64,000 nucleotides of DNA from Halodesulfurarchaeum sp. (GTDB taxonomy: Archaea > Halobacteriota > Halobacteria > Halobacteriales > Halobacteriaceae): NCBI GenBank assembly GCA_042216015.1, contig JBDGUI010000007.1:71437-135436 (forward strand). The letters are read 5' to 3'. Under the pieces are notes generated by a model that was not told the origin of the DNA, made no database searches, and saw only the letters and a program-made list of their open reading frames with translations. Positions 1 through 64,000 of this stretch are shown here, in pieces. How positions within the stretch are numbered: the stretch's first letter is position 1; each line of letters begins with the position of its first letter. Made by a program: the position numbers and the translations under genes.

Positions 1-2
1 GG

Positions 3-878
3 GAGACCTACGAGCGTCGGGTCGGTGTCGCGAGCCGCCAGCAGGTTCTCGTTGGGACGGCCCTCTTCGTCGGCGGTGCCGTGCTCGTGGTCGCCGGCAT
101 TCTGTTCGCTGGAACCGGCCTCCTCGTCGGCAGCGGATGGGGCGTCCTCGAGAGTCGAGAAATCGCCGGAATTCTGGCAGGCGTGGGCGTCCCGGCCGTC
201 TTCGTCGGCATCACCACCGTCCTGCCGGGTCAGGGAACCCACCGGATCACAGCGGGCGTGGGGGCCGGTCTGGCGCTCGCTGGCGTCTGGATATTCCAGT
301 CGGCCTATCCCCAGAACTGGTACGCGAGTGCCGGCGTCCCGACGAATCAGGTTCTCCTCCTGCTGCTGGTCTACTTCACCGGCGTGTTGATCACCTTCTG
401 GTCGCTCTTCACCGCGGTCGCGACGTTCAAGACCCGGAACGATCCCGGGGGAACGGTGTCCCTCCAGGTCGGCTCCGAGGGCCCGAAGATCAGGGTCGTC
501 GAGGCCGTACAGACCGAGTTCCACAACGCGGGGAAGGCGATTAGCAGCGGGCTGGGTGGGATCGGGACCTTCGGTGGCGAGGCCGACACCCCCGATCTCG
601 GTCCCCAGCCACATCGCCAGGGGTCGGTCTCGGACGGTGGAACCTCCGCCGACGCAGAGATCGTCGAGCCCGAACCATCGGGGCCGGATCATCCCATGCA
701 AACGGGTGACGATGCGGAGGTGATGGGTCCGGATCGGATCGGGCCCGATGAGTACTGTGGCAATTGTGTCCACTTCGAGTACGAAACGCCCTCGGAGCGG
801 ATGGACCCGTACTGCGGGCTCTACGACGAGCCGATGGACGACATGGAGGCCTGCAAGTGGTGGGAAGGGAGTAGCTGA
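3..878 (+). CDS. cdpA: Membrane protein with acidic linker and C-terminal Cys-rich, probably Fe-S, domain; likely haloarchaeal cell division protein CdpA (5' partial)
   Basis: Frame is open from the window edge (ETYERRVG...). About 4 hydrophobic helices, an SDGG-containing acidic linker, then YCGNCVHF...PYCGLY...ACKWW. Architecture recalled from H. volcanii CdpA. Confidence 0.6.
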   Translation, partial: ETYERRVGVASRQQVLVGTALFVGGAVLVVAGILFAGTGLLVGSGWGVLESREIAGILAGVGVPAVFVGITTVLPGQGTHRITAGVGAGLALAGVWIFQSAYPQNWYASAGVPTNQVLLLLLVYFTGVLITFWSLFTAVATFKTRNDPGGTVSLQVGSEGPKIRVVEAVQTEFHNAGKAISSGLGGIGTFGGEADTPDLGPQPHRQGSVSDGGTSADAEIVEPEPSGPDHPMQTGDDAEVMGPDRIGPDEYCGNCVHFEYETPSERMDPYCGLYDEPMDDMEACKWWEGSS

Positions 879-887
879 TCGACTGAC

Positions 888-1358
888 TCAGCAGGTCGCG
901 AGTCGCTTTCGCAGGTTCTCCCAGTGACTGCCCTTCCAGTAGAACTGTCCGCACCGTTGGCACGTCCAGACGGGTTCCGTCGCTGGATCCGGACCCTGCT
1001 CCGGCCCATCCACCGCTCCAGATTCCACCGCTACCCGTTCCAGTTCGCCGTTGCATCGGGAACACCGCCTCGGCTCCGTCAATTCGAGAACAAAGCCGGC
1101 CTCGGCCAGTTCGCGAAGCTGTTCGAGTGGCTCGGTTTCGGTGAGCAGCAGGCTCGCGTCGGCCGCCGAGGCCACTTCCCGGTCCCTGGTGAGTAGCAGT
1201 CGATCCTCCCGCTCGGCAAGCTCGAGGATCGCCTCGTCGCGCTCGATCCCCCGATCGAGCGCGTAGGCCGTATCATACCCGACCATCCGGAGGGTCGAGA
1301 CGAGGCCGCCGAGCATGACGTCGAGACAGAGTCGGGTATCAGCGGGCTCAGTGGTCAT
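888..1358 (-). CDS. Mut7-C RNase (PIN-like) domain protein with zinc ribbon
   Basis: LDVMLGGL..LRMVGYD, LLTRDRE, RCSRCNG and CQRCGQFYWKGSHW motifs. Confidence 0.85.
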   Translation of the reverse strand: MTTEPADTRLCLDVMLGGLVSTLRMVGYDTAYALDRGIERDEAILELAEREDRLLLTRDREVASAADASLLLTETEPLEQLRELAEAGFVLELTEPRRCSRCNGELERVAVESGAVDGPEQGPDPATEPVWTCQRCGQFYWKGSHWENLRKRLATC

Positions 1359-3114
1359 TCTCGGCGGTCGAGAGGAAGTCTTGAAGCCCCGTCACGTCCC
1401 GGGTGTTCACCACGTCGGCCGCACTGGCCCAGCCGCGCCGCGCGGTGTGAACGCCGTAGCGCTGATGGGCGAAATCCGCGGGCGCGTGGGCGTCCGTGTT
1501 GATGGCGATGGCGGCCCCCGCATCGATCGCGGTTTTGACGGCCGATCCCCAGAGATCGAGCCGATTGGGGTTGGCGTTGATCTCCAGTGCGACCCCGTTT
1601 TCCGCCGCGGCCCGACCGATGGCCTCGGGGTCGAACTCCATCCCGGGCCGCTGGTTCAGCAGGCGGCCACTCGGATGGCCGAGCACGTTCACGTCCGGGT
1701 GTTCGATGGCAGAGACCAGGCGGTCGGTCCGATCCTCGCCGTCACCGAGGTCGGCATGCGGCGAGGCGATCACCACGTCCAGATCGGCGAGGAGTTCGGG
1801 ATCGGTGTCCCGAATCGATCCATCCGCGGCGATGTTGGCCTCGATGCCGGACAGCACCGTGATCGGCGCGTCCGCGTCGATCGTTTCGATCGCCTCGATC
1901 TGTTCCCTGATCTCGTCGTCCGAGAGGCCACTGTCGCCGAAGACCCCCGGCCCCTCGGCGTGGTCGGAGATGACCACGTAGTCGTGGTCGTACTCGTTGG
2001 CCCCCTCGACCATCTCCTCGATCGAGTACTCGCCGTCCGACCAGGTCGTGTGTGCGTGAAGGTCTCCCCTGAGGTCACCCTCCTCGAGCAGATCGGGCAA
2101 CTCATCGTCGGCCGCCGCGTCGATTTCCCCGCGGTTCTCCCGGAGTTCGGGTGGGATCCACGGCAGTTCCAAAGCGTCGTAGACCTCATCCTCGGTCTCC
2201 CCGGCGATTCGATCGCCGGCCCGCGTGTCCGGATCGGCCCGTTCGGCGTCGGTGACCTCGAAGACGCCGTATTCGTTGACCTTCATCCCCTCGTCGATCG
2301 CCCGGTTTCGGAGCGCGATGTTGTGATCCTTGCTCCCCGTGAAATACACGAGCGCGCTGCCGAACTCTCCGGCATCGACGAGCCGGAGGTCGACCTGCAT
2401 CCCCCCCATCCGGAGGGTCGTCTTCGTCTCCCCCGACTCCATCACCGAGTCGACCCGGTTCCAGTCCGTCACGGTCTCGGTCACGGCCTCCGGGTCGGCG
2501 GTTCCGACGAGCACGTCGACGTCGCCGATCGTCGGGCGCCACCGACGGAGCGAGCCGGCCAACGCGATCGACTCGACCTCCGGCTTCTCGGACAGGAACT
2601 CCCGGATCTCCTCGCCGATGGGCCTGGCCTGCCCGAGCAACGACCGTTTCCCCGCCTCTCTGGCGAAGTCGATGTTGTCGAGGATGTTTTGCTCGGTCTT
2701 TTTACCAAACCCGGTGATATCCCGGATTTCACCGGCCTCGGCCGCGGCTTCCAGATCGTCCAGGGTCCGAATGTCACGTGCCTCAAAGAGTGACTTCACC
2801 GTCTTCGGGCCGATCCCCTCGACTCTCGTGAGCGCGGCCATGTCCACCGGCAACGCCGCTCGCTGGGATTCGAGCTCCTCGATCGATCCGGTCTCGACGT
2901 ACTCGACGATCTTCTCCCCGATCGCCTCTCCCACGCCCTCGATCTCCCGGACGGCCCCGGGGCCCTCCTCGACGAGCTCGCTCACCGAGTCGGCGCTCGC
3001 CCTGAGGTTGTCGGCCGCGGTTCGGTAGGCGCGGGGTTTGTACTCGACGTCCTGTGCCTCGAGGAGGTCGGCGAGTTCCTCCAGTCGGTCTGCGACCTCG
3101 TCGTTTCTCGTCAT
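1348..3114 (-). CDS. polX: DNA polymerase X / PHP-domain 3'-5' exonuclease
   Basis: HhH repeats (EGVG, EGIGPK, GFGKK), GSLRR...GDVDVL and QVDLR catalytic Asp residues, YFTGSKDHN, PHP motifs DLHAHT/SDH/TDAH. ATG at 3114 overlaps the upstream TGA. Confidence 0.95.
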   Translation of the reverse strand: MTRNDEVADRLEELADLLEAQDVEYKPRAYRTAADNLRASADSVSELVEEGPGAVREIEGVGEAIGEKIVEYVETGSIEELESQRAALPVDMAALTRVEGIGPKTVKSLFEARDIRTLDDLEAAAEAGEIRDITGFGKKTEQNILDNIDFAREAGKRSLLGQARPIGEEIREFLSEKPEVESIALAGSLRRWRPTIGDVDVLVGTADPEAVTETVTDWNRVDSVMESGETKTTLRMGGMQVDLRLVDAGEFGSALVYFTGSKDHNIALRNRAIDEGMKVNEYGVFEVTDAERADPDTRAGDRIAGETEDEVYDALELPWIPPELRENRGEIDAAADDELPDLLEEGDLRGDLHAHTTWSDGEYSIEEMVEGANEYDHDYVVISDHAEGPGVFGDSGLSDDEIREQIEAIETIDADAPITVLSGIEANIAADGSIRDTDPELLADLDVVIASPHADLGDGEDRTDRLVSAIEHPDVNVLGHPSGRLLNQRPGMEFDPEAIGRAAAENGVALEINANPNRLDLWGSAVKTAIDAGAAIAINTDAHAPADFAHQRYGVHTARRGWASAADVVNTRDVTGLQDFLSTAENDH

Positions 3115-3545
3115 GGCCGCTCTTTCTTCTGTGGGCTCGAATCGTTCCCGGTCACGGATTTCACGAAGGACAGCCACCGCTTCCGATCCGCCTGCTGCTG
3201 TCGTTCCGACTCGGCCTCGATGTCGGTCTCGCCATCGGATTCGAGGATCGTGAGCGCCCGGTCGATGCCGAGGATCGAATCGGCCAGTTCCTCGGCTCTC
3301 TCGACGGGCATCTCCCCCCTCGCGATCTCGTCCCGTCGCCGCGTTCGCTCCGCTCGCAGTCCCCGAATCACCTCCCGAATCCGTTCGTCGGACGGGCCAC
3401 TGCCCGCATCCCCCGACTCGTGGACGAAGGCTGCGAGGTCGACCGTCTCGTTACCGATCGAGAGTCGATCTGGAATCGACGCCCCGACCGTCGCTCCATC
3501 CCGGCCGATGCGTTCGAGCAGCCGGTCGCGCTCGAAGGGTTTCAC
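3111..3545 (-). CDS. Conserved haloarchaeal protein (DUF5788-like)
   Basis: GTG start, ERDRLLERI..GATVGA.IP, GIDRAL..LE and DRKRWLSF motifs. ATGA overlap with polX. Confidence 0.75.
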   Translation of the reverse strand: MKPFERDRLLERIGRDGATVGASIPDRLSIGNETVDLAAFVHESGDAGSGPSDERIREVIRGLRAERTRRRDEIARGEMPVERAEELADSILGIDRALTILESDGETDIEAESERQQQADRKRWLSFVKSVTGNDSSPQKKERP

Positions 3546-3623
3546 GAACGGAAATACGGCGTCCAGTCCCAAAAACCCACCCGGGTCGGGAGTTTTATCC
3601 TTCGGACTCTCATACCCCGTGGC

Positions 3624-4544
3624 ATGGCGCGATGTGACTACTGTGGGGCCGAAGAGAGCATGCCGTACCAGTGCCGGGGCTGTGGCGGCACGTTCTGTTC
3701 GAAACATCGCCTGCCCGAGAACCACGACTGCCCGGGTCTGGACCAGTGGGGCGACCCGGCCGGGGTCTTCGACTCGGGCTTCGACACTGGCGTCTCCGGG
3801 GATACAGGCCGCACCCGGTCGCGAAGTCGTAGTCTCCTCTCGAAGCTCGGCATTTCAATGGAACCTGGGGGAATCAGTGGGTACTTCCGCCGGAACATGT
3901 CCTACGTCTTTCTGGCGATCATCTGGCTCGTGTATCCGGTCGAACTTCTCGTTCTGACCTTCAGCGGCACCGAACTATTCACCTCGATTTTCACGCTCAA
4001 CATGGGGAACATCCTCTACGTCTACCCCTGGTTCACTTCGATCTTCTCTCATTCCCCCTATGGATTCATGCACGTGCTTTTCAACAGCATCGTGCTTTAC
4101 TTCTTCGGCCCGCTCGTCGAGCGAAAGGTCGGCTCGAAGACGTTTGCGATTCTCTTCGTCACAAGCGGCGTGGTCGCTGGGCTCGCACAGGTGCTCGTTT
4201 CGGCGGCAATGGGTGGCGCCGCTCCGATTCTCGGGGCAAGTGGCGCCATCATGGCGCTCATGGGTGTGCTCACGGTCCTGAACCCGAATCTCCGGATTTA
4301 CATCTACTTCATCATCCCGATGCCGCTCTGGATGGCGACGTCGCTCTTTGCGGCCTACTCGGTCTTCATGAGTTCGCTTGGCGGCGTCGGGGCTGGTGGG
4401 GTGGCCCAGCTCGCTCACCTTGCCGGGCTGGGAATCGGCCTGCTCTATGGGTTCTACCTCAAGCAGCGGGGAACGCGGGCCCCAAGCCAGCTCCAGATTG
4501 GCGGGAGCGGCCCCCCGGGCGGTGGCCGTCGACGCAGGCGCTGA
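3624..4544 (+). CDS. Rhomboid intramembrane serine protease with N-terminal AN1-type zinc finger (RhoII-like)
   Basis: CDYCG...CRGCGGTFCSKHRLPENHDC, HVLFN, GASGA (catalytic Ser), AHLAGL (catalytic His). Confidence 0.92.
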   Translation: MARCDYCGAEESMPYQCRGCGGTFCSKHRLPENHDCPGLDQWGDPAGVFDSGFDTGVSGDTGRTRSRSRSLLSKLGISMEPGGISGYFRRNMSYVFLAIIWLVYPVELLVLTFSGTELFTSIFTLNMGNILYVYPWFTSIFSHSPYGFMHVLFNSIVLYFFGPLVERKVGSKTFAILFVTSGVVAGLAQVLVSAAMGGAAPILGASGAIMALMGVLTVLNPNLRIYIYFIIPMPLWMATSLFAAYSVFMSSLGGVGAGGVAQLAHLAGLGIGLLYGFYLKQRGTRAPSQLQIGGSGPPGGGRRRRR

Positions 4545-4545
4545 G

Positions 4546-5400
4546 ATGAAACCCGTCAACCCGGAATTCCGGCCGGATCCGAACGTCCCACGCGACGAGA
4601 TGGTGGCCCAGCAGCGTGACATCGCCGCAGCGGCCGTCTTTTCGGACGACGGCCCTCCGCGTCCGGAGGCGATCGAACTGACGGATCCACTCGACCTCGA
4701 GGGGCAGGACACCCTGCCCGATTCTTTCGATCGGGAGCGCCAGACCGAATCGACTGACTCCCTCGGCCGCGGGGGACGATCGGCCCGATCGACGGCCGCG
4801 CCGATCGTCGCCGGCATCGACCAGGCCTTCGAGGACGAAACCGCCGTGAGTGCCGTCGTCGCCATTCAGGGCGGCCGGGTCGTGGAGTCGGTCTGTGCCA
4901 GGACGCCGCTTTCGATCCCGTACATTCCCGGCCTCCTCGCGTTTCGCGAGGGCGAACCGATCGTCGAGGCACTCGCCGCACTCGACGTCGAACCCGACCT
5001 TCTCGTCTTCGACGGCAGCGGGCGGATCCACTACCGAGAGGCGGGAATCGCCACCCACGTGGGGGTCCTCTACGACGTTCCCGCCCTCGGTGTCACGAAG
5101 AACCTGCTCTGTGGCAGGCCGGAACGGTCCCTCGACGACCCGCTCGCGGCGGGGACCCGGATCGCCATCCGGGCGAACGACGAGGTCGAGACCGAGCCGG
5201 GAACCCTGCTCGGATACGCGGTCCAGACCAGGCAGTTCCCGAATCCCCAGCGGAGCCACGTCAATCCGGTGTACGCGAGTCCCGGCCACCGGGTCGCGCC
5301 GGAGACCGCAGTCGACCTGGTTGAGGCACTCGGTGGGGGGTACAAGCTTCCGGAACCGATTCGACTCGCGGATCGGGCGGCCGAGGAGTGCAAGCGTTAA
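4546..5400 (+). CDS. nfi: Endonuclease V (deoxyinosine 3'-endonuclease)
   Basis: AGIDQAF, PYIPGLLAFRE, FDGSGRIH, GVTK, YKLPEPIRLAD. Confidence 0.92.
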   Translation: MKPVNPEFRPDPNVPRDEMVAQQRDIAAAAVFSDDGPPRPEAIELTDPLDLEGQDTLPDSFDRERQTESTDSLGRGGRSARSTAAPIVAGIDQAFEDETAVSAVVAIQGGRVVESVCARTPLSIPYIPGLLAFREGEPIVEALAALDVEPDLLVFDGSGRIHYREAGIATHVGVLYDVPALGVTKNLLCGRPERSLDDPLAAGTRIAIRANDEVETEPGTLLGYAVQTRQFPNPQRSHVNPVYASPGHRVAPETAVDLVEALGGGYKLPEPIRLADRAAEECKR

Positions 5401-5424
5401 CTGCCGACCGGGCGATGGGACCAT

Positions 5425-6243
5425 ATGGAACGGACCGCACTCATCACCGGCTGCTCGTCGGGAATCGGGCGGGCGACGGCCGAGGCCTTTCTCGAGGAGG
5501 GATGGACGGTGGTTGCGACCGCTCGAGAGACGTCCGACATCGTGGATCTCGAGGCCCAGGGGGCGATCACCCGCCGGCTCGACGTGACGAAGCCCGCCCA
5601 GTGCCGGACCGTCGTGGAGAACGCGATCGAGGAGACCGGTCGACTCGACTGTCTGGTGAATAACGCGGGGTTCGCGCAGTTCGGCCCGGTCGAGGACGTG
5701 CCGACTCGACTGGTCGAGGCACAGTTCGACGTGAACCTCCTCGGCCCGCATCGGCTGATCAGGGCTGCACTGCCCCACATGCGCGAGGCCGAGTCCGGCA
5801 CGATCGTCAACGTCTCGAGCGTCTCCGGGCGGTTGTCGGCGCCCGGGATGGGCGTCTATTCGAGCTCGAAGGCGGCCCTCGAGTCGCTTTCGGACGCACT
5901 CAGGGTCGAGGCCGGGGCGTTCGACGTGGACGTCGCCCTCGTCGAGCCCGGCCCGGTCGAGACCCAGTTCGACGAGCGGGCGCAGTCCTCGCTCGACGAA
6001 CTCGATCGGCGCGACGCGTACGCCGACATCTATGCCACCCTCGAGGACTGGGACGTCCTCGGGAGCATGGGTTCGGTCCCGCCGGAGAGGGTCGCTTCGG
6101 TGATCCTCGAGGCAGGCGTCTCCACGGACCCACAGGCGAGGTACACGGTCGGCCCGGGGTCCCGGTACCTGTCGCTGGCCCGGTTCCTCCCGGACGGGCT
6201 CAGGGACGCGATCTTCTCGCTCGTCCGGAGGGTCGCCGGATGA
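5425..6243 (+). CDS. Short-chain dehydrogenase/reductase
   Basis: TGCSSGIG, NNAG, YSSSK motifs. Confidence 0.92.
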   Translation: MERTALITGCSSGIGRATAEAFLEEGWTVVATARETSDIVDLEAQGAITRRLDVTKPAQCRTVVENAIEETGRLDCLVNNAGFAQFGPVEDVPTRLVEAQFDVNLLGPHRLIRAALPHMREAESGTIVNVSSVSGRLSAPGMGVYSSSKAALESLSDALRVEAGAFDVDVALVEPGPVETQFDERAQSSLDELDRRDAYADIYATLEDWDVLGSMGSVPPERVASVILEAGVSTDPQARYTVGPGSRYLSLARFLPDGLRDAIFSLVRRVAG

Positions 6244-7568
6244 CGGCCGTCGAGAACCGTTCGGCACTGGTCCGCTCACCGGCCCACGCGACTGTTCTCG
6301 ACGCCCTGCTCGCCGGCATCGAGGCGAGCGATCCAGCCCGGGTCATCGAGGCGACAGTGACCGTCGACGGGTCGGAGTTGACGGTGGAGGGCTCGACCTG
6401 GGATCTCGCTGCGTACGAGGAGGTCATCGTTCTGGGTGGGGGGAACGCCGCCTCGCAGGTCGCCCGTGCGCTGGAGGACACGCTGGGGGACCGCCTCGAT
6501 GGTGGCGTCGTGGTCACGGACGACCCCGTGGAGACCGAACGCGTGCAGGTTCTGCCCGGCGATCACCCGGTGCCGAACGAGCGAGGGGTGGAATCCACCC
6601 GCCAGTTGCTCGAACGGGCCCGTGAGGCGGATGCCGACACGCTCGTCCTGGGTGTGATCACCGGCGGCGGCAGTGCCCTCATGGCGGCCCCGGCACCCGG
6701 AATCGACCTGGCCGAGTTGGTCGAGACGACCGACCAGCTCCTCAAAAGCGGCGCTCCGATCCAGGACATCAACGCGGTCCGAAAGCACCTCTCCGCCCTG
6801 AAGGGCGGCCAGCTCGCCGCGCTCGCCGCCCCCGCGACGACCGTCTCACTCGTTCTCAGCGACGTCGTGGGCAATCACCTCGACGTGATCGCGAGCGGGC
6901 CCCTCGTCCCCGATCCGACCACCTTCGAGGACGCCCGCGCGGTGATCGATCGCTTCGACCTCCTGGTTCCGGACTCGGTCGAGAAACGGATCGATGCGGG
7001 CGTCGCCGGCGACCTCGAGGAGACGCCGAAGCCGGGCGATCCGGTCTTCGAACGGGTGAGTACCCACGTCATCGCGGACGGGATGACGGCCCTCGAGGCC
7101 GCGGCGACCGTGCTCGAAGCGGACGGCTATGACCCTCTCGTACTCACCTCCAGGGTGGAGGGCGAGGCCAGCGAGTCGGCGAAGACCCACGCGGCGATCG
7201 CCAACGAGATTCGGGCGACGGGGACTCCGATTGACCCACCGGCTGCCATTCTCTCTGGGGGCGAGACGACGGTGACCGTCGATGGGGGCGGCTCCGGCGG
7301 CCCGAACCAGGAGTTCGCACTCTCGGCCGGGCTCTCCCTCGAGGGCTCGACGGTCGTGGGGGCCGTGGACAGCGACGGCATCGACGGGGCGAGCGACGCG
7401 GCGGGCGCCCTCCTCGACGGATCGGCCATCGACCGACCCGCCGCCCAGGCGGCCCTCGACGTGAACGATTCCGGCGCCTACCTGACCGAGCGGAATCGGG
7501 TGATCGTGACGGGTCAGACGGGGACGAACGTGAACGACGTTCGGGTGCTGCTCGTCAGGGCCGACTGA
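6240..7568 (+). CDS. Glycerate kinase, class II (MOFRL family)
   Basis: GGGSAL, NAVRKHLS.LKGG, SDVVG, IASGP, SGGETTV, GPNQE, DGIDG, TGTNVND. Confidence 0.88.
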   Translation: MTAVENRSALVRSPAHATVLDALLAGIEASDPARVIEATVTVDGSELTVEGSTWDLAAYEEVIVLGGGNAASQVARALEDTLGDRLDGGVVVTDDPVETERVQVLPGDHPVPNERGVESTRQLLERAREADADTLVLGVITGGGSALMAAPAPGIDLAELVETTDQLLKSGAPIQDINAVRKHLSALKGGQLAALAAPATTVSLVLSDVVGNHLDVIASGPLVPDPTTFEDARAVIDRFDLLVPDSVEKRIDAGVAGDLEETPKPGDPVFERVSTHVIADGMTALEAAATVLEADGYDPLVLTSRVEGEASESAKTHAAIANEIRATGTPIDPPAAILSGGETTVTVDGGGSGGPNQEFALSAGLSLEGSTVVGAVDSDGIDGASDAAGALLDGSAIDRPAAQAALDVNDSGAYLTERNRVIVTGQTGTNVNDVRVLLVRAD

Positions 7569-7630
7569 TCGTCGGGTGCTGGTTCAGGTCGACAGATCAT
7601 CGGGTGCTGCTCGTCGAGGCGGACCGATCA
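7541..7630 (+). repeat. Three imperfect tandem copies (28-31 bp) of the glycerate kinase 3' end
   Basis: tcgggtgctgctcgtcagggccgactgatcg / tcgggtgctggttcaggtcgacagatca / tcgggtgctgctcgtcgaggcggaccgatca. Confidence 0.7.
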
Positions 7631-7652
7631 CTCATCACGAACCCGACAGAAA

Positions 7653-8678
7653 TCACTCCAGACAGGCCCCAACGAGCCCGAGCATCTCGGTTCCGGTCAC
7701 CTCCTCCGCGAAGAGCGGAACCCGCTTCACGTCGTAGTCCATGAACAGCGACTGGGCGCGTTCGAGGGCGGTTTGCTGGACCTCCCAGCGCCGGGCGCAG
7801 AACGGACAGTCGCCGAGATGTGGGGCGACGTACTCGCCCGCCTCGATCTCGGGAACGATGTTCTCCACGGGCTCCATCACCCGATTGACGACGACGGTCG
7901 AGACCGGAATGCCGAACTCGGCGAGGCGCTCGTCGAGGCGCTTTGCCTCCACGACGGCCATCTCCTCGGGGACGGTGACGATCCGGAAGTCCGTCCGGGT
8001 CGGGTCCGTGAGGAGGCCACGGAGTCGCTCGATCCGCGCGGCCTGCTCCTCGAGCTTCGGATCCGACGCTGCGTCGGGGCTCTCCGCACCGAAGAGCCCG
8101 GCGAATTGCGAACCGAGATCGGCGAGTCGCTCCCGAAACGCGGCGACCCGACCGACCATCGTCTCCATCAGTTCGGGCAGTTCGAGGAGTCGAAGCGTGT
8201 GACCGGTCGGGGCGGTGTCCACGACGATCCGATCGAATCGGTCGTCGTCGAGGTACTCGAGAAGGAGTTGCATTGCGGCGGCTTCGTCGGCCCCGGGGAA
8301 CTGCCCACCCATGAGCGGGTCGATACCGGCGTCCCCGAGCAGATTTTCGAGCCCGCCCAGGGCCTGGTCGCCGCCAAAGAGGTCCACCTCACTGAGGGCG
8401 GCGTCCGGATCGATCTCGACGGCGTAAAGCGGCGCGTCGTCTCTGATTCGGGTCGGCGACCCGGAAATCGTGGTTCCGAAGGTGTCTCCCAGCGAGTGGG
8501 CGGGGTCCGTCGAGACGACGAGCGTCTCGGTCCCATCGAGCGCGCTCGCGAGGGCCGTCGCGGCGGCCATCGTCGTCTTGCCGACGCCCCCCTTGCCGCC
8601 GTAGAGCACGTATTCGGCGGTCCCCTCGCTGGCACCGGGTTCGATCGAGTCGACGGCTTCCACCTCGATGTCGTCCAT
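7653..8678 (-). CDS. ArsA/Get3 (TRC40) family ATPase, single domain
   Basis: GGKGGVGKTT, STDPAHSL, DTAPTGHT, C-terminal CPFC. Confidence 0.9.
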   Translation of the reverse strand: MDDIEVEAVDSIEPGASEGTAEYVLYGGKGGVGKTTMAAATALASALDGTETLVVSTDPAHSLGDTFGTTISGSPTRIRDDAPLYAVEIDPDAALSEVDLFGGDQALGGLENLLGDAGIDPLMGGQFPGADEAAAMQLLLEYLDDDRFDRIVVDTAPTGHTLRLLELPELMETMVGRVAAFRERLADLGSQFAGLFGAESPDAASDPKLEEQAARIERLRGLLTDPTRTDFRIVTVPEEMAVVEAKRLDERLAEFGIPVSTVVVNRVMEPVENIVPEIEAGEYVAPHLGDCPFCARRWEVQQTALERAQSLFMDYDVKRVPLFAEEVTGTEMLGLVGACLE

Positions 8679-8773
8679 GGTCGTGCTTCGCACGGACGGC
8701 CGTGTATCCGTCGGTTCGCTGCTGGCGGGGTGTTGGCCCATACCTTCTTGTACGATCCCCGAGGAAGGTCGGC

Positions 8774-9286
8774 ATGGACGGATCCGGAGCGGATCCCGTC
8801 GAGGAACGAATCGGGGTGCTGCTCGATGAGGCCGGTGACACGCTCGCGACCGTCGAATCCTGTACCGGCGGGCTCGTGGGATCGCTCGTGACCGACGTGC
8901 CGGGCTCGAGTGCCTACTACGACCGTGGCTATGTCACCTACTCGAATCGGGCGAAACTCGACCTCGGCGTCTCCCGGGAGGCCATCGACGAGCATGGCGC
9001 GGTGAGCGAACTGGTGGCCCGCGACATGGCACGGGCCGCACGGGACGCCGCCGGCACGACCTGGGCGGTCTCGACCACGGGCATCGCCGGCCCGAGCGGT
9101 GGAACTCCGGAGAAACCGGTCGGGACCGTCTTCGTCGGCGTTGCACGCGCCGGCGAGTGGGGCAGTGGCGACACTGACTCGTGGGTCACGCGACGGAACT
9201 ACGAGGGCACCCGGACCGAGATCAAACACCGCATCGCCCGCGGCGCGCTCCAGCACCTGCTCGAGGTGATCGAGGACCGAAACTGA
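8774..9286 (+). CDS. CinA C-terminal family protein (NMN deamidase PncC-like)
   Basis: ESCTGG, TYSN.AK, GAVS, TTGIAGP.GGT..KPVGTV. Confidence 0.9.
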   Translation: MDGSGADPVEERIGVLLDEAGDTLATVESCTGGLVGSLVTDVPGSSAYYDRGYVTYSNRAKLDLGVSREAIDEHGAVSELVARDMARAARDAAGTTWAVSTTGIAGPSGGTPEKPVGTVFVGVARAGEWGSGDTDSWVTRRNYEGTRTEIKHRIARGALQHLLEVIEDRN

Positions 9287-9322
9287 GTTTGCCACCCCGC
9301 CTCGAGAACCGGTACGGTCGGT

Positions 9323-10075
9323 TCAGTACACGGAAACGTCCTCGAAGCGCCCACCGTAGGCGATGTGGTCCGGATGTGTCGGCTCCGTTCCGGAGAGGAA
9401 GAGTCGGTCGAACTTCTTCCAGGTGTTCTCCCAGCCGAGGTGGGCGAACTCGGCCGCGCGTCGCAGATCGTGTTCGCGGCCGTTCCGGTGCTCGACCCGT
9501 CGGCTTGCACCCGAGCGAAGCGCCTCGAGGAGATCAGCTTCCCCCTCGATTTCGGTCTCGAACGAGGTCCAGACCTCCCCGACTGTGGACGTCCGATGTG
9601 CGTAGGAGGAACCGAACGGTCCGGTGTCGATAGCGTCGGCAAGTTCGAGGGCCCGTCGATTGTGCCTCGGGAGATGTTTCGGATTGTAGACCTCGAGGCC
9701 GTCGATCTGCGAATCGTACTGCGTGAGGTCCTCGCTGGTTAGACTCACCGTCAGGAACTCGGGGTGTGGGGCCAGGACCGTCGCGTCCTGTCGGTCGAGT
9801 TCCGCCATGGCCCCCTCGAGGGTGATGAAATCCGGGACCGGCTTCTCGAGGCCCAGTGCGAGGACGTGCTTCCGGTTTTTCCAGTCCCCAGTAAAGATCT
9901 CGCGGGCCGGGACGACGACCAGCTCGTCGTCGCTGAACCGCTCGGCTCGTTCCTGCACCGTCGGCAGTCTGGTGAAATGTGGTGCATAGACCAGCACGTC
10001 GATGCCCCGGGCCTTCGCCCGTTCGACGACCTGATCGTCGAGGATCTTGACGTGCGGGTCGACGCGTTCTGGCAC
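9323..10075 (-). CDS. PHP-domain metal-dependent phosphoesterase
   Basis: DPHVK, YAPHF, RE, HVL, APHP, EVYN, GSSYAH. Start uncertain (GTG 10075 or 10117). Confidence 0.75.
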   Translation of the reverse strand: MPERVDPHVKILDDQVVERAKARGIDVLVYAPHFTRLPTVQERAERFSDDELVVVPAREIFTGDWKNRKHVLALGLEKPVPDFITLEGAMAELDRQDATVLAPHPEFLTVSLTSEDLTQYDSQIDGLEVYNPKHLPRHNRRALELADAIDTGPFGSSYAHRTSTVGEVWTSFETEIEGEADLLEALRSGASRRVEHRNGREHDLRRAAEFAHLGWENTWKKFDRLFLSGTEPTHPDHIAYGGRFEDVSVY

Positions 10076-10238
10076 ACGCGAGTTTGTACGTACCCCCCCT
10101 TGGGACTTGTGAATCACCGCTGAGACATCGAAGCGAGGGAGGAGGGCCCTCTATCTCCGTCGAACCCACGCGGGGGGTTGCCGTCGACCCGCTCCACGCG
10201 TGGGAAATCGTTATGGGCGCGCCACGCGAGTTCGAGGT

Positions 10239-10526
10239 ATGTCCCGCTGGGTCTGTGCGATCGAGGGGTGTCTCTCGCCCTTCGAGAACGTCGAGTCCCT
10301 CCTCACCCACCAGAGAGACGACCACGACGGTCACACGTGCCGTGTCTGTGGTGAGACGATCTCGGCCGGCTTTTTCGCCATCAAACACGCCTTCGAGGAG
10401 CACACCCGGGCCGAATACGTTCGGCACTACGACGCGGATTCCGACGAGATTCGCTGGCGAGAGCAGATTCTCGAGCGCGTCGAGGACACCCGTGAAGAGG
10501 AGTCACGGGAGTGGACCTCGGACTGA
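10239..10526 (+). CDS. Small C2H2-like zinc-finger protein (conserved haloarchaeal)
   Basis: WVCAIEGC...HQ..H..HTCRVCG...HAFEEH. GAGGT precedes the ATG. Confidence 0.78.
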   Translation: MSRWVCAIEGCLSPFENVESLLTHQRDDHDGHTCRVCGETISAGFFAIKHAFEEHTRAEYVRHYDADSDEIRWREQILERVEDTREEESREWTSD

Positions 10527-10537
10527 CGTGTCTATCG

Positions 10538-10975
10538 CTATCGCTCGTCGCTGTCCAGAACCCGGATCTGGTCGCCCCGGACGGTCACCGGGATCGGAAC
10601 GGTCGCCTCGTAGAGTTCGACGGTGACCTGGTCCTTGCCCTCGTCGATGCGCTGGACCTGGGCCTTTTCTCCCTTGAACGGACCCGCGATCAACTCGACG
10701 ATATCGCCCTCCGCAATCCCCTCCACGTCGGGTTTGGGCGAGAGGAAGTGTTCGACCTCGGCGATCCCACTCTCGCCGGGGACGATGCTGCGTGCGTGGG
10801 GGATGTCCTCGAGGACCCGTTCGAGAACTCCCGTGTCCTCGGCCTCGACCATGACGTAGCTGGTGAGCGATTCCGGGGCGAGCACGGCGTGCACCTTCTC
10901 CTCCTCGCGGTTCGCGATCATGCTCGCGACGGTCTGTTCCTGGCTGGCCGTGGTTTTGACGGCGAATATCGACAT
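10538..10975 (-). CDS. spt5: Transcription elongation factor Spt5 (NusG family)
   Basis: [14 protein letters not shown] domain, KOW motif [13 protein letters not shown]. Confidence 0.96.
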
Positions 10976-10977
10976 GA

Positions 10978-11148
10978 TCAGGCCCCCGGGAGGACGCTCA
11001 TGACCAGGAAGATGAAAAAGCCGATAAAGCCGATGAGGAGGATGCCCGCCGCTGCGATCAGCGAGATGCGGGAGAACTCCTCCCAGTCCGGCGTGCTGGC
11101 CAGTTTGAGCACGCGGGTGTAGGCGTTCAACTCGTATGGGACGTCCAT
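10978..11148 (-). CDS. secE: Protein translocase subunit SecE / Sec61 gamma (absent from ORF track)
   Basis: Translated by hand: [56 protein letters not shown]. Canonical ftsZ-secE-spt5 order. Confidence 0.93.
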
Positions 11149-11223
11149 GCCCACCCGTTCGAGACCGGTGCTTTTCTATCTATTGAAAACAGCCCTTGGG
11201 GGTCTCGACCGATGTCGGCACAG

Positions 11224-12336
11224 TCACTCCACGTAGTCGAAGCCCTCGATCTGCTGGGCCGAGGCCTCCTCCTGTCGCCCGTAAATCTGTGGGGACTGGA
11301 CCCCGGTGACGACCACCATCGTTCGCATGTGGCCGTCGAGTTCCTCGTCGATGGACGTCCCCCAGATGATCCGAGCGTCCGGATCGATCCGGTCGTAGAT
11401 CTCCTCGACGACCCCCTCGGCCTCCTCGATGGACATGTCCGGCCCGCCGGTGACGTTCACGAGTGCGGAGTTCGCCCCGGCGATGTCCACGTCGAGGAGC
11501 GGCGACCGGAGTGCCTCCTGCACGGAGGCCTTGGGCGTGCCGTCCGCGTCGGCGTCTCCCAGCCCGATCATCGCGACGCCACCCTTCTCCATGACGGTCC
11601 TGACGTCGGCGAAGTCCAGGTTCACCAGTCCAGGCTTCGTGATTAGTTCGGTGATGCCCTTGACCGACCGCATCAGGATCTCGTCGGAGACCTTGAACGC
11701 CTGTCTGACCGGCAGTTGACCTACGGAGTCGAGGAGTCGATCGTTCGGCACCACGATGACGGTGTCCGCCACGTCGCGGAGCCGCTCGAGGCCGGCCTCG
11801 GCGTTCGTCCGGCGGACCTCGCCCTCGGCCGTGAACGGCGTCGTGACGACCGCGATCGTCAGGGCGTTCATCTCGCGGGCGGCCTTCGCGACGACCGGGG
11901 CGGAACCGGTTCCCGTGCCACCGCCAAGCCCGGCGGTTACGAAGACCATATCGGAGGTGGCGATGCTATCCCTGATCTCGTCCTGACTCTCGAGGGCGGC
12001 CTCCTCGCCGACCTGCGGCAGTGAACCGGCACCCCGTCCCTGGGTCTTCTCCCGTCCCATCAGGATCTTCCGGTCGGCCTGGATGTCCACCAGGTGCTGG
12101 ACGTCGGTATTGGCGGCCACGAGGGAGGCCCCGTGAATCCCCTCCTCGTACATCCGGTTGATCGTGTTGCTTCCGGCACCGCCACAGCCGACGACGGTGA
12201 TCTCGGTCTGGAGGTCCTCGAGAATCGCCTCGAGTTCCTCGTCGGTCATGTCGCCGGTCGGGTGGGCCCCGTCGGCTTCCGATGGGTCGGCCCCCGTTTC
12301 GGCTTCGTCGATTGCGTCCTCGACGATCGAGTCCAT
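11224..12336 (-). CDS. ftsZ1: Cell division protein FtsZ1
   Basis: [17 protein letters not shown] tubulin signature, NLDFAD T7 loop; lies next to secE-spt5. Confidence 0.96.
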
Positions 12337-12394
12337 CTTGGGTATCGCTTACCGATGGAGCTTAATTACCTTTCCCCTCTCCGTCATTCGGGCG

Positions 12395-13681
12395 TCACAC
12401 CTGGAATCGGCGGGTTTCCCGGGTGTGGACGGCTTCCGGATCGACGCGTTTGCCGTCGACGGTGACGGACTCGCCCGCACTGAGCCTGCCGAACAGCGGT
12501 CCCTCGGGAACGCCCGCGTCCGTCGCGAGGGACGGATCGAAGGTTTCCCGCTCCGCGACGACGGCGTCCGTCCGCCGTTCGACGGTTTCGTACTCCCGTT
12601 CGAGAATCGTGGCAAGGGCGTCGACGAGGTCGCCGTACGAATCCCTTCCGTCGAATGCCGCTCGGTTTCCCACCCGGTTGCCGTTCTCTGCGGTCTGGTA
12701 GGCGACGGTGTGGGCGGCGACCGTTTCGACCGTTTCCCCGGGATCGATGGCCGCACAGGCGTCGATCAGATCGGTGGGGAGCGAGCGAATCTCCGGCTCG
12801 TCGGTGGTCCCCTCGCCGAACCGGAGGCCCGATTCGACCGTTCCGAGGGAGGTTTCGAGTGCCTCGACGAGGCTCGGGTCGGTCCCGGCCGTCTCTCTAA
12901 CCCAGGTTTCGCTCACGACCTCGTATCCGAGGGAGTCGATCACGGCCGCAACGGCCGGCCAGTCGCCGTCGATCAGCGCCCGCTCGGTCCCGCTCTTCTC
13001 GAACATGGCCTCGATCACGTCGCGGTTTGCCTCGGGATCCCCGAGTTCCTCGATGCTCCAGTCCGCCGCGACGTGGCCGACGGCGACGTCGGTCTCGAGC
13101 AGCACCCGGGTCGGCTGTGGGGCGTAGTGATTGCCGCCGAATGCGACGACGGTTCGCTCGATCCGGGGTGCAGTCCCCCGGAGTTCCAGGACCGCCCTGG
13201 CGACGGCCCGTGCGCCGACCTCGTCGGTCCACTGCGCCGGGCCGCTCCCCAGTTCCACGAACAGTCCCGGCGCACCGAAGTCGGTCGGCCCGTGATGGGT
13301 GCACTCCATCGAGACGTCGTAGGGTTCGGGGGCGATCGCCGCGAGTTCCCGGATGACGCGTTTGAGTGCCCCAGGGGCCGGCTCGACGAGCTCCCTGGCC
13401 GACCCGCCGTACGCCCCCTCACCGAAGTTGCCGGTGAAATGAGCGCTCAAGAGCGGTCCAGTGTCCCCGGAGTGCTTCGAGACCACGACGACGAACTCCG
13501 GATCATCGAAGGCCGAAGCGACCCCGTCCAGTTCGAGGTGCAGGTCCTCGAACTCCCTGAGTTCGAACCCCTCTCGACGGTAGACCCCCGGCCCGGTTCT
13601 CGTCCAGTCGGCCACTTCGCGCAACTGCTGGCCGATGGTGGCAGAGGCCCGGTCTGCGGTACTGACGACGATCCCGATCAC
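12395..13681 (-). CDS. dtdA: D-aminoacyl-tRNA deacylase (archaeal DTD2)
   Basis: GTG start VIGIVVS.AD.AS, SKHSG, SAHFTGN, ECTHHGPT, FVELGS, FGGNHY. Confidence 0.88.
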   Translation of the reverse strand: MIGIVVSTADRASATIGQQLREVADWTRTGPGVYRREGFELREFEDLHLELDGVASAFDDPEFVVVVSKHSGDTGPLLSAHFTGNFGEGAYGGSARELVEPAPGALKRVIRELAAIAPEPYDVSMECTHHGPTDFGAPGLFVELGSGPAQWTDEVGARAVARAVLELRGTAPRIERTVVAFGGNHYAPQPTRVLLETDVAVGHVAADWSIEELGDPEANRDVIEAMFEKSGTERALIDGDWPAVAAVIDSLGYEVVSETWVRETAGTDPSLVEALETSLGTVESGLRFGEGTTDEPEIRSLPTDLIDACAAIDPGETVETVAAHTVAYQTAENGNRVGNRAAFDGRDSYGDLVDALATILEREYETVERRTDAVVAERETFDPSLATDAGVPEGPLFGRLSAGESVTVDGKRVDPEAVHTRETRRFQV

Positions 13682-13788
13682 GGTCGAATCCAGGATTGCC
13701 CCGCGATTAAGCCCATCGAAGTCCACGATCGGCCTGGGAGGGCCATCGTGTGGAGTGACATTAAGGGCGATCCGGACGAAGCGTGGGC

Positions 13789-13980
13789 ATGGCCCGACGA
13801 CAGACATTCGAAGTGTATGAGGACTCCGCGGGGCAGTGGCGCTGGCGGCTCGTCGCGCCGAACGGGAACATCGTCGCGGACAGCGGGGAGGGGTACCGCT
13901 CGAAACAGGGCGCAAAGCGCGGGATCGAGAGCGTCAGGGAGGGCGCCCCGGAGGCCGATATCGAGGTCCTCGAGGGGTGA
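13789..13980 (+). CDS. UPF0339/DUF1508 (YegP-like) small protein
   Basis: FEVYEDSAGQWRWRLVAPNGNIVADSGEGY. Confidence 0.88.
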   Translation: MARRQTFEVYEDSAGQWRWRLVAPNGNIVADSGEGYRSKQGAKRGIESVREGAPEADIEVLEG

Positions 13981-14256
13981 CCGATCGCGGCACCGATCGG
14001 ACAGACCGTCCACGCCAGCCGAGCAATCTATCCCCTCTCTCTGCTCTGTAGCCCACCTTCCGAGGCTCAGCCGTCGAAATTCGTTCAGACCCGCGTCAGT
14101 CCGCAGATCGAAGACAGACCGGACCGCTGGGATGGCTCCGTTCGATGTCGGCATATCTTGTGGCTTATAAGGGTCGGCGGTCACAATCCCGTAGAGACCG
14201 ATGAAAGTGGCGTGTTGGCACTCTCGGGAATGGCCCCACCGGGCCGCACGGAGAGA

Positions 14257-14370
14257 GGGAGAACACGATGAACCGGGAGGGGATCGTGATGAACCGGAGG
14301 AGAACGCGATGAACCGGCGGACGATGAATTGGGTGATAACGCGATGAACCGGAGGAGAACGCGATGAACC
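14257..14370 (+). repeat. About six imperfect 15-21 bp tandem repeats (ggaggagaacgcgATGAACC) ending at the antiporter start codon
   Basis: ATGAA at 14268, 14289, 14309, 14324, 14344 and 14364, mostly preceded by GGAGG or GGTGAT. Confidence 0.85.
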
Positions 14371-15692
14371 GACGAACTGCCGGCGCCCTGCTCGGCGCGA
14401 TCGGGTTGACGATTCCGTGGTTTTCCTACTGGCTTCTGACACGCTTTACTGCGCGGACGGTCGAGGGGCTCCCGACCAACTTGACCGTCCTCATCAGCGG
14501 CCTCTCCGTGCTCGGGGCCGCTTTCCTCCTCGCCTGGGCGGCCGAAACCGCCGAGCGGGACGTGCCACGGCCCTTTGCAATCGCCGTACTGGCCGTCCTC
14601 GCCGTCGCCCCGGAGTACTCCGTCGACGCCCTCTACGCCTGGAATGCTGGGGCCTTTGCCGGGACAGCCAGGGGAATCGAGGCTGGCAACCTCGCCGTGG
14701 CGAACATGACCGGTGCCAACCGAATCCTGATCGGTATCGGATGGGCCGGAATCGCTCTGTTCACGGTCTATCGACGCGGGGCAGCGGCCGATCCCTCGGT
14801 CACGGATCGGGCGGGTCGGCTGACCGACGCGGTTCAGGTCGACAGGGATCTCGCATTCGACATCGTCTTTCTGATGGCGGCGACCCTGTGGGCCTTCGTC
14901 GTCCCGTTCTTCGGCGGCATCGACGCCCTCGATATGGTCGTACTCGTGGGGCTCTACGTCACCTACATTCTGGTGGTTCTTCGGGGGGACATCGAGCCAG
15001 TCGAGGAACACGTCGGCGTTCCGGCCGCGCTGCAGGCCCAGCCGAAGTGGCGGCGCGTGCTTTCGGTACTCGTCCTTTTCGGGTTCTCGGGCCTGTTGAT
15101 TCTCACCGCCGTAGAGCCCTTCGCCCACGGGCTCGAAGCGATCGGAACCGCCATCGGGGTCCCCCCGTTCTTCATGATCCAGTGGATCGCGCCCCTGGCC
15201 TCGGAGGCCCCGGAACTCATCGTCGTGGTCTATCTCGTGAACAAGGCGCGGTCGACTGCCGGATTCAACGCCCTCATCTCCTCGAAGCTCAACCAGTGGA
15301 CACTCCTGATCGGGACCCTCGTGATCGTCTACTCGATCGCCTACGGGCAGTATGGCGTGCTCCCCTTCGACGCCAAACAGGCCGCGGAGATCTGGCTGAC
15401 CGCCGCCCAGTCGTTTTTCGCCCTGTCGATTCTCGTGAACTTCGAAATATCGGTCCGGGAGGCACTCGGTCTCCTGGGGCTGTTCGTCTCGCAGGTGGGA
15501 CTCGAATTTCTCATCATTAGGGGGACAATCCCGTTCCCCCTGACGAGCCACGAACTGTTGCTCGCCTACACCGGGGTGTATCTCGTTCTGGGCACCGGCC
15601 TCTTCCTCAGCAGACGGAAAGCGACGGTCGTGCTCTTCCGCCGGGCCGGGCAGACGATACGGGCTGCACTCCCGGCACGTCGCTCGGATTGA
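14364..15692 (+). CDS. Sodium:calcium (CaCA family) antiporter
   Basis: Multiple TM helices, alpha repeats LAVAPEY...ANMTGAN and LASEAPE...ISSKLNQ. Confidence 0.88.
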   Translation: MNRRTAGALLGAIGLTIPWFSYWLLTRFTARTVEGLPTNLTVLISGLSVLGAAFLLAWAAETAERDVPRPFAIAVLAVLAVAPEYSVDALYAWNAGAFAGTARGIEAGNLAVANMTGANRILIGIGWAGIALFTVYRRGAAADPSVTDRAGRLTDAVQVDRDLAFDIVFLMAATLWAFVVPFFGGIDALDMVVLVGLYVTYILVVLRGDIEPVEEHVGVPAALQAQPKWRRVLSVLVLFGFSGLLILTAVEPFAHGLEAIGTAIGVPPFFMIQWIAPLASEAPELIVVVYLVNKARSTAGFNALISSKLNQWTLLIGTLVIVYSIAYGQYGVLPFDAKQAAEIWLTAAQSFFALSILVNFEISVREALGLLGLFVSQVGLEFLIIRGTIPFPLTSHELLLAYTGVYLVLGTGLFLSRRKATVVLFRRAGQTIRAALPARRSD

Positions 15693-15744
15693 GCACACTC
15701 TCTCCGCCGACAACGTTTAACCCGGTCCGTCCCGACCGCCCGCC

Positions 15745-16560
15745 ATGGACGTGTACGGACTTCTCGGGAATCCGGTGGGACACTCGGTTTCGCCCGCGCT
15801 TCACGAGGCGGCATACGAGGTTCTGGGCCTCGATGCCACGTACGTGACCCTCGAACCCGAGCCCGACCGACTGGGCGAGGCGATCGAGGGAGCCGACGCG
15901 CTTGGTATCGCCGGGCTGAACGTGACGATCCCGTTCAAGGAGGCCGTCCTCGATTACGTCGAACCCGACGAAGCGGCCGCTCGGATCGGGGCTGTCAACA
16001 CGATCGACTTCTCGAGTGATCCTCCGAGAGGATTCAATACCGATGCGGCTGGCGCGCGACGTGCCCTCGAACATCACGGCGTGAATCCGGGGGCCCGAAC
16101 GGCAGTCCTCATCGGTGCGGGCGGGGCGGCCAGAGCCATCGGATGGATGTTAACCGACGCCGGGGCCACAGTCCACGTGGCGAACCGGACCGAATCCCGC
16201 GCAGCGGACCTCGCGGCCGATCTGAATGCAACGGGGCATCCTCTCGAAGCGGTTCCGGAGCTCGCCGAGCGCGCCGATCTCCTGATCAATGCGACGAGCG
16301 TGGGGATTGAAGCGGACAAATCACCGGTCCCGTCGTCGGTGTTTCACGGAGGTCTGACCGTCATGGACGCCGTGTACACGCCACTCAAAACCCGGTTCCT
16401 TCGCGAGGCCGCCGACGCCGGAGCCACCACGATCGACGGTGCCTGGATGTTGCTCTATCAGGGAGTCGAGGCCCTCGAACGCTGGACCGGCGAGACGGCC
16501 CCGGTCGAGGCGATGAACGAGTCACTCAGGGCGGCGCTCCGCGGTGACGGCTCCCGATGA
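15745..16560 (+). CDS. aroE: Shikimate dehydrogenase
   Basis: GNPVGHSVSP, NVTIPFK, GAVNT, NTD, GAGGAA, NRT, ML.YQG. Confidence 0.95.
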   Translation: MDVYGLLGNPVGHSVSPALHEAAYEVLGLDATYVTLEPEPDRLGEAIEGADALGIAGLNVTIPFKEAVLDYVEPDEAAARIGAVNTIDFSSDPPRGFNTDAAGARRALEHHGVNPGARTAVLIGAGGAARAIGWMLTDAGATVHVANRTESRAADLAADLNATGHPLEAVPELAERADLLINATSVGIEADKSPVPSSVFHGGLTVMDAVYTPLKTRFLREAADAGATTIDGAWMLLYQGVEALERWTGETAPVEAMNESLRAALRGDGSR

Positions 16561-16751
16561 GTTTCAGGGAGCTTCTGGCCTGGGTTCGATCCGCGATGAA
16601 CCGCTCGTCTGGCGCCGAACGAACAAGTGACCTCGAACCCGCGACGGCTTCGGAACGGGCCGTCAAGGCCCCGTATTCCGAGATCGAGGATTCGGAAGGG
16701 GACGATCGGTCGAACGGTGCCGAATCGGGACCGACGCGTTTCGAGGAATGA
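16557..16751 (+). CDS. Hypothetical small protein
   Basis: ATGA overlap with the aroE stop and acidic composition; no recognisable motif. Confidence 0.35.
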   Translation: MSFRELLAWVRSAMNRSSGAERTSDLEPATASERAVKAPYSEIEDSEGDDRSNGAESGPTRFEE

Positions 16752-16824
16752 GGCCGGGCCATCCATCGATTCGGTCCGTTCGTGGATGAAAAAGGACTTA
16801 GGAGATCCCCGGGAGGGTAGGGGT

Positions 16825-17793
16825 ATGGATGCCGTCGTACTTGCGGGGGGATATGCGACCCGCCTGTGGCCGATCACGAAACATCGTCCCAAGATGTTCC
16901 TCCCGATCGGCGAGGAGACGGTCGTCGACCGGATTTTTTCGTCCCTGGAGGCCGACGATCGCGTCGAGACCGTGTACGTGAGCACGAACGAGCGCTTTGC
17001 GCCCGACTTCCGCGAGCACCTCGATGGCTCGGACTACGAGAAACCCCAGCTCTCCGTCGAGGAGACGACCGCTGAAGCGGAGAAGTTCGGCGTGATCGGG
17101 GCGCTCGCCCAACTCGTCGACCGGGAGGGTGTCACGGACGACCTCGTCGTACTGGCCGGGGACAACCTCATCAGTTTCGACGTGAGTGAATTCGTTGACT
17201 TCTTCGAGAAGCGACGGACCCCGACGATCGCCGCCTACGACGTCGGCAGCCGGGAGCGAGCCAAATCCTACGGCCTGGTCGAACTCGAGGGGACCGAGGT
17301 CAGGAACTTCCAGGAGAAACCGGCCGATCCACAGAGCACGCTCGTGTCGATCGCCACCTACGCGTTCCCGGCAGACTCGCTGTCGCTGCTCGAAACCTAT
17401 CTGGACGGGGACAACAACCCGGACGAACCCGGGTGGTTCATCCAGTGGCTTCAGGGGCGCGGCCCGGTCCATGCCTTCACCTTCGACGGCGCGTGGTTCG
17501 ACATCGGCACGCCGGAGAGCTACCTCGATGCCGTCCGCTGGGCCCTGGACGGCGAGCAGGTCGTCGCCGAGGACGCCGTCCTCGAGGAAACGACGTTGGG
17601 CGAAAACGTTCACGTCATGTCCGGGGCAACGATCGAGGACTCCCACGTCACCGACGCCGTCATCTTTCCGAAGGCGACCATCAGGAACTGCACGGTCCGA
17701 AACTCGATCATCGACGAACAGACCCGCATCGAAAACATCGACTTCTCCGGCGCGCTCATCGGCGCCCACACCGAAATCTCGAGTTCGAGCTGA
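16825..17793 (+). CDS. Sugar-phosphate nucleotidyltransferase (NDP-sugar synthase)
   Basis: LAGGYATRLWP...PK, AGDN, FQEKP, WFDIGT, C-terminal hexapeptide repeats. Confidence 0.92.
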   Translation: MDAVVLAGGYATRLWPITKHRPKMFLPIGEETVVDRIFSSLEADDRVETVYVSTNERFAPDFREHLDGSDYEKPQLSVEETTAEAEKFGVIGALAQLVDREGVTDDLVVLAGDNLISFDVSEFVDFFEKRRTPTIAAYDVGSRERAKSYGLVELEGTEVRNFQEKPADPQSTLVSIATYAFPADSLSLLETYLDGDNNPDEPGWFIQWLQGRGPVHAFTFDGAWFDIGTPESYLDAVRWALDGEQVVAEDAVLEETTLGENVHVMSGATIEDSHVTDAVIFPKATIRNCTVRNSIIDEQTRIENIDFSGALIGAHTEISSSS

Positions 17794-17834
17794 GTGGTTT
17801 TCCGGGAGCTCACCGGCGATCGCCTGGATCCGGA

Positions 17835-18545
17835 TCAGCCGAGCGTCGCCGATGTGATCTCCAGGTGGCCCCGCGTCCCGTCCCAGACCGTCTCGTACTC
17901 GATCTCGATCCGGCGGCGCATGTGTGGCCCGTCGGTCACGAGTGTCTCGTACTCGCCGCCCTCGCCAAGCACGTGGACGCCCGCGGAGTCGTGCAGTTCC
18001 TGGAGTTCCTCGAGGGCCCTCGTATCGAGTGTCCGACCCAGCCAGGAGTCATCGAGTCCGGCCGCCGCGACGGCCACGATCCGTATTTCGAACCCCGATT
18101 CGACGAACCACCTCCCGAGTTCGACCGGGTCCTCCTGCCAGAGTGGGGCGTACATGTCGATTCCCAGCCGTCGGCACATCTTCCGGACGCGTGAGGCCTG
18201 GTAGTCGCTCTCGATCGCCCCCACGGTCACCCCCTCGAGTCCGTCCTGAAATTCACCGTCGAGCTCCGCGAGCGCTCGCTCGAGCGGTTCGATCTCCCGA
18301 TCGCCACGCGTGCCGGCGTCATGACCCGAGACATCGGCCCCCTCCACGGCGGTGACGGGCACCCCGATGCTCTCGGCGGCGAGGTCGACGAGTTCCGTGG
18401 CCGGGACGTGATACAGGTAGGAATCCCCCTCCGAATGGACCGTCACGAGCCGGTCGACGGACAGGCCGTCCTCGCGGGCCCGGTGGAACGCCCCGACGGA
18501 ATCTTTCCCGCCCGAAAAGAGACTCACCCAGCGGCCATCGCTCAT
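17835..18545 (-). CDS. dph6: Diphthine--ammonia ligase
   Basis: PP-loop SGGKDS, GAIESDYQ, PLW, GEGGEYET.V.DGP. Confidence 0.9.
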   Translation of the reverse strand: MSDGRWVSLFSGGKDSVGAFHRAREDGLSVDRLVTVHSEGDSYLYHVPATELVDLAAESIGVPVTAVEGADVSGHDAGTRGDREIEPLERALAELDGEFQDGLEGVTVGAIESDYQASRVRKMCRRLGIDMYAPLWQEDPVELGRWFVESGFEIRIVAVAAAGLDDSWLGRTLDTRALEELQELHDSAGVHVLGEGGEYETLVTDGPHMRRRIEIEYETVWDGTRGHLEITSATLG

Positions 18546-18583
18546 ATTTCGGATTTGGACCGGGCGGGGATATATCGCCCGGG

Positions 18584-19723
18584 TCAGGAGGACACGTCGC
18601 TCTCGACGGGCTCCGTGCTGAGCCGCGAGGCGACCCAGATTCCGATCAGGCTGACGAGGATCCCCAGCAGGACGAATCCAGCGAGGCGGTGTTCGGGAGC
18701 GAGCGCGATCCCCTGGATCGTGATCGCCCCGATGTTCGTCGGTTCGATGACGATCCCCTCGATGAGATTTGCCCGTTCGAGGAAGTACGCCGAAAACCCG
18801 CGCACCACGAGTCCCATGGCGAGTGCACCGAACGGAAGGTTCAGCGAGGCCGTTCGGAGGCGGTCGTCCCGGAGCAACTCGTCGACCAGTCGACCGATGG
18901 TCGCGGCGATGGCAGCCAGGGCGATCCAGGGGACGCTGTAGTAGGCAAACGCCATGCCCGTGACGAGCTGGAGTCGATCAAGCCCCAGCTCGGAGGTGCC
19001 AAGCACACCCACGAAGATCCCGACCAGCGCGAGCCCGGCGGCGATGACCGAGGTCACGATGGAGATGCGACCGGAGTAAAGGGCGTCTCGGGCCTGGTTC
19101 GAGAGGGTGGCGAGGTGCTCGTCGATTCCGAAGCCGCGATAGAGGAGGAAGGTCCCGATGACGGCCGTGATCGCCCCCACGGCGACGGCCACGTCGCTGA
19201 GCATGAGGATGGCCGGGAAGACGAGCATCACGATCCCGATCGGGACGAGGACCGTGCCACGCAACTCCTCGTCCGCGAGGAACTGCTTGAGAAGGTAGTA
19301 GGTGGATTCGAGGTCCCGCGCCTGGCGCACGACCACCCGGTCCACCGAATCCACCCGGATCCGGCTCTCGATGATCGGCAACAGGCGTTCGTCCTCGGTG
19401 CTGTCGATGACGACGACCGCCGAGTCGGGATCGTACTCCTCGAGCAACTCGTCGACCTGGTCCGCGATGGCCTGATCGGCCGAGACCACTCCGTCGGCGT
19501 TCCCGGAGACGACGGCCACGACGGCCGAATCACCGTCACGTTCGATGTCGCGGGCGACGGCGAGGGCCTCGAGAAGGGTGTTGACCGTGGTGTCCTCCGG
19601 GTCGGCCATCCCGAGTTCGACGATCAGATCCGAGACAGTCTCGGCTCCGGAGAGCGGGAGGGACACCTCGGTCTGTCCCGGCACGTCGCCGGTCCGGTCG
19701 ATACTCACGACCAGGGTCTGCAT
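18584..19723 (-). CDS. DUF373 family membrane protein
   Basis: LVVSID...D, DPED..VN, DE..LPIIESR, VVRQARDLESTYY, then TM helices. Confidence 0.85.
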   Translation of the reverse strand: MQTLVVSIDRTGDVPGQTEVSLPLSGAETVSDLIVELGMADPEDTTVNTLLEALAVARDIERDGDSAVVAVVSGNADGVVSADQAIADQVDELLEEYDPDSAVVVIDSTEDERLLPIIESRIRVDSVDRVVVRQARDLESTYYLLKQFLADEELRGTVLVPIGIVMLVFPAILMLSDVAVAVGAITAVIGTFLLYRGFGIDEHLATLSNQARDALYSGRISIVTSVIAAGLALVGIFVGVLGTSELGLDRLQLVTGMAFAYYSVPWIALAAIAATIGRLVDELLRDDRLRTASLNLPFGALAMGLVVRGFSAYFLERANLIEGIVIEPTNIGAITIQGIALAPEHRLAGFVLLGILVSLIGIWVASRLSTEPVESDVSS

Positions 19724-19806
19724 CCGACTGTCCAGTCATCCCGACGGGATAAAAACCTCCGGTGTCCGCAGTCCTCGGGTCCGGCGATCCTGTCGTTCCC
19801 CGTCCC

Positions 19807-20706
19807 TTAGAGGTGACCGCTCTTCTGGAGCTTGCGGAGGTCCTCGGTGTCGAGCGTCTCGCCCTCCTTGAACCGCTCGTAGATCTCCTCTGCCTCCTCG
19901 CGGGCCTCCTCCCGCTTGGCGTCACGCTTGTCCTTGCGCTTTTCCTCCTCCTTCTTGTCGAGTTCACGGAGGCGCTTTTGGACCTCCACGAAGGCCTGGT
20001 GGTGGGCGTCGGCGGCCTCCTGGGCCTCGACGAACTGCTCGTGGGTCTCGTCGGCCCGGTCGCGGACGTCGTCGGCCTCCCGGTAGGCCTCGATCATCTT
20101 GTTGTGGTGTTTCTGGGCCCGATCGGCCAGTTCGGTGACCTTCTCGTGGTGTTTCGAGGCCTCGGCCCGCACCGTCTCGGCCTCCTCGACGAGTTCTTCG
20201 AGGTCGTCGTTCTGGTCGAGTTTGGCCTTTCGTTCCTGGTACTCCTCGCGTTTCTCCTCGATTTCCTCGATGAGTTCCCGCTCGTCCTCGGTCGAGAGGA
20301 CCTCGGTCTGCTGTTTGAACTCGAGGTCCTCGATCTCGGATTTGAGCTGCTCGAGGTCCTTGCCCTCGTCGAGTTCGAGGTCGGCCTTCATCGACTCGAC
20401 CTTCTCGAAGAGGTCATTCGCCTTCGCGTTCAGCTCGTTTCGCACCGACTTGTGTTCCTGGACCCGGTCGTTCAACGTATCGCGGGTCTCGCGGTGTTCC
20501 TGGGCGGCGTCGACCTTCTCGCGGGTCTTCGCGTTCAGTTCGTCACGCTTTGACGCCCGGGAACTGGCGAGTTGATTCAACTCGTTCCGGCGATCCCTGA
20601 ACTGGCCGGCCTTTTTGATGAGCTGACCCTTTGATTTTTCCTGAAGCTCCTCTTCCGTGATGAGTTCTTCCACACTCGATACCGTGATTTCAACTTGTTC
20701 TGCCAT
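19807..20706 (-). CDS. Archaeal coiled-coil protein (COG1340-like)
   Basis: Highly charged helical sequence with RDRRNELN, LEFKQQT, EIYERFKEGETLDTEDL. Confidence 0.85.
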   Translation of the reverse strand: MAEQVEITVSSVEELITEEELQEKSKGQLIKKAGQFRDRRNELNQLASSRASKRDELNAKTREKVDAAQEHRETRDTLNDRVQEHKSVRNELNAKANDLFEKVESMKADLELDEGKDLEQLKSEIEDLEFKQQTEVLSTEDERELIEEIEEKREEYQERKAKLDQNDDLEELVEEAETVRAEASKHHEKVTELADRAQKHHNKMIEAYREADDVRDRADETHEQFVEAQEAADAHHQAFVEVQKRLRELDKKEEEKRKDKRDAKREEAREEAEEIYERFKEGETLDTEDLRKLQKSGHL

Positions 20707-20939
20707 TGGTTGGCCCTCGATTCCATACTGTCACGACGTTCGCATGGCAACGGCTCGTCGGTCCGTAACCAGTCTGAGAACCGTCTTCGGTTGTCGGGCT
20801 GTGCGCGAACACTCGTGACCTTCTGGTATTTGCGTATATCCAAGCACTGTGATTAAGTGTTTCGCTGTGTCCGCGAACACTTTCACTTTCACTCCACACC
20901 TGGCTCGCATTGACGGGGTCTGGCTTCCAATCGTGAGCT

Positions 20940-21113
20940 ATGCTTCCCGACCTCTCGCTCACTTGCACCCGGTGTGGCGACGAATTGGAACCCCCGGATC
21001 GGAAGCTCTCGATGGAGACGGCGGAGGGATTCCGCCACGCTTACGAGTGCTCCTGTGGGGCGATCACGATCACCGTCTCGACCGAACGGGCCCCGCTCGT
21101 TCACGAGGCATGA
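20940..21113 (+). CDS. Zinc-finger micro-protein, 57 aa (absent from ORF track)
   Basis: Translated by hand: MLPDLSLTCTRCGDELEPPDRKLSMETAEGFRHAYECSCGAITITVSTERAPLVHEA (CxxCG plus CxCG). Confidence 0.7.
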   Translation: MLPDLSLTCTRCGDELEPPDRKLSMETAEGFRHAYECSCGAITITVSTERAPLVHEA

Positions 21114-21168
21114 CTGTGGCTCACGTCGAGTGAAACCACTAAACCCCCTCCCTCGATAGCTACCGGCA

Positions 21169-21588
21169 ATGGCACTCGAAGAACGGGTGACTGCGACGGG
21201 CCACGAGAACGTCCTCGCCGAGCACTCGAGCACGTTCGAGGTGACGACGGAGGACTTCCTCACGAGGGCCGGTGATTGCATTCTCGCCATCGGGGCCGAC
21301 CGGGCCCCTGCCGACTTCGATGCGGCGTTCGTCGAGGCTGCCCAGGACCGCACGACCACCATCGCGGCCATCTTCGAGGCGGGCGATTCCACGGTCGAAA
21401 TCCGGGGTCGTGGCGACCCACAACTCACCTTCGAGAACGAGGTGAGCCTGGTGGGGCGTACGAGTGACTACGTCGACGACCGGACGATCATGGTCGAGGC
21501 GAACGCGGCGGCCGCCGACCTGGATCGCGAATTCGTGACGGCGCTGGGCCAGGGCGCCGAACTTTCGCTCACACTCCGGGTGGAGTGA
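21169..21588 (+). CDS. DUF371 domain protein
   Basis: ATGHENV.A.H.STFEVT.E..LT..GDCI, VGRTSDYVDDRT. Confidence 0.88.
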   Translation: MALEERVTATGHENVLAEHSSTFEVTTEDFLTRAGDCILAIGADRAPADFDAAFVEAAQDRTTTIAAIFEAGDSTVEIRGRGDPQLTFENEVSLVGRTSDYVDDRTIMVEANAAAADLDREFVTALGQGAELSLTLRVE

Positions 21589-21780
21589 CTGTAAAGCCGG
21601 GCCGATGTGCGGTCGCAAACTGGTCAGGGATACCGCCCCGATCCATCGAGACGACTCCGCCGACCCATCCAGACAACTCCACTGAACCAGCGAGATAATG
21701 CCGCCAGACAAACCAGACAACCCCGCTGACTCATCGGGACAACCGTCACGTTTGAACCCGAGCAGGTCGGAGTCAGTGCC

Positions 21781-22623
21781 ATGACCGATTCGGGCGAACC
21801 GGCACACAACATCGCCGGGGGAGAACCCCTCGATGAACGTGATGCCACCACCGAGTCTGGCAATGGAAGTGATGCCACCACCGAGTCTGGAGACCCAGTC
21901 ACGAGGGCAGAGGCAGTCGTCGACCGGCTCGGTGAACTGTTCTGGCGGACCTCCTATGGTGGACAGCACGCCTTCGAGTCGCTGGTCCGGACGATTCTCT
22001 CACAGAACACGAGCGACCAGGCCAGCCAACCCGTCCACGATGCCCTCGTGGATCGGTTCGGGCGCGGAGAGGTGGGACTCGCCGAATCTCTCGCCTCGGC
22101 CGAGCGAGCGGAGATCGCCTCGGTCATCGAACCGGCCGGCCTCTACAATCAGAAGTCCGCGGTCATCCAGCGCGTCGCCGAGCACGTTCTCGATACCTAC
22201 GGCAGTGCTGACTCCTTCGATCGATACGTCAGGGAGGAGGATGCCGTCGAGGTCCGTGACGCGCTTCTCGAACGCAAGGGCGTGGGACCGAAAACCGCCG
22301 ACTGTGTCCTCCTGTTCGCCGGGGGAAGGGATGGCGTCTTCCCGGTCGATACCCACGTCCATCGCATCTACCGCCGGCTCGGCATTGCGCCGCCCGACGC
22401 CGACCACGAGGAGGTCAGGGAGGTGCTCGAGACCGAAGTCCCACCCGACAAATGCGGGTACGGTCACACCACGAGCATTCAATTCGGTCGAGAATACTGC
22501 ACGGCCCGAGATCCGGCCTGTCTGGCCGGTTCGGATTCCTGCCCGCTTTTCGACCGCTGCGATCGGGTGGGGGTGGACCTGGAGTCAGGTGACGTCGTGG
22601 ATCCGGCAGAAGCGGCCGATTGA
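21781..22623 (+). CDS. Endonuclease III family (HhH-GPD) DNA glycosylase with [4Fe-4S] motif
   Basis: ILSQNT, GVGPKTA, PVDTHVHR, C-x6-C..C.....C. Confidence 0.9.
   Translation: MTDSGEPAHNIAGGEPLDERDATTESGNGSDATTESGDPVTRAEAVVDRLGELFWRTSYGGQHAFESLVRTILSQNTSDQASQPVHDALVDRFGRGEVGLAESLASAERAEIASVIEPAGLYNQKSAVIQRVAEHVLDTYGSADSFDRYVREEDAVEVRDALLERKGVGPKTADCVLLFAGGRDGVFPVDTHVHRIYRRLGIAPPDADHEEVREVLETEVPPDKCGYGHTTSIQFGREYCTARDPACLAGSDSCPLFDRCDRVGVDLESGDVVDPAEAAD
21839..21890 (+). repeat. 22-bp perfect direct repeat, 30-bp period, in frame (DATTESG x2)
   Basis: gtgatgccaccaccgagtctgg at 21839 and 21869. Confidence 0.85.
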
Positions 22624-22652
22624 GCGGGATCGATCCGGTCGAAGCGCTTTCG

Positions 22653-24569
22653 CTACACGAACCGGAACGTTTCGAGGTTCTTGGGTGCGAACGTCCGGAT
22701 GTCGTACTTGTGGTACAGCGCGGAGGAAAGCTCCTGGGTCGAGCGTTCGTCCCCGTGCACACAGAGGATCTTCTCCGGACGTGGATTCATGGTCTTCACG
22801 AAGTCCTCGAGCCCCTGCCGGTCGGAGTGGCCGGAGAACCCGTCGACGGTCTCGACGTCGATGTCCAGGCTCACGCGCTCGCTCCGGCCACCACCCTTCG
22901 AGAGTGGCACCTCGTCCCAGCCGCTCTGGATCCGGCGCCCGAGGGTTCCCTGAGCCTGGTAGCCCACGAAGACCATCGTCGAATCCCGATCCGGCCCGAG
23001 ATGCTCGAGCCAGGACATGATCGGGCCGCCGGTGACCATCCCCGAGGTCGAGAGGACGATCGCCGGGTCGCCGTTGGTGATTTCCCGTCGCTCGTCCTCC
23101 CCACCGTCGACCTGGTTGAACTGTTCGGCGAGGAACGGATTCGCGTCGTCGTGAAAGATCCGGTCCCGAAGGTCGTCCCGGAGGTACTCGGGATAGGTCG
23201 TGTGGATCGCCGTGGCCTCCCAGATCATGCCATCGAGGTGGATCGGGACCTCCGGAATCTCCCCGGACCGCATCGCCTCCTCGAGAACCAGCATGATCTC
23301 CTGAGACCGGCCGACGGCAAAAGCGGGAATGAGCACCTTGCCCCCTTCGTCGATCGTCTCATTGACGAGCCGCTTGAGGTTCTCTTCGGCATCCGCCTGG
23401 TCGGTCTGGTAGTCGTTTCGACCGCCATAGGTCGACTCCATGACCAGGGTCTCGACGCGCGGGAAGTCGTTGACGGCGCCGTTGAACAGTCGGGTGTCCT
23501 CGTAGTGAATGTCCCCCGAGAAGGCGACATTGTAGAGACCATCGCCGACGTGGAAGTGGGCGACCGAGGATCCGAGGATGTGTCCGGCGTTGTGAAGGGT
23601 GAGTTTGATGTCCGGCGCGATGTCGGTCACGTCACCGTATTCGAGCGGGATCGTGTGTTTGATCGCCTCCCTGACCATCTCTGACTCGTATGGCGGCGTT
23701 CGTCCCTCCTTTGCGGCCACATCCAAATAATCCAGGGTTAGAAGGCCCATGAGGTCCCGCGTCGGCTCCGTGGTGTAGATCGGACCATCGTAGCCGTACT
23801 TGAAGAGCAGCGGGACCAGCGCGGAGTGGTCGAGGTGTGCGTGGGTCAGGACGACGGCGTCGATGTTCGTGGGTCCGGCCCCGAGCGCTTCGGGAACTTG
23901 CAGGTAGGGAACTTCGTCAGATCCGGGCTTATCGCCCGCGTCGACGAGGATGCGGGTTTCCGGTGTCGAGAGAATGAATGCCGCCCGGCCGACCTCCCTG
24001 GAACACCCGAGGGTCGTGATGCGAACCCACTCCTCGTCGGCCATCTTCTCGCGGTGGATCTGGCGTCCGACCCGCTCGAGGATGTCACGGCGCTCCTCCC
24101 GCTCCTGTTTGAGGAAGTTCCGGACGTTCGAGACCGTCGAGGACTCGATGGGTGGGGTGCGGACGACCTCAGGGGTCCACCCCGACTCCTTGGCAATCTC
24201 CCGGAGCGTGCTTCCATGCCTGCCGATCACGAGGCCCGGTTTCGCCGCCTCGATGACGACCTCGCCGGTGTCCCTGTGGAAGTCCAGGTCCGTGACCCCC
24301 GCGTCCTCGGGGATGACGGACAGAATGTCCTCCCGGGCCGCTTCGGGACGTGAAAGCACGGCTGGATCGGGTCGGACGGTGATGCGTTTTCGGAGCTGGC
24401 TTGCGAGGTCCCGAATGAGGTCCCCGTTTCGGGCGAACCGCTTTGGATCTCGCGTGTAGACGACCAGTTCCGGGCCCTCGTATTTCACCTCGGTAACTGA
24501 GATGTCGTCGGGGACGGATTCGGTGATCGTCTCCTGAAGGTCTTCGAGTTGCCGGTCTACAGCACTCAT
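22653..24569 (-). CDS. fttA: Beta-CASP ribonuclease aCPSF1 / transcription termination factor FttA
   Basis: Two KH domains (KPGLVIGRHG), THAHLDH, NAGHILGS, MESTYG, FAVGRSQE, GFSGHSD. Confidence 0.95.
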   Translation of the reverse strand: MSAVDRQLEDLQETITESVPDDISVTEVKYEGPELVVYTRDPKRFARNGDLIRDLASQLRKRITVRPDPAVLSRPEAAREDILSVIPEDAGVTDLDFHRDTGEVVIEAAKPGLVIGRHGSTLREIAKESGWTPEVVRTPPIESSTVSNVRNFLKQEREERRDILERVGRQIHREKMADEEWVRITTLGCSREVGRAAFILSTPETRILVDAGDKPGSDEVPYLQVPEALGAGPTNIDAVVLTHAHLDHSALVPLLFKYGYDGPIYTTEPTRDLMGLLTLDYLDVAAKEGRTPPYESEMVREAIKHTIPLEYGDVTDIAPDIKLTLHNAGHILGSSVAHFHVGDGLYNVAFSGDIHYEDTRLFNGAVNDFPRVETLVMESTYGGRNDYQTDQADAEENLKRLVNETIDEGGKVLIPAFAVGRSQEIMLVLEEAMRSGEIPEVPIHLDGMIWEATAIHTTYPEYLRDDLRDRIFHDDANPFLAEQFNQVDGGEDERREITNGDPAIVLSTSGMVTGGPIMSWLEHLGPDRDSTMVFVGYQAQGTLGRRIQSGWDEVPLSKGGGRSERVSLDIDVETVDGFSGHSDRQGLEDFVKTMNPRPEKILCVHGDERSTQELSSALYHKYDIRTFAPKNLETFRFV

Positions 24570-24728
24570 AGTCGAATAGGACGGATTCGGTGTTCGGTCA
24601 TAGCATCAGTGACAGGGTTCCGATCGTCGGTCCAGCGCCCGGTCCATGTGGTGTCGGAAAGAACACAGACCAAGGCCGTGGCGGGTTATCGACCGGAAGC
24701 ACCCGCGTTATCGGCGTATTGTCGGTCC

Positions 24729-24747
24729 CTGATATAAAAGTCTTCCC
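24729..24747 (-). promoter_or_regulatory. BRE/TATA promoter of aCPSF1, implying a leader of about 135 nt
   Basis: Minus strand reads gggaagacTTTTATATc. Confidence 0.55.
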
Positions 24748-25065
24748 AACGAGCCCCCGGTTCAGGCCATCGAGGCCACCCAGGCGATGTACACGAGCCA
24801 TTCGAGATGGGGCGACAATGCCCAGCTCCTCGACCCTCCCCTCGTCCGTGAAGTCGAGATTCTGGGGCTAAGAACGGATCCCACCGCGATCTCCGCCGGG
24901 TCCCGTGTAGGCACATGGATCGCGGTTGGGACGACCGAGACATGAATCCTCCTCGAACTGGCGAGCGTGGCGAGTCATTTACCGAAGGAGATCACTCTCT
25001 CGCAGCCGAAGACGGAGACCGGATACGTCGGACGATTTAAGTGCTTCATCGTTGCATACCTGGGT

Positions 25066-25095
25066 ATGAAACACACGTGGAGGGGGTGCCCGTGA
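25066..25095 (+). promoter_or_regulatory. 9-codon upstream ORF (MKHTWRGCP) overlapping the downstream GTG start (GTGA)
   Basis: TTTAAG at 25036-25041, ATG about 25 nt downstream, internal GGAGGGGGTG SD-like motif. Confidence 0.45.
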
Positions 25096-26618
25096 ACGAG
25101 GAATCCGTCGTGGTCCGAAACGGGGTCACAGTGCGGAAGTCCTTTTCCGCCGATGACTTTCCCGTCCCAGCCGTGACCTTCGAGGTGGCCTCCACGCGGG
25201 AGGAGCCGGTCGATCTTCGAATCACGGACACCATTCCGGAGGGGTTCGGGGTCGAACAGATCGGGTTTCATCCCGACTACGGGAGCGAGCACTGGACGGC
25301 GACCGGCGACGGCGGCGTCCGGTTCGAGCGGTCAGTCGATCCGGGGGAGGAATTCACCACCGTGTACGGCGTCAGGATGCGTGCGGAGGACCAACCCGGC
25401 GTCTTCCTCGAAGAGCCGGACGTCGAGGTGGATCCGACGGAAGCGGCCGAAACCGCTGAGGTGGTTCCCGAGGAGAGCTCATCGGTGGTTCGAGAATTGG
25501 CCCGTGGGGAACGCGAAACCGTGCCCGGTCTCGAAGGCGACGAAACGGACGCCGCCGGGCCGGAACCCGAGGCGACGGTGAGCGAACCCGGGGACGTCGC
25601 ATCCGCGGGGGTACCCGATTCCGACACAGGCGCCGACACGGGGCCCGAGGGGGCGGCCGACGAAGGGGACGCTCTGGAGCAGCGCCTCGAGGACGCCGAA
25701 TCCGACTCCGAGTCAGGTTCTGGGACCGAATCCGGGGAATCACCGGAGGGGGAATCACCCCCCGGTACCGAATCGGGCGCGGGATCGGACACCCAGTCGG
25801 CAGCAGAAACGATGACCCCAATCCAAGAGGAATCACCGGACGAGCCCCGGGACGACACCGAAGCGGCGGAATCGGCGACGCGAAAATCGACCGAAACGAG
25901 GACTGGGGAATCGACCGAAACGAGGACTGGGGAATCGACCGAAACGAGGACTGGGGAATCGGCCGAATCGACGACCGAGGCGGTCGACACGGACACCCAA
26001 TCCCCGTCCGAGCAGACTGCCGTCTCGCCGGAATCCACCACCGACCGATCCATGCACTCCGAGACCGACTCCATCGTCGCCGCATTTGCCGCAGAGATCG
26101 AGGCTGGAACCATCGACGACGCGAATCTCGCGGTCATCCGGGAGGCCCTCGAGGAGGATCGCCCGAACCAGCAAGTCCGACTTGCACAGAGCGACCAGGT
26201 CCGACTCGAACACCTCCAGTCCCGCGTGTCCGACCTCGAGGCATACACGGATGCCCTCGAGCGGTTCCTCGACGAGGAAGGGCGGGGCGATGAGATCATC
26301 GCCGACCTCGAAGCTGAGATCGGGGCGTTCGAGGAGGAACTCGCGGAGATCGACTCCCGTCTCGACTCGGCTGCCGCCGAGCGTGACACCATGAGCGAAC
26401 ACCTCGAAAACCTTGAGAGCACCGTCGAGGCCATCGCCGGGGTCGCCGAGCAGATCGAACGCGTTCGGGGGGACGTCGAGGCACTCGACGAGCGCGTTGC
26501 CGACGTCGAGGAGGTCAGTGCAGACGTCTCTGCCCTGGAATCAAAACTCGAAACGGTCGAGGCGGAGCTCGAGGAGATCACCGAGTGGCGCGACCAGCTC
26601 TCTGACGTCTTCGGTTGA
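25092..26618 (+). CDS. Acidic protein: N-terminal folded (beta-rich) domain, disordered linker, C-terminal coiled coil; paralogue of 55877-57988
   Basis: SD plus GTG start, N-domain FPVPAV...QIGFHPDYGS.HW...FTTVYG, heptad region from QVRLEHLQSRVSDLEAYTDALE. Confidence 0.85.
   Translation: MNEESVVVRNGVTVRKSFSADDFPVPAVTFEVASTREEPVDLRITDTIPEGFGVEQIGFHPDYGSEHWTATGDGGVRFERSVDPGEEFTTVYGVRMRAEDQPGVFLEEPDVEVDPTEAAETAEVVPEESSSVVRELARGERETVPGLEGDETDAAGPEPEATVSEPGDVASAGVPDSDTGADTGPEGAADEGDALEQRLEDAESDSESGSGTESGESPEGESPPGTESGAGSDTQSAAETMTPIQEESPDEPRDDTEAAESATRKSTETRTGESTETRTGESTETRTGESAESTTEAVDTDTQSPSEQTAVSPESTTDRSMHSETDSIVAAFAAEIEAGTIDDANLAVIREALEEDRPNQQVRLAQSDQVRLEHLQSRVSDLEAYTDALERFLDEEGRGDEIIADLEAEIGAFEEELAEIDSRLDSAAAERDTMSEHLENLESTVEAIAGVAEQIERVRGDVEALDERVADVEEVSADVSALESKLETVEAELEEITEWRDQLSDVFG
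25885..25956 (+). repeat. 24-bp perfect tandem repeat x3 (STETRTGE)
   Basis: aatcgaccgaaacgaggactgggg at 25885, 25909 and 25933. Confidence 0.95.
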
Positions 26619-26651
26619 GGCGGTCGCTCCGCAACATATCGGTGATAGACG

Positions 26652-26690
26652 GGGGGTGACGGACCCCTTGTCGAGGTTTTTTTTTTATTT
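26652..26690 (+). terminator. Short hairpin followed by a T10 tract
   Basis: ggggt-gacgg-acccc, then T run at 26677-26686, just after the CDS stop. Confidence 0.65.
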
Positions 26691-26976
26691 GGAATCCGTT
26701 CCGAGTGCCCTCTCTCGGTCGAATGCGAACCACGCCGATCGGACTCGCCACGATCGATCCCGCCCGCTCGAAATACTTGCGGGCAACTTCCTTTCGGTTC
26801 GATGGTTGACCGGCGGTTCGTCACGACCCAACCGGCACGTCAGTTCCGTTTCACCCCAAACTCGATTCACTCACGGCCGGCTCTCGACTCAGATCCCGCC
26901 GGCAGTCGATCCAACTACGGTCGGCACTCCATTTCAGTTCAATTGCCATCCGAACCGACCCGGGTCGGCACTCGAT

Positions 26977-27180
26977 TCAGATTCGATTGGCCTCGGTTCC
27001 GGTCCCGTCCGCAGGGATGACTGAGACGTTCTCGAGGTCGAAATCGGTGACCTCGGGAATCTCCTCCTCCTGGTCGGGTGGGGTCTCACTGGCATCGAGG
27101 GTCGAAGATATCTCCTGTTCGATGCGTTGTTCGCGCTTTTTCTTTCCCTTTCGTTCGCGACCCCGCTTCGTGTCACCCAT
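26977..27180 (-). CDS. Small protein (67 aa) with basic N-terminus and acidic C-terminus
   Basis: MGDTKRGRERKGKKKREQRIEQEI...; minus-strand TTAAG about 25 nt upstream, consistent with a leaderless transcript. Confidence 0.65.
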   Translation of the reverse strand: MGDTKRGRERKGKKKREQRIEQEISSTLDASETPPDQEEEIPEVTDFDLENVSVIPADGTGTEANRI

Positions 27181-27386
27181 ATCTTGGGATACGTTGTCAT
27201 ACCACTTAACCGTTCGCTCCGACGCCAATCTGGCCGGATCGATTCGGAACGGCGACGGATTCTCGCTTCGGACGAATGAGTGGGTCCCTGCGTGATGGCC
27301 TCTCTCGGGGGTGGTCCGTTCGAGATGGCCGGGCCCGCGACGGGCCCGTTCGTCACGGTTTTCCTTGGCGCGGTTCACTCGGCTAT

Positions 27387-28379
27387 ATGAACCACGCGCT
27401 CGTCATTGGCGGGACCCGCTTCATCGGTCGGCACCTGGTTCGGGAACTGCTCGATCACGACTTCGAACTCACCATCTTCAACCGTGGCCGACACGAGAAC
27501 CCGTTCGCCGGGGAGAACCGGGTCGAGCACGTCGTCGGGGATCGGACGGACGAAGCGCGCGTGCAGACGGTGGCCGATATGGTCGATCCGGATTACGTCT
27601 TCGATGTCGTTGCCTACCACCCCCACGAGGTGGCCCATGCGACTCGCGTCTTCGAGGGTGTGCAGGCGTACGTCTACGTCTCGAGTGGGGCAGCCTACGC
27701 CGCCGAGGAGATACCCAAGCGGGAGGACGAGACCCCACTCGAGCCCTGCTCGTCTGAGCAGGCAACGGATGACTCCTCCGAAACCTACGGCAACCGGAAG
27801 GCGGCGGGGGATCGCGAGGTCGCTCGAGCCGCCGAACGCGGCGTCAACGCGATGTCCGTTCGACCGCCAGTGGTCTACGGTCCACACGACTACACCGAGC
27901 GGCTTGATTTCTGGTTGCATCGCGTGGCGTCCTCCGATCGAATCGTGGTGCCGGGAGACGGCACGAACCTCTGGCAGCGGGCGTACGTCGAGGACGTCGC
28001 AAGCGGCATGCGGCGGGTCGCCGAACGTGGCGACCCGGGAGAGTGGTACAACGTGGGGGATCGCAACGCCGTCACCCTCGACCGGATGCTCGAACTCGCT
28101 GCAGACGCGTTGGGAACGGACGTCGAACTCGTCCACGCGAGCGATCGCGAACTGTCGATCGCCGACCTCGACTCGACCGCTTTTCCCCTGTACCGGGGAT
28201 ACCCCCATCTGCTCGCCACGGACAAGTTGGCTGCGCTCGGGTGGGAGTCGACGCCGGTCGAGATGGCCATGGAGCGAACGGTCGCCGATCACCAGGAGAG
28301 CGACCGGGACGGACTCGAGAAGGGGCCGGACCGGGCTGGGGAGGAACGACTGCTCGAGGTGCTCGAAACGGTTCGATAG
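27387..28379 (+). CDS. NAD-dependent epimerase/dehydratase (extended SDR)
   Basis: IGGTRFIG, FNRG, YGNRK, RPPVVYGP, YVEDVA. Confidence 0.88.
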   Translation: MNHALVIGGTRFIGRHLVRELLDHDFELTIFNRGRHENPFAGENRVEHVVGDRTDEARVQTVADMVDPDYVFDVVAYHPHEVAHATRVFEGVQAYVYVSSGAAYAAEEIPKREDETPLEPCSSEQATDDSSETYGNRKAAGDREVARAAERGVNAMSVRPPVVYGPHDYTERLDFWLHRVASSDRIVVPGDGTNLWQRAYVEDVASGMRRVAERGDPGEWYNVGDRNAVTLDRMLELAADALGTDVELVHASDRELSIADLDSTAFPLYRGYPHLLATDKLAALGWESTPVEMAMERTVADHQESDRDGLEKGPDRAGEERLLEVLETVR

Positions 28380-28477
28380 CGAATCGGCGAGTGTCCGGAA
28401 CGAGCGTCAGATTTCGACCAGCCACCGCCCCGAACCGTCCCGGGGTGGTTTATGGTGCCAGGTCAAGAATGAGAGGT

Positions 28478-29536
28478 ATGTTCGAGAAATCCACCTGGAT
28501 CCGGCTTCCGCGCAACGTGATGGTGGGTCACGACGTGTTGGGTGAGGCCGGGACCGTCGTCCGGGAAACACACCTCCGGGGCCGGCCGCTGATCGTCACG
28601 AGTCCGACGCCGAACTCACTCGTACTCGAGGATCTCCTCGGGACGCTCGAATCGGCCGAGTTCGACCCGGATACCATCGTCGTCGAGGAGGCGACGTTCG
28701 CGGCGGTCGAGCGCGTCCTCGACCGGGCCGCCGAGATCGATCCTGGCTTTCTCGTGGGTGTCGGCGGGGGCAAACCCATCGACCTCGCGAAGATGGCCGC
28801 GGACGAACTGGACGTCGGGTTCGTCTCCGTTCCGACGGCAGCCAGCCACGACGGGATCGTGAGCGGCCGTGGCTCGGTGCCCGAGGGAGATTCCCGCCAC
28901 AGCGTTGCTGCGGCCCCGCCGGTTGCCGTGATTGCGGACACCGGGGTCATCGCGGATGCCCCGTGGGAGCTGTTGACCGCCGGCTGTGCGGACATCATCA
29001 GCAACTACACGGCGGTGAAGGACTGGAAACTGGCCAACCGCCTCAAGAACGTCGAGTACTCGGAGTACGCGGGGGCGCTCTCACAGATGACCGCGGAGAT
29101 GCTCCGGGACAACGCCTCGTCGATCAAGCGCGGCCTCGAGGAGTCGGCCTGGATCGTGGTCAAAGCACTCGTCTCCTCGGGCGTGGCCATGTCCATTGCC
29201 GGATCGTCCCGGCCGGCGAGCGGGGCAGAACACCTCTTCAGCCATCAACTGGACAGAATTGCTCCGGGACGGGCCCTCCATGGCCATCAGGTTGGCGTGG
29301 GATCGATCCTCACCGAGTACCTGCACAGCGGGGCCGACGGGGAGTGGCGAGCCGTCAGGGACGCGCTGGCGAGTATCGACGCCCCGACGACGGCGGACGA
29401 ACTCGGCCTCTCGGATGCCGAGGTCATCGAGGCGCTCACCACGGCTCACCAGATCCGAGACCGGTACACGATCCTCGGGGACGGGATCGAGGAGGCCGCC
29501 GCGGTCGAGGCGGCGACCCGAACGGGCGTCATCTGA
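28478..29536 (+). CDS. egsA: sn-glycerol-1-phosphate dehydrogenase
   Basis: GVGGGKPID, PTAASHDG, SSRPASGAEH..SH, LHGHQVG. Confidence 0.95.
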   Translation: MFEKSTWIRLPRNVMVGHDVLGEAGTVVRETHLRGRPLIVTSPTPNSLVLEDLLGTLESAEFDPDTIVVEEATFAAVERVLDRAAEIDPGFLVGVGGGKPIDLAKMAADELDVGFVSVPTAASHDGIVSGRGSVPEGDSRHSVAAAPPVAVIADTGVIADAPWELLTAGCADIISNYTAVKDWKLANRLKNVEYSEYAGALSQMTAEMLRDNASSIKRGLEESAWIVVKALVSSGVAMSIAGSSRPASGAEHLFSHQLDRIAPGRALHGHQVGVGSILTEYLHSGADGEWRAVRDALASIDAPTTADELGLSDAEVIEALTTAHQIRDRYTILGDGIEEAAAVEAATRTGVI

Positions 29537-29619
29537 ATTTTCGGCTGGCCTAAAACACGCAGGTTCCGCTTGTTCTCAAAGGCGTTTATGGGTTCAGGGA
29601 CTGGGTTCCCGTACCGAGC

Positions 29620-29742
29620 ATGCGTGCAGAAGCATACCAGCAGTGTCGAACCTGTGGGCGAGCGCTCGAGCACTCGACGGTGTACCGAAATCACGCCTAC
29701 TGTGCCCAGTGCGGTCCTGACCTCGGCGGGACAGGGCTGTAA
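29620..29742 (+). CDS. CxxCG zinc-finger micro-protein, 40 aa (absent from ORF track)
   Basis: Translated by hand: MRAEAYQQCRTCGRALEHSTVYRNHAYCAQCGPDLGGTGL. caaaggcgTTTATG lies 30 nt upstream of the ATG. Confidence 0.75.
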   Translation: MRAEAYQQCRTCGRALEHSTVYRNHAYCAQCGPDLGGTGL

Positions 29743-29848
29743 ATTCCCGGCCCCCAGGAAAACAGTTGGTCACGTGCGTGACTCGGGAGCCGCGGGCGAC
29801 GCGTCAGAGAACAACGCTTTTTGCCTCACAATCTCGATATGTGTGGGG

Positions 29849-30904
29849 ATGAATACACCACGAACTGGACTCTCGTATGGAGACGTGTTGCTCCTCCCAC
29901 ATCGCTCGCCGGTCGAGAGCCGCAGCGACGTGGACCTCTCGACGCGGCTAACCCCGTCGATCGACCTCTCGAATCCACTCCTGAGCGCCCCGATGGATAC
30001 CGTGACCGAGGCCGATACCGCCATCGAACTCTCAAAACTGGGGGGCTTCGGGACGATCCATCGGTTTCTCACCGTGCATGAACAGGTCACGGAGGTCGAG
30101 ACGGTCGTTCGGGCAGGAGAGCGGGTCGGTGCAGCCGTCGGCGTGAGCGAAACGTATCTCGACCGGGCCGAACGGGTCCTCGAGGCCGGGGCGTCGGCGA
30201 TCATGGTCGACGTGGCCCACGGCCATCTGGAGAAGGTCCTCGATGCCGTCCGGGAGTTGGCCACTGAATTTCCCGATGTCCCCCTCGTCGCCGGCAACGT
30301 GGGCACCGCTTCGGGCGTGAAGGATCTCTCCGCTGCCGGCGCTGATGCCGCAAAGGTCGGGATCGGGCCCGGTTCACACTGCACGACCCGCGTGGTCGCC
30401 GGCGCCGGCGTGCCACAGCTGACGGCGGTCTCGGACGCCGCCGAGGCCGCCTCGGATCTGGACATGACGATCATCGCCGACGGGGGGATTCGAAACTCCG
30501 GGGACGCCGTGAAGGCCCTGATGGCCGGCGCGGACACGGTCATGATGGGGCGATTCTTTGCCGGGACCGAGGAGTCCCCCGGCGAGGTCGTCACGGTCGA
30601 TGGGGACCGGTACAAACGATCCCGGGGCATGGCCACGACGGCGGCGAACGACGACCGCACCGACAAGGACGGTGCGGAACCGACCGCCGACGAGGGCGTC
30701 GAGGCTCTCACGCCACTTTCCGGACCGCTCGAGTCCGTGAGCCGGGAATTTCTCGCCGGCGTTCGGTCCGGACTCAGTTACGTTGGCGGGGGGTCGATTC
30801 CGGCGGCTCGAAAGAAAGCCGAGTTCATTCAGATTGCACCCGGCGCGAGACGACGGGAGGGAGCCCACTTCGATCACGACTGGGAGACGACAACTGTCGA
30901 GTGA
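29849..30904 (+). CDS. IMP dehydrogenase/GMP reductase family enzyme lacking CBS domains
   Basis: SAPMDTV, DVAHGH, AGNV, GIGPGSHCTTR, ADGGI, VMMG. Confidence 0.88.
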   Translation: MNTPRTGLSYGDVLLLPHRSPVESRSDVDLSTRLTPSIDLSNPLLSAPMDTVTEADTAIELSKLGGFGTIHRFLTVHEQVTEVETVVRAGERVGAAVGVSETYLDRAERVLEAGASAIMVDVAHGHLEKVLDAVRELATEFPDVPLVAGNVGTASGVKDLSAAGADAAKVGIGPGSHCTTRVVAGAGVPQLTAVSDAAEAASDLDMTIIADGGIRNSGDAVKALMAGADTVMMGRFFAGTEESPGEVVTVDGDRYKRSRGMATTAANDDRTDKDGAEPTADEGVEALTPLSGPLESVSREFLAGVRSGLSYVGGGSIPAARKKAEFIQIAPGARRREGAHFDHDWETTTVE

Positions 30905-30973
30905 ACACTCGGCGAAACCCCGGCGCCGCGGCGAATTGAAACCTTTTTTAAAGCGGTCGCCGTGGCCGATGAT

Positions 30974-32032
30974 ATGCGGCTGGCCCTCGTTTCACCGACC
31001 ACCGTCCACCACCGAGATCCGGGGGCGGTGGCGTTCCGCCTCCACCGTCTCGCGACGGCGGTCACGGAGCGGGGCCACGAGGTCGTCTGGATCACGCGAA
31101 AGTGGTGGCAGGGGGAGTTTCAGGACTTCGAACAGGGCGGGATCACCTACCGGGGCATCGGAGACGGGTCGGGCGACTCGATCCTGACTCCGCTCCGGGT
31201 CGCATCAGTCCTCAGAAAGACGGGGGCCGGGATCGTTCACGTCGGCTGTGAGTCCCCACGCTGGACGATGGGGGCCCAACTTGGAGCCACGCTGTCCGGG
31301 GCCGGATTCCTGCTCGAGTGGTATGACCCGCCGGATGCGGAGGGAACTCTCGATGGCTGGCTACGAACGCACACCCTTCGGTCGGCCGACGTCGTCGTGA
31401 CGCCCTCCCAAACCGTCGAGACGGCAGTGCGCGAACGCGGGATCGACGGCCGTCGAATTCGTGTGATCCCCACCGGCATCGACGTCGACCTGATCCGGGA
31501 GACACCACCCGCGGAAAGCGGCGACATCGTCTACTCACGACGCCTCGACGACGGGGCGAACCTCGAGACCCTCCTGCTCGCACTCGCCGAGTTTCGGGAG
31601 TTCGACTGGAATGCGACGATTATCGGGGACGGTCCGCGACGCGAGGCCTACGAACGCCAGGCCACGGACCTCCGGATCGACGACCGGGTCGAGTTCATGG
31701 GTGAGCTTCCTCTCGAGGAGCGGATCGCCCGCTTCAAGGCCGCCCACGTCTACGTTCACACCGCCGAGTACACCCCATTCGCGCACGACCTCCTTCGGGC
31801 TCTCGCGTGTGGCTGTGTTTCCATCGTCGAGTACCACGAGGACTCGAGTGCCCACGAACTGGTCGTCCACGAGGACCGCGGCTTTACGGCCACGAGCCCG
31901 GAGGAACTGACCCGGCGGCTCGCGGCGGCCGGGGACCTCGAATCCACCACTGTCGAGGAGGACTTCCTCGATCTCTCCGAGGAGGCATTTCTCGAGGCCT
32001 ACCTCGACGTGTATCGGTCGATTCGGGCCTGA
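30974..32032 (+). CDS. Glycosyltransferase family 4 (GT-B fold)
   Basis: GHEVVW, VIPTGID, IIGDGP.R, LRALACG. The canonical EX7E motif is degenerate. Confidence 0.78.
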   Translation: MRLALVSPTTVHHRDPGAVAFRLHRLATAVTERGHEVVWITRKWWQGEFQDFEQGGITYRGIGDGSGDSILTPLRVASVLRKTGAGIVHVGCESPRWTMGAQLGATLSGAGFLLEWYDPPDAEGTLDGWLRTHTLRSADVVVTPSQTVETAVRERGIDGRRIRVIPTGIDVDLIRETPPAESGDIVYSRRLDDGANLETLLLALAEFREFDWNATIIGDGPRREAYERQATDLRIDDRVEFMGELPLEERIARFKAAHVYVHTAEYTPFAHDLLRALACGCVSIVEYHEDSSAHELVVHEDRGFTATSPEELTRRLAAAGDLESTTVEEDFLDLSEEAFLEAYLDVYRSIRA

Positions 32033-32152
32033 GTTTCCGCTGGGCCCCGCGAGGGAAGTGGGACGGCGGTGGTCTGGCCGTGCCGATTCGCGCCCGCTGC
32101 TCGCCCGCCGCGTGGTGAAGCCTTTTGGTGACACCGGTCGGCAATACGGGTG

Positions 32153-33160
32153 ATGAGAGAAACTTTTCTTGGAGCTGCTCGGGGGGAGGCCACCGATCGC
32201 CCACCCGTGTGGCTGATGCGACAGGCGGGTCGATACCTTCCGGAGTACAGAGAACTCCGCTCCGGGTACACGTTTCGCGAGGCCATCTCGACGCCGTCGG
32301 TCGCGACGGAGATCACCCTCCAGCCGTTCGAGCGCTTCCCCCTGGACGCGGTGGTCATCTATTCGGACATCCTCGTGGCTCTCGAACCCCTCGGCATCGA
32401 GTATCACCTCGAATCGGGCGTCGGCCCGGTCATCGACGATCCGATCGAGACGCCGGCCGATGTCCCCGCTCGGGCTGAACCGGTCTCTCAACGGCTGGCG
32501 TTCGTCGGTGAACTCCTCGAGCGGGTCTCCGACCACGTGGGGGACCGGGCTGCGACCCTGGGCTTTGCCGGGGGACCGTTCACGCTCGCCTCGTATGCGG
32601 TCGCTGGGGAACCGTCCAGAAATCACGTCCCGGTTCGTGGGTTTAAAGCGGCCCATCCGGAGGCGTTCTCGACACTCCTCGAGACGTTCTCCGAACTCAT
32701 CACGGAATTTCTGCAGTACCAGGTCGACCACGGCGCCGACGCCGTTCAGCTATTCGACACCTACGCCGGCCTGCTCGGTCCGGAGGACTACCGGGAGTAC
32801 GTCCTCCCGCATCACCGGGAAATCCTCTCCTCGGTCGACGTCCCAACGATCGTTTTCGTCCGCAACATGGGTGGCCGACTGCCCCTCCTCAAAGAGAGCG
32901 GTGCCGACGTCGTCGGACTCGACTGGACGGTCGATATGGCCGAAGCACGCTCGGTCCTGGGCGAGACGCCGGTGCAGGGGAACCTCGATCCGACTGACCT
33001 GATGGGCGAACCCGCATTCGTCACCGAGCGAACCCGAGAGGTCATCGAGGCTGCCGGTCCGGAGGGGCACATCCTCAACCTCGGACACGGCGTCGACAAA
33101 CGGACGCCCGTCGAATCGGTGGAGGCCTTCGTCGAGACGGCCACCTCCTGGGAGTGGTGA
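32153..33160 (+). CDS. hemE: Uroporphyrinogen decarboxylase
   Basis: PVWLMRQAGRYLPEY, SDIL, GFAGGPFT, QGNLDP, NLGHG. Confidence 0.95.
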   Translation: MRETFLGAARGEATDRPPVWLMRQAGRYLPEYRELRSGYTFREAISTPSVATEITLQPFERFPLDAVVIYSDILVALEPLGIEYHLESGVGPVIDDPIETPADVPARAEPVSQRLAFVGELLERVSDHVGDRAATLGFAGGPFTLASYAVAGEPSRNHVPVRGFKAAHPEAFSTLLETFSELITEFLQYQVDHGADAVQLFDTYAGLLGPEDYREYVLPHHREILSSVDVPTIVFVRNMGGRLPLLKESGADVVGLDWTVDMAEARSVLGETPVQGNLDPTDLMGEPAFVTERTREVIEAAGPEGHILNLGHGVDKRTPVESVEAFVETATSWEW

Positions 33161-33195
33161 ACACACGACCGACACCTCGAATACCTCCTCGCTCG

Positions 33196-34242
33196 CTATT
33201 CGATCGGCGCGTTGAGACAGTAAGTCCCCTCGGCCTCCCGACACTGGCAGGGCCGAAGCTGGTGATAGGCGGGGGCAAAATCGGCCAAAAACGGTTCGAC
33301 GAGGTCGGCGATGACGGAACCGAGACGCGAATCGTCGTGTGGGACCGGGATCCGGAAGAAGTCCATGCCGAGTGCCTCGGCCTCCTTGCGCAGTTCGACG
33401 TCGAGTTCGTGAAGCGTCTCTGACTGCTCGTGGAGGAAACTCATCGGTTCCACGACGACCCGCTCGGCCTCGACCGATTCGAGGGCCGCCTCGACGTCCG
33501 GCTGCGTCCAGGGAATGTCACGGTTCGCGTGGTTCTGATAGCCGAGCGTGTACCCATCGATATCCAGGAGGGCGGCCATCGTCTCTGCGTACTCCTCGAC
33601 GTACCTGTCGTACCGACTCCCGGATTCGAGGTAGGAAACCGGGGTTCCGTGAGCCGAAAAGAGCAGTTCGGAGTCCGGGTCCCCGAGATCGAGGTCGTGG
33701 TCGACCAGAAATTCCCGCACGGCATCGAGCCGGAGGCGGGTGTAGGTCGGGTGGCGGTGCCAGCCGGTCACCGCCCGCCTCTCGACGGCGGACTTTTCCG
33801 TCTCGAGTTCTCGCTCGAAGGTGTCAACGGCGGCGATGTTCGTCGAGGGCCCGGAGAGGGGATATACCGGCACGACGATCACTCGATCCAGGTCCCGCTC
33901 GGCCATCTCCCTCGCGACGTCTGGAATGAGCGGTTCGGTGTACTGCATCGCGAGTTCGACGTCGACAGCGTGACCCCGATCGTCGAGTTCGGCCTCAAGC
34001 ATCTCGGCTTGCGCCGCGGCCTGCTCGTGGAGGGGCGACCCACCGATCGTCTCGTACTCCTCAATGAGGGCACCGGCCCGTCTTTCCGCCAGTTCACTGG
34101 CCCGCTTTCGGGCGGCCTCTTCGCTGTCGAAGCGCTCGAGACTGGCGTTATCGAGAAAGATGCGCTCGAGAAACGGGATCACCGCCTCGCGGCTCGGTTC
34201 TGCCGGTTCGCCGAAATTCAACAACACGACGCCGCATTCCAT
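33196..34242 (-). CDS. hemH: Ferrochelatase (proto- or coproporphyrin)
   Basis: VLLNFGEP, GGSPL, FSAHGTP, W.QP, EQSETLHELD. Confidence 0.9.
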   Translation of the reverse strand: MECGVVLLNFGEPAEPSREAVIPFLERIFLDNASLERFDSEEAARKRASELAERRAGALIEEYETIGGSPLHEQAAAQAEMLEAELDDRGHAVDVELAMQYTEPLIPDVAREMAERDLDRVIVVPVYPLSGPSTNIAAVDTFERELETEKSAVERRAVTGWHRHPTYTRLRLDAVREFLVDHDLDLGDPDSELLFSAHGTPVSYLESGSRYDRYVEEYAETMAALLDIDGYTLGYQNHANRDIPWTQPDVEAALESVEAERVVVEPMSFLHEQSETLHELDVELRKEAEALGMDFFRIPVPHDDSRLGSVIADLVEPFLADFAPAYHQLRPCQCREAEGTYCLNAPIE

Positions 34243-34337
34243 GACGCGGGTTTGGCGAGGGAAATGGGTATAGTTACTGGAACCGGGAATATCCGCTCGG
34301 TGCTCGATTGCGAATCCCCATGGGTCAGTCGGCCCGG

Positions 34338-35942
34338 TCAATCGTGCCGGAAGGCCCGCGTGCCGGTGAAGACCATCGCCAGGCCGTGGTCGTCTGCGGC
34401 CTCGATCACGCTGTCGTCGTTGACGGAGCCACCGGGTTGAATGACGGCCTCGATCCCTGCCTCGGCCGCGAGTTCGATCCCGTCCGGGAACGGGAAGAAG
34501 GCGTCACTCGCCATGACGCTCCCGGCCGCAGTCTTCCCGTCGGCGTCTCTTTCTGCCTTCTTCGTGGCGAGTTCGACCGCGTCGATCCGGCTGGCCTGTC
34601 CCATGCCGATCCCGACCGTTTCGGTTCCCTCCGCGAGAACGATCGCGTTCGACTTGACGTGTTTTACGGTTTGCCAGGCAAAGAGTAGCGATTCGACTTC
34701 GGCGTCCGTCGGTTCGCGCTCGGTGACGGTCTCGAGGTGTTCCGGTTGCAGAGTCTGTTCGTCCCGGTCCTGGACGAGCCGACCCCCGAGGATCGGTTTC
34801 TCCACCTGTCCGAGCGATGCGCCGTCGAGGTCCCCGACCCTGAGCACGCGCAGGTCCGCTTCCTCCCGGAGAACCTCGAGCGCCCCGTCGGTGTAGGCCG
34901 GGGCCACGACGACCTCTTTGTATGATTCCGTGATCCGGGCGGCCGTCGGCTCGTTACAGGGGCGATTGAGCGCCACGATCCCCCCGAACGCGCTCTTCGC
35001 GTCCGTCGCCAGCGCCCGCTCGTAGGCACTCGAGATGGAATCGGCGACCGCACAGCCGGCCGGGTTGGTGTGTTTGATGACCGCGGCCGTGGGCTCCTCG
35101 AACTCGCGGACCAGGTCCAGGGCCGCGTCGGCGTCGTTGTAGTTGTTGTAGGAGAGGGCCTTTGCGCTCTCGTTCAACTGGGCTGCGTCGACGACGTTCG
35201 CCGCCTCGACACCCTCCCCGTACAGGGCCGCGTCCTGATGGGGGTTTTCGCCGTACCGCAGGTCCCTGATCCGGTCCGTGGTGCTGAGCCGTCGATCGGG
35301 GAAGTCACCGCCACGCTCTCGGAGCGAGAGTTCCCCGTCATCGACGGACGCGCGGCCATCGAGGACCATCTCGATGGCCCGGGGATACGCGCTGAACTCC
35401 CCGTCGTAGAGGACTCGCTCTTTGAGACTCGCGCGGTCGTCGTCCGGGTACACAGGGATCGGTTCCTGGGTGATGATCGGCCCCGCGTCCACGTCCTCCG
35501 TGATGACCGAGCCGTCCTCGGCGACGGCATTTGTGACCACGTGAACGGTACACCCCGTGATTGCCACCCCCGCCTCGAGGACCTGCTCGTGGGCGTTCGC
35601 TCCCGGAAACGACGGCAGGAGCGAGGGATGGACGTTGAGCGTCAGCGGCGCCTCCTCGAGGAACGTCTCCGAGAGGATGCGCATGTACCCGTCGAGGGCG
35701 ACGAGGTTCACGTCGTACTCCTCGAGCACCTGGATGATCTGGCGCTCGTGCTCGCGTCGAGTCATGTCCCCCCTCCGTTCGACCACGGCCGTGTCGATCC
35801 CTCGCTCGGTCGCCTTCTCGATGATCGGCGCGTCTGCGTGATTCGACACCACCACCTCCAGGGTGGCCCCACCCGGCTGTCGATCCTGGATGTGCATCAG
35901 GTTGCGGCCGCGATTGCTCGCGAGTCCGGCGATGGACGGCAT
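34338..35942 (-). CDS. purH: PurN-PurH fusion (GAR formyltransferase plus AICAR transformylase)
   Basis: N-domain GYMRIL, NVHPSLLP.FPG; C-domain LRYGENPHQ, SYNNY.D, KHTNPAG, VKSNAI, SDAFFPF, IQPGGS, R.FRH. Confidence 0.93.
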   Translation of the reverse strand: MPSIAGLASNRGRNLMHIQDRQPGGATLEVVVSNHADAPIIEKATERGIDTAVVERRGDMTRREHERQIIQVLEEYDVNLVALDGYMRILSETFLEEAPLTLNVHPSLLPSFPGANAHEQVLEAGVAITGCTVHVVTNAVAEDGSVITEDVDAGPIITQEPIPVYPDDDRASLKERVLYDGEFSAYPRAIEMVLDGRASVDDGELSLRERGGDFPDRRLSTTDRIRDLRYGENPHQDAALYGEGVEAANVVDAAQLNESAKALSYNNYNDADAALDLVREFEEPTAAVIKHTNPAGCAVADSISSAYERALATDAKSAFGGIVALNRPCNEPTAARITESYKEVVVAPAYTDGALEVLREEADLRVLRVGDLDGASLGQVEKPILGGRLVQDRDEQTLQPEHLETVTEREPTDAEVESLLFAWQTVKHVKSNAIVLAEGTETVGIGMGQASRIDAVELATKKAERDADGKTAAGSVMASDAFFPFPDGIELAAEAGIEAVIQPGGSVNDDSVIEAADDHGLAMVFTGTRAFRHD

Positions 35943-36111
35943 ACTCGGAGGGCCGGTCGCCGATTCCATAGCCGTTATGGTCCGGCACGCTGGCGGTATG
36001 CACGGACGTGATTACATCTCCGCCGAACGGGCCGGATCGGTCGAAATGTACCCACGGACGTGGAACGCCTCGACCGACATTCTTTTGCATCGACCGCGGT
36101 CACAGAGAGGC

Positions 36112-37494
36112 ATGCCGACCGACAGTGGCCCACTCTGGGCCGTCTCGCCTCTCGACGGTCGCTACGCCGACCGGACAGCGCCCCTTCGGGAGTACGCGAG
36201 CGAGGCCGCACTGATGCGCGCCCGGGTGACCGTCGAGGTCGAGTACACGATCGCCCTCGCCGATCTGGACGAGACACCACTCGAGATCGAGGAGGACCTC
36301 CGTGACTCGATGCGAGGGGAATACACCGCCTTCGACGACAGCGATGCCCAGCTTATCAAGGACATCGAGACGACCGGGGCGAAGGGATACGCGGCGACGA
36401 ACCACGACGTGAAGGCCGTGGAGTACTTCCTCAGGGAGCAAACGCCGGAGCGGATCCACCCCTGGCTTCACTTCGGGCTGACCAGCGAGGACGTGACGAA
36501 TCTCGCCTACCGACTCCTGGTCGGGGACGCCATGCAGGAGGTTATCCTGCCCGAACTCCGCTCGATCCGGGAGACACTGTCCGGGCTCGCAGGAGAGTAC
36601 GCCGACCTGCCGATGCTGGCCCGCACCCACGGCCAACCGGCGACGCCGACCACGTTCGGCAAGGAGATGGCCGTGTTCGTGAATCGCCTGGGGACCACGA
36701 TCGAAGCCGTCGAAACGGCCACGGGCGACCTCGCGGGCAAACTCGGCGGGGCGACGGGCACGTTCGGCGCGCACGCGGTGGCCTTTCCCGAGGTGGACTG
36801 GTCGGGCTTCGCCCGCGCGTTCGTCACGGGACTGGGTCTGAAATACGCGGGAGTGACCACCCAGGTCAATCCCGGTGACGACCTCGCGGGACTCTTCGAC
36901 GCGCTTGCCAGAGCGAACCGCGTGCTCATCGACCTCGATCAGGACGTCTGGCAGTACGTCAGCCACGGCTATCTCGGTCAGAAGGCCACCGCGGGGGAAA
37001 CCGGCTCCTCGACGATGCCCCACAAGGTCAACCCGATCGACTTCGAGAACAGTGAGGGCAACCTCTCGCGGGCCAACAGCGATCTCTCGTTTCTCGCCGA
37101 GACCATCCCGACCTCTCGCATGCAGCGGGACCTCTCCGATTCGACGGTGAAGCGGAACATGGGGGTCGCGCTCGCGCACTCGCTCATCGGCCATTCGAAA
37201 CTCCAGACGGGACTCGAGAAGGTGGTGCCCAGGGAGTCGGTCATGCTGGAGGATCTCCGGGCGAATCCTGCCGTCATCGGCGAAGGGATCCAGACGGTTC
37301 TCCGACGGGAGGGGAACCCGGACGCCTACGAACTCGTGAAGGAGGCGACTCGTGGCGAATCGGTATCGCTTGGCGATTTCGAGGCGCTCATCGAGGACCT
37401 CGACGTCTCGGAGGAGACGAAAGCGGAATTGCGGGAACTCTCCCCGGAAACCTACACCGGGATCGCGGCGCAGTTGGCTCGCGATCAGGAGTGA
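36112..37494 (+). CDS. purB: Adenylosuccinate lyase
   Basis: SPLDGRY, TNHDVKAVEY, ARTHGQ, GSSTMPHKVNPIDFENSEGN. Confidence 0.96.
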   Translation: MPTDSGPLWAVSPLDGRYADRTAPLREYASEAALMRARVTVEVEYTIALADLDETPLEIEEDLRDSMRGEYTAFDDSDAQLIKDIETTGAKGYAATNHDVKAVEYFLREQTPERIHPWLHFGLTSEDVTNLAYRLLVGDAMQEVILPELRSIRETLSGLAGEYADLPMLARTHGQPATPTTFGKEMAVFVNRLGTTIEAVETATGDLAGKLGGATGTFGAHAVAFPEVDWSGFARAFVTGLGLKYAGVTTQVNPGDDLAGLFDALARANRVLIDLDQDVWQYVSHGYLGQKATAGETGSSTMPHKVNPIDFENSEGNLSRANSDLSFLAETIPTSRMQRDLSDSTVKRNMGVALAHSLIGHSKLQTGLEKVVPRESVMLEDLRANPAVIGEGIQTVLRREGNPDAYELVKEATRGESVSLGDFEALIEDLDVSEETKAELRELSPETYTGIAAQLARDQE

Positions 37495-37579
37495 GCAGTG
37501 CGGATGCTCCCCCTCGATCAGGGGTGTTCAGGACGGGTTCTTCTCGCCGATCGGAGCCCATCTCTATTTCGCTGCTCGA

Positions 37580-38647
37580 TCAGCACACGAGGTCGGTCAG
37601 CGCCTCAGTGAGGATATCCACGGCTCGGCGCACGTCCTTCATCCGCACGTATTCCCGTTCGCTGTGCGCCACCGGCCCCTCCTCGTCGGAGAGGTCGCCG
37701 GGACCGAAAACCACGGTCGGGGCGATGTCGGCGAAGTAGGCCGCTTCGGTGGCCGCACCGAAGGGACGGGCGTCGCCAGCGCCTGCCTCGAGCAAGGCCA
37801 GGGAGACGGCAGAATCCGGGTCCGTCTCGAAACCGGAGAGAAACGGCGTGTCGCGCTCGGCCCGAGAAACCGTCACTTCGAGATCCTTCGACACCCGTTC
37901 TGCGAGGTGGCTCTCGAACGCCTCGAAGAATGCCGACTCGGTCTCCGGCGGGACGGTCCGCCGGTCGAAGGTCACCTCGACTGCCGCCGGGATCCGGTTA
38001 CCCGCCTCGCCCCCGGAGACGAGGGTGGGCGTCAGCGTCGGCGCGCCGAGCCGGGGATGGGCGTCGATACCCCGTTCCGTATCGTAGGTTTCCATTCCCT
38101 CGAGGACGGCTCTCAATCCCGAAATCGCGTTGACCCCCGCGTCCGGGTCGGCAGCGTGAGCGCCCTTCCCGTGCAGGCTGACGGTCCCCTGGAACCGACC
38201 CCGTGCGCCGATGCAGACGGCAAGCCCCGTGGGTTCGCCAACGATGAACCCATCGGCGGCAAGATCCAGCGCCGCGGCGCCGGTCGAAGCGCGCTCCTCG
38301 TCCGGCGTCACGACGAGGGTCACCCGACCTCGGGAGGGGTCCACCGCCAGAAATGCGGCCAGCATCGCCGCGAGGGGTCCCTTGGCGTCGCACGATCCGC
38401 GACCCCGGATTTCGTTCTCAGTGCGCTCGAGCGGGTGGTGGGGTGGCACGGTGTCCAGGTGCGTGTTGAGCACGATATGCGGATTGCCTGCCCCTCTCTC
38501 GGCGAGGACGTTTCCCAGTTCGTCGACCTGCGGATCGAGACCCGCCTCCTGTAGCGTGTCGACGAGCAACTCCCGCATCTCGTCCACGGACTCGTGAGAG
38601 GGCGTCTCGACGGCCGATTCGAGGAACTCGATGGGGTCGACACTCAT
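37580..38647 (-). CDS. dapE: M20 metallopeptidase, probable succinyl-diaminopimelate desuccinylase
   Basis: NTHLDTV, GRGSCDAKG, DEE, GEPT, AHS..E; last gene of the dap operon. Confidence 0.8.
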   Translation of the reverse strand: MSVDPIEFLESAVETPSHESVDEMRELLVDTLQEAGLDPQVDELGNVLAERGAGNPHIVLNTHLDTVPPHHPLERTENEIRGRGSCDAKGPLAAMLAAFLAVDPSRGRVTLVVTPDEERASTGAAALDLAADGFIVGEPTGLAVCIGARGRFQGTVSLHGKGAHAADPDAGVNAISGLRAVLEGMETYDTERGIDAHPRLGAPTLTPTLVSGGEAGNRIPAAVEVTFDRRTVPPETESAFFEAFESHLAERVSKDLEVTVSRAERDTPFLSGFETDPDSAVSLALLEAGAGDARPFGAATEAAYFADIAPTVVFGPGDLSDEEGPVAHSEREYVRMKDVRRAVDILTEALTDLVC

Positions 38648-39474
38648 TCGCTTCCCTTCGGATCGAACTTCCAGCTCCCCTCACTCTCGAAGACCGTCGG
38701 TCCCGAAAGCGTCGCCGGACCGTCCTCGGGGATCGTCACGTCGAGGGTGCCCCCGGGAGGTGTCACCTTCAGCACCTGTCCCGCCTCGACGAGCCCGAGT
38801 TTCGTCGCCACGGCGGCGATCGCCACAGCACCCGTTCCACAGGACTGGGTCTCGCCCTCGACCCCCCGCTCGTAGGTCCGCTGGCGAAAGGCCCTCGATC
38901 CGGTCTTTTCGGCGACTGTCACGTTCGTTCCCTCGGGGAACCGATCCGCGTAGCGGATCGGCTGGGCCGCAGCCTCCAGGTCGAGGTCATCGATCGAGTG
39001 GAGGAATGCGACGGCGTGGGGCACGCCGGTGTTTACGGCCGATACCGGCATCCCCTCGAAGGGCTCCTCGAGCATCGGTTCGTCCGCGTCGACCGGGACC
39101 CGGGCTGGATCGAAGGTCGGCTCGCCCATCTCGACGGTCACCTCGTCTTCAGCGTCGATGGATGTCCGTCGAGGGCCGGCCGGTGTTTCAAGCAGGAACG
39201 CCTCCTCATCGGTCCGCTCGTATGCCCAGCGTGCAGCCACCCGAGCGCCGTTCCCACACATGTCAGCCGTGCTGCCGTCGGGCTGGTACAGCCTGAACCT
39301 GACCCGACTCGGACTCGGCTCCGAGTCGAGGGAGAGGACGAGTATGCCGTCGATTCCGAGTTCGTCACAGAGCGAGACGGCAAACTCTCGTCGGCCGGAT
39401 TCGATCGTGTCCGCCTCGACGACGGCGAAGGAATTGCCGGTTCCGTGGTAGTGGCGGTAGGGTATCTCGGTCAT
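38644..39474 (-). CDS. dapF: Diaminopimelate epimerase
   Basis: HGTGN, DGS.ADMCGNGAR, TG.PH, TYERGVEGETQSCGTG. Confidence 0.95.
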   Translation of the reverse strand: MTEIPYRHYHGTGNSFAVVEADTIESGRREFAVSLCDELGIDGILVLSLDSEPSPSRVRFRLYQPDGSTADMCGNGARVAARWAYERTDEEAFLLETPAGPRRTSIDAEDEVTVEMGEPTFDPARVPVDADEPMLEEPFEGMPVSAVNTGVPHAVAFLHSIDDLDLEAAAQPIRYADRFPEGTNVTVAEKTGSRAFRQRTYERGVEGETQSCGTGAVAIAAVATKLGLVEAGQVLKVTPPGGTLDVTIPEDGPATLSGPTVFESEGSWKFDPKGSE

Positions 39475-40700
39475 GGCTGTTCGGGGGCGGTGATGGCTTC
39501 GAGTCGTTCACGACGCCGTATTCCTCTGGTGGTCCCGTCCTCGACGGCCACGACGGGGGCCCGCGGCCGGGAATTGTACTGGCTCGCCATCTCGATGCCG
39601 TAGGCGCCGGTCAGGCCAATTCCGAGCAGGTCACCTCTCCGTGGTTCGGGAAGGCGTCGATCGCGGGCGAGAACGTCCGTGCTCTCGCAGATCGGTCCCA
39701 CGACCGAGACCCTCTCGACCTCCCGTCTTGGGTCGTCGGCGAGACTCCTGACCGGGTGATAGGCGTCGTACAGGGCGGGTCGAAGGAGGTCGGTCATCCC
39801 CGCGTCGACGCCCGCGAGCATCGTGTCGCCGGCCGGTTTGACCGTGTTCACCTTCGTCAACAGGACGCCGGCGTCGGCGACGAGATAGCGGCCCGGCTCG
39901 ATCAGGACCTCCGTCGGGACCCCGTCGAGTGCGTCACGGACCGATTCGGCGATGGACTCGAGATCGAGCGGGCGCTCCTCCGGCCGATACGGAACGCCGA
40001 ACCCGCCGCCCACGTCGATGAAGTCGAGGTCGGCGTCCAGGTCGCTCGCCACTCGGGAGAGCGTTTCGAGAACCGCACGGTAGGATTCGAGATCCGACTC
40101 GTCGAGGATTCCGCTTCCCGCGTGTGCGTGGATACCCACGACAGCCATCCCCTGCGTGGTCGCCCGTTCGACCGCAGCCGGGACCCGATCGACCCCGATG
40201 CCGAACGTGGCGTCGGCCCCGGTTGCGACCGTCTCGCTGTGGCCCGCTCCAGTCCCTGGGTGGATCCGGACGGCGACGTCGCCGGTGAAATCGCGTTCGG
40301 CGAGGCGTTCGATGGTGTCCATCGCGCCGACGGTTATCGCCCGGAGGGACTCCCCGAATTCGAGAACTGCATCGAGGTCGCGATCGGGCGGATTGACCGG
40401 CGTGTAGAGCAGGGAATCCGTTGGGAACCCCCCGTCCAGGGCCCGTCTCACCTCGCCGGCGGACGCACATTCGGCGCCGATCCCCGTCCCGGCGATGGTC
40501 TCGAGGACTCCACGACCTGCGTTGGCCTTTACGGCGTAGTGAATTCCCGCCTCCGGGAACGCCTCCCGGACGCGATCGACGTTCTCGCGGATTCGATCCA
40601 GATCGACGACGTACGCCGGGGTTCCATACTCGTCCGCGATCCGGACGAGCCGGTCCCGGGGCCAGTCCGCAAGTCGACGGACCGGGGGCGTGTCACTCAT
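39471..40700 (-). CDS. lysA: Diaminopimelate decarboxylase
   Basis: YAVKAN, HAHAGS, DVGGGFG, EPGRY, GPICESTD, GAYG..MASQYN. Confidence 0.95.
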   Translation of the reverse strand: MSDTPPVRRLADWPRDRLVRIADEYGTPAYVVDLDRIRENVDRVREAFPEAGIHYAVKANAGRGVLETIAGTGIGAECASAGEVRRALDGGFPTDSLLYTPVNPPDRDLDAVLEFGESLRAITVGAMDTIERLAERDFTGDVAVRIHPGTGAGHSETVATGADATFGIGVDRVPAAVERATTQGMAVVGIHAHAGSGILDESDLESYRAVLETLSRVASDLDADLDFIDVGGGFGVPYRPEERPLDLESIAESVRDALDGVPTEVLIEPGRYLVADAGVLLTKVNTVKPAGDTMLAGVDAGMTDLLRPALYDAYHPVRSLADDPRREVERVSVVGPICESTDVLARDRRLPEPRRGDLLGIGLTGAYGIEMASQYNSRPRAPVVAVEDGTTRGIRRRERLEAITAPEQP

Positions 40701-41533
40701 GACTGTCTGAGTTCTGCTTCCCGCTGGGTCGCCTCGAGTGTCTCGACCTCGATGTCCATGGCCACCACCGCCGGTTTGTACGCGCCACCCTCGAAGAGTT
40801 CGTGATCGCCGACGCTCGACTCGACAAAGCGCGTGAACGCCCGTCGGTTCGGCGGGAGTTCGCCGTACCTGACTTCCCCCTCGACGAGGTCGTAGATGGG
40901 GATGCGGGGGGTCAACAGGGTGTTCTCCCCGACGACGCTCCCCTCGCCGACGACGAATCCCGAGGTGACCCGGGTGCCAGCCCCGAGTGAGACGTCGTCC
41001 TCGATGACGACCGGTGTGTCCTCGACGGGTTCGAGCACGCCACCGATGAGGGTATTCCCCCCCAACTTGACGTTGTCCCCGATCTGGGCACATGATCCGA
41101 CCGTATTCGCGGAGTCGACCAGGGTCCCATCGCCGATGTGGGCGCCGATGTTGACGAAGCTGGGGCTCATGAGGATCGCGTCGCTGCCGACGTATGCGCC
41201 CCGGCGGATGGTCGTTCCGTCGGGCGTGTTTCTGGTTCCGCGGTCGCCAAGATCCGCCGTCTCCCGCAGCGGAAGGACGTCGTGATAGGTCACGTCGCCG
41301 TAGGTTCGGGCCTCGGTGTCACGCAGCGAGAAGTTGAGCAGGATGCCGGTCTTCACCCATTCGACGGCCGTCCAGTCGCCGTTTCGGGGTTCGGCCGCCC
41401 GGATCTCGCCCGCTTCGAGGGCCCGAAGAAACGCGTCGAGGATCGCCATCTCGTCGGTGCCGGCGCTCTCGGGGGTGAGCGAACCGGATTCGTAGCGCTC
41501 CTGCACCTCGATGATATCGGCCTCGAGGCTCAT
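40697..41533 (-). CDS. dapD: Tetrahydrodipicolinate N-succinyltransferase
   Basis: WVK.GILL.F, PSFVNIGA, TVGSCAQIG, IGGVLEP hexapeptide repeats. Confidence 0.95.
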   Translation of the reverse strand: MSLEADIIEVQERYESGSLTPESAGTDEMAILDAFLRALEAGEIRAAEPRNGDWTAVEWVKTGILLNFSLRDTEARTYGDVTYHDVLPLRETADLGDRGTRNTPDGTTIRRGAYVGSDAILMSPSFVNIGAHIGDGTLVDSANTVGSCAQIGDNVKLGGNTLIGGVLEPVEDTPVVIEDDVSLGAGTRVTSGFVVGEGSVVGENTLLTPRIPIYDLVEGEVRYGELPPNRRAFTRFVESSVGDHELFEGGAYKPAVVAMDIEVETLEATQREAELRQS

Positions 41534-42333
41534 TCGTCACCTCCGGTCCGGGCGAGTTCGGACGCGACGTCGGAGAACCGATAGAATCCGGCGGGTTGCC
41601 CGAGCAACCATACGGCGGCATCGAGAGCCCCCTCTGCGAATACGGAGCGGGATCCGGCCCGGTGAGTTAGCGAGAGCGTTTCGCGATTCCCCGCGAGAAG
41701 AACCTCGTGCTCGCCGGTGACGTCGCCAGCGCGACGGGCGTGCACACCGATCTCGCCGGCCTCGCGTTTGGCATCGCCCTCGCGGCCGTACACCCGGTCG
41801 CCGGGTTCACCCCGCGCGTCGTCGATTCGGTCGAGGATCAGCGAGGCCGTCCCCGAGGGGGCATCGCGCTTTCCGTTGTGGTGGGTTTCGGTGAGTTCCA
41901 CGTCGTAGGCCGGGAGCGAGGCAACGGCCGTTTCCACGGCGTCGATCAGTGCCTGCACGCCCCTGGCGAAATTCGCTCCGAGCAGGACCGGGATTTCCGC
42001 TCCCGCGGCTTCGATTGCCGATCGCTGTGCCTCCGCAAAGCCAGTCGTGCCGGTCACGACCGGGACGCCGGCCTCGGCTGCGGCCTGCACGTATTCCACG
42101 CAGCTCTCCGGCCCCGTGAAGTCGACGATGACGTCCGGGTCGGTTTCGGCGAGGAGGGCCTCATACCGGTGAGCCGGTTCGACGTCCGTGAGGTTCGGGT
42201 CGGCGTCACGATTGACGGCGAAGGCGATCTCCATCCCTCGCCGCGTCGCGGCTTCCCGAACCTCCTGACCCATCCGTCCGGTTGCCCCAGTGACCCCGAT
42301 CCGTGCCCCGGGGTCCGATTCGTGTCCGCTCAT
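41530..42333 (-). CDS. dapB: 4-hydroxy-tetrahydrodipicolinate reductase
   Basis: GATGRMG, DFT, GTTG, ETHHNGKRDAPSGTA, GEH.V, FAEGA. Confidence 0.95.
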   Translation of the reverse strand: MSGHESDPGARIGVTGATGRMGQEVREAATRRGMEIAFAVNRDADPNLTDVEPAHRYEALLAETDPDVIVDFTGPESCVEYVQAAAEAGVPVVTGTTGFAEAQRSAIEAAGAEIPVLLGANFARGVQALIDAVETAVASLPAYDVELTETHHNGKRDAPSGTASLILDRIDDARGEPGDRVYGREGDAKREAGEIGVHARRAGDVTGEHEVLLAGNRETLSLTHRAGSRSVFAEGALDAAVWLLGQPAGFYRFSDVASELARTGGDE

Positions 42334-43223
42334 GTGGACTGTTCGGCCGCCAGTTCGTCGAGAATCGATTCGAGGTGATCGCGATTCGACGGATCGATGG
42401 TCGAGAGCGGCGAGCGCACCTGTCCCGGCCCGTAGCCACGGATCTCCATTGCGGCCTTCACCGGAATCGGGTTGGTCTCGACGAACAGCGCGTCGAAGAG
42501 CGGCGCGAGTTCCCGGTGGACCTCGCGGGCGTGTTCCCAGTCGCCTTCGAGGGCGCTCCAGACGAGATCGGACACCCGCTCCGGCTCCACGTTGCCGGCG
42601 ACGCTGATCACGCCGGTTCCCCCGACCGAGAGGATGGGGAGGGTCAACCCGTCGTCGCCGGAGAGGACGGAGAACTCCTCCTCGACCGTGCGTCTGGCGA
42701 CCTCCGAGACGCGGTTGAGGTCGCCGCTCGCGGCCTTGTAGCCCACGATATTCTCGTGGCTCGCCAGGTTCGCGGCGGTGTCGACGGCGATGTTTCGACC
42801 GGTCCGTGAGGGGACGTTGTAGATGATCTGGGGGAGGTCGATCTCGTCGGCGATGGCGCGGTAGTGGGCCTCCATGCCCGCCGGTTCGGGCTTGTTGTAG
42901 TACGGCGAGATGAGGAGCAAGGCGTCGGCTCCGGCCTCCTTGGCGCCTCTCGAGAGAGCGATCGCCTCGTGGGTCGCATTGCTTCCCGAGCCGGCGATGA
43001 CTGGGACGTCGACGGCTTCGACGACTGTTTCCACGACGTCGACGTGCTCCTGGTGGGTGAGCGTCGCGCTCTCGCCGGTCGACCCGACGGGAACGAGTCC
43101 GTCGACTCCCGACTCTTCGAGGCGAGTCGCGTCCCGGGCGAGTTGATCGTGATCGATACTCCCGTCGTCGAGAAACGGCGTCGTCATCGCGGGGAAGACG
43201 CCGGTCGTCATGTCCTGTGTCAT
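42330..43223 (-). CDS. dapA: 4-hydroxy-tetrahydrodipicolinate synthase
   Basis: TPF, GSTGE, PYYNKP, YNVP.RTG, GYK, SGDD, ETNPIPVK. Confidence 0.96.
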   Translation of the reverse strand: MTQDMTTGVFPAMTTPFLDDGSIDHDQLARDATRLEESGVDGLVPVGSTGESATLTHQEHVDVVETVVEAVDVPVIAGSGSNATHEAIALSRGAKEAGADALLLISPYYNKPEPAGMEAHYRAIADEIDLPQIIYNVPSRTGRNIAVDTAANLASHENIVGYKAASGDLNRVSEVARRTVEEEFSVLSGDDGLTLPILSVGGTGVISVAGNVEPERVSDLVWSALEGDWEHAREVHRELAPLFDALFVETNPIPVKAAMEIRGYGPGQVRSPLSTIDPSNRDHLESILDELAAEQST

Positions 43224-43376
43224 CGGTGTGGGGTGTCGTGGTGGCAGTTGGTGGGTGTGGTACGTAATCGGTTCGACCACGGATCGAGCACTGGTCCCCG
43301 AGCCGCAGGAACACAGTGCCGTGGATTGGCGCCGAAAAGGGGCCCGAAACGGGGTCCGAACCCGCCACGAGCCATG

Positions 43377-43454
43377 CTACCGTTTCCCGCGTTTGCCGAA
43401 GCACCGAAACTCGCCCGCCGACCCACCGGAACCGTCGCCGGAAGCGAGTGTCAT
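43377..43454 (-). promoter_or_regulatory. Putative leader peptide of the lysine operon (MTLASGDGSGGSAGEFRCFGKRGKR)
   Basis: ATG 43454 to TAG 43377, same strand as dapA; two AAA Lys codons within the last five sense codons. Confidence 0.55.
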
Positions 43455-43540
43455 GTGGAAAAGCTTGTAGTCGAGACGTATAGCTGTTGTGGGCGCTCCT
43501 GTCGGCCAGCTTTTGTGGGTGCCCCTCGAAGGGCCGAATG

Positions 43541-44182
43541 ATGCTTGTGCTGGGTGACGCCCACGCGAACACGCCCGAACGACGACGGGCGCTCGAGCGG
43601 GCCTATGGGGAGACGGACGCAACCGTCGCCCTCCAGCTCGGCGATCTCTTCACCTACGATCTCCCCGCCGAGACGTACTTCATCGCGGGAAACAACGAGG
43701 ACTTCGACGTCATCGACGCCCTGCGCCACGGGCGGATCCGCAGTCGGGACGTGCGGAACGCGAGACTGCTCGACAGTCGAACCGTCGAGATCCGGGGACT
43801 GACCGTCGGTGGGTTGTCCGGGAACTACGCGCCGACCCAGTACGACAAACCCCGGTCGGCCCTCAGGGGGGAGCGTCGCCGGCACTTCGTCCGGGCCGAC
43901 GTGGAGCAACTGAAACGGGTCGGAGCGGTGGACGTGCTGCTCACCCACGAGGCCCCGCATGGCACGGACGTCGCAGAGGAGTACAGCGTCGGCTGTCGGC
44001 CGATCGACGACCTGCTCGAGGCACTCTCTCCGGCGCTGCATCTCGTTGGCCACCACCACCAGCACACCGAGACGACGGTCGGGGACACGCGGGTCATCAC
44101 GGTGGCCCCGGCCTGGGAGTGTTACTACGAACTCGACCCGGCGACCCTCGAACTGTCTCGGTACCAGACACCCGAGGGCTGA
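43541..44182 (+). CDS. Calcineurin-like metallophosphoesterase
   Basis: GDAH, LGD, AGNNE, THEAP, GHHH. Confidence 0.88.
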   Translation: MLVLGDAHANTPERRRALERAYGETDATVALQLGDLFTYDLPAETYFIAGNNEDFDVIDALRHGRIRSRDVRNARLLDSRTVEIRGLTVGGLSGNYAPTQYDKPRSALRGERRRHFVRADVEQLKRVGAVDVLLTHEAPHGTDVAEEYSVGCRPIDDLLEALSPALHLVGHHHQHTETTVGDTRVITVAPAWECYYELDPATLELSRYQTPEG

Positions 44183-44277
44183 TCCTTGAACGGACCAGTC
44201 GACGGGCTTTGCCGGCCTCGAGACGATCTCCCTGAGGGAGGGTGGGGTTTAACACGGATCGCGACGCCAGAGAACGT

Positions 44278-44775
44278 ATGACCTCGATCCACGACGGGCA
44301 GCGCATCGCGGTGCTCGCGGACGCGCAGAACCTCTATCATTCCGCCCAGAGTCTCCACTCCCAGAACATCGATTACTCCGCGTTGCTCTCGAAGGCCGTC
44401 CAGAACCGGATACTTACCCGGGCCATCGCCTACGTCATCAGGGCGGAATCGCCGGAGGAGGAGACGTTCTTCGAGGCGCTCACGGACATCGGGTTCGAGA
44501 CCAAGATCAAGGACATCAAGACCTTCCAGGACGGGACGAAGAAGGCCGACTGGGACGTCGGCATGAGCCTCGACGCCGTCACGCTGGCCGATCACGTCGA
44601 CACCATCGTCCTCTGTACCGGCGATGGGGATTTCTCCCGCCTCGTCTCACACCTCCGCCACGAGGGAGTCCGGGTCGAGGTGATGGCTTTCGACAGCTCG
44701 ACCGCCGAAGAACTCAAGGACGCTGCGGATACGTTCATCGATCTGGGCGAGCGGACGGAGACGTTTCTGTTGTAG
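44278..44775 (+). CDS. NYN domain (LabA/DUF88) protein
   Basis: DAQNL, KADWDV, GDGDF, L...AD.FIDL. Confidence 0.9.
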   Translation: MTSIHDGQRIAVLADAQNLYHSAQSLHSQNIDYSALLSKAVQNRILTRAIAYVIRAESPEEETFFEALTDIGFETKIKDIKTFQDGTKKADWDVGMSLDAVTLADHVDTIVLCTGDGDFSRLVSHLRHEGVRVEVMAFDSSTAEELKDAADTFIDLGERTETFLL

Positions 44776-44884
44776 GTGATCCGAAGATGATCCTTCCTAT
44801 AGCGGCCGGATCGCCCCCTACCCGCCCGCTTCGCCGCGGGAAACTCGAAGCGGCTATCCCGCCTGACCCACGGAGTTTCGATCG

Positions 44885-45352
44885 ATGACGACCACGACGA
44901 TGGCCCAGTTGCGGACCATCGCCGATTACCAGTTCGGGGCGGGCGCAGGGGACGCGCTATTCCCGCCGAACGCGGACCTCGAGGTGCACCGTTCGGCCTC
45001 CGGCCGACCCCGCCAGCTCTTCCACAACGGGGGCCGGCTGGCGTCCCTCCGAACGGACGGCCGTTTCACGCTGGGATTGGCGGGCGGCAAACAGCTGGCG
45101 ACCGCGCTCGAGCCGGATGCCTATCGTGTCGCCGTCGGGGACGAGAGCGAGCCGTTCGTGAGGGAGGGAAAGAACGTGTTCGCGAAATTCGTCCGGCGAG
45201 CGGACGACGCCATTCGGGCGGGCGACGAAGTGCTGATCGAACACGAGGAGGGCCATCTGGTTGCGGTGGGTCGGGCGGAACTCGACGCGACCGCGATGCG
45301 GGACTTCGAGACGGGGATGGCCGTGAAGGTCCGCGAAAGTGCCGAGCGGTGA
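44885..45352 (+). CDS. PUA domain protein (archaeosine tRNA-modification C-terminal-like)
   Basis: LRTIADYQFG, GKNVFAKFV, GDEV, G.AVKVR. Confidence 0.85.
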   Translation: MTTTTMAQLRTIADYQFGAGAGDALFPPNADLEVHRSASGRPRQLFHNGGRLASLRTDGRFTLGLAGGKQLATALEPDAYRVAVGDESEPFVREGKNVFAKFVRRADDAIRAGDEVLIEHEEGHLVAVGRAELDATAMRDFETGMAVKVRESAER

Positions 45353-45405
45353 GGGTCACTGGGCCAAACGCCACCCTTTTTGCCCCTGGTTGCAACCCTC
45401 CGGGT

Positions 45406-45786
45406 ATGTTTGGAGGGAGCGGCATGAATCCGCGGAAACTGGAACAGATGATGGAACAGATGGGGATCGACATGGACGAACTCGACGCCACCGAGGCGCG
45501 AATCTCCCTGGAAGATGGCACCCAACTCGTGTTTTCGAACCCGGAGGTGACTCGGATGGACGCCCGTGGCGAGGAGACCTATCAGGTCGTGGGTGAGGCT
45601 GAAACGGTCGAGAGTGGAGCGGCCCCAGCGGCCGACGCTGGCAGCGAGTCGGGAGACGACGCTGGGATTCCCGAGGCAGACGTCGAGATCGTCGTCCAGC
45701 GGACGGGCGCCACGGAAGCCGAAGCCCGCGAGGCCATCGAGGCGGCCGACGGCGACCTCGCGGCGGCCATCGCCTCCCTCGAGTGA
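45406..45786 (+). CDS. nac: Nascent polypeptide-associated complex protein
   Basis: MNPRKLEQMMEQMGI, YQVVG, UBA-like GDLAAAI. Confidence 0.93.
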   Translation: MFGGSGMNPRKLEQMMEQMGIDMDELDATEARISLEDGTQLVFSNPEVTRMDARGEETYQVVGEAETVESGAAPAADAGSESGDDAGIPEADVEIVVQRTGATEAEAREAIEAADGDLAAAIASLE

Positions 45787-46502
45787 TCCTCCTCGTCCGG
45801 GACGACCGGGAGTTTCTGGTCGAACCAGGGGCGGAAGTGCATACCGACCTGGGGGTCATCGACGTGCCCCCGGACGTCGAGCCGGGCGACTCCGTGGAGA
45901 CCCATCTCGGAGAGCCCTTTCGGGTCCGGGCCTTGCGCGGGCCAGATCTGTTCAATCACTTCGAGCGGACCGGTGCGCCGATGATGCCCAAGGACATCGG
46001 TCTGGTGGTTGGCCATACGGGCGTCGCGGCTGGAGACCGGGTCCTCGATGCCGGGACCGGAACGGGTGTGCTCGCCGCCTATCTCGGCCGAATGGGCGCG
46101 GCGGTCACGACCTACGAGCGCAAGCCCGAATTCGCGGAGACGGCCCGCGAGAACATGGAACTGGCAGCCGTCATGGACCGCGTCGAGGTGCGAACCGGCG
46201 AACTAGGGGAATCCCTCGGCGAACTCGATGGATTCGACGCGGTGACCCTCGACACAGAAGACGCTCCCGAGATCGTGGCCGAAGCTCCCTCCGTACTCGT
46301 TTCCGGCGGGCATCTCGCGGTTTACTCGCCCTTCATCGAAGCCGCTCGCGCGGTCGACCTCGCGGCTCGTGATGCCGGCCTCGGGGACGTCGAGACCGTC
46401 GAGACCATCCAGCGACGGATGGACTTCGACGAACGGGGATCCCGGCCACAGACCGCGGGTGTCGGCCACACGGGCTATTTGACGTTCGCCCGGATGCCCT
46501 AA
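45783..46502 (+). CDS. trmI: tRNA (adenine-N1)-methyltransferase TrmI-like
   Basis: HTDLG, MMPKDIG, DAGTGTG, YSPF, GHTGYL.FAR. Confidence 0.82.
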   Translation: MILLVRDDREFLVEPGAEVHTDLGVIDVPPDVEPGDSVETHLGEPFRVRALRGPDLFNHFERTGAPMMPKDIGLVVGHTGVAAGDRVLDAGTGTGVLAAYLGRMGAAVTTYERKPEFAETARENMELAAVMDRVEVRTGELGESLGELDGFDAVTLDTEDAPEIVAEAPSVLVSGGHLAVYSPFIEAARAVDLAARDAGLGDVETVETIQRRMDFDERGSRPQTAGVGHTGYLTFARMP

Positions 46503-46517
46503 CGGGACCGGCGGGTC

Positions 46518-46832
46518 TCAATGATCGTCTTCGCGCCAGCGGTGATCGCAGGCGGTACAGACGAAAAAGCGGGTCTCTGACTCGTCGGCCGATCTGATCT
46601 GTTGCATGTACCAGTAGGCCTCGTCGTGGCCACATTCCGGACATCGAATCTCCGTCGTCGGGAGGCCGGTCTCCCCGCCGGTGCCGGTCTCGATGATCTC
46701 GCTCACCTCCTGCTCCTCCGAGACGACGTAGTTCGCCTCCGGATCTTTCGGCTGCTCGTTCCCGCAACTCGTACAGACCCAGAGCCCGTCCTCGGCCCGC
46801 ATCATCGAGCCACAGCTGTCACAGAACTCCAT
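46518..46832 (-). CDS. tfs: Transcription factor S
   Basis: FCDSCGS, CPECG, QIRSADESETRFFVC..C.HRWR. Confidence 0.95.
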   Translation of the reverse strand: MEFCDSCGSMMRAEDGLWVCTSCGNEQPKDPEANYVVSEEQEVSEIIETGTGGETGLPTTEIRCPECGHDEAYWYMQQIRSADESETRFFVCTACDHRWREDDH

Positions 46833-46923
46833 TGGCTGCCCGTTGTCGAGTCCGGTGCTTAAACGCATTGCTCGGACCGGACCCCCACACCGGGATCCAA
46901 ACTGGCAAGTCGGGGTGGAAGCT

Positions 46924-48189
46924 ATGACGGACACGATGCCAGTTTTCGGGACCGACCGACGCGTCCTCGTCCTCGCGTTCGCCCGCATGGCTGACGCCCT
47001 GGGAAACTCATTTCTCATCGTCGTCCTGCCGCTCTACATCGCCTCCGGACAGGTCGAAATCGAGGCACTTCTCGGCACTCAGGTCCCCTTCCTCTCGATC
47101 ACGATCACCGAGTCCTTGCTCATCGGCCTGGCCCTCTCCCTCTTTGGCTTTCTCAACAGCCTCAATCAGCCCCTCACCGGACGACTTTCGGATCGGGCCG
47201 GCAAACGCAAGCTCTTCATACTGATCGGGCTTGCCGTACTCGGTGTCGGGAGTGGCGGCTACGTCTTCGTCTCCGAGTATCGCTGGGTCCTCTTCTTCCG
47301 CATTCTGCAGGGCATCGGCGCGGCGCTCACCATCCCGGCGACCGTGGCGCTGGTCAACGAACTCTCGGCGGGGGATCGAACCCGGGGCGGAAACTTCGGT
47401 GTGTTCAACACCTTCAGGCTGCTCGGGTTCGGGTTCGGTCCGCTCGTCGCCGGCGTCGTCGTTGAGATCTGGGGCTTCGACGCAGCATTCGGTGTCGCCG
47501 TCGCGGGGGCGTTCGTCAGTTTCACCCTCGTCTACGGTCTCGTCTCGGACCCGAAAGAGACCCAGGCAAGTGCTGGCGAAGACCTCTCGATCGCGATTCG
47601 GGGTCCGCCCGGAAAACTGCTCGATCCTGTTTTCACCCTCGGTCTGGGAACCGTCGCGATGGGAATCGCAATCGCGCTCTTCGCCGCCCTGGAGCCCCAG
47701 ATCAACGCCCGACTCGACCAGTCGACGGTCCTCTTCGGGATCCAGTTCGGTGCCGTCACGCTCGCGAACGTCGCCTTCCAGATTCCGGTCGGTCGGGCGA
47801 GTGATGGGTACGGACGTCGCCCCTTCCTCATCCTGGGCTTCATCGTGCTCGCGCCCGCGACGTTTGTCCAGGGGTACGTCGGAACGCCGGCGTTGATGAT
47901 TCTCGCCCGTTTCGCCCAGGGAATCGCGGTCGCGATGGTGTTTGCGCCCTCCCTCGCCCTCGCCGGGGACCTCGCGCGGGAGGGTACCTCGGGGACCACC
48001 CTGTCGGTCCTGACGATGGCCTTCGGTCTGGGGGTCGCGATCGGCCCGCTCTCGGCGGGCTTCCTCGAGCGATTCGGCTTTCAGGTTCCCTTCGTCGTGG
48101 GAACGGCTCTTTCGGTTCTCGCGCTGATACTCGTCTATACCCAGGTCGAGGAGACCCTCTCGGAGACGGAGTCATTGCTCGGATTCTGA
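46924..48189 (+). CDS. MFS transporter
   Basis: About 12 TM helices, motif A GRLSDRAGKRK and GRASDGYGRR. Confidence 0.9.
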   Translation: MTDTMPVFGTDRRVLVLAFARMADALGNSFLIVVLPLYIASGQVEIEALLGTQVPFLSITITESLLIGLALSLFGFLNSLNQPLTGRLSDRAGKRKLFILIGLAVLGVGSGGYVFVSEYRWVLFFRILQGIGAALTIPATVALVNELSAGDRTRGGNFGVFNTFRLLGFGFGPLVAGVVVEIWGFDAAFGVAVAGAFVSFTLVYGLVSDPKETQASAGEDLSIAIRGPPGKLLDPVFTLGLGTVAMGIAIALFAALEPQINARLDQSTVLFGIQFGAVTLANVAFQIPVGRASDGYGRRPFLILGFIVLAPATFVQGYVGTPALMILARFAQGIAVAMVFAPSLALAGDLAREGTSGTTLSVLTMAFGLGVAIGPLSAGFLERFGFQVPFVVGTALSVLALILVYTQVEETLSETESLLGF

Positions 48190-48247
48190 TTCCCAGATCG
48201 AAGGCGAGACAGAAGGCGGAAGTGCGCCGGGCAAAATCCTCTCACCA

Positions 48248-48724
48248 ATGGCCCTCTCCGAAACGGCGCGATCCAGGCTCGGGGACATCCTCGAGCGCGA
48301 GCCGACCAAGAACAGCGAGCTGCAGTCGGCCTGGGGGATGGAAAGCGGCAGCGAGGTTCACCAGTATCTCGAGTCCGAACTCGGACCGTACTACTATCGC
48401 GACGACGACAGCCTGATTCGGGTCTCCCCGGAGGGCAAAGCGATGCTCTCGGGGGGCGGGAACGGCGGTCCGGCGATTGCCTTCTCGGGCATCGAGGAGG
48501 CCGTATTCGAGGCCGTCCCCGGACCGGCGGAGGAACCGGCGAGCGTGGTGGCCGTGTTGCATCGCGTCCGCGAGCAGGCCGGGATCGATCCAGCCGTCGA
48601 CGAGGTCCGATCGGCGCTCCGGACCCTGGTGCAGAAGAACGTCTGTGAGTCGATCGACCGGACCGTCCCGACCTACCGACTTGCCGTGTCCCGGTCCGAC
48701 GTCGAGGTTCTCGAGACGGACTGA
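48248..48724 (+). CDS. Conserved haloarchaeal protein (DUF5797-like, probably winged-helix)
   Basis: PTKNSEL...WGMESGSEVHQYLE.EL..YYYR. Confidence 0.75.
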   Translation: MALSETARSRLGDILEREPTKNSELQSAWGMESGSEVHQYLESELGPYYYRDDDSLIRVSPEGKAMLSGGGNGGPAIAFSGIEEAVFEAVPGPAEEPASVVAVLHRVREQAGIDPAVDEVRSALRTLVQKNVCESIDRTVPTYRLAVSRSDVEVLETD

Positions 48725-49749
48725 CGTCGTCGTTTTCGCCGGGATTCGAGCACACGAGCGATCGTTTTGCCGCTCCCCCCCTCGACTGGCCAGCCACTCT
48801 GTCGGTCCGTCGGCGGTTCCGGTTGGAAATCGGAACACGACCCACGACATTCCGTCGGCGTCTGGGCTCGATCGAAGGCGGTACAGTGTGGAACGTAGCC
48901 GTATCGGCCCCGCTCGAGTTCGAAGTGCGCACAGTCCGGACGCATCGCGTCGACGTACGAGCGCCAGCCCCGTTCGTATGCTCGTTCGGCGATCCCGAGG
49001 CGCTTTTCGGCTTTCGTCTCCGGGTCGAGGACGTCGAATCGCGTCGCCGAGGCGTCGTGGTCGCCACCGGCGGGCCGATCGAGGATGTCGATTCCCGGCG
49101 CTTCGGCGTCCAGCGTTCGCGGCCGCCAGAGGACATCCACGCCCCCCTCACCGAACGCGAGGATCCCCACCTCCTTCGGAATTCGCTCGAGGAGGGCCGG
49201 CTCGACCCGGTCTTCGGTGCTGGCCGTGGCCAGCCACACCTCGTCGGCCAGCCCAGCTGCCACGTCCCGTTCGAGCTGGTCGGCCAACCGTCGGGCAGCA
49301 CTCGCGTCGAGGTCGGGTTTGTTCTCGATGGCGACGATCCGGTCGACCCAGTCCGGATAGATATTCATCCGTCTGATCTCGATCCGGCCACCCGACTTTC
49401 GAGTGTCCAGCACCCCCCTGTCGGCCGCCTCGTGGATCGCCTCCCGGACATATCGCCATGGGTACCCCGGGTGGGGAAGGGCCTCTCGGTAGTAGGTCCA
49501 ATCCGCCGGTGCGTGGGCGAGGACGTGTCTGAGGTCGCTGTTCAGAGCCTCGTTGCCGAATTTCTCCCGGACGGCCAGTCCTCCCGGATCGACCTCGAGG
49601 ACGATCGTGTCCCAGCGGCGCTGCTGCCAGCCGAGCTGTCTGGCGACGATCGATGCCACCGGCTCCTCCCCGGGCGGCCATTCGGTCTCGGCCCAGCCAC
49701 AGATCGCCAGTTCGAAGGCGAACTCGCTGTCCCCGGGTGGCCAACTCAC
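48673..49749 (-). CDS. Conserved haloarchaeal protein (DUF5787-like), putative PD-(D/E)XK-fold nuclease with Cys cluster
   Basis: GTG overlaps the NUDIX stop. EFAFEL..C, ARQLG, RRWD, AIENKPDL, ADEVWLAT, C-terminal Cys cluster. Confidence 0.72.
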   Translation of the reverse strand: MSWPPGDSEFAFELAICGWAETEWPPGEEPVASIVARQLGWQQRRWDTIVLEVDPGGLAVREKFGNEALNSDLRHVLAHAPADWTYYREALPHPGYPWRYVREAIHEAADRGVLDTRKSGGRIEIRRMNIYPDWVDRIVAIENKPDLDASAARRLADQLERDVAAGLADEVWLATASTEDRVEPALLERIPKEVGILAFGEGGVDVLWRPRTLDAEAPGIDILDRPAGGDHDASATRFDVLDPETKAEKRLGIAERAYERGWRSYVDAMRPDCAHFELERGRYGYVPHCTAFDRAQTPTECRGSCSDFQPEPPTDRQSGWPVEGGSGKTIARVLESRRKRRRQSVSRTSTSDRDTASR

Positions 49750-50171
49750 GCGTCCAGTTCGTCGATGTGCTCGTGGGCGTCCTTGAGGATCTCTCGCGGC
49801 CCGTCCTGGGTGATCGTGTTGATCGCCTGCTCGTAGTCCCGCCACTGGTGATCGCGGTGCTCGTGGGAGAGTTCCGCACTCGCCTCGTAGGACTTCGCGA
49901 TGAACAGGTGGACGGTCTTGTGGATCCGGTTTCCGTTCGCCTCGAAGACGTAGTCGTACTCCTCGCGGAAGCCGTCCAGCAGTCTGAAATCGCTGATGCC
50001 GGCCTCCTCTTTCACTTCCCTGATCGCCGTCTGTTGTAACTCCTCGTCCCCCTCCACGCCACCTTTGGGGAATTCCCAGTCACCCGGGCGGGATTTGAGG
50101 AGGAGGTATTCGCGCCGGTCCCGGGTGTTCCGATAGAGAATGGCCCCGGCGCTCGTCGCTTCTACCGTCAT
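49746..50171 (-). CDS. NUDIX hydrolase, bis(5'-nucleosyl)-tetraphosphatase (Ap4A hydrolase-like)
   Basis: SAGAI, WEFPKGGVE.DE....TA.REVKEEAG, LSHEH. Confidence 0.9.
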   Translation of the reverse strand: MTVEATSAGAILYRNTRDRREYLLLKSRPGDWEFPKGGVEGDEELQQTAIREVKEEAGISDFRLLDGFREEYDYVFEANGNRIHKTVHLFIAKSYEASAELSHEHRDHQWRDYEQAINTITQDGPREILKDAHEHIDELDA

Positions 50172-50281
50172 TACAGGTCGATACACGGCGGCGTAATAAG
50201 AGAATGTCGGAGTATGGGACAGGTCCACAGTCCCGGGGCGGAGCCTACAGGTTTTTCCCCACCCTCCGTCTGTACTCGGGT

Positions 50282-50596
50282 ATGACGACGATCCTCCATC
50301 TCACCCTCAAGAGCGGCGACCGCTCGGTACTCGAGTCCGTCGTGCAGGACGTCAAGGACGCCTGTCGACGGAAAGGGGCCGAGTTGAAGGGCCCCCATTC
50401 GGACGCGCCGAGTGAGTATCGCGTCCCGCTGTATCGACGGTTGGACGGAGATCCCGAGTCCCGCTATGACGACTGGGACTACACGGTGTACCAGCGCCGA
50501 TTCGAGTTGCGAGGGCGTGACGAGGTCGCCCGCGAGATTCTCGAGTGGGGGTATCCGGATTCGATTCGCGTGGAAGCCACTGTCGATCGAGCGTAA
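50282..50596 (+). CDS. Ribosomal protein uS10 paralogue
   Basis: L.L.SGD...L, RKGAELKGP, V.YR, W.YTVY.R; not within the tuf/S10 cluster. Confidence 0.75.
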   Translation: MTTILHLTLKSGDRSVLESVVQDVKDACRRKGAELKGPHSDAPSEYRVPLYRRLDGDPESRYDDWDYTVYQRRFELRGRDEVAREILEWGYPDSIRVEATVDRA

Positions 50597-50615
50597 AAAA
50601 CCCCGTTGTGGGGTT
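50595..50615 (-). terminator. Hairpin plus T6 between convergent genes
   Basis: aacccc-gttgt-ggggtt with a flanking A run on the plus strand. Confidence 0.55.
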
Positions 50616-50880
50616 AGAACGAGCTTTCGCCGACGGTTTCGAGGTAGGTTCCTTCGCCGATGTGATCTTCGTCGTCCCACTCGTCGATTTCGACCAGTAC
50701 CCGCATGTTCTCGGAGCCCTCGGGGGCATCCGCGATTCGAAGGATGGAGTCCCCGATTCGAGCCTTCGCCTTGCCGTCCATCATCGACGTCACCATGACC
50801 TCGATGGTTTCGCCAGGCTTGTAGTCCGGGTATCCGGTGCGGAAGGACCAACCGGCAAACCACTTTTCGCGAACACTCAT
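50614..50880 (-). CDS. Small conserved OB/TRAM-like protein coupled to the transporter
   Basis: GWSFRT..P, ARIGDSIL; ATGA overlap with the transporter stop. Confidence 0.72.
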   Translation of the reverse strand: MSVREKWFAGWSFRTGYPDYKPGETIEVMVTSMMDGKAKARIGDSILRIADAPEGSENMRVLVEIDEWDDEDHIGEGTYLETVGESSF

Positions 50881-52409
50881 ACGCGTTCCACCTCCTCGGA
50901 CCTGCGGTCCGGAATGTATTCACGCCCGAACCCGGTGATCGCCGCGATCAGGAAGACGAGCACCAGGAACCAGCCGTGGAACACGTAGGGGACGACTTTT
51001 GCCGGTTCGACGACCATGACCTCACCCCACTTCGGCTGGAGTGTATTGATCATTGCCTGATACCCCACGAGGACACCACCCGCCCAGGGGAAGATGTACC
51101 CGAGCGCGGAGGTGTTGGCGTCGAGGATGTTCGCCCGCCGGTAGCCATTGATATTGAACTTCTCCCCGATACGCGCAATGTATGGCGAGATCGCGATCTC
51201 TGCGGCCGTGTTGATCGTGATCATGCCGTTGATGATGGCCGTGCCGAGGACCATTGTGGTCTCCGCACTCCGCACGCCTGTCGCAACTCTGTTGAGCAGG
51301 ATCTCCTGAATGGCATCGAAGCCACCGCCCTCGATCATGATGCGCGCCATCGCGACGATCAGGAGCGTCAACACGATCAGCGGGAAGAAGCCCACCGCAC
51401 CGTTGAGGAGACTTCCACCCACCCCAGCGGAATCTGCCACCACCACGAACGGCAGGGCAGTCCAGGCGCTCGCTTCGGTCACCTGGAGGGCCACCATGTC
51501 ACTCACCGGTGCAAGGCCCAACACGATGTTGAAGACGATCGCCGCGATCAGCCCCCAGGAGATCGCCTCGACAATGTGTCGGCCTCGGACGGCGGTCCAG
51601 ATGACGATCCCCATCGAGATTAGGTGCACGAGCCCGGGCGCAGTCCCCTCGAGGGGCACGGTGCCCTGGAGATCCGCTCTCGGCATGACCCCACCCATGA
51701 TGAGGAAGGCCACGAAGGCCGGAATCGCCGCGAGCAGCGCGTACTTGAACCGGGAGGCGACCACGCCACCGATGTCGGAGTCCTGCGTGACGGCACTGAC
51801 GATGGTCGTGTCACTGACCGGCGCCAGATTGTCACCGAAGACGGCCCCGGAGAGAATTGCACCGAACATCAGGACGGGGTTGGCACCGAGCAGCACGCCG
51901 GCCGGGAAGAACAGGGTGACGAAGGCGACGGTCGTCCCGTACCCCGTTCCAATTCCCGTGGCCAGCAACGCCGCGAGCACGAACGTTACCGCCGGGAACA
52001 GCGCCGCCCCGACGCCGAGGGCGGAAGCGGCCCAGATGAGGCCGTCCACGAACTGTCCCGTCTGCATCGTATTCGCGAACATACCGGCCCACAGCCAGGC
52101 GACGATCGCCGTCGCGGCCACCCGCTGTGTCATTCCCTCGAAGATCGTATTCGCATAGGTCTTCCAGTTCCCCTTCGCGAAGAACATTCCGATGATCGTC
52201 GCGATCAGGGCACCCAGCACGAGGCCACTCGTTTGACCGATGCCGAGGATCCCGCTCTGGAAGATCGCCCAGATGATGAACAGGACCAGTGGGATCGTAC
52301 TCGCCCACCGTCCCCCGTAAAAGTCGATCTTTGGACCCTCCATCGCAGCCTGTGCTTCCTCGAGCTCTTCCGATACTGATGTATCGCTACCACCAGACGA
52401 ACCTGCCAT
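50877..52409 (-). CDS. NhaC family transporter (haloarchaeal ArcD-like amino acid antiporter)
   Basis: TGIGTGYGT, GAILSGAVFGDNLAPVSDTT, YRRANILD, IFPW. Confidence 0.88.
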   Translation of the reverse strand: MAGSSGGSDTSVSEELEEAQAAMEGPKIDFYGGRWASTIPLVLFIIWAIFQSGILGIGQTSGLVLGALIATIIGMFFAKGNWKTYANTIFEGMTQRVAATAIVAWLWAGMFANTMQTGQFVDGLIWAASALGVGAALFPAVTFVLAALLATGIGTGYGTTVAFVTLFFPAGVLLGANPVLMFGAILSGAVFGDNLAPVSDTTIVSAVTQDSDIGGVVASRFKYALLAAIPAFVAFLIMGGVMPRADLQGTVPLEGTAPGLVHLISMGIVIWTAVRGRHIVEAISWGLIAAIVFNIVLGLAPVSDMVALQVTEASAWTALPFVVVADSAGVGGSLLNGAVGFFPLIVLTLLIVAMARIMIEGGGFDAIQEILLNRVATGVRSAETTMVLGTAIINGMITINTAAEIAISPYIARIGEKFNINGYRRANILDANTSALGYIFPWAGGVLVGYQAMINTLQPKWGEVMVVEPAKVVPYVFHGWFLVLVFLIAAITGFGREYIPDRRSEEVERV

Positions 52410-52664
52410 GTTTGTGTATCACCCACAACAGTCATCGATTACCACATACTTAATCGATTTGGTTACTTCCACGCCATGACAGCACTGGCGGGGCCTCCGG
52501 CAACCCGAATTGGATGTTGAATACCCTCGGTTGGGACTGGTCCGATTCGGTACCACGCCGGAATCGAGTCACAGATCGAGAACACGGACATGAGCCACCG
52601 TTCGATTGCAGGGCATCGGGTTGTAGTTCGAAATCCGGTATGTCCCTGATCGAACGCGGAACAC

Positions 52665-54032
52665 TCAGTACTTGGATTCCGCGCCGGCGACCCGATAGAC
52701 GTCCTCCATAATCCCGTCGCGCCGAGTCTGCCAGTGCGGTAGCTCATCTGGAGTGTCCGGATAGTCCTCGTAGTGGTCCAACAACCGGTCCGCATCCGAC
52801 TTGGTCCGGTAGAGCCGAGCGAGGAGCTGCCAGTGACCCAGGCTTCCGAAGAGGGTCCTGAATTTCAGTCCCCAGCCGAATTCCGCCGTCCCCGCATACA
52901 GCGCCTCGGAAATCTTTTCGGTGGGAATGGAAGCGAGCAGATCCATCAACTCCTCGACTTTAACTGCCGTGGTCAGGACGTTGTACACGTCGAGGCTGGC
53001 GTAGCGGCCACCGAAGTGCTCCATGACTTGCCGATTGTACTCCCAGAGTGCCGATTCGCTCGACTCGCCCGCCTCGATGGCCGAAACGGCAGTTTCACCG
53101 GCGTAATGGCCGGCGTAGGCCGCTCCGGCGATTCCGCCGCCAGTGGTCGGATTCACGTGGCCGGCCGCGTCGCCGGCGGCCAGGTACCCGGGTGCGACTG
53201 CTGAATCGTACGGGCGTCTCGTTGGGATCGCCGCGCCGAGTTTGTCGAGGACGGTGGCGTTCCGGAATTCGGGACGGGATTCGATGTCGGACCGGAGCAC
53301 CTCGACGAGCTTCATCGGTTCTGCGGTCATCTGGAACCCCACCCCGACGTTGATCTCCCTCGGCGTTCGGGGGAAGTACCAGATGTACCCCTCCGCTCTG
53401 TCGGTCGGTTTGAAGACGAGGGCGTCCTCCCAGGGGACCGGCTCCGGGACCTCCAGAATCTCCCGGTAGGCCGAGGTGAACTGCCTGTAGGTGACGTTCG
53501 TATCGAAGGTCGAGTCTCCGAAATCGGCCTTGTCTTGCAGGAGGGACATCGCGCCCGCCGCGTCGATGACGATCGGTGCCTCGAACTGGACTGGTTCACC
53601 GTCGTGTGCCACGACCCCCGTCACCTGCCCGTCCTCCTGAAGGACGTCCGTGACGACGGTATCGAAGCGGTACTCGGCCCCGACCCCCTGGGCGGCATCG
53701 ATTATCGACTTCCCGAACGCGAGTCGATCGATGACGGCGAGTTCGCCCGGGACGGGGATGTCGATGATCGTGTCCGCCCGTGGAATCTCGAACCGGCCGT
53801 GGTCCACGTCCCGATTCGTGATCGCGTTCTCGAAGGCGGACTTCGGAATGGATTCGGGAAACTCGTCGGCCCCCTTCAACGCGTCTCCGCAGGCGATGTG
53901 CCCCGCTTCGCGCTCGGATTTTCGATCGAGGACGATCACGTCGAGCCCGGCGCGGGCCGTCGTCGCCGCGGCGTAGGACCCAGCAGTCCCGGCCCCGACG
54001 ACGATGACATCTGTCTCCTGTACGGGGGGCAT
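52665..54032 (-). CDS. Geranylgeranyl reductase family flavoprotein
   Basis: VGAGTAG, ACGD, IDR, GYIWYFP, AGDAAG.VNPTTGGGI. Confidence 0.88.
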   Translation of the reverse strand: MPPVQETDVIVVGAGTAGSYAAATTARAGLDVIVLDRKSEREAGHIACGDALKGADEFPESIPKSAFENAITNRDVDHGRFEIPRADTIIDIPVPGELAVIDRLAFGKSIIDAAQGVGAEYRFDTVVTDVLQEDGQVTGVVAHDGEPVQFEAPIVIDAAGAMSLLQDKADFGDSTFDTNVTYRQFTSAYREILEVPEPVPWEDALVFKPTDRAEGYIWYFPRTPREINVGVGFQMTAEPMKLVEVLRSDIESRPEFRNATVLDKLGAAIPTRRPYDSAVAPGYLAAGDAAGHVNPTTGGGIAGAAYAGHYAGETAVSAIEAGESSESALWEYNRQVMEHFGGRYASLDVYNVLTTAVKVEELMDLLASIPTEKISEALYAGTAEFGWGLKFRTLFGSLGHWQLLARLYRTKSDADRLLDHYEDYPDTPDELPHWQTRRDGIMEDVYRVAGAESKY

Positions 54033-54143
54033 GCACCCGTATTCTCGCCCATCGGGAAAACCGTTGTCGATCGTTTCGGGTGTCAAAGCGGTGGGACCTG
54101 CCGGGAGAAAAGGGTTATAGGCGTGATTTCCGTACACGGGAGC

Positions 54144-54467
54144 ATGCCAACTCACACTGTCGAGTTCGTCGGGACCGGTGAGTCGATCGAGGTGGACGAG
54201 AACGAGACGGTTCTCGACGCCGCGATCCGGGAGGGGATCTCCCAGGAGTATTCCTGCCGGGTGGGAATGTGTCTGGCCTGCACGGCGAAAATCGTGGATG
54301 GCGAGGTCGTCCAACCTGCCGCCCGCGGATTCACGGAGGAGCAGAAGCAGGAATACGCGCTCACCTGCATGGCTCGGCCCGAATCCGATCTCGAACTCGA
54401 ACGTGGGGTCTATCCACCGAGCATCGAGGAGGAAAGAGCCGCCCAGGACGCGCCGGCCGACGACTGA
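54144..54467 (+). CDS. 2Fe-2S ferredoxin
   Basis: YSCRVGMCLAC...LTC. Confidence 0.92.
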   Translation: MPTHTVEFVGTGESIEVDENETVLDAAIREGISQEYSCRVGMCLACTAKIVDGEVVQPAARGFTEEQKQEYALTCMARPESDLELERGVYPPSIEEERAAQDAPADD

Positions 54468-54482
54468 TCGGATGCCCTCTCT

Positions 54483-55163
54483 TCAGTAGATCAACTGGTC
54501 GTCGCCCTCGCTCATGTAGAGTGTTCGGGCGGCGATGTTCGTCGCGTGATCGCCCACCCGCTCGAGGTCTCGGATCGTCAACAGGAGCCTCGAGACGTCG
54601 TTCATCAGGTGTTCGATCTCCTCGTCGTCGGTCTGGTTGTCGATGTTTCGCTCCATGAGGTCACGGACGACCGCCTCCGAGGCCCGTCGGCACTGTTCGT
54701 CAATCTCGTCGTCCCACGCAGAGATCTCCAGGCAGGCGTCGGCGTCTTCCTCGTCGAAGGCGACCAGTGCCGCCTCCAGCATCTCCAGTGTCTCGTCGCC
54801 GATCGACAGCACGTCGACCTCGGGGAAGACGTCCCTGTTGGCGTCGAGGCTGTAATCCGCGAGGTTGGTCGCGAGATCACCGATGCGCTCGAGGTCAGTG
54901 ATGATCTTGAAGGAGGCGGCGATGAACCGGAGGTCGGAGGCGACCGGCTGCTGGAGGGCAAGCAGGTCCACGCAGTCCCCCTCGAGATCGAGATAGAGTT
55001 CGTTGATCTCCTCATCGCCCTGGATGACCGCCATCGCACTCTCGTCGTCTTTCGATTCCATCGCCGAAAGCGCCGTCCGCAACCGGTCGCCGACGAGCTC
55101 GCCCATGTAGAGGACGTCGCTTCGCAGTTGGTCGAGTTGGTCCTGGTAGCTCTCTCGCGCCAT
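54483..55163 (-). CDS. phoU: Phosphate signalling protein PhoU
   Basis: QQPVASDLR, DLERIGD, DLERVGDHATNIA. Confidence 0.95.
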   Translation of the reverse strand: MARESYQDQLDQLRSDVLYMGELVGDRLRTALSAMESKDDESAMAVIQGDEEINELYLDLEGDCVDLLALQQPVASDLRFIAASFKIITDLERIGDLATNLADYSLDANRDVFPEVDVLSIGDETLEMLEAALVAFDEEDADACLEISAWDDEIDEQCRRASEAVVRDLMERNIDNQTDDEEIEHLMNDVSRLLLTIRDLERVGDHATNIAARTLYMSEGDDQLIY

Positions 55164-55303
55164 ACCTATACCGTGGGCGTCCCCGTAATGTACTCTTCGA
55201 CAGACACAGATGCCGCCGTAAGAAAGTTCCCCGCACGGATCGCGCGTCGACGTGACCCGGCGAACTCACGGCCATCCTGATATCGAACGCGGTGACGAGA
55301 TTT

Positions 55304-55861
55304 ATGACGACGGCTCCCCTCGATTCAGTCATGGCCGACTCGGGAACCCTCACAGAGGCACTTGCCTTCGACCCGCAGGTGACCGTCGTGGGCGAGACCG
55401 AATTCACGATCACGCCCGAGACGCGGGGATCCCTGAAGGTCGGGACAGAGACCGTCGAGATCGTCTGTGCGACCGGAAGCAGCTACACGGCGGACTGGCG
55501 GGGCCCGACGATGACCTCGCTGTTCGAGGCCGCGTCCGTGCCACCCGAAACGACCCACGTCGTGGTCGAATCCGCTGACGGCTACCGGGTCGTCGTCCCC
55601 GTTCCCGAAGCGATTGGCGGGATTCTCTCCTACCTAAAGGACGGCGAACCCATCGGCGAGAGTCAGGCCTACGTGAACCGGTTCGTGGCGCCGGGGACGG
55701 AGGGTGCCCGTGACATCAAGGGTGTCGCCCGAATCGAGGCGGTGGAACTCGAGCCGAGCGAGGATCCGGAGGCGCTCGAAAACCTGTTCCCGGAGGGCGA
55801 GCGCTTTACCGCGAACAGGGACAAGAAAGACGAGAAACGGGTCGCCCAGACCGACGTCTGA
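55304..55861 (+). CDS. Stand-alone molybdopterin-binding oxidoreductase domain protein (sulfite oxidase fold)
   Basis: CATG....WRG, ESADGY, RFVAP, IKGV.RIE. Start could be 55304 or 55331. Confidence 0.65.
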   Translation: MTTAPLDSVMADSGTLTEALAFDPQVTVVGETEFTITPETRGSLKVGTETVEIVCATGSSYTADWRGPTMTSLFEAASVPPETTHVVVESADGYRVVVPVPEAIGGILSYLKDGEPIGESQAYVNRFVAPGTEGARDIKGVARIEAVELEPSEDPEALENLFPEGERFTANRDKKDEKRVAQTDV

Positions 55862-55876
55862 GCAATTCAGCGACGC

Positions 55877-57988
55877 TCAGAAGGCCTCCGAGAGCTGGTC
55901 GCTCACGGTTTTGATCCGCTCGATGTCTGCTTCGAGGGACTCGAACTGTTCCTCGAGTTCGGCAACGTCGAGATGGACGTCGTCGATGTCGGAGACCCGC
56001 TCGTCGAGCGCGTCGAGATCGCCCCGGAGTCGCTCGACCGTCTCGGAATCAGCGCTCGATTCGAGTTCGGCTTCGATCGCCTCGAGCCGTGTCTCCATGG
56101 CCTCCCGATCCGACGCGGCCGCCGAGAGTTTCGTCTCGATCTCTCGAACCGTCGATTCCAGGTCCGAGGCGGTGGACTCGAGGGTCTCGAGTTCGGCGTC
56201 CAGGTCGGCGACCGTCGACTGGACCGTCTCGAAGTTCCCCTCTAGATCCCTGAGGTCCCCTTCGAGGGCGTCGTGGGCGTCGTCGAGGGCTGCCTGACCG
56301 GCGTCGATGGCCGACAGTTCCGAGGCCAGCTCGGATTGCTCGGATTCGACGGCTTCGACCGCGTTCGAAAGGGTCTCGTGGGCGGACTCGAGGTCTTCCT
56401 GTCCGGCTTCGAGACCCGCAACGCTCGTGTCGAGGTCCTCGACGTCCTCATCGAGGTCTTCGACCCCCTCCTCGATATCGTCGAAATTCCCATCGAGTTC
56501 TCCGACCTCTTTCTCGAGTTCGTCGATCGCGTCGTCCTGGGCCTCGACTGCCCCGTCGAGTTTCGCGACCTCCCCCTCGAGTCCCTGAAGATCCGCCTCG
56601 AGGGTGGAGACGTTTTCCTCCACGGTCCCAAGGGTCGATTCGAGATCGCTCTGGCCGGCTTCCAACGTTTCGAACTTCCCGTCGAGATCCTCGACGGACG
56701 CCTCGAGGTCGGCGACCTCCGAGGCGATGACCTCCCGAATGTCGTCGCTCGTGCCGGCCATCTCGATGAACTCCTCGAGGGCGTCCGTGTATGCCTCGAG
56801 TTCAGCGACGCGGGACTGGAGGTGCTCGAAGCGGACCTGGTCGGGGCGGCCAGACCCGTCCCCTCCGGACTCCTCGCCGTGCAGGGCGGCCGAGAGCGCT
56901 CGTCTCTCGGCTTCGGATACCGCACCCAACTCGATTTCCTCCCGCAGTTGGCCGACGAGGGACTCCCTCTCCGAGTCGATGTTTCCCCCGGCGGGATCGT
57001 CCCCATCTGGATCGCTCCCCTCGACTGGGGTCTCCACCGTCGTCGAGTCTGTCGGTATCGATCCTTCACGCTTGCTCGACGGTGTCGGTCCGTCACGCCT
57101 GTCAGACTCGGTGGACGCGTTCTGGGCTGTCCGGTCCGTCGAATCGGCTTCGGGGGAATTCGAGGATGCCCCTCGTGCCGGTTCGTTCGAATCTGTGGTC
57201 CCGCTTTCCCTGGTGCTCGTCGAGTAGAGATCCTCGCTCGTCCGGCTCGGCGCGGCTGCCTGCTCCGTCGGTCCCTCGGACGACGGGGACGTCTCCCCCG
57301 CGTCGTCGCTGTCCGAGGTATCTCCCGCGTCCGCTCCCGGCTGGGCCTCTCCCGTTTCTCCCGCGTCCGCTTCCGGCTTGTCACCGCTCGTGTTTCCTGT
57401 GTCGGCTCCAGACTGTCGTTCACTCGTGTCTTCCTCTCGACGTTCCGGAAGTGAGCCACCGATTATCTCCGCGTCGTCGTCGGGATAGGACGTCTCGGTC
57501 TGCGTGGAGGTGTCCCGCTCCGGTGACCCAGTCGAGGAAGCGCCCACGATCCCGGAATCGCCCTCGGGTCGTGCTTCATCTCCGTTATCCTCGTCAGGGG
57601 CGGAGGTGATACCCGCATCGTCGCGCCGCTGGTCGGGCCGGGTCCCCTGGACTTCCACCGACGGTTCGGAGAGCAGCGGCCCGGGATCCGTGCCGTCCTC
57701 CATGCGGATGCCATAGACCGTCGTGAATTCCCCACCTGGGTCGACGTCCCGCTCGAACTGGAGGGTGCTGTCGCTACGGGCCGTCCAGTGGTCACTCCCG
57801 TAGTCGGGGTGAAATCCGATCTGGTCGATGTCGAATCGGTCCGGAACCGTCTCGGTGATCCGAAGGGAGACCGGCTCCTCCCGCCTGGATTCGATGGATA
57901 GTGTCACCGCCGGGACCGGAAATCCCTCCGCGTCGAAGGACTTCCTCACCGTCACTCCGTCCTCGCGGACGATCGGTTCCTCAGTCAC
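55877..57988 (-). CDS. Acidic protein: N-terminal folded domain, disordered linker, long coiled coil; paralogue of 25092-26618
   Basis: GAGGTG SD plus GTG at 57988. Shares FPVPAVT, QIGFHPDYGS.HW, FTTVYG and QVR.EHLQSRV..LEAYTDALE.F with the paralogue. Confidence 0.85.
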   Translation of the reverse strand: MTEEPIVREDGVTVRKSFDAEGFPVPAVTLSIESRREEPVSLRITETVPDRFDIDQIGFHPDYGSDHWTARSDSTLQFERDVDPGGEFTTVYGIRMEDGTDPGPLLSEPSVEVQGTRPDQRRDDAGITSAPDEDNGDEARPEGDSGIVGASSTGSPERDTSTQTETSYPDDDAEIIGGSLPERREEDTSERQSGADTGNTSGDKPEADAGETGEAQPGADAGDTSDSDDAGETSPSSEGPTEQAAAPSRTSEDLYSTSTRESGTTDSNEPARGASSNSPEADSTDRTAQNASTESDRRDGPTPSSKREGSIPTDSTTVETPVEGSDPDGDDPAGGNIDSERESLVGQLREEIELGAVSEAERRALSAALHGEESGGDGSGRPDQVRFEHLQSRVAELEAYTDALEEFIEMAGTSDDIREVIASEVADLEASVEDLDGKFETLEAGQSDLESTLGTVEENVSTLEADLQGLEGEVAKLDGAVEAQDDAIDELEKEVGELDGNFDDIEEGVEDLDEDVEDLDTSVAGLEAGQEDLESAHETLSNAVEAVESEQSELASELSAIDAGQAALDDAHDALEGDLRDLEGNFETVQSTVADLDAELETLESTASDLESTVREIETKLSAAASDREAMETRLEAIEAELESSADSETVERLRGDLDALDERVSDIDDVHLDVAELEEQFESLEADIERIKTVSDQLSEAF

Positions 57989-58010
57989 GAGAACCACCTC
58001 GGCGTGTCAT
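57981..58010 (-). promoter_or_regulatory. 9-codon upstream ORF (MTRRGGSRD) overlapping the downstream GTG start by 8 nt
   Basis: Minus-strand TTTTATG at 58045-58039, ATG about 29 nt downstream, internal GAGGTG. Confidence 0.45.
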
Positions 58011-58249
58011 AGGTATCGCGGTCTAGCGGTCGATCACGCATAAAACGCCGCTTTCGAAGCGGGCGACCTCGGCGTTTCGACGACACGCGCTGCAGCCGTT
58101 TGGATCCCTCAATGCCTCCTGGTTGGGTGTCCTCAGCCCCTGTTTTGAGTGTCCCGAACCCCTCTCCCTTCCTTCGGACCCCACAACCCGACTGATTCGA
58201 AGCGTGCTTCGGGGTGTCCCACCCGTCGAGTCCAAAAAAACCGCCTCGG

Positions 58250-59089
58250 TCAGTCGAGATCGACCCGGTCTCCGATTTCGACGATCTCGAGGCGACGGGG
58301 AAACTCGCGCGACCGTCGGTGGTCGTGAAGGGCGGTCGGATCCGCCGTGAGCCCCTTCCACATGTCCCAGTGGGTGGGGAGGAGCCGATCGAGCTGCAGG
58401 TCGACGGCCATCTCGATCACCTGGGACTCGTCGCTGTACCACGTGGTCCGCCTGGGCTCTCCCGTCTCCTTGTCCGGGATCTGTCCCGTACTACCGAAGG
58501 CCAGGATCCCGAGATCGATGTCGTAGCGATCGCCGATCTCGGCCAGTCCGTCGCCCGGTTTCGTATCGCCGCCGTGGAAGACGGCGATCCCGGCGTACTC
58601 GAAGACGTAGCTAACCGGGTCGATCGCGTCCGGATCGAATGCGGGTTCCACATGGACCGTCAGTTCGCCGACTTCGCGGGAGTCCCCCGGGGCCACCACG
58701 TCGAACTGCCCGGGCTCGACCCCGTACGTCTCCGTCCAGGACTCCGTTTCGCGGGCCGTTTCGACGCTCGCGGCTGGTCCGAGGAAACTCGCACCAGTCC
58801 CCGCGAGGATCGGCGCCTGGCTCGGGCCGTGAACGTGATCCGTGTGCTCGTGGGTGGCCAGCACCGCGTCGGCCGTCTGGACGTCGACCGGATCGAACGG
58901 AACTGGAATCATCCGGATCGTTCTCGGTGGATCGCCGGTACCGAGATACGGATCGACGAAGAGGGTGGTGCCATCGCCGGCCTTGATGACGAAGCCGTTG
59001 CAGCCGAGATACCAGAGCGCGATGCCCTCGGGATCCGCCGTGGCGACCGCCTCCGGAAGCCAGTCCCCCCAGTCGCTTTGAACCTCCAT
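58250..59089 (-). CDS. Metallo-beta-lactamase fold hydrolase (UlaG-like)
   Basis: WYLGCNG, VDPY, THEHTDH, FHGGDT, PTHWD. Confidence 0.88.
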   Translation of the reverse strand: MEVQSDWGDWLPEAVATADPEGIALWYLGCNGFVIKAGDGTTLFVDPYLGTGDPPRTIRMIPVPFDPVDVQTADAVLATHEHTDHVHGPSQAPILAGTGASFLGPAASVETARETESWTETYGVEPGQFDVVAPGDSREVGELTVHVEPAFDPDAIDPVSYVFEYAGIAVFHGGDTKPGDGLAEIGDRYDIDLGILAFGSTGQIPDKETGEPRRTTWYSDESQVIEMAVDLQLDRLLPTHWDMWKGLTADPTALHDHRRSREFPRRLEIVEIGDRVDLD

Positions 59090-59184
59090 ACAGACGGTGT
59101 GGCCCGCCCGCTCTTTAGCCACTTCGGCTCTCGCGTGGGGCTCGACCGGACGGGTTATACCCGCCTGTCCAATAGACCGGCGTA

Positions 59185-60219
59185 ATGACCGATTCGGACG
59201 GCTGGGAGGGCGATCTCCGGGACACGGGGCTCTCGCTCACGCACGACCGGGAGTGGGATTACGAACTCGAGCGAGTCGCGGATGCAGTAAAGAAGCGGGA
59301 CGCGGAGTCGGTCGGCCTCCAGTTCCCAGAGGGGATCAAACGCCGGGCACCTGGCGTCGTCGACGACCTGCGGTCGCTGCTTCCTGAGGGGGTGACACTC
59401 TATATCTCCGGGGAGGCCAATTTCGGTGCCTGTGATCTCGACACCGATCTCATGCGGCGGACCGATCTCTTCGTTCACTTCGGCCACTCGCCGATGGTCG
59501 AGAGCGAGGGGGTCATCTACGTCCCGCTCCGCTCGAACGTGGACGTGGAGCCGATCATGGACCGTGCCATCGAACACCTCGAGGTGGGGGAGGTCGGGCT
59601 GGTCACGACGGCCCAGCATATGAACAAGTTCGATGAGATGCGGACGTTTCTGGAAGAGCGTGGCTTCGCGGTCCAGACGCGGCGCGGTGATGACCGTCTG
59701 ACCCACGAGGGACAGGTGCTCGGGTGCAACTACGCGAGTGCGAAGGTTCCCGCCGAACAGGTCCTCTACGTCGGAGGGGGCGGTTTCCACCCGTCCGGAC
59801 TCGCGATGGACAACCCGGAAAAACGGGTCGTCATCGCGGACCCGGTGAACAACGTCGTCAAACCCGCCTCGGCGGAGAAGTTTCTCAAACAGCGCTACGC
59901 CACGATCCACGCCGCGATGGACGCCGAGTCCTGGGGCATCATCGCCGGCACGAAGATCGGCCAGCGTCGCCACGGCATCGCCGAGGAACTCGCCGCGGAG
60001 AACGACGACGCCTATCTGCTCACCCTGGACGAGATCACCCCCGATCACCTCCGGAACTTCGGCCTGGACGCCTACGTGAACACGGCCTGCCCCCGGATCA
60101 CGACCGACGACGGGCCGCAGTTCGGGCAGCCGCTTCTCACCCCCCAGGAGTATCGGATCGCGATCGGCGAGGAACCGATGGAGTCGCTGGGATTTGACAC
60201 GTTCGAGGGAACATGGTGA
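59185..60219 (+). CDS. dph2: 2-(3-amino-3-carboxypropyl)histidine synthase
   Basis: LQFPEG, FGACD, HFGHS, GQVLGC, GGGFH, TACPRI. Confidence 0.94.
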   Translation: MTDSDGWEGDLRDTGLSLTHDREWDYELERVADAVKKRDAESVGLQFPEGIKRRAPGVVDDLRSLLPEGVTLYISGEANFGACDLDTDLMRRTDLFVHFGHSPMVESEGVIYVPLRSNVDVEPIMDRAIEHLEVGEVGLVTTAQHMNKFDEMRTFLEERGFAVQTRRGDDRLTHEGQVLGCNYASAKVPAEQVLYVGGGGFHPSGLAMDNPEKRVVIADPVNNVVKPASAEKFLKQRYATIHAAMDAESWGIIAGTKIGQRRHGIAEELAAENDDAYLLTLDEITPDHLRNFGLDAYVNTACPRITTDDGPQFGQPLLTPQEYRIAIGEEPMESLGFDTFEGTW

Positions 60220-60292
60220 CCGATTGGCCGTCGGATTCGTTCCGATTCGGGCGGTTTGTCCAGGTGAGGACCACAGTTCGGAGGCTGCCCGG

Positions 60293-60916
60293 ATGGGACT
60301 GAAGGCACAACTGGAGGGCACACTCCAGGCGGTCACGGACTTCGATTCCCCCGACCGAGGTCTCGAGCAGTACCGAACGCCGGCCTCCGTCGCCGCCCAC
60401 CTCATCGCGCTGGCCGATCTGCAGGGCGATATCGAGGATCGAACGATCGTCGATCTGGGAAGCGGGACCGGCATGCTCGCCATCGGTGCGGCTCTCCGGT
60501 CCCCCGGACGGGTGATCGGCATCGAGGTCGACGCCGCCGCCATCTCGAGGGCCCGACAGAGCGAATCGAGCCTCTTCGAGGATCGACGAATCGACTGGGT
60601 ACGCGGGGACGCGACCCGGGTGCCCGTGCACCTCGATGGGGCAACGGTCGTGGCCAATCCGCCGTTCGGGGCTCACAGGGACAACCGGCACGCGGATCGT
60701 GACTTCCTCGAGACGATCGCGGCGGATGCCGCCGTCTCCTACACGATCCACAACGAGGCCAGCCGCGAGTTCCTCGAGGCCTTCACCATGGACAACGGGG
60801 GGCGGATCACCCACGCCTACGGGGTCGAATTCCACGTCCCGAAGCAGTTCCGGCATCACGAGTCCGCGAGTCACGCGATCCAGGCCGAACTGTACCGGGT
60901 CGCCTGGGATCGCTGA
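60293..60916 (+). CDS. METTL5-family RNA N6-adenine methyltransferase
   Basis: LEQY.TP, DLGSGTG, NPPFG, YTIHN. Confidence 0.88.
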   Translation: MGLKAQLEGTLQAVTDFDSPDRGLEQYRTPASVAAHLIALADLQGDIEDRTIVDLGSGTGMLAIGAALRSPGRVIGIEVDAAAISRARQSESSLFEDRRIDWVRGDATRVPVHLDGATVVANPPFGAHRDNRHADRDFLETIAADAAVSYTIHNEASREFLEAFTMDNGGRITHAYGVEFHVPKQFRHHESASHAIQAELYRVAWDR

Positions 60917-60989
60917 TGGTCGCGCTCCGCCGTTGACTCGTATTGATCGGTTCGGGTCGGGAGCGCTCGGTTTTGGCCGTCGATTCCGC

Positions 60990-62627
60990 CTACCGGTTTT
61001 CGGCCTCGAAGACCGGGACCCGGGTGTTCCCGTATTCGACCCAGATGACCGACTCGTTGTTCGCGATCCTGAGTGCACCGAGTGTCACCCGTTCTGATGG
61101 CTTCGGGACCGACACCCGATCCGGAAGTGCGGTGACGTTCGTTCCATTCGCCGCGGAGGCCCGGATCACGAAGGTCCCGTTCTCGGGCGCGATCGAGAGT
61201 CGGTGACCTGCGACGACGGTATTGGCCATTGCCGGTCCGCTCTCATAAAGCGGCGTCACGTTGCCGTTTGGGGTCTTTGCGGTGATCGCGTAGGCCCGCT
61301 GGCCGCCTGCTGCCCGCCATCCAGTCCGCTCGATGGTCACGGTCTCCCGCCACCCGATTCCGCCCACGGTGACACTCAGCCTTCCGGCGTTTTCCAGTCG
61401 ACCCTTCGAGATCACCTCGGTAAAGAGGGATCTCCCGGGATTGAAGACGAAGACCCCGGTCACCGTCGGTGGATCCGGAACGTCGATCACCGAGAGATTG
61501 ACCGGATCGAACCGGGGATCCGTGACCCTCTCTCCGTACCCGATTTCGTACCCGCGGACGGTGACCGTCTGGCCGGGGGCACTGAATTCCTCCGCCCCTG
61601 CGCTCAGGTTCACCGGCATGGCGATCGCGCCCATCACCACCACCGGAAACACGATCAACCCGATCGAGACCTGTCTGGCCGAGAGTTCGGTCACCGGGGA
61701 TTCCCGGAGGGTCCCCGCGACGGTGATCAGCAGGGCGACCACGATGACCAGGACGACACCCGGCCCCCGAAAGAGCTGGTAGGAGGCAGTCCCCGCATAC
61801 CACCAGACCGCCCAGAGCGTGAGGGAACTGCCGACCAGCACGCTTGCGGGAAAGAGCCGCCAGGGGTCGAGCCGATCCAGTTGTGGTCCTCGCGTTCGGA
61901 TGGCGAGTCCCAGACAGACCCCGAGGAGGAGTCCGAGGAGGTGTGTCTGAACCGCGACATTGGCCCACCACGGCACTCCATAGGAGGTGCCAGCCGAGGC
62001 GGTGATGATCGGATCCCGCAGCGTCCAGAACACCGTCGTCGCGAATTCGTGGGCGAGAATGCCGGCGACAGCGAGGAGGGGGTAATTGATCAGCACGTAG
62101 CCGGCTGCGGCATACACCACGCCGGAGGACCCGATGATCGGCCCCCAGGCGAAGAGGCTGGTGAGGAGTGCCACCCCGAGGACCCCCGCAGGGACGACGA
62201 GGAAGGCCCGAACATAGGGGTTCGTTCGCATCGAACCGAAGGCCGAGGTTCCCCGTCGGGTGGGGAAGTGTGAGAACGAATACTCGCTCACCGTGCCGAA
62301 GACGAGAAAGCCAGCGAGATTACCCACGAGGTGGCCAAGGTCCTGATGGGCGAGCGGTGCGGTCACCATTCCGAGTGCATAGCGGAGTGACCACGAGGTG
62401 AACGGAAGCGTGAGGACGGTTTCGTGCCCCCAATAGCCCTGGACGAAGAGGAAAAACCCGGCGATGACGGCCGTCGAAATCAGCGTTCCGATCGGCAGTC
62501 CAAGGAGAAGCCTGGACCGAAGCCGGGAACCGAGATCGTCGACGGGTCCGAGCGAAAACACGAGGCGGGCGGCAAGGACGGCGACGAGAGCGATAGCCAG
62601 CCTGGTTCCGACCGCGAGCGGATCCAT
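60990..62627 (-). CDS. Rhomboid intramembrane serine protease with C-terminal soluble domain (RhoI-like)
   Basis: H...GHLVGN, IGSSG (Ser), QTHLLG (His), extra TM helices, beta-rich C-terminus. Confidence 0.82.
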   Translation of the reverse strand: MDPLAVGTRLAIALVAVLAARLVFSLGPVDDLGSRLRSRLLLGLPIGTLISTAVIAGFFLFVQGYWGHETVLTLPFTSWSLRYALGMVTAPLAHQDLGHLVGNLAGFLVFGTVSEYSFSHFPTRRGTSAFGSMRTNPYVRAFLVVPAGVLGVALLTSLFAWGPIIGSSGVVYAAAGYVLINYPLLAVAGILAHEFATTVFWTLRDPIITASAGTSYGVPWWANVAVQTHLLGLLLGVCLGLAIRTRGPQLDRLDPWRLFPASVLVGSSLTLWAVWWYAGTASYQLFRGPGVVLVIVVALLITVAGTLRESPVTELSARQVSIGLIVFPVVVMGAIAMPVNLSAGAEEFSAPGQTVTVRGYEIGYGERVTDPRFDPVNLSVIDVPDPPTVTGVFVFNPGRSLFTEVISKGRLENAGRLSVTVGGIGWRETVTIERTGWRAAGGQRAYAITAKTPNGNVTPLYESGPAMANTVVAGHRLSIAPENGTFVIRASAANGTNVTALPDRVSVPKPSERVTLGALRIANNESVIWVEYGNTRVPVFEAENR

Positions 62628-62684
62628 ACCGGACGGTGGCTCGCGATGGAGTAAAAACCCCCTCCCTCGATCGCAATGGGGACT

Positions 62685-62752
62685 TGGAATCATTCGTTCC
62701 CGGACCCGAAATCACTCTGATCCGCACCTGGAATCATTCGGTCCCGGACCCG
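62685..62752. repeat. 24-bp direct repeat (23/24 identical) with a 20-bp spacer
   Basis: tggaatcattcg[t/g]tcccggacccg at 62685 and 62729. Confidence 0.8.
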
Positions 62753-62840
62753 GAGTTCCCACGCGGGGGCACGGAGTGGGCCGAGAGCGTGAGGACATCG
62801 GGTCGAAACGTTCAAACGACTCACTGGTTTACTCGCCGAT

Positions 62841-63125
62841 ATGGATCTTCGGGTCATCGAGCGCGGAGAATCGGAACTCGTCATCGAGATCGCCGGCGAG
62901 GATCACACGTTCATGAACGTCCTCAAGGGGGCGCTGCTCGAGGACGAGGCCGTCTCGGCGGCGACCTACGATATGAACCCGGAACAGTCGGGCGGCCAAA
63001 CCGAACCGGTGTTGACGATCAAGACGGCGGACGGTTCCGACCCGCTCGAGGCTCTCGAGGACGCAGCCGGCCACATCAAAGACCAGTTGACGGACCTGCA
63101 GAGCGCATTCGACGCGGCGGCCTGA
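62841..63125 (+). CDS. rpoL: DNA-directed RNA polymerase subunit L (Rpo11)
   Basis: [16 protein letters not shown]. Confidence 0.95.
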
Positions 63126-63152
63126 GATCGGAAAGCGACCCGAATCGAACGG

Positions 63153-63968
63153 TCACAGCCGAACTGGGATCCCCTGCTTGTCGAGGTATCGCTTGGTCTC
63201 CTGGATCGTGAACTCCTCGAAGTGGAAGATCGACGCCGCGAGCGCCGCGTCGGCACCGGCCTCGAACACTTCGTCCATGTGCAGGGGACTGCCGCACCCC
63301 GAGGAGGCGATTACCGGTGTCGAGACGGCCTCGGAGACGGCCTCCATGAGCGCCAGGTCGTAGCCGTCCTTCGTGCCGTCCCGGTCGATGGAGTTGACGA
63401 ACATCTCGCCGGCACCCCGCTCCTCGGCCTCCTGGACCCAGTCGAGGACGTCGATACCGGTTCCCTTCCGGCCACCGTGAATGGTGGCCTCGAACCAGAC
63501 CGACTCGCCGTCCTCGGTTTCGACGTAGTTCCGGCCTTCGTCGTCGTACCGCCGCCGGGCGTCGACGCTGAGCAGAATACACTGGTTGCCGAACGCCCTG
63601 GCCCCCGCCGAAATGAGTTCGGGCCGCTCGATGGCTCCCGTGTTGATCGAAACCTTGTCGGCGCCGGCGCGGAGTGTCTCCCTGATGTCCTCGACGGTTC
63701 GGATCCCCCCGCCGACGGTGAGCGGAATGAACACCTCATCGGCGATGTCACGGACGACGTCGAGCATCGTTTCCCGCCCCTCCGCGGAGGCGGTGATGTC
63801 GAGGAAGACGAACTCGTCGGCTCCGGCCTCGTTGTACCGTTTTGCCATCTCGACCGGATCACCGGTATACTCGAGGTCCTCGAACTGAACGCCGGTGTAC
63901 ACCGCGGCGTTGCCGTCCTCGTCCGTGTCGACGTCGATACAGGGAATGATTCGCTTCGTGAGGGTCAT
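63153..63968 (-). CDS. hisF: Imidazole glycerol phosphate synthase cyclase subunit
   Basis: [46 protein letters not shown]. Confidence 0.96.
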
Positions 63969-64000
63969 CCCCAATCCTCCAGTGGAACGTCGTTTTCGCT

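Follow-up and report, generated by a model that had tools for sequence, protein, structure and literature searches.

A conserved candidate lysine-sensing leader upstream of the dapA operon in Halobacteria

Leader-peptide attenuation is a textbook bacterial mechanism that needs coupled transcription and translation. Could an archaeon gauge its lysine supply in a similar way? The question is raised by a stretch of 64,000 nucleotides from Halodesulfurarchaeum sp. (contig JBDGUI010000007.1, hereafter the window), in which the operon dapA-dapB-dapD-lysA-dapF-dapE is preceded on the same strand by a short upstream open reading frame (uORF). An earlier note on this DNA had described a 25-codon ORF whose only two Lys codons sit just before the stop, followed by a T-run and a C/A-rich stretch leading to the dapA ATG, and had proposed that ribosome pausing at the Lys codons could control either termination or dapA translation. 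Each of these elements was found again when we read the sequence, and the identity of the operon was borne out by Pfam matches for all six genes (Table 1). Two features were absent from the note. One is the TATA-like box CTATAC, 28-29 nt upstream of the uORF ATG; as the uORF starts about 28 nt after this box, it is taken to be leaderless. The other is a divergent metallophosphoesterase gene that begins at 43541 on the plus strand. The 231 bases from the promoter to dapA are best explained as the 5' leader of the lysine (diaminopimelate) operon.

Table 1 Position of the leader elements and of the operon in the window.
Feature	Position	Strand	Description
TATA-like box of the leader promoter	43478..43483	-	CTATAC, preceded by an A-rich, BRE-like acaaca; read from the sequence
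Leaderless uORF	43377..43454	-	25 codons + TAG, encodes MTLASGDGSGGSAGEFRCFGKRGKR followed by the stop (end ...FGKRGKR); ATG 43454-43452, TAG 43379-43377
Two Lys codons	43383..43394	-	AAA 43394-43392 and AAA 43385-43383, an Arg codon after each
Hairpin T	43341..43373	-	GGCTC(g t)GGCGGG - loop TTCGGAC - CCCGTT(t c)GGGCC; basis is fold and covariation
T-run	43335..43338	-	ccTTTTc, two bases 3' of hairpin T; conservation across leaders absent
C/A-rich spacer	43224..43260	-	G- and T-poor, up to the dapA start codon (ATG at 43223)
Operon dapA-dapB-dapD-lysA-dapF-dapE	37580..43223	-	Pfam DHDPS, DapB_N/C, THDPS_N_2+Hexapep, Orn/DAP decarboxylase, DAP_epimerase and M20 peptidase; candidate target of regulation by the leader

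Judged from the window by itself, none of these features is above chance. Open frames of the size of the uORF are commonplace at 65% GC (12 kb of the window hold 80 ORFs of at least 60 aa), and two Lys in 24 codons are expected with a probability of about 0.07 given a genomic Lys content of 1.8%. Hairpin T has a predicted stability of -19.8 kcal/mol (z = -1.48), which was equalled by 18 out of 200 shuffled sequences. The leader as a whole folds no better than shuffled sequence (z = +0.25). What lifts the leader above chance is its conservation in other genomes.

Of the two computational checks by which the earlier note could have been refuted, the comparison of relatives came out in its favour: a short ORF with a K-x-x-K-R-like end was found upstream of dapA in 77 out of 80 related loci. 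Out of the three loci without it, two (L003 and L072) lie on contigs that end early and one (L056) lacks the element. The 77 loci and the window share the same order of TATA box, ATG or GTG, short ORF, K-x(0-2)-K-R, stop and hairpin. In these equivalent leaders 16 to 46 variable codons run from an ATG or GTG located at the predicted transcript start, and the covarying hairpin T comes next. In those related loci whose upstream sequence was read, C/A-rich stretches comparable to the spacer of the window precede dapA. A covariance model of the element detected a single copy per genome in 144 of the 151 genomes of the class, representing 56 of 57 genera, and gave zero matches in 132 genomes of other families of the phylum; because the compared genomes share ancestry, these counts overstate independence. 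As judged from the model and the alignments, the leader element is class-wide in Halobacteria and occurs in nearly all the salt-loving archaea examined.

The selection of the uORFs demanded Lys or KR near their end, so the presence of Lys in 78 out of 78 leaders is partly true by construction. Independent evidence for Lys is provided by the alignment columns and by a frame test that does not depend on ORF picking. In this test a BRE/TATA regular expression placed a promoter 26-32 nt upstream of an in-frame ATG or GTG in 56 of the 78 leaders; every leader in which a start candidate was found in this manner (56 out of 56) has at least one that shares the frame of the invariant Lys codon, and the start candidates per frame numbered 57, 2 and 9. 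The frame is always kept despite 17 different uORF lengths. In the alignment the first A of the Lys codon is invariant and 72 of 78 rows read AAACG or AAGCG. Lys residues are confined almost entirely to the end of the peptides, 156 out of 157 falling within the last 18 residues and one in the 806 residues preceding. AAA is used 137 times and AAG 20 times, hence an AAA share of 87% against 26% genome-wide, and synonymous switches between the two preserve Lys, three leaders (L037, L064 and L076) using AAG only. The genome that carries the window has one tRNA-Lys gene with the UUU anticodon and one with CUU. Exactly two Lys are present in 59 of the 78 leaders and one Lys in 10; such counts are low relative to his or leu leaders. 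The peptides are very basic, with 326 Arg and 157 Lys among 2208 residues, and only their C-terminal end is kept, as K-x-K-R often preceded by Phe-Ser. Between the K-R motif and the stop lie 0 to 13 codons, but the spacing from the motif to hairpin T is fixed. A hairpin inside the uORF has modest support, with a median z of -1.36 and 35% of leaders scoring below -2; in the window it is not significant (+0.08).

Hairpin T is itself conserved, as its covariation shows. Across the 78 leaders 94% of the alignment cells are paired and compensatory changes occur at 8 of 11 pairs; none of 500 shuffles did as well, and controls obtained by sliding the pairing positions were 38-57% paired. Two of the pairs, one G.U and one C-G, never vary, and the loop is constrained. 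In 59 of the 78 leaders T follows the last Lys codon at 15-17 nt (range 9-24), and in all 78 the stop codon is within T or at most 10 nt from it. According to the available text of Gelsinger 2020, the H. volcanii ribosome extends 15-16 nt 3' of the P-site codon. A gap of 15-17 nt between the last Lys codon and T is that of one ribosome front edge. When a ribosome was placed at the first Lys codon in constrained folds, T formed with at least 8 bp in 59 of 78 leaders, and with the ribosome at the stop in 5 of 78. Covariation, spacing and constrained folds give good support to one hairpin sensitive to ribosome position; a conserved alternative hairpin was looked for and not found.

Several other arrangements of the leader were considered and rejected. 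A classical 3:4 terminator was discarded because the 3' arm of T pairs no better with the next 45 nt than with shuffled sequence (7.3 paired bases versus 6.6 in the controls). The suggestion that ccccTTTTc serves as a terminator is doubtful, since a T-run of at least 4 within 20 nt 3' of T is present in only 16 of the 78 leaders (29 have a run of at most 1) and RNA depth in H. volcanii shows no drop past the hairpin. Control through dapA translation, the other route proposed in the earlier note, received no support in silico: the mean unpaired probability of the dapA start region over the 78 leaders is predicted to be 0.62 in the free RNA, and 0.64 or 0.63 when a ribosome occupies Lys or the stop, respectively, and unmasking of the dapA start, as in the mycobacterial Cys type, was rejected because this predicted accessibility does not change. 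Pairing of the Lys-codon region with a U-rich stretch 3' of T is strong in some lineages (duplex z < -2 in 25% of leaders, -3.7 in H. volcanii), but it is not a general device (median z = -0.83) and is absent from the window (+0.56). The uORF and dapA share a frame in the window and in H. volcanii, as reading through from one to the other would need, but the frame relation over all leaders is 30/24/20. A hungry-codon frameshift leading to the dapA ATGA would suit 22 + 22 of 79 leaders; its direction is not constant, and early stops occur in H. volcanii. A programmed frameshift at a slippery site was also dropped, many leaders, the window included, having separated AAA codons rather than a slippery run.

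Published data sets from H. volcanii allowed us to follow the equivalent locus in RNA. The transcription start at 1006790 (coverage 854.6), listed as belonging to the known sRNA 'HVO_1101s' (Babski 2016 supplement row 1078), coincides with the initial G of the uORF GTG, with a TATA box at -28. This is the sole strong start upstream of dapA (Babski 2016; Hadjeras 2023 row 5460), and its position is not downstream of the uORF, so that the second of the two checks did not refute the earlier note either; no second strong start was found between the uORF and dapA, where a weak internal one maps to 1006570 (coverage 17.8). The uORF, at 1006790-1006704, has a footprint RPKM of 139-532 and an RNA RPKM of 668-888 (Hadjeras 2023 supplement row 5460). 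Calls of its translation are weak (DeepRibo rank 7996, score -1.69; REPARATION column empty; translation efficiency 0.2-0.6). Footprint reads on an abundant structured RNA may also be other than ribosomal. In YPC rich medium the RNA RPKM of dapA is 16-85, the leader RNA being 8-44x higher. The raw RNA reads start at the uORF and stay high across T with no drop in depth directly after it. At the dapA ATG their depth decreases 2.5- to 7-fold, and read ends that bear adapter pile up there. A 3' end has been mapped to 1006572. The leader RNA extends as far as the end of the C/A-rich spacer, and transcripts end about 55-110 nt past the hairpin. The locus has no entry in the one table of the Gelsinger 2020 supplement that was consulted. 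Termination as the control point, the first of the two routes of the earlier note, is consistent with the excess of leader RNA and with the 3' ends near the dapA start.

How would such a leader work? From the evidence described above we consider it reasonably probable that it is a lysine-tRNA-sensing leader peptide acting on the dapA operon. Transcription would begin at the A of the uORF ATG and a ribosome would load at the 5' end immediately, to meet near the end of the uORF two AAA, the minor Lys codon, presumably decoded chiefly by tRNA-Lys(UUU). Hairpin T is predicted to start precisely at the front edge of a ribosome positioned on Lys, and a wait for Lys-tRNA would therefore let T fold once transcribed. 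A ribosome that reaches the stop would invade the 5' arm of T and keep it open while the polymerase enters the untranslated C/A-rich spacer. We infer that under lysine scarcity a T that has folded just behind the polymerase promotes read-through into dapA, and that under lysine plenty, with T open, the ribosome off and the polymerase on naked spacer, transcripts would stop just before or at the dapA start. Termination would probably be factor-dependent and Rho-like, via FttA/aCPSF1. T would refold after departure of the ribosome, so that any effect must be kinetic. Under the lysine-gauge reading T must be the 'on' structure, and the search for a terminator partner was negative. A more far-reaching proposal, which is tentative and rather doubtful, is that the leader is a class-wide, ribosome-gated switch reading the charging of tRNA-Lys(UUU) with an output that has no bacterial counterpart; T would be a cis-acting antiterminator, recognised through the invariant G.U and C-G pairs, that shields the elongation complex from FttA/aCPSF1 over the C/A-rich runway.

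A terminator made up of T and the T-run of the window would invert the sign of the response. Such a pyrBI-like coupling, in which T and a U-rich tract pause or terminate the polymerase unless a ribosome at the uORF end melts T, would fit the overlap of the terminating ribosome with T in every leader, the rarity of a folded T in this state and the closeness of T and T-run in the window. The operon would then be transcribed only if the uORF is translated without delay, and a shortage of Lys-tRNA would shut down lysine synthesis, a response that is physiologically senseless in a biosynthetic operon. Conservation of the T-run is moreover lacking, and in H. volcanii in rich medium, where the uORF is presumably freely read, RNA does not fall at T and yet most transcripts end before dapA. 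We regard this coupling as unlikely. Slightly less likely still is that the peptide itself is the effector, either as an arrest peptide sensing free lysine at the uORF end (as for TnaC, SpeFL and the fungal arginine attenuator peptide) or through a basic K/R tail that is made only with lysine and binds T to shut off the operon (as for boxB and TAR). The strongly basic composition of the peptides, the Arg and frequent Phe-Ser kept beside Lys, and a T whose invariant pairs and constrained loop look like a specific binding site all speak in its favour. Arrest peptides, however, act at a fixed site, whereas the K-R motif lies at a variable distance from the stop; the rest of the peptide is unconserved, the Phe-Ser and Arg codons could reflect RNA-level constraints, and a high-salt cytoplasm disfavours electrostatic binding of peptide to RNA.

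Still less probable, in fact very unlikely, is an RNA-only element (a riboswitch or a protein-binding leader) in which a conserved A-rich motif is what counts, the open frame and its 'Lys codons' being fortuitous. AAACG is kept as nucleotides in 65 of 78 rows, the A-rich stretch pairs with U-rich sequence after T in some lineages, and the H. volcanii transcript is catalogued as an sRNA; against this the frame is maintained over all the uORF lengths, the start codon is at the transcript start in every testable leader, AAG replaces AAA in 20 codons with some leaders having no AAA at all, and the A-to-U pairing is not general. Known RNA families do not match either: Rfam left the leader unmatched in the window (42800-43900, E <=10, three chance matches elsewhere) and in 6 related loci (E <=1), the lysine riboswitch (L box) being among the families without a covariance-model match. 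Lowest of all, and highly improbable in our estimate, is that the leader is an independent small-protein or sRNA gene and that dapA is controlled apart from it, for example by a second promoter or a DNA-binding regulator. A TATA-like ATTACGTA at 43268-43261, about 40 nt before dapA in the window, would suit this explanation, as would the build-up of leader RNA as a separate species in H. volcanii, but the only start between the uORF and dapA in that organism is weak. The element occurs once per genome and always upstream of dapA in the loci examined, and a genome without a dapA orthologue is also without the element. A search for extra copies near other lysine genes in the genome of the window returned the window site only, plus one match with E = 0.44, and the six weak second matches in other genomes are within coding-looking sequence, such as that for a conserved protein C-terminus.

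Its anatomy gives the leader the appearance of a lysine gauge read by the ribosome, a type of device for which descriptions have so far come from bacteria alone. The earlier note knew of no characterised lysine attenuator in archaea, and in agreement with this we located no report of the leader in the literature or in Rfam and found no described case of leader-peptide attenuation in Archaea in the literature. The terms 'leader peptide' and 'attenuat' do not occur in the available text of a 2026 cross-domain review of termination signals (PMC13675443), and searches of the literature, including a paper on the Natrinema lysine pathway, yielded no expression data that compare growth with and without lysine. 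A crude scan of the genome of the window for other leaderless uORFs with cognate codons gave nothing convincing. Even the lysine leader escaped it, since the TATA cut-off had been set too strictly and the enrichment test lacked the sensitivity to register two Lys. A His-rich small ORF in the same genome was considered and then dropped. The element is a conserved, single-copy feature of an essential biosynthetic operon and is also present in the genetically tractable H. volcanii, so the questions it raises are directly testable: do archaeal ribosomes gate RNA polymerase, by which route (FttA/aCPSF1) does termination occur, and does the hairpin act positively? If the lysine-gauge reading is right, it would account for the abundant catalogued 'sRNA' upstream of dapA and might provide a lysine-responsive expression element for haloarchaeal genetics.

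The candidate shares with the enterobacterial attenuators (trpL, hisL, leuL, thrL and pheL) a short translated leader ORF with codons for the end product just before the stop, and would also share the selection of an RNA structure by the position of the lead ribosome and the accumulation of a short leader transcript when the amino acid is plentiful. It differs from them in its archaeal host, its TATA/BRE promoter, its leaderless start without a Shine-Dalgarno sequence, and its amino acid, lysine; no terminator/antiterminator pair was identified, transcripts end beyond the hairpin in H. volcanii, and the archaeal termination machinery is different. We know of no lysine leader peptide in bacteria. 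The lysine riboswitch (L box) is found in leaders of lysine-biosynthesis genes and gives a short terminated RNA when lysine is abundant, but this large RNA binds lysine itself and needs no translation, whereas the present leader has one hairpin and an ORF. In bacteria, mgtL-mgtA and tnaC are cases of Rho-dependent attenuation gated by a uORF or by translation. The available text of PMC13675443 adds thiM and M. tuberculosis uORFs to translation-gated attenuation of this type. Rho-dependent attenuation and the candidate have in common an untranslated C-rich, G-poor stretch after a short ORF and termination far from the sensing site; archaea lack Rho, however, and it is FttA/aCPSF1 that may play the corresponding role here. 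Leaderless polycysteine short ORFs of mycobacteria, the 'Cys ribulon', sense by ribosome pausing at cognate codons, as set out in the available text of Canestrari et al. (bioRxiv 10.1101/834739). The candidate resembles them as a leaderless short ORF that forms the first cistron of an operon in a high-GC genome, and its cognate codons would likewise act as the sensor. In the haloarchaeal leader, by comparison, two Lys codons take the place of a Cys tract, in archaea instead of bacteria, the accessibility of the dapA start is predicted to be constant, and the measurable step, in H. volcanii, is the formation of RNA 3' ends.

We located in the window every element that the earlier note had described upstream of dapA: the 25-codon ORF (uORF) encoding a putative leader peptide, its Lys codons, just two and close to its end, and the structured GC-rich region, T-run and C/A-rich stretch that follow it. 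Because the metallophosphoesterase gene starts divergently, the intergenic region is 317 bases long, and it contains two back-to-back promoters. Judged from the sequence, the CTATAC box and the uORF ATG stand at the distance typical of leaderless transcripts in haloarchaea. The TTTT run and dapA are separated by additional, non-conserved structure. Nothing in the window taken alone rises above chance (z = -1.48 for the hairpin, which we call T, and z = +0.25 for the whole leader), and ORFs of this kind are plentiful at 65% GC.

Features of the dapA leader region and operon in the window
Feature	Position	Strand	Basis or remark
dapA	43223-42330	-	Pfam
dapB, dapD, lysA, dapF	downstream of dapA	-	Pfam
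M20 peptidase in dapE position	end of operon	-	Pfam
Metallophosphoesterase gene	start 43541	+	divergent from dapA operon
uORF	ATG 43454, TAG 43379-43377	-	peptide MTLASGDGSGGSAGEFRCFGKRGKR
uORF Lys codons, only two	AAA 43394-43392, AAA 43385-43383	-	sequence reading
TATA-like CTATAC	43483-43478	-	28-29 nt upstream of uORF ATG
GC-rich hairpin T	43373-43341	-	fold -19.8 kcal/mol
TTTT run	43338-43335	-	3' of hairpin T
C/A-rich stretch	43260-43224	-	extends to dapA ATG

Other details of the window were recorded on the way. A TATA-like sequence, ATTACGTA (43261-43268, minus strand), lies about 40 nt upstream of the dapA ATG and could be a second, leader-independent dapA promoter; no start site matching it was seen in H. 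volcanii. The longest open frame of lysA, at 39471-41093 on the minus strand, has 540 aa and shares about 400 nt with dapD; since its Pfam domains begin only at residue 165, the true start is probably near 40700. At 20856-20912 (plus strand) a GTG-started small ORF, MFRCVREHFHFHSTPGSH, with four His in 18 residues stands behind an AT-rich box, followed from 20931 onward by a small Cys-x2-Cys ORF and a 139-aa gene.

A scan with the DapA protein, one genome per species, gave 483 relatives, and we analyzed the best 80 loci (65-90% identity), ranging from Halodesulfurarchaeum, the closest, to Halorubrum, Natrinema, Halococcus and Haloquadratum. The Lys-ending short ORF that the earlier note proposed to look for in relatives was present in 77 of the 80 loci, counts that do not represent independent events as the genomes are related. 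In these 77 loci the parts always follow the order BRE/TATA, start, short ORF, K-x(0-2)-K-R, stop and hairpin. Two of the remaining loci are on incomplete contigs (L003 and L072) and in the third, L056, the element is absent. Together with the window's own leader this gave 78 leaders, starting with ATG (58) or GTG (20) about 25-29 nt downstream of BRE/TATA. The uORFs measure 16-46 codons, with 17 distinct lengths and a mode of 24-25, and end in TAG (34), TGA (33) or TAA (11). Across the 78 leaders the peptide shows no conservation over its N-terminal two thirds, and its C-terminal K-x(0-2)-K-R is often preceded by Phe-Ser. Lysine occurs 156 times in the last 18 residues versus once among the 806 residues outside, in uORFs that were picked partly by their Lys content. 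The Lys codons are AAA (137) or AAG (20); in the window's genome AAA makes up only 26% of Lys codons and the tRNA-Lys genes are one UUU and one CUU. Since three leaders (L037, L064 and L076) carry AAG alone, it is the amino acid or codon family that is conserved and not a run of A.

Because the uORFs had been chosen partly by their Lys content, we also made a frame test independent of the ORFs. The single invariant column of the alignment is the first A of a Lys codon (AAACG in 65/78 leaders, AAGCG in 7/78). A promoter regular expression, which looked for possible starts 26-32 nt past a TATA-like pentamer, found candidates in 56 of the 78 leaders, and all 56 had one in frame with the invariant A; the three reading frames received 57, 2 and 9 candidates. 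A read-through fusion of uORF and dapA was rejected on their frame relation, 30/24/20 over 74 leaders. In the window the two share a frame with only a TAG between them (43454-43221, minus strand), as they do in H. volcanii with UGA; given the distribution over the 74 leaders this is probably a coincidence. Also in the window, a 51-codon frame that begins with an ATG one base past the end of the uORF runs through T and the spacer (43375-43220, minus strand), and its TGA overlaps the dapA ATG (ATGA). We rejected a conserved frameshift to a frame that would terminate at this ATGA, as no frame is constant among leaders: alternative frames are open up to ATGA in 44 of 79 leaders, in inconstant frame, and none is open in H. 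volcanii.

T is a feature of the RNA. Among the 78 leaders 94% of cells are paired, and in 8 of the 11 pairs both sides have changed; none of 500 shuffles matched the observed value, and sliding the partner left 38-57% pairing. One G.U pair and the neighbouring C-G pair are invariant. In 59/78 leaders the last Lys codon begins 15-17 nt upstream of the first paired base of T (range 9-24), and the stop codon of all 78 leaders falls in an interval from 10 nt upstream of T to 15 nt inside it. According to Gelsinger 2020, H. volcanii ribosomes cover 27 nt of RNA, reaching 12 nt to the 5' side and 15-16 nt to the 3' side of the codon in the P site. T therefore starts at the front edge of a ribosome on the last Lys codon, and each further step would invade it. 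Constrained folding gave the same picture, with a predicted T of at least 8 bp in 59/78 leaders when the ribosome is placed at the first Lys codon and in just 5/78 when it is placed at the stop.

Published data are available for H. volcanii (G028), where a covariance model of the element matches 1006646-1006732 and the sequence is identical to the published tables. In the portions of Babski et al. 2016 (PMC4983044) available to us, the primary transcription start is 1006790 (reverse strand, coverage 854.6, TATA at -28), labelled as the already known RNA 'HVO_1101s'; the sole other nearby sense start is weak and internal (1006570, coverage 17.8), and on the antisense strand a weak start was mapped at 1006631 (coverage 12.8). 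The primary start is the first base of the H. volcanii uORF and not a position downstream of it, which the earlier note had named as counter-evidence. Of the 16 uORFs that the paper tabulates for long 5' UTRs, none belongs to dapA. Tables of Hadjeras et al. 2023 (PMC10117724), from cells in YPC rich medium, list an ORF at 1006790-1006704, GTG to TGA, peptide VNDATRPSQVTTPSTASRAAFFSKKRAY, with footprint RPKM of 310, 139 and 532 and RNA RPKM of 712, 668 and 888 (dapA RNA: 16, 85 and 64). DeepRibo ranked it low (7996, score -1.69) and REPARATION did not call it, so the footprint evidence for the uORF is weak; neither dapA nor HVO_1101 is named in the main text as available to us. The sole RNA 3' end listed nearby in the accessible part of Berkemer et al. 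2020 (PMC7237163) is 1006572, 18 nt inside dapA. We also mapped raw reads from two 2026 RNA runs, X23 and X24, to this locus (the YPC medium refers to the Hadjeras cells). Upstream of the uORF depth is 2-9 in both. In X24 the leader reaches about 1000-1200, unchanged through and past T, with about 250 at the dapA ATG and 245-470 within dapA; in X23 the depth reaches 66-235 in the leader and 25-47 in dapA, dropping afterwards to 1-3. Read ends that carry adapter are concentrated 1-9 nt upstream of the dapA ATG. The start-site, footprint, 3'-end and depth data thus indicate that the H. volcanii transcript begins with the uORF, that ribosome-sized fragments map on it, that in lysine-rich medium most transcripts stop at the end of the C/A-rich spacer, and that T itself is not the termination point. 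In X23 the C/A-rich 3' part of the leader (L088, G028:C1, 1006-1050) is 2-5x deeper than the 5' part, which suggests a stable spacer fragment.

The covariance model was built from the Lys-codon region and T. In the window's genome (assembly of 1.68 Mb, 87% complete) the window site is the sole credible match. The class sample gave matches at E <= 0.01 in 144/151 genomes and 56/57 genera, nearly always in single copy; in the phylum sample, matches came from 16 of the 18 genomes that belong to the window's order, not counting the window's own, and from none of 132 genomes of other families. Second matches in six genomes are weak and fall within coding-looking sequence. Five of the seven class genomes lacking a match were inspected (all but G108 and G124). 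One possesses no dapA, just a paralogue of 36% identity; two have divergent leaders, missed by the model filters, in which Lys codons are present and the hairpin is a variant; and the last two, genomes of about 2 Mb from genus g8, do have dapA. At one g8 locus, L084 (G026:C4), dapA follows a TATA-like box of its own at a distance of about 25 nt and has no leader, which gives the impression of a leader naturally lost or absent.

The anatomy is most likely that of a leader-peptide gauge of charged tRNA-Lys, with a putative response to lysine. A ribosome waiting at the Lys codons would leave T folded and one running on to the stop would hold it open; since the spacing assigns the folded T to the waiting state, negative feedback requires T to be the 'on' structure. 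The main rival is the inverted device, in which T is a pause or terminator to be melted by the ribosome. It suits the geometry equally well, but its sign is inverted and physiologically implausible. In the leaders we found neither a conserved alternative hairpin for the 3' arm of T nor a predicted change of dapA start accessibility with ribosome position, and pairing of the Lys-codon stretch with sequence after T is not general, being strong in some lineages including H. volcanii. We prefer a kinetic reading with T as the 'on' structure. When lysine is plentiful, polymerase would be removed through a Rho-like route (FttA/aCPSF1) before a ribosome loads at dapA; when a ribosome waits at AAA, T would fold directly behind polymerase and somehow protect it, possibly by closing the factor's entry site or by being recognised through its invariant pairs.

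We found no account of this element or of archaeal leader-peptide attenuation in the literature searched, though further supplementary tables might list or discuss the ORF, and no family for it in Rfam 15. The transcript is on record as an sRNA only and the ORF only as a low-ranked row of a supplementary table. In H. volcanii, uORFs of 23 and 26 codons precede HVO_A0127 (trpS) and HVO_2948 (pheS) (Babski 2016 Table 2, PMC4983044) and are possible members of the lysine leader's regulatory class. Among described systems, the nearest are the leader peptides of enterobacteria, whose logic the lysine leader shares, and the mycobacterial leaderless polycysteine ORFs. What appears new about this use of leader-peptide logic is the domain and the amino acid, combined with a leaderless start, and in its output the lysine leader departs from the bacterial leader-peptide pattern.
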